From positions 65,100,001-65,164,000 of the forward strand of contig OX597823.1 of the NCBI GenBank assembly GCA_951406725.2: a DNA stretch of 64,000 nt. The letters are read 5' to 3'. Under the pieces are notes generated by a model that was given only the letters and a program-made list of their open reading frames with translations, did no database searches and was not told the origin of the DNA. Below, in pieces: positions 1 to 64,000 of this stretch (its first letter is position 1; every line of letters begins with the position of its first letter). Source of the stretch: Octopus vulgaris (lineage: Eukaryota). The position numbers and the translations under genes were made by a program.

Positions 1-269
1 TACAAAACGAAAAAAAGGGAATATCTGTGAAACTTTTCCGTGTCAGTTCCATTAAATTCAAATAATATTAGAAAGAAACGAACTCATTTATCTGATACCC
101 CAAAGTCTTAGTTTGTTTGTGCGTGTGTGTGTGTGTGTGTGAGAGAGAGTGTGTGTGTGAGAGAGAGTGTGTGTGTGCGTGTGCATAAGTATATTGCACT
201 CGCACGTGAGAGAGAGAGAGAGAACGAGAGTAACATGTACATACATACATTCATATATATATATATATA

Positions 270-324
<55 letters not shown>

Positions 325-499
325 GTATTTAAAAATAGAAGAGGAAGGGAGAAAGGGGGCGCCTACTTGAAATATTCCTCTTCTAATGGGGAAGGTTTTT
401 GTTTTTAAAATTCTCTTTATCGTTTGTAGCTGCAAAATGGTTTGCCATTTACTCGTTGCAGTTTTTTATGTATTTTTTATGTATTGTTACCTTACTCAT

Positions 500-650
500 A
501 GCTAATATTTCTGGGATTCACGTGTGTGGAATAATCGTTAAAAGCCTTCCAGTAGTCAATCCATACCATACTCAGATTCGTTTTCCTACAGCATTTTTCA
601 GTTATGGCTTTGTTGATAAATAAACTTCTCTTTATAGCCAGATGAGCCTG
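500..650 (-). mobile_element. RT fragment of an RLE-type (Dong/R4-like) non-LTR retrotransposon
   Basis: ORF 492..800(-) contains LFINKAITEKCCRKTNLSMVWIDYWKAF, a decayed form of the RT motif NLSMAWIDYKKAYD. Confidence 0.7.
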
Positions 651-702
651 TGGCAGCATACTTTCTATTCTTTTGGAATCAATTTGTTTTCTTCCACTTA
701 TC

Positions 703-907
703 ATAGGTGTAGGAGTGGCTGTGTGTGGTAAGAAGGTTGCTTTCCAACCACATAGTTCTAGGTTCATTCTCACAGCGTTGCTTTGTGGCACCTTGGGCAA
801 ATGTCTTCTACTATAGCCTCAGGCCGACCAAAGCCTTGTGAATGGATTTGGCAGACAGAAACTGAAAGAAGCTGGTCATGTATGTATGTATGTATGTATG
901 TATACAT

Positions 908-954
<47 letters not shown>

Positions 955-1580
955 CATATACATATATACTCTTTTACTATATATATATACTCCTTTACTT
1001 GTTTCAGCCATTTGACTGTGGCCATGCTGGAGCACTGCATTTAGTCGAGCAAATCGATCCCAGAAATTATTTTTTGTAAGCCTAGTACTTATTCTATCGG
1101 TATCTTTTGCCGAACCACTATGTTACGGGGACGTAAACACACCAGCATCGGTTGTCAAGCGATGTTGGGAGGACAAACACAGGCAGACAAACATATACAG
1201 ACACGTACATATATATAAATATATACGACGGGATTGTTTTCAGTTTCCGTCTACCAAATCAACTCACAAGGCTTTGGTCGGCCCGAGGCTATAGTAGAAG
1301 ACACTTGCCCAAGGTGCCACGTAGTGGGACTGAACCCGGAACCATGTGGTTTGTAAGTGTGTGTTTGTGTGTCTGTGTGTTTGTGTGTCTGTGTGTTTGT
1401 GTGTCTGTGTGTGTGCGTGTCACGACCGCTTGACAACTTGTGTTGACGTGTTTACGTCTCCGTAACTTAGCGGTTCGGCAAAACGACTGATAGAAATATA
1501 CTGGGGTTGATTCATTCGACTAAAATACTTTAAGGTGGTGCCACAGCATGGCTGCAGTCTAATGAATGAAACAAGTAAAA
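703..1580 (+). mobile_element. SINE family A copy split by a nested opposite-strand copy of the same family (about 990-1354, -)
   Basis: The 5' half (703-880) and 3' half (1355-1580) match the full copy at 25920-26328; 990-1354 is its reverse complement. Confidence 0.75.
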
Positions 1581-2459
1581 AAAAAAAATAAAGAATAGAA
1601 GTATATCTGCTTAGTCCTGCAATATTATTTTGCAGTAAAGGCTTTGTACATTGCAGCGAGACATAGTTTTGTGTTTTTTTTTAGTTGTTTTTGTTTTGTA
1701 ATATCTTTTATTTTTCTGTATAAGGTTCATGTTATTGCAGTTACAACTAAATATATTACGACTACGTCCATTTTGTCTCGTTTTTGAAGTTTCCACATTA
1801 TCAAATGTGTTCCTTTATTAAATCGAGAGCATAATGTACGCAGACCAAGGTTGCTATTTCTAGCAGGTCGTCGACTTCTTAGATGGCTATATCCATCTCC
1901 CGTTGTTGTAGTTGTCGATGCTGTTTAGACTCTCCAGATCAGTTCTGTTTTTATGAATGACTAAGATTACCAAATGTGAACTTAATATTTTGAAGGCGCC
2001 AAGGTGTGATTTCGGGAACAGTTGGCTTCCTTTTTATTGCTCGTCGAACAGCCAATTAGAAGCTCCTTCATAAGCTTGTTAAGCTAGGTATTGATTCCTT
2101 GACAACTTCGCTTTTAAAAATATCGCTATTGCTGCTGACGTAGTTGTTAATGGGATTGTCGTTATCGTAGTTGTTATCTTTTACTTGGTATTGCTATATT
2201 TATTGTTAATCTGAGTCCAGATTAGATTGCGCAAACCTATAATCAAATGCTTTCCATCCGTGTCCATCACTTACTGTTCCCAGACCTACTGCAACTAGGC
2301 GTATCCAATTCGTCCTTCACATTTTGGTAGTGTATGATATGAAACAGTATGAAAATATAAGCAGGAAATACAACCGCTATTTCGATGTGACAGGTCAAGC
2401 TACCTTTGAGAGGCTTCGTCACAGAATGAATACTGTTGTTAATATGGAAAATTAGTGAG

Positions 2460-2670
2460 AACGGAGAGCTGGCAGGATCGTTAGCACGCCGGGCAAAAAT
2501 AATTAACGGCATTTCGTCCGTCTTTACGTTTTGAGTTCAAATGACACCGAAGGTCAATTTGGCCGTTCGTTCTTTCAGTGTCTATAAATTACGTACCAGT
2601 TGGTCACTGGGGGTCGATGTTACCGACTTGTCTCCTTAACCCGAAATTGTTGACTATGTGAAGAGATTGA
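2460..2670 (+). mobile_element. SINE family B copy (diverged)
   Basis: gagctggcaggatcgttagcacgccgggc head, gagttcaaat B-box-like motif, ggggtcgatg central block. Confidence 0.75.
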
Positions 2671-2715
2671 GTGGTTATATGGAATTGCGCTGTCCATAGG
2701 TTTTATTTTGACTTT

Positions 2716-3125
2716 TATTTCTTTACTGCCCACAAGGGGTTAAACACAGAGAGGACAAACAAGGACAGACAAACGGATTAAGTCGATTATATCGACCCCA
2801 GTGCAAAACTGGTACTTATTTAATCGACCCCGGAAAGGATGAAAGGCAAAGTCGACCTCGGCAGAATTTCGAACTCAGAACGTAGCGGCAGACGAAATAC
2901 CTATTTCTATTTCTTTACTACCCACAAGGGGTTAAACACAGAGAGGACAAACAAGGACAGACAAACGGATTAAGTCGATTATATCAACGCCAGTGCGTAA
3001 CTGGTACTTAATTTATCGACCCCGAAAGGATGATAGGCAAAGTCGACCTCGACGGAATTTGAACTCGGAACGTAACGGCACTAAGAATTTCGCCGGAGTG
3101 CTAACGTTTCTACCAGCTCGCCGCC
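2716..3125 (-). mobile_element. SINE family B head-to-tail dimer
   Basis: Two copies of tatttctttact..cccacaagggg...gtcgacctcg...gaactc, joined at GAAATACC|TATTTC (2901/2902). Confidence 0.85.
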
Positions 3126-3677
3126 TGTTTTTACTTTTATTTCATTATGCTTGTAATGATATGGATGAAACTTGAACAAATAGTTAAGAAGGTTACTTCT
3201 CAATTACAAGCTCCCGAATCCAATCCCTCTGCGTCGTCTCCTCCACAGTTGTCTTTTACAATAGCCTTAACATGACTCAAGTTTTGTGACTTATATCTAG
3301 TAGACAACGGCATCTACTCAGTAGCCCGTCAGGTGGTGCAAATGATCTAACGGGTAGTTTAAAAATTCGGTCCTGTCACGTATTGCGTTTGGTGAATTGT
3401 GTCAATACATACCTGTGGAATTTTTGGAATACTTTGTCGCTAAGATACTAATTAATTCAGTTGGTCAAACAACTAACTAAGATCATACAAGCCAGAACTA
3501 AATACCTGTCGAGAATTGGTACCCGCAGACGTAGGAATGCTACATGAAAAAATAAAAATAAACGTCCTATAATAGTAGAAAGACAGACAGACAACAAGAA
3601 ACAGAGAGAGAGAGAGAGGCAAACAAACAAGTAGTGCGCGAGAATGACATAGGTAGATACATAGAGAAAGAGCGAGC

Positions 3678-3720
<43 letters not shown>

Positions 3721-5889
3721 AAGGGCTGATTTACTACAGATCTATCGAGGATGGCGTTATTTCTTAGCCACAAGTCGAATTTGGTAAACAAAACTCTATG
3801 AATAAAGATGTTCTAATGTGACCATCCTGTCTGATTTTGACATCAGGGACTGACTACATTGTCTATGAAATGACAGGTCAGTGGAATTGACTCACATTTG
3901 GTTGCTGTTTCTAGTTTGTTGAGTAGCCACGTGACTGCTCCTCTCCCCTACTTCTCTCTTCTTGGCTTGCTCAGAAAATTGGAGTCAGGTGTGGCGAACC
4001 AAGATTGACTGCAGCCAGCTAACGAGCTGTCCTCTCGTGACCCATCAGGGGAGAAACAAAAACAAAAACAACAGCATTGACAGAAAAGCAACAACAACAA
4101 CAACAACAACAACAAAAACGACAATAACAACGACCATAACACCACGAACAATATAATATCAACACCGACAGCAGCAGCAACAACAACAACAACAACGGAT
4201 TCTCTTATATCTGAAACTATAGAGAAGAGAATTGATTAAAGTCTTTTGTAGTAAGAGTTACTTTGAAAAATTTAACAAACAAACAAACAAATAAATATAT
4301 ATATAAAAAGGAAAGAGGGGAAGAAAAAGAAGAAACAGAAATTATTTACAAATTATAGTCGGTAATATTAATTTTCATAAAACTGGATAACTTTGTAGAC
4401 AGTTATTTGGAAATTTGAAATCCACTTTCATTGATAATCATGTCACGTAAATAACTAAATTGAATTCTTCTTCATAGAAAGACTATCTACTTGAGATTTT
4501 GTTTGATATTCCATCCAAAACAGTGTACCGTTCTTATAATACAACTTTTCTGTTTACATATTCAAATTTCTATTTGTTTCGTTTCTCTTTTTTAATTTTA
4601 TTTATTCTCATTCTTGAATCAAGCTATCTATTCAGTCGAAATTGTTATTCTGTGTATTTCCCATCCCCCCTACACTTCCTCATGCCTCCCCACTTCCTTC
4701 CAATTTTTATATATCATTGTATATCATTGTATTAAACGTAGCATTCGCCTTATTGTATTTCTGTCTGTGAGTTTAAAAGAGCTGCGACTCCATTGTTTCT
4801 ATGCTCACTCCCCAACTGTGCTGCTATCTTCCACTATTATTTTGCTCTCTTAACTCCAGTCATCAAATTATCATATTTTAAACTGTAAAACCGATATCCG
4901 TCATATAGAATTCATTTTGTAGAAGTAGTTTTCTTATTCTCTAATAATTTCCATTTTATTCATCATTAGTACAGATTTTTGAAAGCATTGAATCTACAAA
5001 TACATCTATGAAAAGAAGAAAAGAAATGGTTGGCCCAGACAATTCTAATATTTATATGTCTCTCTTTCGAATTTATTGCTTTTTTATATCTTCATCAGTA
5101 GTTCGGTATAGTATTTCTTTTATTGCAAAGAAGTTTTAAAGTTTCACCACTTTTGTTTGGTTAGTTATCATATAGCGCAATTAAGTTAGACACTGTCGAA
5201 GCAATATCACATTTTGACAGGGCGCAACAATTTCATCATCATCGCATCGCCCAAACTTATCGATTTATAGAATTCAGATTGGGAGAAACAATCGAAGCTT
5301 TAAACATGTTCTCGTAATGCTGAGTACAGATTTTAGATTATTCTATATTTCTGTGAATGTCTTTTCTTTTTAAAATCTACTTTAGATCACGAATGGTACG
5401 GAATATCGTGGTTTCTAAAATCCTCATTTCTAGTTCATTGTATTTCTGACGAGAGAGCAACCCAGCATTGCTAACAATGCTTCGTTGTTCTCCTGGAACA
5501 GAAATCACTTTTCAGTCTATCCTCCATCCAAATATAATAAAACTAGGACTAGATTTATGTGGTGAATTAACACAGTCGTTAGCGTGTTGGGTTGAATAAA
5601 TACTACCTCAGAGTATATATTCCATTTCTGTGGCCTGAGTTCAAATCTAGCCGAAATTATCTTGGACTCTCATCCTTTCAGGATCAACAAAATAAGATAT
5701 CGGTGTAAGTTGGTTAACTGGCGGAATTGTTAGATCGTTGGGTGGAATAACTGTCCTGGATCTGTGCAATCGAAGTTCAAATCCCATTCCGTTTCCGAAA
5801 AACAGACACTTGTTAGAGTTTGCAACAGACAGAAAGTATCAGCTAATTGTAATAAAAAAAAAGAAAAAAGTGTTCCACCAATTGTTTAA

Positions 5890-6330
5890 AGAATTCCTCT
5901 TGACACATGGTTATAATGATTCTCTACCCGCTACTTCTGCTCGTGATCAGAGATGCACATATCGTCATCCACTAAGGGATATAGTCAACTGGTTAAGGTC
6001 AAGCAACTGACAAATAAATCTGTGGTATTGATGAACAAAATACCTATTTTTACCCAGAGGGGAATTATCCAATCCCCGCCCCCAATTCCTCTCAATACAT
6101 GAACATGATGCTCCTCCACTACTTCTGCTCGTGATCAGAGATGTACATATCGCCAGCCACTTAGGGAAATGCCCAACTGCTTGAGGTGAGATACCTGACA
6201 AGCAAATCTGTGGTATTGAGCAGAATATTTGCTGTAGCCTATCTTTTACCCCACAACAAAACATGTACGTGTTAACACTTATAATCAGTTAAGATCGGAG
6301 GCCATGAAAGCTACTACCTAGTACTGCATC
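5890..6330 (+). repeat. Diverged direct duplication of an about 170-bp unit (ctacttctgctcgtgatcagagatg...aaatctgtggtattga)
   Basis: Units at about 5890-6055 and 6083-6250 share long identical blocks. Confidence 0.75.
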
Positions 6331-6347
6331 ATTATTATTATTATTAT

Positions 6348-6556
6348 TAAATTCAAATTACGATGAACATAAAGAAACAAATGAAGTTTGCTTTAGAAGC
6401 GTTGAGATGTCTTAGAAAGTTAAAGAAGTGATTTTAAATTCTCAAACGCCGGATAATGCTAATAATATAGCCTGAACAGGATAAGCTACCCGAACTCACA
6501 CCTCTGTGATTACGCGTCGCTGTGCTCTAAACCTTTAAGCTAAACCGCCCACATCA
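6348..6556 (-). mobile_element. tRNA-like dispersed element (same family as 39406-40042), internally deleted
   Basis: Reverse complement of 39792-40042 with a deletion at ataagctacc|cgaactcaca; flanked by (ATT)n and (GTC)n/(TTC)n. Confidence 0.85.
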
Positions 6557-6568
6557 TCGTCGTCGTCG

Positions 6569-6690
6569 TCTTCTTCTTCTTCTTCTTCTTCTTCTTCTTC
6601 TTCTTCTTCTTCTTCTTCTTCTTCTTCTTCTTCTTCTTCTTCTTCTTCTTCATCTTCTTCTTCTTCTTCTTCTTCTTCTTCATCTTCATC
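6569..6690. repeat. (TTC)n microsatellite
   Basis: Direct reading; source of the poly-Lys ORF. Confidence 0.98.
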
Positions 6691-8079
6691 ATCATCATAA
6701 TAATGAAAATGCTTTGAAGCATTTCATCAGTTTTTCCGTTCTGAGTTCAATGTCGTTGTGGTCGAGTTTGCCTTTCATCCTTTCAATGTCGATGAAATAA
6801 ATACCACTTGAGTAAGGAGTTGATGAAATTAATAACATCTAATCACTGGGGTTGATGTAATCAACTAACCAACCCCCTGCCATCCAAAATTCCAGGCCTT
6901 GTACCTATGGTGGAAAGGATTGTTTGATTTGAAGAATTATGTGTCTTACAGAAGGAGAACAAATTCTCAATTAATAAAAATTAATTGACCATGGTAAGAT
7001 GAAGAGTGAATTTATTACTGGAATTATTGAAATTCAGTAAGAAAACTGAGCTAAGTAAATAACCCTCGCAATTTAGTGTAGCTCATCCTTGAACGGAACC
7101 TATGAGCAATGCAGGGTCGGCTTAGAAATGGTTTACAGCCACTGCAAAACACACGCGTAACCACTACATCCTTAATATAAAAACAAGAAACAGTAAAGGT
7201 GACTGTGTGGTGGTTCGACCTGTTAAAAACAATTTTTACTATCTTAGGGGAGAAAAAATAGCATCGACTAATATAGCTTTCAAAACATTTTTCCTGACAA
7301 TAGATATATGACGACTACCCTAGGAGCGTCTTTGATCATAGCTTCTTTTTTTTCTTTTCTGGTGAAGGCACAGAACTAATGACATCAATCCAAGTACTTG
7401 ATTGCTACCTAATTTATCGACTTCGCTGAGAATAGAACTCCGAAAATATTTGGACGTAGCTAAATACGACCAGACTTTTGCCTGACACTAACAATTCTGC
7501 CAATTCCCTGTCCACACAATACCACAAATGATCGCAAAATATTGCTCATCGTAAAACCTTTCAAAGAGACCAATCAATGTAACTGCTAATACGATGGCTA
7601 ATAATACGTAGTGTTAAAATATATATATTACTATGGCTTGTAGTTGGGAACCAATAAAGCTAGTGTGAATACCATTAATTTGACTCCCGTATAACACCTA
7701 TATTACTAGGTAAAGCAATAATAAGAGTAAGCACAAATAAAAAATAAAAATAAATAAATCACCCACTGTACTAAGGCTGCAATTAACGTTCTGAAAGTTA
7801 AGATCGTGGCCAATCACAGAACATAAATGTCGAGTTTATTCCCCACAACATTATGCATGGTCATGTATTTGTACAATTACACATATCCTCACATACACAC
7901 ACACACACACATGCAAACATACACAAAGGCACACATACAGAGATACATACATAGATACACACACACACATCTGTATGTATTTGTGTGTCTATGTGCGTAC
8001 ACGCTTGGAAACACAAATGCGCATAAATACACATATATAAACATTCTCACACAGCACAAACACATACACACATACATAC

Positions 8080-8365
<286 letters not shown>

Positions 8366-8844
8366 CATGCATACTTATGCATATGCGCTTCTTACATATA
8401 CAGAACTAACTCACCTTTTTTTTTCCAACACAACAACCTACATACTGTCTACTCGTCTACAAACTTTCAATACACTCATATACACATTTAGGAAAGATAA
8501 AAAAAAAACGTGTTTAACTGCAGATTAACGATAGCCTTACTATAATGCAAGAAAGGTTCTAATAAAAATGGCACGATAAAAAAAAAGAAGAGATAGTGAA
8601 AGCATAGATTATAAACAAAGGAGTCTGAACAACAACCGCACTAAATCTGCAGAAATGTGGAGACAAGTATCTGCATTACATACAATTTCATTTCATTTCT
8701 TTTTACTTAAATATATTTATTTAAACATTCGCTGCAGACAAAAGTAGAGGAAGTGATTCATAAAATGTCTGTTGTAGTGTGTTTTCCATTATCCACTTGC
8801 GGAAGATTCACAGACGGAATAATTTGAAAGACGCGTTAAAAGGT

Positions 8845-8931
<87 letters not shown>

Positions 8932-9009
8932 TATGCAGTCAAATGTATAAATATATTACTGTTCTATGATTTAGACTGTGCTCCTTTTTCGGAATACATA
9001 ATACACTGA

Positions 9010-9049
<40 letters not shown>

Positions 9050-9228
9050 ACGCGCACGCACGCGCACATACACACACGTACACACACGTACACACACACA
9101 AAGTATCTACGTGTCTCGTGTGATTTAGATCCGATTCTCATCTGACAGTCTGATCTCAACAGAGACAGCCGAATAAAAGAATGATGCAATTGTACTAAAA
9201 TAAAGGATCAAAACGAAATGTTTGTGTT

Positions 9229-9270
<42 letters not shown>

Positions 9271-10351
9271 TGTGTGTTGCAGAAGAGAGCTACAGAACAA
9301 AGCACACAGAATATGTAAGGAATCAATAGTGACGTAAATAATTGATTAGGCTCTGTTTACGAAGTATACGATTTTGTACTACGTGAATGTTTTTTTTTTT
9401 TTGGTTTCGTTCGTTGTACGTCCATTTACCAAAGCCATCATGGACTTGACAAATATGTTATTGTGTCATTGTTTCATATCGGGATGGTTTTCCCCACGCT
9501 AATCGTTATCTTTTACCTGGTAAAGGATCTCTTGTTTCACAAGTTATCGAGGGTGCGAGAAATGCGAGTGATCTCGTGGCAGGAGGAATGTTAACAAAAC
9601 ACTGCGTGAAGGTTGTGATTTCTTAATAAACCAGACACAAATGGAAACAGAGACATGAACACACACATGCCCGTACAAAAGCAAACACACACACACACAC
9701 ACACACGAGGAGATTCTTCAGTTTCTATCTATCAGATTCACTCTCAAAGCTTTCGAGTAATAGTATAAATGCTCCCAATGTACCCTACAGTAGTAGTGAA
9801 TCCGAAACCACGTACTTTTGAAGCAAACTTATGTATGTATATATGTATGTATGACATGTTTGTTCAGATTTCACTCTTCGTTCTTTTGTTCTCCCTCTCA
9901 CATACCATTGCCTTCTCTTCATACTCACCTTCCCTCCTCTTTTCACTTCACTGTCTCCCTGCCATTTTTCTCGCTCCTCCTTATTTCTTCTGTCCCTCTG
10001 CCTCTACTTCCCTCTCTCATCTCTCCCCATGTGACCGGTGTTCGGCCAAGCCTGATTTTCTTCCTTGGTTCGGCCGCTGTCCGTGCAACATCTATATTCT
10101 TCCCCGTGCCTGTAAAATCTTGTACCACTGCCGTAAGGCTTTACTTCAACACACGCTAGCTTAATTTGATTCGTCTTTAGTCGAAAGACACCTGTTGTTA
10201 TGTCCTGTTATTTCTATTTGTGTAACCTTTTCCGTTTTTTCCGTCCTTGTTTTCTTTTTATCGTCTATCTGGATGTTTTGTTGTCCCTTTCTTGTATCAC
10301 CAAACTGTCTGGATGTTTGCGTTCTTGTCCCATTTTGTACATATATATATA

Positions 10352-10467
10352 TCACATGATCACGTGACCGACCAGACCATCAGATGTTGTTACACATCGC
10401 TGGTCACAATGCGTTCGCATTGTTTTAGCCTTCCAACGACGCCACCCCGCTGGCTAAGCGAGTAGGC

Positions 10468-10468
<1 letters not shown>
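10352..10468 (-). mobile_element. Probable 3' tail fragment of a tRNA-derived SINE
   Basis: Reverse complement reads ...aacaatgcgaacgcattgtgaccagcgatgtgtaacaacatctgatggtctggtcggtcacgtgatcatgtgat, a tail I recall from octopus SINEs; bounded by (TA)n and (CA)n. Confidence 0.5.
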
Positions 10469-10500
<32 letters not shown>

Positions 10501-11149
10501 TCATTGATAACCAGAAAATTATCTATCTACCTATCTACCCGTACCTGCGCACGCACACACACACACACGCATACACCCACCCACGCACATTTTCTCACAC
10601 ACACGTGTATATATAATTGTCCAATATCTTTTTAGTCGAGTGAAAAGTAATAGAATAGTCCATTTACAAAAAAGATTTCATGTCAGATATTGAGAGGCAA
10701 ATCAAACAATCATCGGAGATAGCTGAAACGACCCGTGTCGCCTAAGCTATTTGTTACTAGAGGTCTGAAAGCATCAGGGCCGAGGTATGTGTCTTAGAGA
10801 TGCTGTAAAAAAGCACACAAATCGAAATCAAACAGAAACAGAATGGATAAACTTATTTCGCTTACCAGAACTCTACTCCTTTGGCCAGTCGATAGCCATG
10901 ACAAAAGGTTCACTCCCATTTACAGGATATTTCTTTAGGGAGATGGAGTAAAGGTTGAGTGAGGTTGTGACGCAAAGACATGGGGAGCTGTGGAAATACT
11001 GAGGGAGTTGGGGAGGGTAACAATTCTTAAATCCGTGTATGGACTTGTACATTCATCTGTGTTGATAGGTTTGTACACATACTAGCTGAGGGTTGCGGAA
11101 ACATTAACTCAGGGAGAGAAAAATACTGAGAGTGGAAGATATGACACTC

Positions 11150-11890
11150 ATATTCATATTCAAGGTTCACTTTCAAAGTTCAGGTATACTTCTGGATTGA
11201 TCATGTTCTGTCGGATTCTTTTCTCTGTGAAGCATTCTATAACTCTTACTTTTGCTAAGTCAAGGTCTGAAAATTTCCAGTATCCTACAGGTGATGTAAT
11301 GTGTGATATTCTCTTTCAGTATCGATATATATCTCGCAAAAGTTGTGACATTACGGCTCTCCTGCATATTAACCGTGGATTTGGGGTTGATGAACCTGGA
11401 TATAAGGAAGCTTCCGTCGCACCCAGGTATTCCCTTCGACCGCATCTCCGCCTCATATACGAAGGGTCCCGTATTGTCTCAACCGTTTAAAGGACAGGTG
11501 GTGTTACTTCTGCATGAGGAGCCTGCTTATGTGCTACATGTGAATTTATTATTTTCTTTAAACCTTGTGCCCAGCTGAAAGAAATCCTCAAAATATTGCT
11601 ATTAAGTATGCTTGTTCTATACCTATGTTTTTGTGGAAAAATCACATTTTACATACATAAAGGAGAGCCCATCTACACAAGTTGTAGTATTAATAGAAAG
11701 CGGAAATGTGAATCATATGAACAAATTAAAGTGCTTCATTTTTGAGAGGTTAGAGCCAGGGCTTCGCTATTGTGAAGGATGCGGCGTGGAAGACTCCTTA
11801 TTTGAAGATGACTTGGACATTCTTCTACTAACATTCTTTACCAAACCAGGTTTATATATATCACGTGTCAGGAAACCAAATTAGATGCTA
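11150..11890 (-). mobile_element. Decayed Penelope-like element, linker and GIY-YIG endonuclease region
   Basis: Minus strand reads SCRSNTTCPLNG..FVYEAEMRSKGIPG..SRFINPKST..RNVTTFARYISILKENITHYITCRIL, matching the PLE pattern CxCxxxxxCPLxG..VY..RFxNH..TxLxxYIW; stops and frameshifts present. Confidence 0.75.
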
Positions 11891-12023
11891 ACATATCGGC
11901 ATCCTTTCTACCATCTAATCATAGTTTTCAAAAACAGACATCATCGAACACTCATACACAAGGTATGTGTTTTGTTATTTCGTGTGTAGGCTGCGCTTAT
12001 ATGCGTATGAGAAAACATATATA

Positions 12024-12907
12024 CGATATGTTCCCAAACATTCTATGCACTTTGTTTTACATCTTTACACTTTTATCAGCGTGAAAGTATTCTCCATTTG
12101 AATCAATGCGTCGGGCCAGATGCGCTTTCTTCTGTTCGAAGCAGTTTTGAAACTCTTGCGAAGTGATGCCTCTTAATGCCTCCGTCGATTTTGATTTTAC
12201 ATCTTTTACATCTGTAAGACGTTTTCCTTTAAGATCTTTTTTTCATTGAGGGGAACAAAAAGGGTCCAGATCAACTTCCAACTGTTGTTTCAGTTCATGA
12301 CACGCATTCAGTCGTGACTGCTTTTGATCTTCCGTAAGTAAGCGAAGCATAAATTTTGCTGCAACTCATTTCATTCGTAATTCCTCTCTCAGCATTCGTT
12401 AGGTGAAGCCCCGGGACACACCGGTCATATCAACAATTTCGTCAATTGTTCGGCAACGGTTCTCCGAGATCAGTTCATGAATTTTCGTGATTTTTGCATT
12501 CGTTCGGGAGTTCGACGGTCGCCCTGAACAAGGTTGGTCTTCAAGCGAAAAGTGGCCATTTCTAAAGCGCGGAAACCACTCGTAAACTTGTGTTTTGCTT
12601 ACAGTAGCATCTTTGTAAGCTGTTTGAAGCATGAGAACTATTTGGGTCACCATTTTCCCCAGTAGAAAGCAAAAGTGCATGGAAGTGCGCTGTTACTTCG
12701 TTCATGTATTGCAAAAATCGATCGACGAACTGGGCAGAAGCACTGCAGAGCAAAACGCACCACATGGCAGTCTGACAGCACACGACAACGCCAATCGGTA
12801 GGCTGATGCCAGAGAATCGCAACAAGTGGCTTATAACGGCAGAACTCTGAAATACAATGGGCTTGTCCCACAGAGAACGTTTCTGGTTACTTTTAGGTAC
12901 CACCTTG
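12024..12907 (-). mobile_element. Mariner-type (Tc1/mariner) DNA transposon, internally deleted
   Basis: ORF 12399..12680 FCFLLGK..QTAYKD..KTQVYEWF.RFRNG..LED..SGRP (HTH region); C-terminus FLFP..KKDLKGKR..FQNCFEQ..SNGEYF; TA at 12022-23 and 12908-09; the left TIR is degenerate. Confidence 0.85.
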
Positions 12908-13855
12908 TACACTCACACAATCAGTCCAATATATAAAGAAAGATTGGAAATTAAAGCAAACTAATTCTTTGGGGGATTTTAACAAGCTGACGATTGAGGC
13001 AATGTAAATTATTTTAACTGTTATATTAGAGTTGGCAAGATAACAGGGATACTTCGCACTGAAAATTCCATCGTATATCAGATAAGTGGTCGAATTTATC
13101 TCAGAATGGAAAACTATTCCTGTAATTTCTTTTGAGACTGCCAATAGTAATCATACTGAATAACTGTTCTTTTATAATACAGTTTAAGTAACCTATGACA
13201 CGTGTGTTAGCAGACATATTCACTGTAGTTTCTAGGTGACAGCCATGGAATTTGAAATATCTCTCAGGAATAAATTAGACAAACGTTGTATATTGTGAGG
13301 GTCATCTTTTGCCAATAAAACGTACATACTAGTTCTATTTCACTTATCCGCCTCCTCTTCATTATCATCATCAACATCATCATTGTCGTCGTCCTTATAA
13401 TCAGTGTTACTATTAATACTAATGTCGCGAGCTGGCAAGATCTGTAGCATACGGGGAAAATGCTTGCGGCAATTCGTTCATCTTTGCATTACGAGTTAAA
13501 ATTATGCCTTTCATCATTTCAGGGTCTAAATAATAAAATACCATTTGAGGATTGGAGTCGAGGTAACCGACATACTTCTCCGTAATTGATGGCCTCCATA
13601 ATTTAAAACTGATTATATTGAGGAGCTGGCAGAATCGTTGACATACCGGGAGAAATGCATAGCAACATTTCATCAGTCTTTATGTCCTAAGTTCAAATTC
13701 CACGGAGGTCGACTTTGCCCCTCATCCTTTTGGGGCCGATAAAACAATTACTCGCTGACCGCTTAGGTCGATGTAATCGGCTACCCTTTTCTTCAAATTT
13801 CGGACCTTGTGCCTATAATAGAAATTATTATTATTATTATTGTTATTATTGTTAT

Positions 13856-14658
13856 TCAGTAGTTTTAGTTTTATAACGTGCGTTCACTTCCCTACCGAGC
13901 GCAGCTCTGTGTGCCTTGGACATGTGCCGTGGTTTGCTGTGATGGTCTTATAGTTACTGTATTGAAAGTGTTTTGCGTAGGAAGTGTGTAGTGCCCAGTA
14001 GTGCAATTTGCTGTATGTTTTATATATTTGTAAGTCCTGGTGTTTTTGTTATGTATTTATCTGAATATTCTTTTATCATACCTAATGCACCCACTATGAT
14101 AGGAATTGTTTCTGTTTTCAGGTTCCACATTCTAGTTACCTCTATTTCCAGGTCTTTGTATTTTGAAAGGTTCTCCATTTCTTTTAGAGAAACGTTGTCA
14201 TCTGCTGCTATTGATACATCAATTAGAAAGCATTTTTTTCTTCATGATCTCTGACAACTATATCTGGCCTATTGGCCTTAATTTCTCTGTGTGTATTGGC
14301 ATATCCCAGAGTTAGGTTGTCTTCTCGTTTTCTGTGACCTTTTCTGGCGTATGCTTATACTATCGTTTTTCTGTTGTTATTCTATAGAGTTGGCATAGCT
14401 TCCAATATATGTAGGTCCAAGTCTGTCGTGTCTGTGAATATATTTCTTCTTAGCCAGGACTGGATAGCCAGAGATAATGTGATTTATTGTATATTGTCCG
14501 TCTCCACATATTCTGCAGTTACCTGTTATGTTTCTTTACATTACATGTTTTTGGTAATTTCTGGTGGGGAGGCTTTGGTCTAGTGTTACAATTAAAAATC
14601 CTTCAGTCTCTGCTTTGAGTCCAGAGCTTCTCAACCATTGCTGGGATTTTTCTCTGTC

Positions 14659-14659
<1 letters not shown>
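13856..14659 (-). mobile_element. 5'-truncated Dong/R4-type RLE LINE (CCHC knuckle plus restriction-like endonuclease) inserted in (AAT)n
   Basis: Minus strand WLRSSGLKAETEGF..CRICGDG..HIISG..RHD..KANRPDIVVRD..LIDVS..KYKDLEIE..PIIVGALG..ALLGT; (ATT)n on both flanks. Confidence 0.9.
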
Positions 14660-14717
<58 letters not shown>

Positions 14718-14796
14718 GTAGTAGTAGTAGTAGTAGTAGTACCAGTACCAGTTGTCTATTAAAGTAATCAAACGATTAAATATTGAAAACATTTCC

Positions 14797-15079
14797 TAAT
14801 CGAATGGGTAATTAACTCTTTGATTAGCTATTCGACCAATTAATCAGTCAAGCAGTTAATTGTCAGTCATTCATGGCCTAATCACCATTCATGGCCTCAT
14901 CAATGGCATACCCTCCTTACTCCAATCCTGTCAAGTGACAAAACTGGAATGACAAGGGTACATCAGTGATGAGCTCACAAAGGGTGACGAATGGACTCTA
15001 ACAAACCAATTCTTTCATTTCTTGACTGATTGAGTGATCGAACGGTTAATCAAACGATAAATTAGTTAATTAATTCAAT
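14797..15079. repeat. Degenerate inverted repeat, possible old MITE
   Basis: ttcgaccaattaatcagtcaag versus cttgactgattgagtgatcgaa, and tttgattagc versus gttaatcaaa; no TSD identified. Confidence 0.4.
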
Positions 15080-15325
15080 GCTTAATTAATTATCTAGTTG
15101 ATAAATGACAATATTTTCTAATTTTGACACAAGGATAGAAATATAAGGGTCGGAAGCAAGTCAACAACGCCGACCTCAGTACTTGATTGGAATTTTGTAT
15201 TACCAAGCCCGAAAGGATGAAAGACAAAGTTGATGCCAGCGGGATTTGAGTCTGCCACGTTAAGGACCGGAGGAAATTTCACTAAACATTTTTTCTGGGG
15301 CACTAATGATGTTGCCTGCTCGACA

Positions 15326-15380
<55 letters not shown>

Positions 15381-16413
15381 GTGAGTTTATGCATAATACC
15401 CAGTTTGAAGCGTATGATGGAAGTGAGGCAACTGCAAAAATGTGTTTGAACAATTGTCTGACAGGTGGGAACAAAAACCTCTGTAACAAACTAACTGATG
15501 TACAGCAGAAACACATCCATCAGTGGCTACGGAGCTCAGGGTTAAAGTTAGAGAGTGAAGGGTTTATCTTGGCTGCTCAGGATGAGAGCTTATTGACCCG
15601 GAACTATCAAGCCAATGTGATGAAAATTTGGTGTATACCCAAAGTGCCGATAATGCAACGATGGGATTGAAACAGTGAATCACCTAATCTCTAGGTGTAA
15701 GGATTTAGTACCTATTTATTTACTACACACAGAGGGGACAAACAAGGACAGACAAACGGATTAAGTCGATTATATCGACTCCAGTGCGTAACTGGCACTT
15801 ATTTAATCGACCCCGAAAGGATGAAAAGCAAAGTCGACCTCGGTGGAATTTGAACTCAGAACGTAGCGGCAGACGAAATACCGCTAAGCATTTCGCCCGG
15901 CGTGCTAACGATTCTGCCTGCACGCCACTGTAGAGTACAAATCAAGACATGAAAGAGTTGGCCAATATTCACTTTGGATAATGTGTCGGCATTATAAAAT
16001 CAAAACTGCTGACAAATGGAAAAAGCACCTCCCCGATGCTGTAACTGAGGTAGAAAATGTTATGATTCTTGGGGATTTCCCAGTATGTCCAGACCGGACC
16101 ATCAAAGCAAATAAACCATATATTATTGTGAAAGACCAAAACAATAAAGTCTGCTTATTGATTGACATGATCTTAATATCTCGGCAAAAGAATTTGATAA
16201 GCTCAGAAAATATAAAGATTGGCAGATCGAAATCGAAAATATGTAGCGTCTCAAGACGGTTACAATACTAATGATTGTAAGAGCACTTGGAATGATCAGA
16301 TAAGGAACTGAAAATTATTTAAGAATGATCCCTGGTTTACCATCCATACAGGAAGTGCAAAAGATTGTCTTAACCGATACATCTCACGTACTGAAAAGAG
16401 CATTGTTGCTGTG
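15381..16413 (+). mobile_element. Second Dong/R4-type RLE LINE 3' fragment, interrupted by a SINE B copy (15713-15928, -)
   Basis: HQWLRSSGLKLESEGFILAAQDESLLTRNY..ETVNHLIS..RHERV..KANKPYIIVKD..CLLIDM; begins immediately after (AAT)n at 15327-15380. Confidence 0.88.
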
Positions 16414-16680
16414 AATTTTCTTTCTTTTCCGCTTTGTTTTCTTCGTTTACTTTTATATTTTTTCATTTTTTATTTTTCTCTGTCTTTCTTCCCTCCTTTT
16501 CTCTGTCACATAACTTTGTAAATGAACAATCTGGTGTGTTTTTTTTAATGGCCTACCAATGTATACAGTGCGTTTCATTACATTAGATGTCACGAAGACA
16601 CTTGGCAAGACTTGGAAACAAAATTGAAAGACGGTAATGAATATAGCAACAACAACAACAATAATAATAATAATAATAAT

Positions 16681-17530
16681 TGTGATACAACTTCCCGTAT
16701 GTAATAGCATTCTGACACTAGTGTTTTCAATTCTTACATCCATTAATTTTCTGTTTATTGTAGTCACAACTTTTCTTGCTGGCAAACTACTTATTTTTCT
16801 TCTTGTTTGTTCTATTCCCTTGTCATTTTAGTTTTGCAGTGTGATTTTATTTGTCCTGTAAAACCACAGCGAAAACACGTTTTCTTATACGGATAGTATT
16901 TTGGAAGGTGCATCCCACCACATGCCATACATGGGTCTACATCCCAATATTTTTTTCTGCTTTTCCTGCAACACTTTATTTGTTTTCCTACTTTTATTCA
17001 CTGGTCTTATATGGAAACTCTCTGCTGAATTTCTTCCGTTTCATGCTTTAATTCTAATATCCTGTCACATTCTTCTGATAGTTTCTGCAATGCCAAATCC
17101 TGGTACATTTCCAGTTTAGATAGAATTTTAGTTCGGATTTCTGCATCCCTCTTATCTGTCAATCCTTGTGCAAAAATCAAACACTTGAAAGAATCTGGAG
17201 TAAGCATATCTAGCCTAAATCTCTCACATTCTTTGTTGACTGTGCCTGTGTAAGTAGTGAAGTCTTCATCTTCGCTTCTTTCTATGTTTAAACATTTTCA
17301 TCTAATATTAAAAGCGACCCCTTTTTACTACACATTTTGCACAAAATGTCAACTGTGTCGGTGAAATTTATGTCAAACGCTTTTTTTTTTTTTTGGCAAC
17401 ATGAAGTTACTATATTTTTCATGCTTTGCTGTCCATAGTTTTCTTAAAACTAGACGCATCTTCATATCATCCGTCCAATCCTGGCATTCTTTTGCAAAAA
17501 TTTGTTAAATCTTCGGAAATAAGCCTCGAA
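16681..17530 (-). mobile_element. Ty3/gypsy (Mag-like) gag-protease remnant
   Basis: EDFTTYTGTVNKECERFRL..FKCLIFAQGL..DAEIRTKILSKLE, decayed knuckle CMACGGMH, and VRMLLHTGSCITII (decayed DTGS aspartic protease motif). Confidence 0.75.
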
Positions 17531-17940
17531 AGTTACATGGTCAGAATGATAGCAAAAGGGGCTGATTGTTACCTTGCACAGATACCAGAAAATCCCAAAA
17601 TGGAAGAAATTTAAAAGAAATAGTACTCGCGGGAACTGCGAGTAATCTCCCCAAAATTTTAATCCATAAACAGTGTCAAAATACTTTTAACTGTACATAA
17701 CAACAAATACCTTATGATCACTATCATCTTATCAAATTACTTTTAAAACTAACTTTTAATTTTCTCGTGGTTTGACAGACATTCTCTTGAACAATTCTCT
17801 GTACAAAAGCAAAAATATGGCACCCTAGTCATAACATCGACTTGAACATCTAACTTTTTGTCCCTTGAGATCTCTGAGTGAGACTCAGAGTCAACTTGTA
17901 CAAATACCAAGCAGAACCCAAACATATGATAATAATAATG

Positions 17941-20430
17941 TGAGCAAACCCGTAGTCGAAAATGGTGTTCATCTTAGGGGACACCGAACAAGCATGTATG
18001 ATCAATGGAGAGAAAGATGATTGTTTCAACTCACGGAACAGAGATTATGTGATCAAGCTAGAGCAATAAGAAAAAATTGAAGCTATTAGAAGACGGATAT
18101 TGGAAAACAGCAGCAGAGAAAACGATGAAAATAAGTTCCTACTGATAAAAGTAATCTCATAGCAGAAAACAGAGGTGAAATATCTAATAAACCATAGAAA
18201 AGGAACAGTGATAGCTTGTTCTATGAGAGATATATTGATGGTTTGGAAGAAGGCAATAAAACTAATGGCGACATGACAGATAGGCAAAAGGCAATCAACG
18301 ACAGAATAAAGGCAAGGCTACAGGAGAACGATAGCGACATTATTTGCAACCTTAAAAAAGGTTGATGGGTGAAAATTGAACCAAGAAACGAAAAATGTGA
18401 ATGAAATTCTGAAATAGATCAGAACAAAAACACAGAAACAATTAATTTGATCAAGGTAGCAAGTATTGTTGCAGCAGAAAATGTGGGTGTTGATGTCAAG
18501 ACAAAAAATATAATGGGAGTGACAAAAGAAAAAATCCATGGTGGAAAAGAAAAACACAGGTGGGGTTAGATATGCTCTTGAAGGCAATTTCTGTGTAAGA
18601 CCGAAAAGGGAACAAAAAATACAGGTCACTGAACAGGAAATATGATATTGAAGGAAAGGGCCTGAAAGAGGTAATGGAGGATCTGAAACAGCACCTCGTT
18701 GCAAAGAAAACAAACATGGTCAGATACGATCAAAGAATGACGGGTTACCATCAGAATAGGTTATTCACAGTAGATCAGAAGAGATTCTACAAAGAAATAA
18801 ATGGAGAGTGTACAGATGAAAAGTTGATACCAGATAACATTGAAAGTCAAAGATTTTTTGAGTGACAGCTGTAGCGAAGACAAGGAGCACAAGAATGATG
18901 CTGAATGGCCGAAAGAAATGAAACACAAAGTAGTCTGTCCAAAACAGGCAGAACCAGTAATTTCAGTTAGGGAAGTTGAAGAAATCATCATAAAAAAAAA
19001 GAATGTCCCCGGGATCAGATGGAGTTCAAGGCTAGGGATCAAAAGATTTGGTGAATATCATGGTCAATATCAAACGATTTGGTGATTATCATGAACAAAT
19101 AGCTGCACAACTGAACACCTTGTTAAATGCTGACCAAGTAATACCAGATGTGGTTGACTATGGGTAGGACAGTCCTGTGCTTCAAAAACATCAAAAAAGG
19201 CAAGACGGTAGACAATAAGATCCTTGAAAGAAGGAGAGAGTTATAAGTATCTAGGAGTATTAGAATCTGACAGAGTACTAACTATAGTGATGAAAACGAA
19301 AATTGAGAAGGGGTACAATAGAGGGGTAAGAAAGCTAATGAAGTCAAAACCAAATGGCCCAAATCTAGTGAAGACTGTAAATACTTGGGCAGTATCATTA
19401 CTTAGATACTCTGCAGCTTTTGTAGATTGAGCAGAAACTGAATTAGCAAAGCTTGACAGAAGAACTAGGAAGGAATTCAATATGAATAGAGGACTCCACC
19501 TATGTGCAGATGTACCAAGATTATACTTATTTAGAAAGGAAGGAGGAAGAAGTTTACTATCAGGAGAAGGACTGCGTGGAATTAGCTAGAGTAGATATAG
19601 ACTCCTATGTAGGAATAATGGAGAAAGTTTACTGAGAGCTGCTAGCGTTACAACAAAACAAAGGGAAAGCAAAAAAGAAAAAGGAATTTAAAAACCAGGA
19701 GAAAGAACAAAATTTATCTAACTGACAGTAAAAGGAATTACGTGGTAGATTCTCAAAGATAGTTGCAGAAAATAGTAGATAGGGTTATACTCATAATAAT
19801 AATCCTTTCTACTATAGGTAGAAGGTCTGAAATTTTGGGGGAGATGGGTCGTCGATTATATCTGCTCCAGTACTCACCTGGTACTTATTTTATCGACCCC
19901 GTGAAAGGAACCCTAAAAAAAACAAACAAACCGAGAGAATTACACTGGCAGCGCAGGACCAAGTACTGGCCACAAACCGGAGGGTCAACGAACTGAAGAA
20001 TGAGCAAGGGTTTCCGCTGTGCCGCATCTGCAATAGAGCGGATGAAACCATTGTCCGTATCACGAACGAATGCCCTAGACTTGCTCCAATCCACTACAAG
20101 TTGTGGCGACACGACCAGGTAGCGAAAGTACTATATTGGAAACTGTGCGAGAAGTAGGGGCAAGACGTGGTATGAGCACAAACTGCAGAGAGTGGCAGGG
20201 TCGGGGTGGAATCAAGAAGAATATAAAGGAAATTGGAATAGAGTGCCCAGTTGAACTGTTACAAAAAGTTTGCCTCCTTGGCACGGCCAGAATATTCAGG
20301 AAAGTATTAGATAACTGTAAATAAAAAAAAATAAAAAACGAATAGCATGATACCGTAGGCTGCAGGTAGTAGGCCAGCTATGCATGCAAGGCTCCAGGAC
20401 TTCCAACAAAATCTGTGATAAAGAGAAAAT
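17941..20430 (+). mobile_element. Long decayed Dong/R4-type RLE LINE with RT core deleted; SINE B fragment at about 19800-19905
   Basis: RYDQR..QNRLFTVDQKRFYKEING; WLTMGRTVL; ESYKYLGVLE..NLVKTVNTWAVSLLRYSA; RHDQVAKVLYWKLC; LQKVCLLGTARIFRKVL; preceded and followed by AAT-rich repeats. Confidence 0.85.
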
Positions 20431-20457
20431 AATATCAACAATTATAATAATAATAAT

Positions 20458-20670
20458 GGTTTCAAATTTTTGTCGCAAGGGCAGCAGTTTTGGAGGAGAG
20501 GATGAGTCAATTACATCAACCCCAGTGTTCAACTGGTACTTATTTTATCAACCCCGAAAGGATGAAACGTAAAGTCAACCTCGGTGGAATTTGAACTCAG
20601 AACACAGAGATGGGCGAAATACCGCTAAACATTTCGTCCAGCGCGCTAGCGTTTTTGCCAGCTCGCCGCC

Positions 20671-20672
<2 letters not shown>
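20458..20672 (-). mobile_element. Full-length SINE B (tail type ...aaatttgaaacc) inside (AAT)n
   Basis: ggtttcaaatttt...ctcgccgcctt flanked by (AAT)n on both sides. Further B copies at about 6715-6925, 13425-13825, 15120-15320, 21690-21872, 34650-34830, 38063-38262, 61645-61830, 63950-64000. Confidence 0.85.
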
Positions 20673-20744
<72 letters not shown>

Positions 20745-23250
20745 TATGAATCAAATTCAGTGCGTGTGTTACTATTAGCAAAAACAGCTGTCTCGAGATA
20801 GAATATCATTTGTTTCGAGACAAAAAATTTGATATTATCAATCGTGCAAACAGACTCATACAAATGATATGTATAAACATTTATCTAAAACTACAATACA
20901 CTTATAACTCTAATACGGCACCTAAGTTGCAGGATTATTTATGCCATTAAAATTAAAGCACACCAACCTAAAAGGGTTCGCATCCGTTTTTCATCAGTAG
21001 TGACATTTACAGCAGTTTACTCCATTTAATAGAAGTTAGATTTAATCGCAGCTGTTACAATGAACATTGACATTAGATTTAAATAAATCCATCAAGTGAA
21101 TTCTTCGTAATCCTTTGATCTGCTCGAAAGCTTAATATCTTTAAACTGAGAATCACAGGTTACAGGCCATGAAAATATAAGGATTATGTTGCCAGTATAA
21201 GAACGGACTTTCCATCTAATTCAAGTATCTTAGTAAGTGCGTTGCCGTTGTTTAGCCACAGGTCAGTTTTTGGTGAGAAAACCTATGAACGATGGTTCGG
21301 GTATACCCATTCAATCTTACGGATATGTAGGACGACATTACCCAGTATGTCCTTTATTGTTATAATAATGTAAGATCGACTAATGATTATATTAATGAAC
21401 GAAAAATATTGCAATAATTCGAAAACGAAATTGAAAGGGTAAGCTGTAATTGCGGTTGTCGACGATGTAAGTGAATAAGCCAGAACACCGAACAAGCATC
21501 AAGCAGTGGACGAAGAATAAATCTATAAAATGAGTCAACGAATAAAATATTTCACCTGATAGAGACAGTAAAGTGTCACACGATTGAATGAATAGGCATA
21601 AGCTGAAAGACAAAAAAATGTCGGAGTACGAAAACGTCACATGACTGAATCGTGTCACGTGATTGGATGAATAAAAAGAGACAAACTTTTCTTTCTACTA
21701 AAGGCACAGGGTACTAGTCGATTACATCAACCCGTGTTTCGCTGGTACGTAATATATCGACCCCGAAAATATGAAAGGCAAAGTCGACCTTGGTGGAATT
21801 TGAACTCAGAATATAAAGACTGACGAAATGCTGCTAAGGATTTTGTCCATCGTGTTAACGGTTCTGCCAGGTCACTCTTAATAAACAATGTTTGTGGTGA
21901 GCCACCTGAGGTTGTCTATATTATATCCATTTAAGACAATAGACATAATTTGAGGGAATTTGGTTCCTATCTTTAGCAAGTTGTCCGCAGAGGTAGAGAC
22001 CACTTGTGAATGGAAATGTTGGTTCTGTGAGCGCTCCATAAGAGATCAGTTTGTTTTGTTAATCTCTATGGTGAAGAGGAGATTACTAAGGCTATTTTCG
22101 TCACCGTTACCACCTGCCTTCACTGAGAATGGTGCTCCTATATATCACTCCACATACAAGAGATAATCACTAAATTCCGTTTAATATGGCACTGCTGCAT
22201 CAAAATAGGAAGAGCATATTCGACATTGTTATCTGAAATATATCAAAATATGGCATGGTCTGTGTAGGAATGATCTGGACCATAGGTCTCCTTAATTAGG
22301 GCTTATCTAGAACCAAACAGGAACAAAAGCAACAATACGGGAAGCAATGATTTGATGCGGGAAACCCCTATGTCGTCAGACCATATGCTAGAAATTACAG
22401 CCCAGTCTATCTCATACTATGTGCTGCAGTCTTAAATATAAAATAAGAGATAGTAGAGTCCCAGGTGCAACAAGTGTGAATGACTTTGAATTAAACCATC
22501 GTCATCATCATCATCATCGTCATCATCCTCATCACCACCACCGTCAGTATCTCTCTTACCGTCAGCATCTCTCACCTGCTCCCCCTACCATTACTGTCGC
22601 GACCGCCACAACTATCACGAGCAGCTGCAAAAACAGCAGCAGCAGCAGCAGCTGAAATAGCATCATCACCAATGACAATAATGACAACACCACAATCAAC
22701 AAGAACGCTGACGTCATCTTTGTTGTTGTCGTCACTATCAAATACGTGAATCATCTTCGTCGTAGTCGCCATCCTTGTCGTTGTCGTCGTCGTCGTCGTC
22801 GTCTTCGTCGCCATCCTAATCATCTTCATCACTATCAAGTTATCAAACACTACACTATAACTCGACTTCTATCAATAGCCGTCATCAATAGAGTGTTTGC
22901 AGCAGCAATAAGAATTAAATGTAATAAGATACAGAAGATGATGCTGTGATAATGTAGATAACTAAAATATTTTAACTAAGCAAAATTACACCTTAATCAG
23001 AGAGGAAAAAAATATGGATTATCCAAAGATTAATTATTGAAGTTTAGTAAAAAAAAAAAAAAATCTCGAATTTTTAATTAATAATCATAAAGATGTAATG
23101 CAATACAGAGTGAGGCTGATATTTGGTACCACGCTGTCAACTCAACAGTTGTAAGAGCACTCGGAGAACTAACAACGTATTTCAACCTTATTAGACCTTC
23201 TCAGCGAAGGATAATCTACCAGGTTGTTATTACTGATGTGTTAGTTGTTA

Positions 23251-23470
23251 TTGTTGTTGCTTAGCCCCATGCCAACCTTCATCGAAAAGATCTACGCGTT
23301 CCAACCATTACCATCCCGTCTATTATTGTTTCTTTTTTCTCACGTATAGTCCAGGGGAGGTTATATTAACCAGTGAAATCTTATTTTTCTTTTATTTTTA
23401 TTACAGCGGGATGTGATTCGAGTAAGATATGATTGCTATTTTTAGCTGACGCGAAGACCACATAAAGACT
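23251..23470 (+). repeat. Representative of an old dispersed repeat of about 200 bp (tttagcccc..gaccatcc..gtgatttgag..tggctgctatttctagc)
   Basis: The motif recurs at about 1850, 2020, 2370, 3900, 21960, 40430, 40625, 57940, 58555, and reverse-complemented near 22390, 35940, 44905. Confidence 0.6.
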
Positions 23471-23936
23471 TTCTGAAATAGTCTTGATAGTTATAATAGT
23501 TTTGTACATAACCAATATCAGTAAACGGTGTGATTAATATTCTCTGTGTACAATTAAAAGAAACCACTGAGGTGGTATGATTAATGACCTTTGAAGTTTA
23601 AGATGTTAAGTATTGAAAGAGATTCAATGATGTTAAAACATAAGTCTTAGTTGTGATCTGTGATGTCGATAACGGTGATAAATTGTGCTTCTGGTTCTAC
23701 GCATTGAAGTGATCGCAGTAATGGACTAATGGCTTAGACCCTTACCAGCAAAATGGTCTCAGACACTGCGTCAGTGGTAACCATTAGATTTCTGCTGTAG
23801 AAGATTGCAATTCCATAATATATGTGCATACATATATACATATATTCATACACACACATACATACATACACACGCGCGCATACATACATATTTATATATA
23901 TATATTTATATATATATGTGTGTGCATAAATACGTA

Positions 23937-24430
23937 TAGGCGCAGGTGTGGCTAAATGGTAAGAAGTTTGATTCTCAAACACATAGTTCCGTGTTCAGAC
24001 CCACTGCGTGGTACCTTGAGCAGATGTCTTCTGCTATAGCCCCGGACTGACCAGAGACATGTGGGTGGATTTCGTAGATAGAAATTGAAAGAAGTCTGTC
24101 GTATACACACACACAGACACACACACGCACGCACACACGCACACAGACAGGCACATACTCATACACATCCGCACACACACGCACACACACACACACTCAC
24201 ACGTGTGTTGGTGTTTTTATGTCTGTGTTTGTTCCTCACGGCTGCTTGGCAACCGGTGTTGGTGTGTTTACGTCTAACAACCTAACGGTTTGGCGAAAGA
24301 CACCGACAGAACGAGAACCTGTTTCAAGAAATTAGTCCTGGACTTGATATGTTCGACTAAAATTCTTCAAGTCTGTACTTTTAGCATGGTCGTAGTTTAG
24401 TGTCTGAAAGAAATCAACGGTAAAGAGACA
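23937..24430 (+). mobile_element. SINE family A copy (diverged)
   Basis: ataggcgcaggtgtggct head, internal (CA)n, ttcgactaaa..gcatggtcgtag tail. Confidence 0.8.
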
Positions 24431-24871
24431 GTTAGGTAGACAGACAGACAGACAGACAGACAGATATATAGATGGGTAGGTAGGTAGGTAGGTAGGTAGG
24501 TAGGTAGGGAGGGAGGTAAGTAAATAGACAGGTATTTAGGTAACTATATATATATATAGAGAGAGATATGTTTTAGCAGATGCTAAAGGGAGACGGCACT
24601 CCCAGTGGCCTTAGAGTACGCCGGACACCAATTCGATATTTCTGAGGACCCGTACGTATGTATGCACATTCATTCATGCATACAATCTACAAGTGGAAAC
24701 GTAAAAGCGTGCACGACTTTTCTCAAGTTCAAAATGTAAACCTGACTGTATGTACGTTCAAGCGGTAGAATTTTGTATCATTGTTAGAAACACATACTTT
24801 CTTACAAGCAGATTTTCAATTATTAAAAAATAAACGAGAGCACACACACACGCACACAAACACACACACAC

Positions 24872-24922
<51 letters not shown>

Positions 24923-25072
24923 CACACACACAATATATGTATATAGATACATGCGTGTATACATATATATATGTATATAAATATATGTGTATATATATAT
25001 AATGTATATATATATATATACATATATTTATGTATGTATGTATATGTATATATATATTTATATATATATATA

Positions 25073-25298
25073 GTCTGAATTTTATTGTGTTAATTATCCA
25101 TCACGGCTGGTCTTACCAATCAGTTTCGCATGAAATTATGTAATGGAGTGTTAGGCAAATAACCAGTTAAATAATGCACGCTCGTCAGAGCGTACATTAT
25201 ATAACTGGTTTGTTGCCTAACACTCCATTACATAATTTCACGCGAAAACGATTGGTAAGACCAGCTGTGATGGATAATTAACACTATAAAATTCAAAC
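25073..25298. repeat. 226-bp palindrome (111-bp arms, GTCA spacer) made of PLE pLTR-like sequence
   Basis: Arms align ungapped with about 10 mismatches; the left end abuts (TA)n. Confidence 0.95.
25110..25191 (-). ncRNA. Minimal type I hammerhead ribozyme motif (PLE type), stem I truncated
   Basis: Minus strand ct-CTGACGA-gcgtg...catgc-GAAA-C-tgattg-G-TA-ag. Confidence 0.55.
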
Positions 25299-25774
25299 AA
25301 TATACCCACTCTACTAACAGTTATACGAGTGCGTTTCCCTGACTTATGATCTCCTAGACGACTGAAAGAGTTTCAGTGATGCAAAAATATTCTCTATTTC
25401 CATTGCATGTGTCTAAGTCTGTATGTGTCTCGAGTCATGATAGAAAGTAAAATGTACAATGCATTGTGAAGGAATGGGTGACCGTGTGGTTCCACAATGA
25501 AATTCTTAACACTGCAGCCATGGTTGCTCTCATGTTTACTGTGTTTCTGTATGGGATTAATAATTGTATTCGGAAAAGTTTGTTTATTTTAACGTTTGTT
25601 TTTCCTAATCTTGATATCATTAGTTTCTGGATAATATCGATTTCTGCAATGAAGTTATTGTTGTCGCTGTATGCCCGTCAGTGTTCAAAAGATTGCTAGA
25701 TGAATACGTTATTTTTTTTATCCTTGTTCTGTCTCCGGACACGGCTAGCCTTAATGATTATATAATTTTCACTA

Positions 25775-25822
<48 letters not shown>

Positions 25823-25919
25823 GAACGTCCTGTCTTTGTTCCTTTCCTTTTGTTCTTTTCATCCTGTCTACTCTTTCTTTCATTGTCTATATGTTTCTCT
25901 TTGTTCGTATATATATATA

Positions 25920-26326
25920 GGCGCAGGAGTGGCTGTGTAGTAAGTAGCTTGTTTACCAACCACATGGTTCCGGGTTCAGTCCCACTGCATGGCACCTTGG
26001 ACAAGTGTCTTCTACTATAGCCTCGGGCCGACCAAAGCCTTGTGAGTGGATTTAGTAGACGGAAACTGAAAGAAGCCCGTCGTATATATGTACATATATA
26101 TATGCGTGCGTGTGTTTGTGTGTCTGTGTTTGTCCCCATAGCATTGCTTGACAACCGATGCTGGTGTGTTTATGTCCCCGTTACTTAGCGGTTCGGCAAA
26201 AGTGACCGATAGAATAAGTACTGGGCTTACAAAGGAATAAGTCCCGGGGTCGATTTGCTCGATTAAAAGGCGGTGCTCCAGCATGGCCGCAGTCAAATGA
26301 CTGAAACAAGTAAAAGAGTAAAGAGT

Positions 26327-26328
<2 letters not shown>
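25920..26328 (+). mobile_element. Full-length young SINE family A (tRNA head, CORE-like ccttgg..aagtg block, internal TA/TG microsatellite, taaaagag-type tail)
   Basis: A-box-like tggctgtgtagt, B-box-like gggttcagtccc; many homologous copies in the window; inserted in (TA)n. Confidence 0.9.
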
Positions 26329-26363
<35 letters not shown>

Positions 26364-26573
26364 AATATATTTTTACACACATACGCACAGAAGCGTATGC
26401 GCACGCACACACATATATAATGTCTAACTAGGGGTGGTTGGATTGTACAACCACGTTTTATTGTATAATTCCACACCTTTTTGATCTTCATTTTACTGAC
26501 AGGAAATTACTGAAATATATCAATGTAACAGATACATAAAATTTATTACATCGCATGTCTGTATGTGTGTGTG

Positions 26574-26625
<52 letters not shown>

Positions 26626-26666
26626 CACATATATATATACATATACATATATATATATATATATAT

Positions 26667-26742
<76 letters not shown>

Positions 26743-27012
26743 TATATTGAGGGTACTACTATTCGTAGATACCAACACGCTAAGAGGGACCAATGCGGTC
26801 AAAACTACTAAAAATAAACAAAATTTTACCGAATGCAAAACTTCAAAACACATCATTTTAAAAAAGAATTCAGTTACATATCACATGTGATTTCGCATTT
26901 AATGCAGAATATGCATTTCATGTTCGTCAGTGCAACAGACTCAAGAAATATAAGAAAAAACATAACATTACAAACTCAATAGCCAACCGTAGAATTCGTC
27001 GTAGCTTGTACG

Positions 27013-27069
<57 letters not shown>

Positions 27070-27073
<4 letters not shown>

Positions 27074-27605
27074 CTCTAGGCACAAGGCCTGAAATATTTG
27101 GGGAGGGGCCAGTTGATTAGATCGACCGCAATATTGACACCGAATGGATGAACGGCTAAGTTGACCTCGGCGGAATTTGAACGTAAAGACAGACGAAACA
27201 CCGCTAAACTTTTCGCTCGGCGTGCTAAAGTTGCTTATTTCTTTATTACCCACAAGGGGCTAAACATAGAAGGGAAATCAAGGACAGACACATGGATTAA
27301 GTCGATTACATCGACCCCAGTGCTTAACTGGTACTTAATTTATCAACCCCGAAAGGATGAGAGGCAAAGTCGACCTCGGCGGAATTTGAACTCAGAACGT
27401 AAAGACAGACGAAATACCTATTTCTATTTCTTTACTACCCACAAGGTGCTAAACACAGAGAGGACAAACAAGGACAGACAAACGGATTAAGTCGATTATA
27501 TCGACCCCAGTGATTAACTGGTACTTATTTAATCGACCCCAAAAGTATGAAAGGCAAAGTCGACCTCGGCAGAATTTGAACTCAGAACGTAGCGGCAGGC
27601 GAAAT
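27070..27605 (-). mobile_element. SINE family B trimer
   Basis: Three successive gacctcggc.gaatttgaac blocks; junction GAAATACC|TATTTC at 27418/27419. Confidence 0.85.
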
Positions 27606-28484
27606 GTGAATAATAGAAATTACGTCTGGTTGATTACAGAACAAGAAAATTCTTACTTAAAATATTGCAACTACGAATAAAATTTCAAATAAAATATTTA
27701 GATTTAGAAAATATTAGCTTTTATTAAAAACTAAAAATGTTATTACAAAGTATTACTTCTATTTGTTATTATTTATTAATTGTATTAAAATCTAAAAATA
27801 ACTCAATTGAAATATTTTTTGCTCTTTAGAATATTCCTTTTTTAAGTATTAATTAATAAGTAGAAATTTGAAAATAAGTTGTAAAAAATAATAGTAGTAC
27901 TAATTAGTTAATATAATGATTAGGATAATACAAAAATTAGTTATATATTATAGTAAAATCCACCTATTACAACAAATTCACTGTAAAATGTGCTTGAGTC
28001 ATTGCCAAGTTATTGCCAGGTCTTCACATTTTTAGACTTGCCCTAGTGCCTACTTTTTACATAATGAATTTACCTACCATACATAGTATTCTACTTTGCA
28101 TGAGACTTTAGCTATATTGGTATTTTTGGCTTTCATTTTTAAGTATTTTTGTGTCAATATTGTAACAAAATGATGGTACCTTTTTTCAATTATAATGTTA
28201 CTTTGTAAATTAAAATCAAATAATTTTGAATATTCAAATTTTATCCTTAGCTGCAATATTTTAAGTAAAAATTTTCTCGTTTTGTAATTTACCAGATGTT
28301 ATAAATTGTTCTAAACCTTTCCAAGTGTAATAACTTGTCCTGTTCTTTGCCAGATTCATAATATCAAAAATATTATTTCTCTTGCTCGCATTTTCCCATG
28401 TAATCCATGTTTTTTTCCAGGTTATGCTATCATGCTAACTAATAATGTGTCAATTAATAATTTAAGATTTTACCTTATTGAAAA

Positions 28485-28854
28485 TTACCTCAATGAAGCC
28501 GGTGACATATATAAAAGTCCCTTATAGAACTATATTCATAAAAAATATAGAACTATATTATCACACTCAAATTTGAGAAACAAACACTCATAATTTTTTA
28601 CTTTTAAAACTTCTGTCTCGTCTTAGATATTACAGAACTGTGTTTACTTGGTATAATTGCATTGATTAATACAGTTGACGTAATTAAACTAATTGTAAAT
28701 TAGCGACGTCGTTGATAATTTTTCCTTACCTCAATGATACCGGGGACATTTATCAAAAGTCTTCTTATAGAACTATATTCATAAAAAAGTATAGAACTAT
28801 ATTATCACCCTCAAATTTGAGAAAAACATTCATAACATTTTTCTTTTAAAACTT
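28485..28854 (+). repeat. Direct repeat of about 130 bp, period about 240 bp
   Basis: ttacctcaatga..cttatagaactatattcataaaaaa..tatagaactatattatcac..ctcaaatttgagaaa..cttttaaaacttc occurs at about 28485 and 28726. Confidence 0.85.
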
Positions 28855-29356
28855 CATTGCATTAGATTGATACCATGAAATTCCTCGAATTGAGTTCTAT
28901 CATTTAAACTTAATTAAAATATAGTTTGTCAGTAAAATAAAAAATGGTATTTATGCTTAAGTCTAAATTTTTGCCTTATATTGTTTTCATGATATTTTAC
29001 CTCACAACTTTTTTGATACAAATTTTTGTGGCATGAGAACAAAACTATGAAATTCTTCATGCTTTCTTTTATCATTGAAGCTAAGATATATATATTTTGC
29101 TTTTAAAATAAAAAAAAGTTATTTAGATCTAAACTTGTTTGGAGGCATTACTCTATTATAACGTTGCTGAATATTTTTTGTACTGGACCACATCTCAATT
29201 TCTGTATGCCAAAATGTAGCTAGGGACCGGTCCTTTTAACAAATGTTAATAGTTTTCCATTTGGTTTAGAACTGAATTAGCGACAAAACTCTGAAGTTGC
29301 TGCGTCTGAGTAAATTGCAGCCTTAATATTATTCAGCTCATACCGTAGTTGAATGA

Positions 29357-29390
<34 letters not shown>

Positions 29391-29393
<3 letters not shown>

Positions 29394-29742
29394 TTCTTCT
29401 AATGCTCTTTGAAGACTTCCATATTTACACCCCACGAGTCCCTGAGATTGCTTGGCAGAATATTGAATAATTGTGGATCCTTGAAACCCAAAGTGTTACC
29501 TTACTGGGTCCTTATTAAAGGTGAAGAACACAAGAAACTTGGTACTAAACAGTGCCGTCCAGTTTGGAATCTTAAGGTTCCAAAATTGGGTGAAAGACCT
29601 TCCTGGATCTCCCATTATGAATATCACTGCATATCTTTCTCACAACTTCTCTCTTCGGAGTAGAGGTTCAGTTGCCTTAGCCTTTTCCAATAGCTCATCT
29701 ATTTAACCGAATCAACCTTCTTTGTGTAATTAAGTTCCGACA
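29391..29742 (-). mobile_element. CR1/L2-type LINE ORF2 C-terminal fragment bounded by TA-rich repeats
   Basis: Minus strand YTKKVDSV..SYWKRLRQLNLYSEERSCERYAVIF, similar to the + strand copy at 51879. Confidence 0.75.
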
Positions 29743-30868
29743 ATATATATTTATATATATGTACGTAAAAATAGCATACAAAGCTAATGAAATCTTGATT
29801 AATTAAATACAGTGTCCGTAGCCCACATTTGTGTGCTGTTCTGTATGGACTCATGATTCCTATTTGCAGTTATTGCGTGGATGAGCTCAATTTGAGAATT
29901 TAGATTTGAGAGTTTGGGCTTTGAACACAGATACATCAGAAAAGAATGCAGACCTTGGATCCACGTTTTGCAGTCTCTGCAAATAATCAAAGAACTGTAA
30001 ATAATATTATAGCCAGGTCCACTCACGTGTGACCATAGCTTGGTAACATGTACTACGCTTTGACTCATTGTTTGATCTGCTTATGTAGTTGCGAGTTGGC
30101 ATAGATACCGTCTTGGCTCCCGCATCTTTGGCCCAGGATTACAGTCAGGATATAATAGGTGCAGGAGATCGGATGATACTTAGTAACAACTAACTGGAGA
30201 AACATGAAGTGTTTTGCTCAAAGAGAGAGCGCGGCGCTTAGTTTAGAAATCGAACCCCAAATCCTACGATCACGAGCTAAGCAACGTAACTTCTAGAACA
30301 TGCACCTTCACAATGAATAACGTTCCTGTGTATAACACTCACAGTATATGTGCTTCACTTTAAAAATGCTTAAATATGATTGCTATATATGTATGTATAA
30401 TCAATTGTTGTATGTATATAATATTGTTATATGTCAAAGTAAATTGTTATATGTGTAAATAAATTGTTATATGTACAAGTAAATTGTCTGCATCAATTGT
30501 TGAGAAATTGAAATATGATAAAAAAAGAAATTATTTGTATATCTAATTATTTTAAATTTAACAGTTATCGTCACCAGGTGTTTGTTTTTAATATCTTATG
30601 TCGGCTTGTCGGATGAATAAGTGTCATATATTAATTAACTGATATCAGTCTGGCAAGATATAAATTGCAATGCGTGGCAAGTTATTGAAGTACCGGTGTG
30701 TAACATCTCCAAAATATATATATATATATATGCTATGTGATTGTTTTGATGTGAAACTTGGAACTGTACCGAGTGTTGCTTTAGCTTTTGACTATATTTA
30801 ATAATTTTCTATTTAATAATAATAGCACACAAACCGTAATTGTCTCCGACATCTTTTATTTGTTTCAG

Positions 30869-30946
30869 ATTTACGAATTGTATAATGGTGGAGCAGTAAC
30901 CGTCAACTATACAGTTGACGTTGCGCCTCTAAGGCTACTTAAAGCG
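30869..30946 (+). CDS. CFAP65: Internal coding exon of cilia- and flagella-associated protein 65 (CFAP65/CCDC108) homologue; IYELYNGGAVTVNYTVDVAPLRLLKA
   Basis: Polypyrimidine acceptor ttttatttgtttcag|ATT, donor GCG|gtgagt, 78 nt, phase 0/0. The peptide resembles vertebrate CFAP65 QIYELYNGGSVPVTYEV (recalled) and joins in frame to the exon at 44123. Confidence 0.88.
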
Positions 30947-31077
30947 GTGAGTTGCATCTTTTCTAGCTACGCCATTAGGAGATGCTCTGAAATCCTATTT
31001 GTGAAGAAACGAAAGCAATGTCAACAATGTGTTCTTGGAATTCCTTACGGAGCATTCCCATTGTTGATACGCACACA

Positions 31078-31134
<57 letters not shown>

Positions 31135-31280
31135 AAGCCTACTTTTTTCCATCGAGGATTTATATGCCCCAATATTGGAGTATTTGCCTTAGTCAATGCA
31201 CGGTATTTGCTTAAGCTTTAAGCTTATAAAATATTATTACTATTATTTAGAGAATTGTAAAATCGACAGCGCTTACCAGA

Positions 31281-31329
<49 letters not shown>

Positions 31330-31588
31330 TGGAGTCCGTGAGCTGCCAGAAATGTTAACACATCGGACAAAATGTTTAGCGATATTTCTTGCGGCTATTA
31401 GCCTTATGAGTTCACATCCTCCCGAGTACAACCTGGCCTATCATCTCTTCGTGGTCTATAAAATAAAGTAACTCAAGATTTCTAATTTTCAGCTCGACGT
31501 CCTGTTCAAGGGAAATGTAGCCTCAGAATCTTAGTTACTTATGTCCCATACCAAACCGGGTAACTGAATTTTTGTGTCCTAGGGCTCA

Positions 31589-31658
<70 letters not shown>

Positions 31659-31723
31659 ATATGCATGTATATATGCATGTATATATATATATATATACAT
31701 ATATGTGTGTATATATATGTATA

Positions 31724-31769
<46 letters not shown>

Positions 31770-32152
31770 CATATATATATACATATATATATATACATAT
31801 ACATATATACACTTATATGTATATGTATATATGTGTGTGGTAAGAAGTTTGTTTGCATCCCAACCACATTGTTCCAGGTTCAGTCCCACTGCGTAGCACC
31901 TTGGCCACTTGTCTTCTAGTATAGTCACGAGCCAACCAGAGACTTTTGAGTGAATTTGGTAGACGGAAATTGCAGAAGTAAAAATCGAATTTAGGTAAAT
32001 GAAATTCACATATACATTTATATCTACTCGGCCACAGACTCCAACCACTCAAACACATTTCCACTCCCTAGTCTTTAGCTCTATAAAAACACTCAATAGG
32101 TAATTCTCGTTAGAAAAACGCAGTACATGTGAGCCTCTTTAGAAATTTATTT

Positions 32153-32240
32153 TCCCTGATGAAGGAGGTGGTGTCCAATAGTGAATTTAAATATTTTTTT
32201 ATCCAAGTGGATACCCGAAAGCCCAGAAACGGCCGTAGGA
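32153..32240 (+). ncRNA. Minimal type I hammerhead ribozyme (PLE pLTR type), base of stem II partly decayed
   Basis: tcc-CTGATGA(32156)...ggtgtcc/ggatacc inner stem...GAAA-C-GGCC-G-TA-gga. Confidence 0.65.
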
Positions 32241-32852
32241 TTACTAAATGGATTAGTAACACACAAAGTTCTTATCTTATGGAGTCTTAACTCTCTTTAT
32301 GATTTCGTTTTATAATCTGTAAGTCGACCTATATAGGTATATATTTTTCAATATATTTTTAATGTATACATCTATATATTTATATATTTTTACAAGTATA
32401 TTCTAAATGTAATGATTACTCTCTCTCTCTCTCTCCTTCTCTCTCTCTCTCCTTCTCTCTCTCTCTCTCTGTTTATATATATATATATATATATATTTCT
32501 TAATATCTTTGCTGTATTGAATATATTTTTGGAGAAATTCATCTTTGTTGGGTTTAAGGTTGAATGAATATAAATCTATATGTGAACTTAATTTGCCTAA
32601 CTTTGATTCTTACTTGTACATTACTCTAATGCCTCAGGTTTTAATATCTTGAGCACTTGAAAGTGAAGTCTATGCATTGGAGAAAATCTTTTCTCTTAAA
32701 ATCACCCACACCCACACACACACACACACACACATATAAATATATATATATATATATATACAGTTTCGCCATGGGCTCTTAGGAGCATAGTTCGATTTAT
32801 TTTTGCTCCGCCTCTGTTCTGTTTTTATTTTTCCAACGGATTTCCTATTTTC

Positions 32853-32932
32853 TTCCTGAAGAGAAAGACACAATATGGTCCCATTATTCCATCGGATTTT
32901 GGTAATTTGTGCCTTTCGAAACACGTGTAGAA
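32853..32932 (+). ncRNA. Intact minimal type I hammerhead ribozyme (PLE pLTR type)
   Basis: ttc-CTGAAGA(32856-62)-gaaag.cacaa...ttgtg.ctttc-GAAA-C-ACGT-G-TA-gaa; core, stems I and II and palindromic loop III all present; AATAAA a few nt downstream; lies in a (TA)n-bounded segment 32761-33145. Confidence 0.8.
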
Positions 32933-33142
32933 TGAAATAAAACGATTTCTGTTCAATCTGCGTTCAGCTCCATTTCTTCAATTCACCAATAATGTTCTAA
33001 TTTCAATTATCCGCACCAACGCACGGTTGCAACACCATATGGTTGTACCTCCAACCGTGCTGTTTTACTGCTGTGATTTTTGCTACTAAGGTATCGGTTA
33101 AACTTTTGATTAATCTACTACAAGATTTTTCATCTTTCATTT

Positions 33143-33188
<46 letters not shown>

Positions 33189-33210
33189 AACATATATATA
33201 TACATATATG

Positions 33211-33255
<45 letters not shown>

Positions 33256-33289
33256 ATATGTATATGTATGTATATATGATGTATGTGTG

Positions 33290-33640
33290 TATATTATGAC
33301 TTAGCTTGCACGAAGTGTTTTGCCCATGGCCTTGATACGTCTTCCGAAATTCATGAGATTGACGCAGTCAGTGTTCTTCTTGAACATTTGCAAGTCGGTG
33401 GTTGCAGGGAAAGCGAAGACATATGCAGGGAATAGATTCCAAATGTTCAACACCCTAGAGAGGAATGGTTAAAGGAGGGAGTAGTTTGCATCAGGCCTGA
33501 AGTGACGGTGTAATGATATGGGTGACAAAAGGAAAAAGAAGAAATAGAGATGAGTGAGCCAGGAGAGAGCTGGAGTAACGTTTGTACGAAATGAACCACA
33601 TCTAAAAATGCAGAGACCGCACAGAAGTTGTGGTAGAATT
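33290..33640 (-). mobile_element. Decayed CR1/Jockey-group LINE 3' end
   Basis: Minus strand LNIWNLFPAYVFAFPATTDLQMFKKNTD, the typical WNxLP..FK C-terminal motif. Confidence 0.6.
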
Positions 33641-33860
33641 ACCTTCTCATAGTTTCCATAGCGAGTCAATTCCCCGCCTGGACGGGACGCCAGTCCGTTG
33701 CAAGATTACTCATTTTAGCCCGCGCTGCGTGTACTGTAACAATATGAAATGAAGTATTTTGCTCAACGACACAACGCCTCGCCTGGTACAGGAATCGAAA
33801 CCACAATCTTAAGATCACAAGTCCAACATACTAGTCACTAAGCCACGTACCGCCACTCGT
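33641..33860 (-). mobile_element. SINE family C copy (tRNA head plus CORE-like block)
   Basis: Reverse complement of 40667-40925; another decayed copy at about 30180-30310. Confidence 0.75.
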
Positions 33861-36447
33861 AAAAGTATTGAGAAATGAGACAGCTTGTTTGTGAAGAAAG
33901 TGGTTCGAATATGTTGGTGAGCAATATCATGTCAATCAACCTTGTGGCCTTTCTTATGATGCATGTCAGAATGTGTGTGCATGTGAGTGTGGATGCATGT
34001 GTGCGTGTGATTGCGTGTATGTGTGTGTGTGTGTGTGTGTATGCATGTGTATAGCAGCAGCATCGTCCCATTTTTTTGTGGTGGGTAATATATTCCCATT
34101 GTCTTTCTTACCAGAGATTTGTAGAGGTTTAGTAGAAAACCAGCCTTTGTGATGCCGTCTTTTTCTATGATGTTTGGATGATGTGCGATTTGAAGACGTA
34201 AAATTAGTAAACAGAATATTTGAAACGGTAGAAAAGCAAGCAGTAAATATATTTAACGTTCTGAAATTAGAAGGCCACTGATGGCAGAAGGAATTGGAAA
34301 TGTAGCAACGAGTCAGTCACTCGGCACAACGCGATAACACGTCATATTCAGTTGTTGATGATGATAGTATTGTTGCCGTTGATGGTGGTGGTGATGACAG
34401 TGAGTACTATCACGACGACAACGCTGATGATCACCACCACCACCACAACCACAACCACAAATATCGCCTGTTGTGTTAGTGGTGGTGGTGGTAGTGGTGG
34501 TCATCATCGTCATCATAATCATCATCGTCGCCATTAGAATTGTCAACATTACCTTTTATTCTACCGGACTTTAAGGAACTAAGTATCAGCAATGTACGTG
34601 GGTCAACCAGATATGTTAATTTTCTACAATTTCTTGGTCATCTAATGCATTGAGCTATCAGAAGCGATAGCGTGTCGGACAAAACGCTTTGCGAATTCTT
34701 TTCCTATTAAGTCCGGAGTTTAAGTTCCGCCGAGGTCGACTTCGCCTTTCATTCTTTCGGTGTCGATAACAGAAGTACCAGTTGATCTCTGGACTTCTGC
34801 CAAAATTTGGAGCAATTTCTTGGTCGTCTGCCAAAATATCATCTGTGTTTTCTAAACTACATTTAAGATCTCAAAGAAAGAGTGAAATCTGTGTAACGGA
34901 AAGGGTGATAAAAATAAAGCTAGCTAGCTAGCTAGTTAGGTAGGTGTGTAGATAGATAAATAGATGGAAAGAAAAGAGAGAAAGAGAGTGATGGAGAAAG
35001 ACGAGTAAGAAGAGAAAATAGAGAAATGGAAGATTGAGAAGGAGAAAAGAAAGAATAGGAAGTTAGATTTATATTAGTCAATGACTATGTTTTATTTTAT
35101 CGTTTTGCAGACAACCTAAAATAAGATATTGATTCTTGTTTGTTGTCCTAAAGAAAAGCATTCTTTATTTTGCCTCTTCTCAAAATTAATGGAACATTCT
35201 ACCATTACCAGATGAATTCCTTATTTATTTTGAGTGAAATCTGTAAAGTTTACAAACGCTGCTGCTAAGTGGATGGTGGGGCAGAGACATACATTTACTG
35301 CTTCGAAACATCTTAATTCACTTATCTCTTCCTCAAAATATGAAATCTTGTGCTTATAAAACATATTTTATCTAATGGTAAGAAATAGGAAAAATGGAAG
35401 CGAACGTTGAGTTCAATTCATTACATTTGGAGTTCAAACCTCAAGAATGAATGCCGGTTTTTAATTCTATGAATAACGACTGTTATCTATTCATTTGTTT
35501 CTATATTTCATGTACAAATTTAGGATGTTGTGCCACTTTGAATAAGTGTTTTTCAAACATGATCAAATTCATGTGCGCTGTATCCTTCCATAGCCTCAGA
35601 GTTACATTTTGCCTCTTCCTCTCAGAGAGGAAAGAGATTTTGTAAGAAAGGCGAAACGAGAGATATCAAGGTCTGCTCCAGTATTTGACTAAACACTTTG
35701 CTTCCAGAAGGATAGATCAAAGTTTTTCCTAAGGGACGTTTAGATTCACAATACAAAGAGCCAAAACAAATCCTGTTAGGTGTTTATCAAACATTCTACA
35801 GACTCTGCTCTTAGGCTGTTTTATCATTTTAACATAATGTCGAATTAGTAAAGGCTTGCAATGGATGTTCGTGACCCAGTAAAAATGTGTCACGTGAGAA
35901 AATGGAAGAGACTTCATATCCTCGCTGGATCTGGTAAAAGTAGCAGCTAGATCTCTCTCAAATCACTAGTTATAGTCTTTAAAGTAAGAAATACATGTTG
36001 AATAATGCAATGTCTGAACAGTGTGGATGATCCACTTAGTGGAGAGGAAGTTTGGTCATTGTTAATATCTATTTGAGATTAGGTTTCAACAAAAAACTTA
36101 GCAACAGCACATACAACAGCAACAACATGTAAAACAGAAATTCCTACTTCATTTCAACTGTTTATTCCACATACTTAAAGAATGTTGTATTTCACATCAT
36201 CAGCTAGCTCTGTCGCAGAGATTCTTATATTATGGACATGTGGACGTGTTCTACAGCCACGAAACTTAAATGTGAAACTGAAGTAAACTCCAATTAAATT
36301 GATGAGTATTACTTCCTCTAGTGTGTTCACACACTTCACATATATGTATGTATGTATTATGTATGCATGTATGTATATATGTATGTATGTAGGTATGTAG
36401 GTATGTATGTATGTATCTAGCTAGCTAGCTTTATATATATAGAAATA

Positions 36448-36505
<58 letters not shown>

Positions 36506-37253
36506 CATGTATATGCGCAATACCTATATTATAGAAAAGAGAGGGTAAACCAAATGGGCTAAAATCAATTTAAACACAGCACATTCCTAATGGCAGTCAA
36601 ATAAGAATGTAAGCATATTCTTTCTCTGAGACTGATATGCGTAAAAGAGTTCGTCAGAAGATTCCTTTTCTCTTTATTCTGCAGATCAGTCCCGTAGAAT
36701 GTATGTCTTTACGTTTTTTTATAAAACTTTGGGTAATTTTATAAATCATCCTTTCTAAGTAAAATTATAGATAATTGATTCGATATTTCACGAACAAATG
36801 ATGAGAATAGCATGAACTCGTTGAAATCTGTAAATGACCTTTGACCCAATGTGCTTTGAAATGATTTAACAGAAAAATCACCAGGAGAACAGTTTTCATG
36901 TGCTCTATATAACTGTTTCTAAAATAGCCACAAAACCACAATTGCGTAAGGAGCAGTTAGTTTAATACAGTACCTGACGTGTATTGTGTTTTATCGACCC
37001 CAGAAGGGAGAAATACAAAGCTTACATTAGTGGTGTTTGGAATTAGAAGATGAAGGACAATAGCTAAATACGGAAAGAGATTTCGTCCGATGGAGTAGTA
37101 ATTCTGTCATTTTTACTATATTACTATTTGGTGTAGAAAAAGGCGAACTGGCATGAATGTTTGTTTCCCCGTTCCAATGCTTAGGGAATTTCCTCCGTCT
37201 TCCTCAGAGTTCAACTTTGGTTTTGTTCATTCGTGGTCGATAAAATATGTACC

Positions 37254-37981
37254 GGATCTTTTCTTTTTGAACGGCAGTTTTCAACACAATTTCTAGTTAA
37301 CTAAACACTTTTAAGCTTCGTATACTGGTAGAATGTGTCAAAATAAAACATTTTTTTCTCTTGGCTTTCTTGAGAAAATTGTAATTTGTAAGTTTAACGT
37401 AGTTTAATTTTTCGAATTTTAACGAATCCTATGCCCTCTATTGAGCTAAAATCATTTGCTGCGTCTAAAACTGAGACAACATTCTGTCACTTACCTAACC
37501 CTAACCCTAACCCTAAATTTTAGCCTTTCATTTTTTTTCTTAATTGTTAAATTAATTTAATTGTTACGCGTGTGTCTAAAATTATTCGTTTTGAGTTTTT
37601 GCTTTCGTTTTAGCCTTTCGGTTTTTTTTATTAATTGTTAAATTTAAATTATTTTCCATTGCTTTCGTTTTTTTTCTTAATTTTTATCCTTAAATTGATT
37701 TAACAATTAAGAAGAAAAAAAAACGAAAGGCTAAGATTTAGGGTTAGTGACAGGATGTTGTCTGTTTTAGACGCAGCAAATGATTTTAGCTCAATAGAGG
37801 GCATAGGATTGGTTAAAATTCGAAAAATTAAACTACGTTAAACGTACAAATTACAATTTTCACAAGAAAGCTAAGAGAAAAAAATGTTTTATTTTGATAC
37901 ATTCTACCAGTATACGAAGTTTAAAAGTGTTTAGTTAACTAGAAATTGTGTTGAAAACTGCCGTTCAAAAGGAAAAGATCC
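37254..37981. mobile_element. Non-autonomous fold-back DNA transposon (MITE) with about 290-bp TIRs and 8-bp TSD; Merlin-like
   Basis: Termini GGATCTTTTC.../...GAAAAGATCC; perfect TSD TATGTACC at 37246-37253 and 37982-37989; interrupts a SINE B copy. Superfamily inferred from GG ends and the 8-bp TSD. Confidence 0.9.
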
Positions 37982-38654
37982 TATGTACCACTTGAATACT
38001 ACGGTCGCTGTCATTGACTAACCCATCCGCCGAAAATTTGAAATCGATATTTGGTATATGAAAAGGCGGTGAGCTGGCATAATTGTTATCATGCCGGGAA
38101 AATGCTTAGCGGTATTTCGTTCGACTTTACGTTCTAAGTTCAAATTCCGTCCATGTCTTCTTTCCCTTTCATCATTTCAGTGTCGAAGAAATAATTACCA
38201 GTCGATCACTGGGTGTCTCCCCCGCCCTGCGAAATTGCAAACCTTGTGCCAAAATTTGACAATGTTTGATATATATCCGAAGCATTTACACGCATACACA
38301 TTCTCAATTCGATCGACACCCGTAAATTGACTAATGTCATAATTTATCGACACTGGAAAGCTGAATGCAAAGTTGTTCTCAGGAAATCGAACGACACTAT
38401 TTACTACAGAGCATTTTCCGTTATTTTACTACCTAGGCCTACACACCACCATGTAGCACATATTAATTATAGAGAAATAGTTCTTTCAATTATACTTTTT
38501 CCTGTCTTTAATTCTTTTTTTCATAAATTGTATGCGAATTACTTTCAATAAATAATATGCCTAACGGAAATTACGTACGTTTTCGATAAAATTTATATAT
38601 ATGTGTGTGTGTGTGTTTGTGTATGTGTGTGTGTTTGTGGGTATGCATGTATGG

Positions 38655-38686
<32 letters not shown>

Positions 38687-39405
38687 GTATATATATATAT
38701 GCTTATATAGTTGGATTTGCTTACTTATTTCCGGTTTACATGTATGATTGAAGACATATCGGAGTTAGAATTATGTTTTTGTTAAATAAAACTAGCATAG
38801 AGTCTTGCCTTTCAGATGGACAACACACACGCACATGCACACACTCACACACAGAAGCACACACACACCGATACAACATTCACATGCAGAACACACATAG
38901 ATATAATGGTAAAAGACATAAATACGCTTATGCAGGGCCTTTAAAAAATAAAAAGAATATGAGCACGTCGATAAATCATGGAGGATTCCTTATCAAATTG
39001 TATTGCAATTATACTGGTGTCAGCATTTCGTAAATCTACCTTTTGTAACAGTAAATCATGTACAATATAGGATATTACTCTCGACAATGTATGCAGCACC
39101 ATAGATTCGATTTCATGTCAGAATATTCCATATATTTCCCGTAGATGCTAATTTGAAGATATTTTACGCCTATCTTTTTTTTTCCTGTTTGTTATATTTT
39201 GTTGTGCAGTTCACTAGCTGTTATCGGTATCATATTGCTATGCAGTGATACAACCCAGAGTAGCCACGATCTCCTTTCCAGAGCAAGTGATGTTATCTTT
39301 TCTAGCATATTTAGAATCTGAGAAAATGCCGCTGAGCTCATAGTCTAGAAATGTCAAGGGTGCTACCTATTCCTCCATATATAATAATAATAATAATAGT
39401 AATAA

Positions 39406-40042
39406 TAATAATATAGCCTGAATAGGATAAGCTACCCCTATTTTGCAGAAAAAAGTGTTGGCGACCGGCTATGAGACTCGAACTCATACCTCCGTGATTA
39501 CGCGTCGGAGCACCGCAACGCGTATACACGGAGGTGTGCGTTCGAGTCTCATAGCCGACCGCCAACACTTTTTTTCTGCAAAATAGGGGTAGCTTATCCT
39601 ATTCAGGCTATATTATTAGCATTATCCGGCGTTTGAGAATTTAAAATCACTTCTTTAACTTTCTAGGACATCTCAACGCTTCTAAAGCAAACTTCGTTTG
39701 TTTGTTTACGTTCATCGTAATTTGAATTTAAAGCATGATAGCGTCTCACAAAGTGAGACTTCTACAGATCTTAAATTTACGGCAGAATTTGTGATGTGGG
39801 CGGTTTAGCTTCATGATTCAGAACACCTTGACACGTAATCACGGAAGTGTGAGTTCGAATCTCATAGCCGGCCGCCAACACTTTTTTCTGCAAAATAGGG
39901 ATAGCTTATCTTGTTCAGGCTATATTATTAGCATTATCCGGCGTTTGAGAATTTAAAATCTCTTCTTTAACTTTCTAAGACAGCTCAACACTTCTAAAGC
40001 AAACTTCATTTGTTTGTTTACGTTCATCGTAATTTGAATTTA
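39406..40042 (+). mobile_element. tRNA-like repeat unit arranged as one inverted plus two tandem copies (period about 313 bp)
   Basis: Inverted arms about 39406-39507 and 39516-39618; T-loop GTTCGA(G/A)TC at 39540 and 39853, each followed by a T-run; both tandem copies end gtaatttgaattta. Confidence 0.85.
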
Positions 40043-40047
40043 TATAT

Positions 40048-40205
40048 TATATTGTATAAAGGATCGTGGGTAAGGCCAGAACAATGCGAAGTAAATGCAA
40101 GGCAAATCACAAAAAAAACATTAATTCATATATTTGTTTCTTGTGATTTGCCTTGCATTTACTTCGCATTGTTCTGGCCTTACCCACAATCTTTTATACA
40201 ATATA
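40048..40205. repeat. Near-perfect palindrome, arms about 65-70 bp
   Basis: gtgggtaaggccagaacaatgcgaagtaaatgcaaggcaaatcacaa / ttgtgatttgccttgcatttacttcgcattgttctggccttacccac. Confidence 0.95.
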
Positions 40206-40666
40206 TTCTACACAATGCTTCATAGTAATTATTTCATATATATATATATATATATATACGACGAGATCAAGTAACGACATTACTATACATCAATCCTGCT
40301 ATTTAGTTTCAAGGTTAGCCCCGACGAACCAAATCGACATTCCAGACATGACAGCCCATCTTATTTTGAAACACTGCATTATTTAATGCATCCTTCTCTT
40401 TTAAGGTGTTAAAGTGTTTCCAGTGCAACTTGGCTGCTGTTTTAGCATTTCAAGTGACCACGTAGATAGACTGAGCATTTGTTCTTTTTATTGTTGTTAT
40501 TAGTGTTGTTTATCACTTGACCGGCCAATCAAAAACATTTGAGCTATGACCATTTTTTTTTTTGTATATCATGAACTATATTGTCTAAAATATTTAAGAT
40601 TATACTATATAATCTGAAGGAGGATTGACTGCTATTTCCAACATGTGGAACTACTATAGAGAAAAT

Positions 40667-40925
40667 GTGGAGGGGTGTGGCTTAGTGGTTAGGGTGTTGG
40701 ACTCATGAACGTAAGATTGTGGTTTCGATTCCTGAACCGGGCGACGCGTTGTGTTCTTGACCAAAACACTTCATTTCACATTACTCCAGTCCACCCAGCT
40801 GGCAAAAATGAGGAATTCTGCGATGGACCTGCGTCTCGTCTAAGTGGGGAAATTATACGCCATGGAAATTGGGAAACTAGCTCTTATGAGTCGGCAAGAC
40901 CCGAAAAGGTTACCTTCACCTTCAC
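40667..40925 (+). mobile_element. Full-length SINE family C (tRNA-derived, CORE-like)
   Basis: A-box tggcttagtgg, B-box ggtttcgattcc, gtgttcttga.caaaacacttcatttcac central block, (accttc)n tail. Confidence 0.8.
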
Positions 40926-43539
40926 TAAACAGAAAGGTTATTTCGTGATAGACGTGCTTGAACATTGTTCAAACAGTTCTGTGATCAAATACATTCTAAT
41001 TATAACAATCTTGTTCAGTCAAGGGTTTATGTAGGACTGAATAATTTAGCATCCTTCCCTTTCTGTAAGATACCACTGAGATGTGGTTTCAGTGAACTTT
41101 GGCTGAGTTGAATTATTTCTCAGTTACCCCATGCATGCACTAACTTTGATGCTTATATTCATGAGTTGTAGCTTCGTACTGTACTTATTTACTTCTGAAA
41201 GTGGAGGATTTGCCTTTGAGATTCCAGTGATTTTGTTACCAACAGTAACGTAAACTAGCCTCCTTTCGGGCTAATGCATTTCTTCGTTTCATATTAAGAG
41301 TGATAATTAAGGATGTATCAGTTGTTTAAGAGACATTGTACGGTACCTTGAGGGATATAAAGACTTCCAAGTTTTGACATGTTACACAGATTTACGGATG
41401 AGTTAGTTTTACAAATTAACGTTATGGAGTTTATCCAACTAATGCTATTTGTGTGCTGATATTTCAGAGTTATTCAGCTGGATCTGCCATCTTGCTCTTG
41501 TTGATAAGATGTTTATTAATCCGCATATTCCCAGAGCTGTCCTTAGGAAATCTTTTATTAGTTTTACCGAATGCATGATCGAACACACTAGATCTCATAA
41601 TATCTGACTAACTCTCATGAAGTCCTCACTCTACATGTGATATTGCCAAAACTATAAGGGTCAGAGAATACTCCAAACTTAGTTGTGGGCCAACAGCAAA
41701 GCATTGGAATATTGCTCACATATCTAGTATGTATCTAGCATCTAGTATGATACGCGTAATGCTAACACAAATGTTTTAGACTATATTCCCTCTCAAAAGA
41801 AAACCATTGCACTTATTGTACAAAATTAATTCAACACACTAACTTTGTTTTACATCTCTTCTCTCAACTATTCTACCAATATTACTTAACCTCTGCTTTA
41901 TTGAACAAAGAAAGTGTATATCACCTCGACTAAAACTTGCTGCACCTCTTTCTCGGTTTGTTGTCGTCTCTACTGCCTACCAACAAGAGATACTGCTCTA
42001 AGTAATCTAACAAATTTATCCTATTTTTTTGGATATTTATCCTATTTCTTCACTACCAATGTTTTCCTCTAGATGTCAACGTACAAAATTTTAAACCGAA
42101 CACTAAATACATGGCTCATACCCGTTTAAGGGGAGGTAAATTACAGTGTCATTAGGGAGTGTGAAAAATATTTAGAATTATTTGTCCCATCTGTTTGCTT
42201 AAATTTTAAATCTTACCAAAGTAAACTACACATTTGAACCTTTCGGTGGATCAATAGATTAAGTTTCTGATTACGGATGGTAAAGTGGTAGAATTATTAC
42301 AGTGTTGAATAAAATGCCTTCCATATTTATTCCAGCACTTTAGTTGAACCTACCGACGCCAGAATTTATTTTTTTATTTTTACTTGTTGTAGTTATTAAA
42401 CTGCACCAACTTGAAAACTTTTTTGTCGATAGTTCTTGGGTAAATAGTTTGAATCCTTTTAACACTCATCAGTCATTGGATGTGTAAGCAGTGCGGAATC
42501 TATTACAGGCATTCGAGTCAGGCCTTCAGTTTGTTAAAAAAAAAAACCCTTCCTTTTATCCATCATTTTCAGAGATCCTGAAATAAAGGGCCTCGGTGGA
42601 TGCTGTTCCATTCCTGACTAAACGGTAAAAAAGTTAAATAAATAAAGTCAGCGATGCTTTTACTGCTCTAAACTAATTAATAAAATGATATTTCGGAATC
42701 AATTTCTTTGTGACGTTATGTCCTTATATGAGAAACAATTGTATGTCCGTGTATTAGTTTTACAAGATAGAAAATACTACTCAAAAACTTAGCAGGTGAA
42801 AACCAAAATTCGCTTCTTAACTTACAAAGTCTGAATGTAGTTTTAAAATGTGTGAGAAATAACAGATTTTCATGTATCAATAACCTGGATTAAATTGAAA
42901 GCGCTTGTGAGGAGTGAAGAATACACTACAATAAAGCCGCATATAATAATTGACTTGAACACAAGATTCAGACATTTCAGGAATATATCGGCTCAAATAT
43001 TCTACTAGTCTATAATATATCGAGTAAAGTTTGACGGAAGAGAAAGACGATAAAAGGCCAGATTTGAAATGAGATCATGGCATGGTATGTTGACCGTCAC
43101 CATACATTTTTATTTAATCTTTACCAAGAAGAGAAGAAGATAAATGCAACTTTGTAACATATGAAAAAAACAAAGAGACGGAAAGTAAAATCGTAAAATT
43201 CAAGCATATCATAAGGGTAAGGTTGCCCACGGATATGTATTCTGAAAATATAAAGGCCATTGTAGTTGAGAAAGAGATTGAGAGACTTGTGCGGAGACAA
43301 AATTGACCCAGCCGGAGTGTCGGTGGAGTTCGACGAACTGCCACCCGTAGTTGAACTCAAAGACGTGGAACCTTACATGAGGTATTAAAATGCGAAAAAA
43401 GAGTAAGTAAACTTGTTTTGTTGAAAGGAAAAAAAAAAGAAAGGAAAAAGTAAAGGTGTTTCGAAGAGAATAAAAAAAGGATGATTAAGAAAAAAGCAAT
43501 TGAAAAATAGAACGATTGTAAATAGTAAATAGTATGGGA

Positions 43540-43682
43540 GTGGGGCCCATGCAGCCATTTCATTTTTTCCATTTTTATATAACAATTATTCTCATTCGTT
43601 TTGTTTTATATCCCCACTGTGGTATTTTCTGTCCTTGTGGTGTCCCCTCTGTGTTTGGGGCTTTATGCCCTTATAAAGAAAT
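43540..43682 (+). mobile_element. Retroelement 3' end sharing its tail with SINE B
   Basis: tctgtccttgtggtgtcccctctgtgtttggggctttatgcccttataaagaaat versus the SINE B tail tctgtccttgtttgtcc.ctctgtgtttagccccttgtggg.a.taaagaaata; upstream sequence is not SINE B. Confidence 0.55.
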
Positions 43683-44122
43683 CTATACATTTTTATTTAA
43701 TCTTTCACATTTAGATCAGCAAATAATAATAAAAAACAAAACGAAGAAGTATATGAAGAGAAAGACAAAGAACCTTTTTTTGTTTCTATTGCACTCAATG
43801 TGGATTTTTATGCCTGAACGATAAGCTGGTCAGACATTGGTTTGAGAATAATTCAACGTTTTATAATTATGAACTCTAATATCTTGGGATTTATACATCC
43901 TCCACACACACAAATTACATACACACATATGAACAACCTCACAATTTCTTTCTTACTCATTCCGCTTAATAACAAGAGCCCGAGAATTTAGGTTATCCTC
44001 TTCTCCATCATTCGAGGATCTCGAATGAAATTATGAACTCTTGCATTAAACTATAAATACTGAGTCTACTCTTAATAACCGTTTCGTCATATTCAATATT
44101 TTCCATTTTTCTTTCCTTATAG

Positions 44123-44236
44123 CTAAACTTTAATTATCCAATACTTGTCTGCAATAATCCCACGGGTGAGATCGAACCAGGTGGAACAGCAATTTTGGAA
44201 TGGATTTTCTCTCCTCTGGAAAGTAAAACATATGCA
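44123..44236 (+). CDS. CFAP65: Next coding exon of CFAP65 homologue; LNFNYPILVCNNPTGEIEPGGTAILEWIFSPLESKTYA
   Basis: Acceptor ttccatttttctttccttatag|CTA, donor GCA|gtaagt, 114 nt, phase 0/0, open frame. It resembles CFAP65 [36 protein letters not shown] (recalled), the segment directly after the previous exon. Too short to appear in the ORF track. Confidence 0.9.
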
Positions 44237-44597
44237 GTAAGTGAACTTAAATATTTAATATCTAAATGCCATTGTTTGTCAACCGATAAAATGATTAAAT
44301 TGTTGTCCATGCTTCTGATAAAATATTTAAAAAATCCTAGCCTTTTGAGGCATAAATATGTATTTCATTAAAGTATGCATACACTAAAATCGAAATGGAG
44401 ACGTTCGTAAACTGTCAAACCAGCAATGGGAGACTTGACGTTGATGTAGTACGTAGGAAAAAAGTCACGCATGGAGATACAGTTGAATTACAGCTATCGA
44501 ATATTATCTGATATCACAATTTCGAGAAGTAGAATTAAATGCTCGATCATAAGTCGCATATTTATTATACACTTCATTATTCAGATTTATTACGATC

Positions 44598-45671
44598 GGG
44601 ATTCGGACAAAAGCCCCCCTAGGACAAAACCCCCTAGGACAAAAGTCCCATAGTTGAAGTGTGAAAGTGGATAAAAGACCCTCGGACAAAAGCCCCACTG
44701 TCATATTTTTTGTTATTTGTTTTTCCTTTTACTTGTTGCAGTCATTAGTCTGTGGCCATGCTGGGGCACCACCTTGAGGAATTTTTAGTCGAATGTATCG
44801 ATCGCAGGATATTTTTTAATGATAGTCAAATCTCTTGAAAATCCTTTTTACTTGATTTTCAACCAGCACAAGAAGTTCAGCCTAGAAGTCTCTCCATATA
44901 CTAGAAATAACAGCCAAATCTTTTTAAAAAATATATTTATAATTTCACATAAGCAAAAACTGAAATTGCGGTTATAAAAAAAAATTATTTTCCAAAATTC
45001 CAATTTTTAAGTAAACAAAATATATTCAATCGGAAATAATTAAGTAGCATAGAATAACAGAACAAAAGACTCTTTACGACTAATGTACATATTGTCTGAA
45101 TTCTAACAAAAGGGAAAGCATTTACTTCAAGAAATGTGTAGGAACATAAAAACGATACGAAGTACGCTTGAATGACTAGCTCTCGGCGCCATAATTCTGT
45201 TAGACCTTCAACGGCCGGAGAAAGTTCAAAAGGTCAGCTCATTCTCGTAAGTACTGAGGGAAGAAAACAAAAGATTTTAAATTAAAATTTTTCTATGCTG
45301 ATTTTTCTGCAACTAAAAATTCTTTAGGGCGGTGCCCCAGCATGGCAGCCTTTTAATAATTGCAACAAGTAAAAATAAAAATAAAAATTGGCGTCGATAC
45401 ATTCGACTAAAACTTCTTCGAGGTGGTGCTCCGGCATGGCCTCCGTCTAATAGCTGCAACAAGTAAAAATAATAAAAACAACTTCTGGTGTCGATACGTT
45501 CAACTGAAACCAGTGCCCCAGCATGACCACAGTCTAATGACTGAGATACTTAAAAATGAAAAAAAAACCCCGAAAAATATAACCGTGGGGCTTTTATCCA
45601 CTTTCACATTTTAACTATGAGGCACATTCGCCCGTGGGTCTTTTGTCTTAGAGGACTTTTGTCCTAATCTC
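44598..45671. mobile_element. Non-autonomous TIR element, MULE-like, with GGACAAAAGCCCC subterminal repeats
   Basis: gggattcggacaaaag / cttttgtcctaatctc termini; inner match catagttgaagtgtgaaagtggataaaag / cttttatccactttcacattttaactatg; decayed 9-bp TSD attacgatc / attgctatc (7 of 9). Confidence 0.7.
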
Positions 45672-45775
45672 ATTGCTATCACTTCAAAAGGTGTGTACGT
45701 AGATCTTTTGCTTTACTAGTGTATTTCAAAGGAAAGGTTAACAGACTGCACAATCTATGCCAATAAATATAAATA

Positions 45776-46172
45776 TCTTCTTTATATATAAAAGTGAGGT
45801 TGTGTGCTGTCTGTCTCCTACGATTTAGATTCCTAACTACTCCCACATTTTGCGGTGCAGTTTAACCAAAACCGGGTATCTTCTAGTCGTGATTCATATC
45901 GAGCCCTTCTGGGTATTAGCGCGCGTCTACGATGAGTCTACGATTTTAAAATAATTTACCATCAATTTTTCCCATTTTTAATGCATTTTTGCCATATATA
46001 AGGGGAGTAACTCTCTAAAAATTTATTATCAAATTTCAGAACGTAAAAAGCTACAGTAACACCCCCCCTTGTGGTTAGCCATATTGAGATGGCTATTATA
46101 CTTTACATCTCTAAAAATGCTTATATAGTTATTTCCCTTACAAACCCGAGCAACGCCGGGCGATACTGCTAG
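45776..46172 (+). mobile_element. Non-autonomous Helitron
   Basis: A|TC 5' end (tcttctttatatataaaag), 3' hairpin cccgagcaacgccggg 8 nt before CTAG|T, no TSD. Confidence 0.88.
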
Positions 46173-47323
46173 TAATATATATAATAATATTACTCTCAGA
46201 TTTGTTTATGCTCTCTACGCAATATATTCAAATCCTGCCAAGACCATCTTTATTCTCCATCCTTTCGAGATCGCTAAAGAATATGTAGCAACTTAAAACG
46301 CCAGATTTAATTCGTCACCTACTTTAAAACCACTTTCTGGCTCAAGCTCTTCATTTTGAGTATGCCCTTTTCCTCTCCCTAGTCTCATGGACACTTCAAA
46401 CTTATATAAAATGTACCTTCCCACTTGACTAAAACATTAACAAAAATGGTTGAAATGATTGTTTCAATGAACGGCAATCACAAAGCTTACTAAGCTTTCA
46501 CTATCATGTTATACTTGCGTTTATAATATACCTGCTCGCAATGCTTTATCGTTTCGTTTTCTCTGTTACTTCTCTTCTAAAACGACTGCATAGATATAGT
46601 AATGAACAGCGACAGAAATTGCTTGCAATTTCTGCCTACTCGCTCGTTTCTCACCAGCTTTGTGTGGTTGCTACCAATACATATTCTCTGAGTCAGACTG
46701 CGTAAATATCAGTCAATATATATTCTAGCTTAAAGTAACTTGTACCCCAAAGCTTAATTTAAAACTGACTGATATATATATATATATATATATACTTTCT
46801 AACGTAGAATTAATTTATAATCCCTATGATCAGTAACAATTTTTCTCGAACATACATTGCCAAATCGACAGCAGATGCTATATTCTGTATATTAAATGAT
46901 TTACAAACTGTGTGGACAAAAGAAAATAGTATTTCTGAACGCACCGATGAGATAAGACATAACGTATCTTCAAATAATAGACCTTCTCGCTAAATATTAT
47001 GATATTCACGCAGTTTCATTGCAAGGCTACAAATACTTTTGTATACAGAAACTTGGTCGAAGCTTTATAAATGATATACATCATCAAGTGGATATGGTGT
47101 CTGATTATCAGTACATAGTTTGTTTGTTTCATCGACGTATAATAATAATTTAGATTGTCTCTCTGAAGTACAATGCGCTTTCATCAGTATCGGCAATAGT
47201 TACTTGTTCAACAAATGTAACTGATACTGATTAATATTTCCCAAAGCAACAGATATATATATATATATACAGCGCACACACACACGTTCAGACGCAGAAT
47301 AGACGAACACACATACACACGTT

Positions 47324-47375
<52 letters not shown>

Positions 47376-47514
47376 CATATAATGTCTGTCCTTCATATCT
47401 TTCCTACAGTCTCTTTCTTCTATCACTTTCTCTCCTATAAAAGAGAAATGCGCCATTTGTACGGTCTGTGTGCTCGTTTATATGTGTAAGTTTATGTTTG
47501 AACATATAAGAATT

Positions 47515-47569
<55 letters not shown>

Positions 47570-47634
47570 CATATTTATATACATATATATATATATATAC
47601 ACATATATATATGTATACTATATATATGGATATA

Positions 47635-47680
<46 letters not shown>

Positions 47681-47772
47681 CATATATATATATACACACA
47701 TCTATATATATATGTATACTATATATATGGATATATTCATATATATATATATATATATATATATGAATATAT

Positions 47773-47897
<125 letters not shown>

Positions 47898-47899
47898 GA

Positions 47900-47936
<37 letters not shown>

Positions 47937-47980
47937 CATGCATCCATATATATAATTATACTATATATATGGATATATTC

Positions 47981-48011
<31 letters not shown>

Positions 48012-49354
48012 TATACATTCCTATATATATGCATGCTGTGCTTAGATATATGCATATATATATGTATGTATATGTATATATATATATATATGTATGTGTA
48101 AACATTTATCTCTATGATTAACTGTGCGCCCACAAATATATATGCACATCTCACACAGCACATATGTTTATAATGTATATATGTTTGTGTGTGTGTGTGT
48201 GACAGAGTGTGTCTATGTGCTCAGTCTCTCTGCACATCTTTCTTCCTCGATTTATGTGCACACCCCGCTGTTTGTGAATAAAAATCGGTTTATCTCTTAA
48301 AAATATAAAGCGTTGTTTTGAAATTATTTTTCGCGAATCGCAAGTGCTCTTCCTACAACCGTAATCGAGAATACACACACACCACACATCCACACACACA
48401 CATACACATTACGCAAACACACACACACACACACACACACACGCAAACACACACACACAAATATATATATATATATATATATGAAATTTGTTTTTGAAGT
48501 TAACGATTACTTAAAAAAGTTTTTAAAATCATCTAAACGTTATTTACTATATAAAAAAATATTTAGACAACAGAACGTCACGAACCTTTGGATAAGTTTC
48601 GTATATGATGTACTTTGTGAAACACTCAAAACATGTAATATTTGAAATTCCCCAAAGGTTTTGCGAATTCTGTTTGTTTTCTAAATAGTATTTTAAGTAG
48701 CTAATAACGTGATAAAAATGTTTCTTTAATTATTGTAATTCCATCAAGTATAATTGATGCAATTACAGTAAGTTTATACATACATACATACATACATACA
48801 TACATACATACATACATACATACATACGTTTGTACGTACTTACGTGCACACACATTCACTCACACACACACACAAACTCACACACACGTGCATAAGTACA
48901 TACACGTAAATACATCTCGTTTGGTATCAATTTGTTATTAGTTTTTACTGATTGTTTGTAAAATAAAAATTGACACAATAAATAGGGGACAATTAGAAAA
49001 TTGTGGAAGGCAGTTTAATGACAAATCATGAAAACCGAAAACAACACCAATGCTTCTAAAAACAAATCGGTAAGGAAGGAAGTTCATTTGAAGACTGTGG
49101 ATTTACATGTTGGTGTGTATTGTTTAAATATTTGCATTTTGCTTTGTGAAAATGATACTTTTATACGTTCAGTACTGAATGTGTGGTGGTGATGTTGGCA
49201 CTGTTGTACGAGCAGCTACATTACCTACTTCTGACGGTGCGTGTAAGTGGTTCAGTATTGTTGAAACCCGTGTAAGTTTAACGCAATCCTCAGGCAGAAT
49301 CAGAATGGTACAATGTTTCACAAGGTTTCACAAAATATGGGTCAACTCGATACC

Positions 49355-49587
49355 TATTTCTTTACTACCCACAAGGGGCTAAACACAGAGAGGACAAACA
49401 AGGACAGACATAGGTATTAAGTCGATTACATCGACCCCAGTGCGTAACTGGTACTTAATTTATCGACCCCGAAAGGATGAAAGGCAAAGTCGACCTCGGT
49501 GGAATTTGAACCTAGAACGTAACTGCAGACGAAATACCGCTCGGCAGTTCGCCTGGCACGCTAACGATTGTGCCAGTTCGCCGCCCT
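49355..49587 (-). mobile_element. Full-length young SINE B with 15-bp TSD
   Basis: TSD GGTCAACTCGATACC at 49340-49354 and 49588-49602. Confidence 0.95.
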
Positions 49588-49838
49588 GGTCAACTCGATA
49601 CCATAATATGTGACACCTGCTCAAGATGACATTCATTATGTCAGAGCTTCTTACCAATTTGGACATACTGTCATATTGGGTCCACACGCACGCACACACA
49701 CATACATATAGATTGCTACATATATACATGCATACATGCATATATGTACACATAGATACACACACGCACACATATATATATATATATACATGTATATGAA
49801 TTGGATTGAAGTGACAAAAGCCTGCGCAACACACGCAC

Positions 49839-49872
<34 letters not shown>

Positions 49873-50086
49873 GGATGGATGCATGGATAGACAATTAGAT
49901 AGATATGTATAAGTGCACTTTAACATGCCGTGTACCTGGCCATTTACACTTCTGTGTGCAATATAACCTGAACTTTGCTAAATATCTAATTCCAACTCTC
50001 CCCATATTCCTATCCCAGATCATGTCATTTCACAGCGTACGCTATGGAAACTACGATAGAGTGCACGCTAAAGTATCAAATTTACA

Positions 50087-50135
<49 letters not shown>

Positions 50136-50612
50136 TGTGTGTGCAGCGCATTTGTGTGTAGGTGTGTGAGATACATAAATTAACATAAGGCGGTACATTT
50201 GAACTGATTGATAAATTGATAGTCAAATCGACTGCAGGTATGTTGTTAAGGTGGAGAGTTATTTAGAAATGTCTTCAGGTTGACACTTAACATTTTGGTA
50301 TAAATATTCAGAAGTATTATTTCTCAAATCAGAAGTTCTTGAGAATAATAAATTTCTCTCAGTTCATGAATAGTAGTCAGTCTTGTATACTGGCAATTCC
50401 AACTACTAGAACTACTTTCTTCTTTATTATTTCATTTAAGTGAGTATCATTGCTACTGGTAAAGCAATTGAAATTCTATGTTTCTATATACATAAAGCAA
50501 ATAGGTAAACAACAATTAGATACAAGAGCGCGAGTTGTACAAATACTTATGCAATACGCATAGACGGGTTTATGAAGATTTCACTTAAATAAAGAGCTAA
50601 ATATCGGCAAAG

Positions 50613-50666
<54 letters not shown>

Positions 50667-50721
50667 GCGTGTATGTGTCCGTGTGCGTGTGAACGTGTCT
50701 GATATATACATATATACATAT

Positions 50722-50769
<48 letters not shown>

Positions 50770-50855
50770 CATGTATATTTATATATGTATGAATATATAC
50801 ACACATATATACATATATATTTATACATGTACAAATATACACACATACGTATGCA

Positions 50856-50891
<36 letters not shown>

Positions 50892-51625
50892 TATATATTT
50901 ATATTTACAAACACAAAAAATATATATGTTTATGCATTTGTATGTATATATATATATATACATACATACATATAAATCTATACACACATATATATACATA
51001 TATATACACATATACATATGCACACATATATATTTATATATATATATACTTATATATAAATATATACATATATGTAAACATATGCTTATATATAAACATG
51101 CACATACCTATATGCGTGTGTGTGAGTGTGTGTGTGCGTGTGTGTTTGTGTGTGTTTGTGTGTGTGTGTGCGTGTGTGTTTGTTTGTGTGTGTGTGTTTT
51201 TAAGTGTGTATTAGATGTTACAAGTAGTTTTGAATTGAGGTTAACATTTAATAGAGATTTATCATAAATTCTATGAAGTATATTTGCTTCAAGTGATACA
51301 TTTTTGCTTGTACTCTGTTGTCTCTCCTTAAAGACGGCAGCTGAAAATAGAATAATTAATGGGAGCATATATTGTCTAGTATGCAAACACACACTGAACG
51401 AACATATACACGTAGGTACAAGAAGCGCATGCATATTTGTTTGAACAATTTTTAAAAAATTTATTCTGTGTTGTCACTGTTCAGGCTTTATCCGAATGCT
51501 CTACTGTTTTGTACATCACTCTCGATTTTCTCTCTTTGTCTGTCTATAAACACACACACACACATTTATGCATATATATATATATATATATATATGTTTT
51601 CGCTCAATAAAAACACTATATATAT

Positions 51626-51727
51626 GGAGGCGCAATGGCCCAGTGGTTAGGGAAGCGGACTCGCGGTTGTAGGATCGCGGTTTCGATTCCCAGACCGGGC
51701 GTTGTGAGTGTTTATTGAGCGAAAACA
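51626..51727 (+). mobile_element. 5' part of a tRNA-derived SINE related to family C
   Basis: ggaggcgcaatggcccagtggttaggg..gactcgc..ggtttcgattccc; truncated at (TA)n. Confidence 0.75.
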
Positions 51728-51832
51728 TATATATATATATATATATATATGCATAAATGTGTGTGTGTGTGTTTATAGACAGACAAAGAGAGAAAATCGA
51801 GAGTGATGTACAAAACAGTGAGTGCCCTCTGG

Positions 51833-51878
<46 letters not shown>

Positions 51879-51880
<2 letters not shown>

Positions 51881-52428
51881 CCAGAGGGCACTCACTAAAC
51901 GAATTGAAGGCATGGCTGCTCTCGATTATTGGGATCGCCTTAAAGCCTTGAAACTCTACTCTCTCCAGCGTCGCCGTGAGCGGTACATCATTTGTACGAT
52001 GTGGAGAATATACCGCCAACTTTGCCCAAACGACCTGAACATTAGCTTCAAGGTTCGTCGAAGACTGGGACCACGGGCCATACTTCCCCTGCCCAATTCA
52101 GGATCACAGCATACATGTACACTGCAACATAATTTCTTTTCCTCAACAGGCCCTGCACTATTTAACATTGTCCCGAAAGAGATCTAAGAGGAAAAGGATC
52201 CCATCAACTTTAAACGGAGTCTAGATAGATTCCTTCAAAGAATACCAGATAAGCCACCCATAATTGGATACAACACACCCAACAAAAACTCACTACTTGA
52301 ATGGACCATAAACAAAACTTGACTTAAACAGGATTCAAATAATCCTATCAGGTGGTGCTATTAAGTTAGCCATGGCCTGGACCAATCTTTGGTCGAAACA
52401 TATCTAAGTTTATCTAAGTTTATCTAAG

Positions 52429-52429
<1 letters not shown>
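51879..52429 (+). mobile_element. 5'-truncated CR1/L2-type LINE with 3' UTR and (TTATCTAAGT)n tail
   Basis: PQRALTKRIEGMAALDYWDRLKALKLYSLQRRRERY..GPALFNIVPKEI*..FKRSLDRFL..PD; tandem tail 52401-52429. Confidence 0.9.
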
Positions 52430-52476
<47 letters not shown>

Positions 52477-52792
52477 TTAGATAAACTTAGATATGTCTCG
52501 ACCAAAGATTTATAAACGTTATTCATATACCGATCTTATCAGGTAGCCAGCATGGGAATAAAATCTTCAAAGGTAATAATTATTATTAAAATTATAATTT
52601 AGGGTATCTAAAAGATGCAGCCAAACTTGACACTAAAACCACATTAAATGTTCATACAGCACCAGGAGAGAAGACAAAGAGGCAAAACAAACTAGCAAAA
52701 TAATTATCCAGTAATGAACATTTAATGTGGTTTTAGAGTCAAGCTTTGGCTGCTGCTATTTCCAGCGTGGTTGTATCCCTTAGATACCCTAA

Positions 52793-52858
<66 letters not shown>

Positions 52859-53116
52859 GTTATTAGTGAGGGATTATCAATCCTGGCAAATTAATTTTAA
52901 AAGCTGTCTGTTAGTACACCAGGTTAACAATTTTTTTTTTGCATTAGTAATGAACTTCACGTGTCCAAGGTTATAGTTCATTGTCATACTATATTGTAAA
53001 TACATGTTTCAGCCATACTGATTTTTGCACAGAATCGTATGCAAGGCTATTATAATAGATATGTTATTTTTTATTGTAGTAAATTTGAATTACAGCTGTT
53101 TCCAGTATTCATTGTA

Positions 53117-53173
<57 letters not shown>

Positions 53174-53343
53174 TTAGAGAGAGAGAGAGAAATACAATAA
53201 GGGGCTTCCAAATAGGAAAGCGTTGTGCTTCCTATTTGGAAGCCTCTTATTATATTTCTATATGAATAATATATAGTCTAATGACTAATTCGTTTTTTGT
53301 GCTAGGCCACTGGTAATAATAATTTATTATTACCCTATTTTAT

Positions 53344-53385
<42 letters not shown>

Positions 53386-53479
53386 TCCATACATGGATCC
53401 ATATAAATCCATACATGTAACTTCCAATTTAACGCCCAATCAATATGTTGAGCGCTCTTATTTCGTTTGTCCGGTCACG

Positions 53480-53755
53480 CGTATCCCACCCTACTCACAC
53501 AAAGCTCTCCATCCCCTACACCCCATTCCTCCATCTGCGCAGGCTCTGCAGTGACAACCATGATTTTCAGACTCAGACTCAACTCATGGCTTGCAACTTC
53601 ATCCTATGTGGATATCACTTCAGCAGTATCCACACAGCCCTTGCCATGGTACGATCCCTGGACCGTGCTTCTGCTCTTTCTCCTGGCTGCAGCCACGCCG
53701 TTGCCCGTCTCACGTTTCTCGTCACCTACCTCTCCTCCACCCTACCCCTCCAATG
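53480..53755 (+). mobile_element. Penelope-like RT C-terminal (thumb) fragment
   Basis: SHPTHTKLSIPYTPFLHLRRLCSDNHDF..FILCGY..LVTY matches the PLE pattern SxHPxHxKxSIPYSQFLRLRRICS..FxxRGY. Confidence 0.8.
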
Positions 53756-53943
53756 CACCCGTCCCTAAGGTTGGTTCCAGATGTGGCATAGGTATAAATA
53801 GACGTCGATATTATGAAATCTCACCGTTATGATGTTACCTGTTTAAAATTTTACTTGACGATGGTGGATTGCATGTTATGATGTAATCTATGAATACTAG
53901 AATAAACAGATGTAAAAATTAACTCTTTGTGTCTTCATACACA

Positions 53944-54054
53944 CACCACACACACTCACCCCCACCACACACACTCACCCCCACCACACACACTCACCCC
54001 CACCACACACACACTCACCCCCACCACACACACTCACCCCCACCACACACACAC
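53944..54054. repeat. 19-bp minisatellite (CACCACACACACTCACCCC) x about 5
   Basis: Direct reading. Confidence 0.9.
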
Positions 54055-56584
54055 ATATAAATAGGGATACATAAATAGAGAAGATTGCTGAACGTCTATG
54101 TTTGGAAACGGGAGGTTTGTGTTATATACAGAAAATGGTGTGTATATATTTGATATTGAAAATACGAAAAGGTTAAGTTCAAAAACTAATCTTCAAGAAT
54201 TTTCAACGCATTTTTTGCAAAGATTTAAAGATTTAAGAATATCAATAGTTAAAAAAATAATTTCAAATATAACTATGTTTCTTCACGGAAAGCCCAAAAT
54301 CTATGCGAACCTGATGCCCACATATTGCATAGGAATCCATGAAACAATATCACCTAGCAGAAACTAGCCTTGGTTTATTCCACTAATGATATCATATAAT
54401 TAATTTGGAAGCAAAGAGATTAGATATCAACTTAAAAATAAATTTGAATCTATTGCGTTATTTGAAACCGCTATTACATGTAAAGATGTTAAACATAATT
54501 TTATTGATAAAACTCAATAGGTATCCATAGAAGATTAGTCAGTAAAAGACATTTGATATTAAATAGTGTATATTATTAAATAGTGCATATTATTATGAAA
54601 TACTAGTATATCAATATTCAACAGGTTTAGCAATAGAGATAAAATGCATTGTCGCAAATGGATTTGTTATAGTAGGGTTCTATCTATAAACCAAACAAAA
54701 TAGCCTTCTTTAAATAGCTTCTGAAGGTCCGTAATAATTATTATTCCCCTATATGACCCTGACATGACTATTACTGAGCACTCTAGGAACTATTTGTTAT
54801 TTTGGCATAATTGCTGGGGTTGGGCGGGGTTATATATAGTGGTCTGATATTGTTCTTTATCTACTGTATGATAGAATTTCAGTTGTGAATTATCTGAATT
54901 GTATATTTTAGACATACTTTCGAAGACGTTGCGTACCACTGTGTGCATAATGACGGACTATTTAGTCTAGTTTGCGATGTATGAATGACCATATTGCCAA
55001 ATAAATTTCAAAGTACGAATGGCCAAAATGTTATGACCATACAACTGCTAGATAGAAGTTTGTCAATATATTCAAAGATTTTAGTATTGCAGTTGATACA
55101 AACCTAAGCGTATTAATTTTCCTAGAAATATAACTTCTTATTTAGTATATGTTGTCCTTATAGTAAACCAACTGAGAAAATGCTGTACATTAATATAAAT
55201 TGGAAACATCGCGGTCGTAAAAGGATTTATATAACACCAGTTAGCGCGAATCCATCCGATCCTCTGACGAGGAATCCTTTAGAAATAACATATAACGACT
55301 TCATAAGAATATATGACACAATGAACAGCGAACATCACAAGTATTCATTAAAACAAACATGGGGAACAAAAATGCGATACCCATTTCTTCCTATTGTTTA
55401 AATGTTCGTTCTAGTTTCTCCACTGCATTCTTAAATCTTATAGATAAATATTTCTGAATAGACGATAAAACAGTAAATGTCCAAAGTAAGCTAGAGATAC
55501 CACAAAAACTTTGCAGTTTCTATGGATTGTATAAACAGAAGAAACCTTTCTGCTATAAACACATAACATCTTCCCATTTTTATAATTCTATCAACTCTAA
55601 TATCTATCCTTTCAACCGTTTATGAGATTCTAAAGCGTGTGTTTATGGAACTACGGATTCTCTTGTAGATGGCAGCCAAATGAAAAGTAATATAAGGGTC
55701 AATATAAACTTTAAATAACATATGTCCTCGCAACATTACAACACAGACACACACACACACACATACGTTTTCGTACATTCAGACATTGACTTCAGAAATA
55801 CCATATTATAATTCACTATCTGCATATATCTGGGGGGATAAATGATTTTAATATTCACGATTATAAACTCAAATGATTTATTATAGAATATGTGAGTTCC
55901 TGCATTAATAGTTTCAGAATGTGAGATCCTTGTCTTGAATGGACGCCCAGCATTCTATTGCAGTGTTTTCCAAAATTTAAACAAAAGATCCAAACACATT
56001 GAATTATCATTGACGTTTCCATTTTTCACTCAGAGCTATTTTTCACTACCAGTAGCTTAAGAAAATATATTTCGCTCATAATGGATTTGTCATACCATGA
56101 AGGACGATCGATATTCCAAACAACGAAACGTTCATGCATTCATCAACAAAAGACTTCATGAAGAAGAGCAGTTTTATATTCAAACGTATATTGTTTTTAA
56201 ACTCTTGGTGGTGAAAGGGAAAACATGATTTTGGAATGTGGATGAAATTTTAAAAAAGTCAATGCTTCTACTCATAGCAATGAATAAACGAAAATGTAAA
56301 GCGTTTTATACAGGTCTGTTCAGTAATCAATTAAATTTGAGGCTGTTTTCGAATATTTTGCTCCTATTTTATCGCTTCTACTAGTTATTAATCATCCAAA
56401 TCAAAGAAGAATTTAGAGTTGATTCAGGAATTTTCAACTTCTAATATACATGTATAAATGCACACATACATACATACATACATACATACATACATACATA
56501 CATACATACATACATACATACATGCATGCATGCATGCATGCATGCATGCATACATACATACATACATACATACAAACAAACAAA

Positions 56585-56814
56585 GGCGGTGAACTGTAGA
56601 ATCGTTAGCTCGCCGGGCGAAATGCTTAGTGGTATTTCGCCTGCCGTTACGTTCTGAGTTCAAATTCCGCCGGGGTCGACTTTGCCTTTCATCCTTTCGG
56701 GGTCGATTAAATAAGTACCAGTTAATCACTGGGGTCGATGTAATCGACTTAATCCCCTTGTCTGTCCTTATTAGTCCCCTCTATGTTTAGCCCGTTGTGG
56801 GCAATAAAGAAATA
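56585..56814 (+). mobile_element. Full-length SINE B inserted in (TACA)n
   Basis: ggcggtgaactg head, gagttcaaattcc B-box, ggtcgactttgcctttcatcctttcggggtcgat central domain (Meta-SINE-like, from memory), taaagaaata tail. Confidence 0.9.
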
Positions 56815-57029
56815 CATACATACATACATACATGTATGTCTATCCATATTTGCAAACATGTATATCTTTACTTCAAACCGGTTGCAGCGGAAATGCGTTA
56901 CACTACGCTATGCTAGAGTTCCTTGTCCTCATATCTTTTGGTAGATTCGTGTTATTTGTTTCTGCCAATTAATCGTCAATACGTTTCATTAGTCTGCATA
57001 CTATAAAATGTTGCGAAAGTCTCCAAAAT

Positions 57030-57460
57030 ATAGCATGTGATATGGTGTGGTTTTCACCACGAAAGCAGCGGCCATCAATACCTACGAAGCTTTGAACAAT
57101 AGTAGAGATGAGCAGAATGTATACTTAATTCTATTGTGCTCGCCTTATAAAATGCTTTGAGAACTCATGAAAAATGTGGTATACATATCAGCAAGGCACT
57201 CTTGAAGTGCTTTCTTCATTGTCCACATTTCTGCTCCACAAAGGTGAATATTCTCTGCGCAGGCACTAAATATGGTCAAAGTTGGTGACTTTGAAATAAT
57301 TGATGCTACATATCGCGAAGATTGTTACAGACAGTCCGGGCTTGTCCCCTAACTGTCAGGAAAAGTCTTTCTTTTGGGGTCAAGTTACTTAAAGCCACTG
57401 ACCTTCTTGAGTTGTGTGCCGTTTTTAGAACATATGCAAGAAATTTACAGCTGCAATACA
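57030..57460 (+). pseudogene. Possible heavily decayed intronless Ser/Thr kinase (Polo-like) pseudogene fragment
   Basis: Collinear motifs in shifting frames: HV..GFHH..SFE, DEQNVYLILLCS..L*ELMK, NIL, MVKVGDF, PFLEHMQEIYSC. Confidence 0.3.
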
Positions 57461-59260
57461 CAAAGGTTTATCACAGTTTGTGACAAGCTTGAGCACAAGA
57501 ATAGCAGTGAAGAGTATGACACCCTAATATCTGCTAACAGTGATATAACATGGAATTGCAAATAAAGACGTGGAAGATGACGTTAAACATTGCTTCCAAT
57601 AGAAAAGTAACAAAGACCGGAAAGGAGTCGAGAACGCATTGTAGACACATTAGTCTAGATGTACTTGGAATACCGGAAGGAATGTGGATTCAGCAAAAGC
57701 CTTATTTTATGAAACGTGAAATGGAAGACGAGAAACATCAAGTTCAAAACAGAATATACACACACATTTAATACTGATAATTATTGGAGTTGTTTAGCCT
57801 TAGACCAACTTTATTCGAGTAGACCTAAAAAGCAAATGCATTCCATCTGTTACTAGCCTGTTTTTGTTTTATTATAACAAGGAGTACTCTCTTTAACGTA
57901 TCATTCTGTATTGAAGAGGGTAAGTAATTTGAGGGAGAAATTTAGTTGCTATTTCTCTTATGATAAGTTCCAGTGTAGAGGCGTTCTCACTGACACATAA
58001 TCATTATCAATTATCATCCTCTTTGTTGTTTAGTACCATTTCAGTTCTGACTGATAATATCTTTGCTCTATAGCTTTTCAGCCATAACCATTTCATTCCT
58101 CTCAGTTTCGTCACCTATCTTGCAGTACATTTCTCTATATAACCCTCTTTTCAAAACATTGAGGTATAACTGATGCAGATTGCTATTTCGTGCAAGTGAT
58201 GCGATCACTTCGCTCTTTCGCCATTAAGTATTACTCCGTTCCTTACTGTGTCCATACAGTTTGGACAAGTATGTCATACAACTGTAATTCTGGTAATGAC
58301 ATTTTCTTCTGCTATCTTGCCGAAAAAACACAAAAGAAACTTTTCTTGCACAGTGTAACATCGCCATTGTTGTGATCATCGTAGCCGTGGTGGAGTGTAG
58401 TCGTGGCCCAGTTGTCCATCCTGAATATCGTCATTGTCGCTGTTTAAATCAACTCAGACATGATTTCAGTAGAGATGAAGTATGTTCTATTCTATTTTTC
58501 AAGATTGCATTCAATATCCTTTCTTAAGACAGTAGTTTGTAATTTAAAAGAGATTTGGCTGCTATGTCTACTAATTTCAGCAAGACCCAGTCAAATACAC
58601 GAATCCACTAAAAAAGAAAACTACTTCCCTCTCTCTCTCTCACACACACACATACACAAACATTCACACACGCGCGCACAGATAATCACACATACATACA
58701 TACACACCACAATCTCAAATTTACCATAAACATTTGACCTTGCCTCGTTAAACGAAAAAATAAAATCAATAGTATTAATGCTATTCCAAAACAAAAACAA
58801 AAAAAAACGAAAGATATCAGTTAAACATAACTGATAAACTTGTAACATTAACAATACAATATTTAGTTTTATTGTGGAAAAAGTTGGAAAGGAAATTAGT
58901 CGCTCACCAGTTTTTGAACAGCTGTCAATTAATTTGTGACCCTATCGGTTACGGATTTGAATACATGAATACTAAGAAACGGGCAATTCTGCGCATCTTT
59001 GTCTGTCGAAATGTTCACAAAATAAATAAATAAAATAAGTGTTTTGGCAAGATGCTTCAAGCTGGAAGTGTAAGTTGAAATGATACTGGTATTCAAGTAG
59101 ACAAGACAGCATTATTATGCAGTTAAATTCTACTCGTCAAGATGAATGTTTCACTATTGAGACTGTCAGTAGGGAAAAATGACACCCTTCAAAGTAGTAT
59201 TTTCGACAGAATATGTGTCTGTGTGTCTATGTATGAGTGTATGAATGTGTGTGTGTGTGC

Positions 59261-59299
<39 letters not shown>

Positions 59300-59355
59300 C
59301 ATATACAGTGTATACACAGACAGACAGACACACACATAAACGCATATAAACATCC

Positions 59356-59430
<75 letters not shown>

Positions 59431-59849
59431 TACATGCATACACATGCGAATACACATGTGTATATATATATATATGTTGTATATGTATATATGTGCACAT
59501 ATACCTACATATATATACACACAAACATATAGTTATACATACACACACAAACACACACATATAGTAAATATCTTCTCATGTGCGTGTATATATGTAAATG
59601 TAAGTACACACACATGCTATGTACACGCAGAGTTGAGGAATTCAGCCTAGCTTACACTACAGATATTGATGGTTAGAAGTGACATCTCTCTGAAATATGT
59701 AGTTTTTGGTTCTCACCTTTTGAAGAAACAATGACCTATAACGAGTTGATGTATATAGATAGTTCATCTTTGCCCGCTATAAGTTCATTTTCAGAATTCC
59801 AAATATTCACACAGTTTCCGAACTAAAAAAAAATCAAGTCAGGTATATA

Positions 59850-60255
59850 TTGGTTTCAAATTTTGACACAAGGACAGCAATTTTCGATGAGGGGCTACTT
59901 CCATTACATCGAACAGCGTACACAACTGGGGTCGATGTAATCTTATTTTTTTGTTCCCGAAAGGACGAAAGGCAATGTCGACCTCGGCGGAATTTGAACA
60001 CAGAACGTAATGACGGACGAAATACCTATTTCTTTACTACCCACAAGGGGCTAAACACAAAGAGGACAAACAAGGACAGACAAACGGATTAAGTCGATTA
60101 CATCGACCCCAGTGCGCAAATGGTACTTATTTAATCGATCCCGAAAGGATGAAAGGCAAAGTCGACCTCAGCGGAATTTGAACTCAGAACGTAGCGGCAG
60201 ACGAAATACCGCTAAGCATTTTACCCGGCATGCTAATGATTCCGCCAGCTCGCCG
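59850..60255 (-). mobile_element. SINE B dimer: unit with taaagaaata tail joined to a unit with aaatttgaaacc tail
   Basis: Junction GAAATACC|TATTTC at 60026/60027. Confidence 0.85.
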
Positions 60256-62181
60256 TTCTAGGGCAGGTATAAATTAACCTCGATTATGTGTTTGTCCATC
60301 TTAAGTAATTTTTTCCCCGCTGGATAATTTGAAGTCAATTCTATTACATAAAACAGTATTCAGTCAGCTAGATCTAATCAATTTTTCTACCCTGTACCTA
60401 AATCCGAACTGGTGAAATCAGTGAACAAAATTCTGGACGTAAAAGAATTAGAAGAAAACTTTCTTCTGAAATTACACTTCTGCTGTTTTAAATGTAAGAA
60501 ATTGTATTACATAATGTAATTCTAGATAATCTATATCGTAAAAAATAGATGAACAGTTATGGTTAGACAGCCTTTAATTGTTCGTCTGCTCAGTTAGGAT
60601 CACCTTCACCTAATCAACAATGACGTAATCAGCGATGATAACAACAGCTACAGCAGCATCGTATTCTCAGTTATGTAAGCACAGGTTATTTCGTCATTCA
60701 TGTGCCCGACCTTGTACCAGTGAAATTATAACAAAAGGTTTATCCCTCCATCGACCGTCTGGTTCCCTATTGATATATTACCCTGAGATAAGTTAAGAGA
60801 TATATTTCTTCCCTAACGAGAATGTTCAACAAAATTGCACCTCGGTCTTTTCGTACAAAAAGAATGATGGAACTCAGTAATACATCCGAACAAAAGGTTT
60901 TTGCAATTGATAGCTGTGTCTAAACCTCAAGAAAAGTTCGGGAATTCGAACGATAAACTCGTGAATAACGTCGAAAGGAGTTCAAATGCGTCAGTTGATG
61001 TGTTTAAATGTCTCTGCTATGGGTAAGCAAGAGAGAGGAAGTTCTGTTAGCATTTTGAGTATAAATTACAAAGTTAAAGTTGTAGGTGAATGTCTTCAGA
61101 AACCTAAAGTCGACATTCAGTTTCTGATTGGATTAAAAAGTTCTTGCTTTCTGTCTCTCTTCTCTAATCGAAACTTGCTGCTTACTGACGCACCTTAGAC
61201 TTTTGACTCTCTCACTACAAATCTCTATCCAGCCTCCACTCTCGCTGCCTAAATCACTAATAACTTCTTAATTATACAACGATGCCTGCATCCATGGAAA
61301 TTATTCTAGTCGATCCCACTGTAATGAATAACATGTAAACTCACTAGAAAAGGTATTTAAACGCCTCATCTAGATCGGCAAAATCTTCATTTGAAATACC
61401 TTTAGACAAATAGTATTCTGCTCCGTTATCTTAACTTATTGACTATTCCTTAACAGCTGCGGGCAATTAGTATTTAAAGATATGAAAGACAAACAATTGG
61501 AAATAATTTCCTATACTTTCTGCAGAGGAGAAATATTTGCCTAATTCAAATTTTGTAACACAAGAAAAAGCCACATTTTTGTCCACAATGTTTTTGCCCA
61601 TCGAGCAACGTTTTAGCCTTGAATATATTACATTTATAGTTTTCTGCCCTGCGAAATGCTTCGCGGTATTTCGTCTGTCTTTACGTTCTGAGTTCAAATT
61701 CCATCGAGGTCGACTTTGCCTTTCATCCTTTCGGGGTCGATAAATTAAGTACCAGCTGTGTACTGGGGTCGATCTAATCGCCTGGTCCTCTCCCACCAAA
61801 ATTTCGGGCCTTGTAGAAGAGATTATAATTTTCTGTTCAAAATATCGTTTTTAGTTTAACTAATCCATAAAAGTCTTTGTTGTTGATTAAGACATCAACA
61901 ATGGCCTTAGGGAAAACTGAAGTACTACAAGTATTTTCATTTACGATTTGATATTAGAAATTATTAACGAAAGTCTGTCTAGATATGAAAACTGAGAATC
62001 GAAAATAATCATAACTTGGAGCTTTATATACGCAGATGTGTGTATTTATATATCTAGGTATCTATGTATAATATATAATAGGCTTCTCATAAACCAATTT
62101 TTAATGTTATAGACATCTAAATTCCTAGTTCATGCGAAAATGCAAATCAAACACATCTGTTGATGAGACCCAGACGATGTA

Positions 62182-63414
62182 CAGGGTGAGGTAGAGAGGA
62201 CGGACGTGTTTGAAATGGCTATTACTCAACCCCAGGCAGGGGGACATGTACCGGTCGGTCTGTGCTGCTTTAGCATTTCTTATCTTTTCAGGTGAAACCA
62301 TGGCGTTGTGGACAATAAAACATCGAGTGTTTGCCTATAAGAGTTACTTGTAGAATAACGAGTCACAGCAGTACAGCGTGAGTTTCGGCGTCACTTCAAC
62401 GTTCACCGATATCAAGCTGTTCCTACCCATAGTCTTACGTCGGGCGAATGCGCTTCGTACGCTAATGACTAGGAAACTGGTTGGGGTGCCACGAACGGTA
62501 CGGACCCTTGAGAATGTTGAACGCGTCAGATAAGCTTTGATACGCTGACCGAATCGCTCTGCTCGTAGGCATTCCACTGAACTTGGCATCGGTAATCGAT
62601 CGGTAAAGCGTATTTTGCATTTCCACTCATACATATTGGTCATTGGGTAACAGTTGAAATCATGGGACTATGCACAGCGGTTCAACTTCGCACGTCAGAT
62701 GGAAGAAATTTTTGAGGCAAATAACAACCTCATTTTGTTAATGAGTGATGAAGCTCATTTTCATCCCAATGGAATGGTAAATCAACAGAATTATTGTTAT
62801 TAGGCTCTTGAAAATCAGAGAGAACTCAAAAGTGATGGTCTGATGTACTGTTGGAAAAGCTGCTGTCATTGGTCCTTACTTTTTTGAAGACAATACTGTA
62901 AATGCTGTTAATGTGAACTATGGGCGTTACATCGAGATGATAACTTCTTTGTGCCTGAATAACGACGAAAACATATGCCTATTCGACGTGTGTGATTTCG
63001 GCAGAGCATCAATGGACTTTCTTCGCCCTCTCTTCGTTGACCGCCTCGTTTCCAGGTTTGCTCATTTCCTTGGCCCCCTAGGTCCCCTGATTTGTCTATG
63101 ATTATTTCTTGTAGGTAAACCTCAGGGCCCTTGTATATGCGCATAAGACCCATACATTTGTCGATTTGAAGGAAGTTATTCACCTGGAAATCGTCCAAAT
63201 TTACAGAGCAATGCTGGAGAGAGAGTGGAGGCCATCTTTCAAGAACACCTTAAGAAATGCAACAATGAAAACGGACACCACATGATGGATGTTATTTTCA
63301 ACACTTGATTTTGACAATTGCTACTTCAATACGAACACATGAAAATTTGTTTGCATCTAAAATTAATGATTTTGTGAACTTATCAAAAACATCCGTCCTC
63401 TCTGCCCCACCCGG
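62182..63414 (+). mobile_element. Decayed, near full-length Tc1/mariner element, rosa/DD41D-like
   Basis: TIRs cagggtgaggtagagaggacggacgt / acatccgtcctctctgccccacccgg with TA flanks; pseudo-ORF from ATG 62300: VQREFRRHF..RTVRTLENVERVR..LMSDEAHFH..VIGPYFFE..WPPRSPDL; multiple stops. Confidence 0.9.
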
Positions 63415-64000
63415 TATTTATATTTGCAACGAAGCACCCAATTACAGAGGATTCAGTTTGTTGCAGTTTCTTTATCAAATAAATGATAATCTTAGTGCTT
63501 AAATTACTTTGGTATTTAGGAGTTCTACAAAATGTTCGGTGTCAAATTACGTTTCTTAATGTTCAGATTTAAAATTTCACTGCAATTTAAAATTTCACAA
63601 ATTTAATATAATTGTTACTTCGTCTTGGAATAACTAGTTTGATCGTGCAAGAAAAAAAGTGTCTTCAACCGTTGTGGTGTAATTAAAATTATAATAAAGA
63701 ATTGGTGCATATCGACTTGCTGGCAATCACTTCAATTTCTTTTCATTGTGTCTTCTGTAGCTAACAGGGTTAAAGGAGTTGACCTAAATACATGTCTAAT
63801 ATTAGTTTTATTAACTCCACTATGATAACAGTAAAAACGACGTAGATCAAACACATCCACTCATTCCTAATTTGAGAACATTCTCTGCGCAATGGGTAAA
63901 CTAAGAAAACGGTTATGATGAAAGTAATTAAGTAAAATAACCATAATAATAATGATTTCAAATTTTGGCGCACGGCCAGCAATTTCGGTTGAGTTCTGAT

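Follow-up and report, generated by a model that had tools for sequence, protein, structure and literature searches.

Do inverted repeats that crowd together beside (TA)n tracts share one origin? The question is raised by a 1.8-kb chain in a 64,000-nt stretch of the Octopus vulgaris genome (the window; positions are counted from its first letter), located on C10 of the 2.8-Gb assembly, in which an initial annotation had recognised five fold-backs. All five were found where it had placed them, and we number them repeats 1 to 5 from left to right.

51503..51617, plus strand: left arm of repeat 1; the single-copy sequence X, which contains (CA)n and (TA)12, followed by a 22-nt mirror of the SINE head's end; this is likely the original version of X
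51617..51625, no strand: 9-nt TA remnant at the SINE 5' end; presumed former fold-back centre or target tract
51626..51726, plus strand: first 100 nt of a tRNA-like SINE, stopping where other listed copies run further
51707..51819, minus strand: right arm of repeat 1; SINE end, (TA)12 and reverse complement of X, overlapping the arm of repeat 2 by 3 nt at its end
51817..51835, minus strand: left arm of repeat 2, mirroring the first 19 nt of the adjacent LINE copy
51835..51878, no strand: (TA)22, centre of repeat 2
51878..52428, plus strand: 5'-truncated LINE with RT C-terminus, 3' UTR and 10-nt tail repeats; 98% like its own TA-inserting family
52429..52475, no strand: (TA)n, centre of repeat 3
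52476..52510, minus strand: right arm of repeat 3, a 35-nt mirror of the LINE tail with the same private tail end; abuts the family-4 tail
52511..52800, no strand: repeat 4, putative family-4 retrozyme or non-autonomous Penelope-like element (PLE) insertion, ending before the hammerhead
52511 to about 52700, minus strand, and 52714-52800, plus strand: the long copy with tail and the short copy within repeat 4
52857..53120, no strand: stretch with a hammerhead-like motif, 3' half only (minus strand, 53092-53102); no other match among the loci compared
53188..53352, no strand: repeat 5, putative family-5 retrozyme or non-autonomous PLE insertion, ending before the hammerhead; the minus strand carries the short copy, the plus strand the long one with a tail of about 90 nt
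53433..53684, plus strand: decayed PLE RT C-terminus fragment

Layout of the five inverted repeats

The arms of each repeat are nearly identical. Repeat 1 (51503-51617/51707-51819) has no substitutions and one 2-nt indel at its inner end, and both of its (TA)12 tracts, one inside each arm, measure 24 nt. Repeat 2 (51817-51896) is perfect, with 18 nt of non-repeat DNA on each side of (TA)22; repeat 3 (52384-52510) has one mismatch and one 10-nt tail unit absent, repeat 4 (52591-52655/52714-52800) three mismatches and a 21-nt gap, and repeat 5 (53188-53218/53229-53259) two mismatches. Shuffled flank pairs reached at least 95% identity in 0/3234 cases and at least 85% in 10, and the five mirrors are therefore not due to chance. 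Near-perfect inverted repeats are common in this genome, with 87 events (at least 18 complex nucleotides at 97%) in a 1.4-Mb sample of 140 evenly spaced 10-kb pieces. Other inverted repeats in the window (25067-25304, 37254-37981, 39400-39624 and 40048-40205) show 89-91% identity and are probably repeat elements.

All five repeats touch (TA)n, as the initial annotation had noted, but only repeats 2 and 3 are centred there. Repeat 1 has (TA)n within both arms and the SINE head as its spacer, this spacer including the 9-nt TA remnant, and in repeats 4 and 5 the (TA)n lies outside the element ends, not inside. We conclude that the five stem from different processes rather than a single one. Repeats 4 and 5 appear to be multicopy, hammerhead-bearing insertions, likely pasted in by a PLE, and repeats 1 to 3 locus-specific duplications, likely produced by fold-back repair at TA tracts flanking a young LINE; this is the reading that we favour, with moderate confidence.

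Hammerhead-bearing families at repeats 4 and 5

Genome searches with the whole of each repeat returned 2159 candidates for family 4, many matched end to end, and 717 for family 5. Copies share a layout of (TA)n, short arm, copy-specific junction, longer arm with an 80-95-nt tail, and (TA)n, and the arm, spacer and arm of repeats 4 and 5 travel as one unit across copies. A detector of motif and pairing, applied to sequence only, found a minimal type-I hammerhead in 22/24 longer family-4 copies and 8/19 longer family-5 copies, against a chance expectation of about 0.0005 per search window. Rfam, run on five loci, reported no hammerhead, only sub-threshold microRNA matches on hairpins. Head-to-tail tandem units measure about 485 nt in family 4 (L268, L270) and 445-448 nt in family 5 (L281, L295), and no family ORF was found in these units. 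The copies at our locus are shorter than the monomer and stop ahead of the ribozyme. At 39 sites of the two families, the short end enters TA or another microsatellite in 19, continues into the tail in 16 and does neither in 4.

These copy numbers, the unit structure, the hammerheads and the two fixed 3' ends are direct observations, and on such sequence grounds repeats 4 and 5 are best classed as non-autonomous PLE or retrozyme insertions whose inversion is the elements' own insertion layout. The snap-back origin that had been proposed for them is rejected, because whole elements are multicopy and hammerhead-bearing, with arms and spacer moving together. Insertion would begin with a PLE protein cutting both strands at (TA)n; reverse transcription would be primed from both ends, starting at two sites 80-95 nt apart, and the two truncated cDNAs would then be joined head to head.

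Two other element classes were considered. A MITE or TIR DNA transposon was discarded on account of the one-sided tail and a junction that varies between copies. Helentrons and HINEs carry short, fixed subterminal inverted repeats and lack tandem hammerhead units, and were rejected as well, since arm length here varies between about 20 and 110 nt, the longer arm may lie on either side, and hammerheads are present. At the junction of repeat 4 (52701-52715), a short piece of the unit stands in opposite orientation, a small templated inversion. Long PLE-type inverted insertions at L188:5012-5506 and L157:7936-8763 have halves that meet in a TA-rich part of the unit, and self-complementary TA may also be the joint of PLE inversions.

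The decayed PLE RT fragment next door, also reported initially, is real: its family has 2999 candidates, some extending into a GIY-YIG-like stretch. No clear link was seen between the ends of this family and families 4 or 5; at 24 of its loci, unit 5 matched none and unit 4 matched two (one weakly, one at the locus edge), and no coding PLE linked to either family was found among them. Pfam gave no match on two short fragments of the window. The PLE half-hammerhead claimed nearby is present as a motif at 53092-53102, but it lacks a CTGANGA partner before (TA)n and was linked to none of the five repeats.

Mirrored ends of one LINE

Repeats 1 to 3 are locus-specific inverted copies of adjoining DNA. 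Genome-wide, DNA X occurs only here and in its own mirror. The family of the LINE is young and targets TA (1169 candidates, with RVT_1 present in a longer copy), and in it, by eye and with none flagged by a scan, a 3' mirror accompanies 0/29 other copies and a 5' mirror 0/19 other 5' breaks shown. The truncation point that repeat 2 reflects is peculiar to this copy of the LINE, so repeat 2 is not a second insertion. Repeat 3 shares the adjacent LINE's private tail end, seen in 0/29 other copies, although it is shorter by a single tail unit and differs by one mismatch. The centres of repeats 2 and 3 are self-complementary (TA)n, and repeat 1 has just the 9-nt remnant and the tracts within its arms. 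The right arm of repeat 1 and the left arm of repeat 2 overlap by 3 nt (AGT, 51817-51819), and repeat 3 meets the family-4 tail with about 3 nt of microhomology at 52508-52510, a length that can arise by chance. The single-copy arms, the private ends common to mirror and template, and these 3-nt overlaps are read directly from the assembly; which arm is the copy we infer.

Contigs from two public runs, X3 (33+46 nt) and X18 (30+46 nt), which come from different samples and studies, cross the junction of repeat 3 without mismatch, a support that concerns this junction only. Runs X1 and X2 had depth at the bin of the same junction, with no spanning piece listed.

Under the fold-back repair that we favour, (TA)n would be cut by cruciform cleavage or by a TA-seeking retroelement endonuclease, the self-complementary 3' end would fold back and prime copying of its own flank, and the new strand would be unwound and joined to the other end through microhomology. 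On the 5' side of the LINE both ends would have folded, the left copying the SINE end, TA and X and the right copying 19 nt of LINE, and the two copies would have met at AGT, making repeats 1 and 2 one event. On the 3' side one end would have folded, giving repeat 3, and been joined to the family-4 tail. The SINE head that forms the spacer of repeat 1 could be what is left of a longer mirror from which 80 nt were subsequently deleted on one side, or could reflect a looped fold-back with a second templated patch. Repeat 1 was also considered as a member of a SINE family with a built-in inverted head, and this was rejected after five loci proved to be four plain 5' inversions without duplication and one pair of diverged copies. 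In those four (L298-L301; C6:30700772, C9:5603908, C10:17068860 and C11:81469929), the first 50-70 nt of a tRNA-like SINE are inverted and not duplicated, the pattern that twin priming would yield.

The chief alternative differs from break repair in timing and shares its chemistry: repeats 1 to 3 would have formed during LINE integration, with the cDNA end and the reciprocal end each annealing to itself at TA ahead of ligation. This LINE is mirrored on its 5' and its 3' side, well in excess of background (two of three blocks mirrored here, p of about 3e-5 against the sample rate), and three mirrors at one LINE therefore suggest a local cause, the insertion itself for example. Human L1 insertions with TA/AT-primed inverted duplication of the flank are described in the available portion of a preprint (10.1101/2024.12.14.628481), and the divergence of repeat 3 is about that expected for the LINE's age. 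However, the LINE departs from its family majority at 11 of 552 sites, with 10 private differences, and the arms of repeats 1 and 2 show a single differing site in 131 nt where 4.7 would be expected at that age (P(<=1) of about 0.05), suggesting that these two repeats are probably younger than the LINE unless the arms were homogenised; homogenisation or an unsampled source subfamily would lift this objection. The mirror at L198 matches an old element (86% to its next copy) at 207/207, with a TA-rich stretch at the centre, and is likewise much younger than that element. We consider an integration origin unlikely, though it is the strongest of the alternatives.

Replication template switching would dispense with a break: a polymerase stalled at (TA)n would copy the other strand backward and return (the four-point model). 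One such step leaves an inverted segment between the arms of a perfect inverted repeat, the form that repeat 1 has, and in the accessible part of a study of short-range switching (PMC7954356), perfect inverted repeats with an inverted spacer arise in this break-free way and events are enriched in AT-rich DNA. That text ties them to poly(dA:dT) and not to (TA)n, the words 'dinucleotide' and 'microsatellite' being absent from it. The back-to-back repeats 1 and 2 would call for several switches, whereas two folded ends with a 3-nt overlap need one break, and we judge template switching improbable.

Slightly less plausible still, and confined to repeat 3, is a second, 35-nt LINE insertion that entered this TA tract in tail-to-tail orientation. 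The family targets TA, and the mirror has two tail units, as do 23/29 family copies, where the adjacent copy has three. A SINE family that inserts into TA at the tails of other copies provides an analogue, with 133 tail-to-tail pairs across short TA centres on C1-C11; in 12/12 pairs examined, arm identity is 79-93%, like that of unrelated copies (median 86%), so that insertion of two copies side by side is common. Against a double insertion stands the private tail end shared with the adjacent copy and seen in none of the 29 others. We did not count these SINE pairs as fold-backs, since the 12 examined look like independent insertions, although two with shared odd tails (C5:49591936 and C10:38932873) may be fold-backs.

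An artefact of assembly or of fold-back chimeras at repeats 1 and 2 is very improbable, even with arms essentially identical down to their microsatellite lengths. Read chimeras are not known to produce internal arms this short that differ by an indel and enclose a 90-nt spacer; the neighbouring junction of repeat 3 is present in contigs of two runs from different samples, and comparable structures span the whole range of identities between 96 and 100%. Least credible of all is the initial annotation's own proposal, that one TA snap-back process acting on unrelated DNA produced all five: each touches (TA)n, the process fits repeats 1 to 3 and its signature recurs elsewhere, but it is wrong for repeats 4 and 5, which recur as whole elements at hundreds to thousands of sites with (TA)n outside.

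Recurrence in the genome and comparison with known systems

We then asked how often TA tracts are mirrored elsewhere. A strict test, requiring arms that touch perfect tracts, found a complex mirror of at least 15 nt at 0/449 TA tracts (0.8 Mb), and events became visible only after compound repeat blocks were merged. In 1.4 Mb, mirrors of at least 95% identity occur at 4/1079 TA blocks, 2/318 other self-complementary blocks, 1/1103 other blocks and 0/2536 plain sites. Before removal of element-intrinsic cases, 6/1397 self-complementary blocks compare with 1/1103 other blocks (p=0.11), and after removal of L188 and L194, both palindromic by their own nature, 5/1396 compare with 0/1102 (p=0.054) or with 0/3638 for all controls (p=0.002). 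For (TA)n itself against other microsatellites the difference lies in the predicted direction (3/1078 versus 0/1102) but is not significant (p=0.12). With 0.46 Mb of search-locus flanks added, the counts are 7/1943 versus 0/1354 (p=0.025), or versus 1/1355 (p=0.095). Left out of the fold-back count were L188 and L233 (PLE-type), L194 (a palindromic repeat family) and L223 and L225 (picked by pattern); the exclusion of L188, L194 and L233 was the author's judgement, and blocks were classed after the event. Among 43 long near-perfect inverted repeats, three are centred on (TA)6+ (background 3.1%, p=0.15) and 13 end at one.

Fold-back mirroring thus recurs but is rare, and its excess over other microsatellites is only suggestive. 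Its earlier description as a general palindrome-generating process is overstated, with about 0.3% of TA blocks mirrored and most tail-to-tail repeats across TA being independent insertions; five events in 1.4 Mb scale to about 10,000 sites in the genome (3,200-23,000). Taken individually, the cases are convincing. The layout of repeat 2 is seen again at L061 and that of repeat 1 at L102:7952-8655, where a 225/231 mirror takes in flank, (TA)8 and part of a SINE around a 233-nt spacer. A pattern search for mirrored LINE tails 20-50 nt apart returned three loci, and at L224 the mirror matches its own copy at 88/88 and has in common with it a variant found in 0/30 others. At L094:7750-8297, a whole PLE-type inverted insertion is duplicated with its private junction across (TA)25 (264/264). 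At L018:2288-2491, a 100/101 mirror of DNA with no other match among the loci compared is centred on (ATGC)n, and the process is therefore not limited to TA. Two TA-centred mirrors (51817-51896 in the window and L188:5191-5326) gave sub-threshold Rfam matches to mir-1277, mir-466 and mir-5014, themselves TA/CA-centred hairpins; as a lead only, some annotated TA/CA-centred microRNA hairpins might have the same origin.

The locus is of modest interest as it stands, a clear natural example of a repair error that has been described at induced breaks, beside two more retrozyme families, and would gain if a whole-genome count confirmed a TA-specific excess. Such an excess would supply a countable germline signature of TA-repeat breakage, which has mainly been studied in cancer cells so far, and would add a further source to PLE insertions for the near-perfect inverted repeats of octopus, which are unusually common there and correlate with hyper-editing (PMC5625713). 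It is conceivable, if rather doubtful, that in this TA-saturated genome (TA)n tracts cut by TA-seeking endonucleases of PLEs and LINEs serve as germline snap-back primers. They would have left about ten thousand young palindromes, near-perfect copies of any neighbouring DNA and in many cases formed at the two ends of a single break, which would add to the unusual load of ADAR-edited hairpin RNA in octopus.

The events at this locus are of known kinds, and the following comparisons draw on the accessible portions of the reports cited. Repeats 4 and 5 resemble EN+ Penelope-like elements (PMC8557442) in the inverted, 5'-truncated copy, partial tandems, one-end tail, (TA)n target and hammerhead within the unit, and differ in lacking an ORF and in a tail of 80-95 nt as against 30-40 nt. 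The inverted layout of PLEs has been explained by cutting and extension of both strands from two start sites (PAc; PMC11167929). Metazoan non-LTR retrozymes, proposed as PLE derivatives, are non-coding tandem monomers with a type-I hammerhead (10.64898/2026.07.22.740005); the family units are alike, whereas the copies in the window are sub-monomer, ribozyme-less and inverted.

Repeats 1 to 3 probably record a repair error already known from induced breaks. In snap-back SD-MMEJ of flies (PMC5728401), a 3' end folds on an inverted repeat, TA/AT being among those most used, and primes short synthesis; in yeast, local foldback inversions at double-strand breaks span 5 to over 150 bp (PMC11724301). 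Both join with 0-5 nt of microhomology, as repeats 1 to 3 do, but both follow induced breaks, whereas ours are fixed genomic copies for which a microsatellite would have been the primer, with folding of the two ends. The inverted duplications associated with L1 (10.1101/2024.12.14.628481) are alike in the TA/AT-primed, inverted duplication of flanking DNA at the reciprocal end of a LINE; they are somatic and experimental, and here the LINE's own ends are mirrored too, with arm identity suggesting a later date. A literature search, its coverage stopping short of subscription journals, returned such mechanism papers but no count of (TA)n-centred mirrors in an animal germline genome. Fragile TA repeats, cleaved as cruciforms and repaired by Pol theta (PMC13645644), offer a route of break and repair at (TA)n; the setting there is cancer ecDNA, and small duplications are mentioned rather than mirrors with the tract at their centre.
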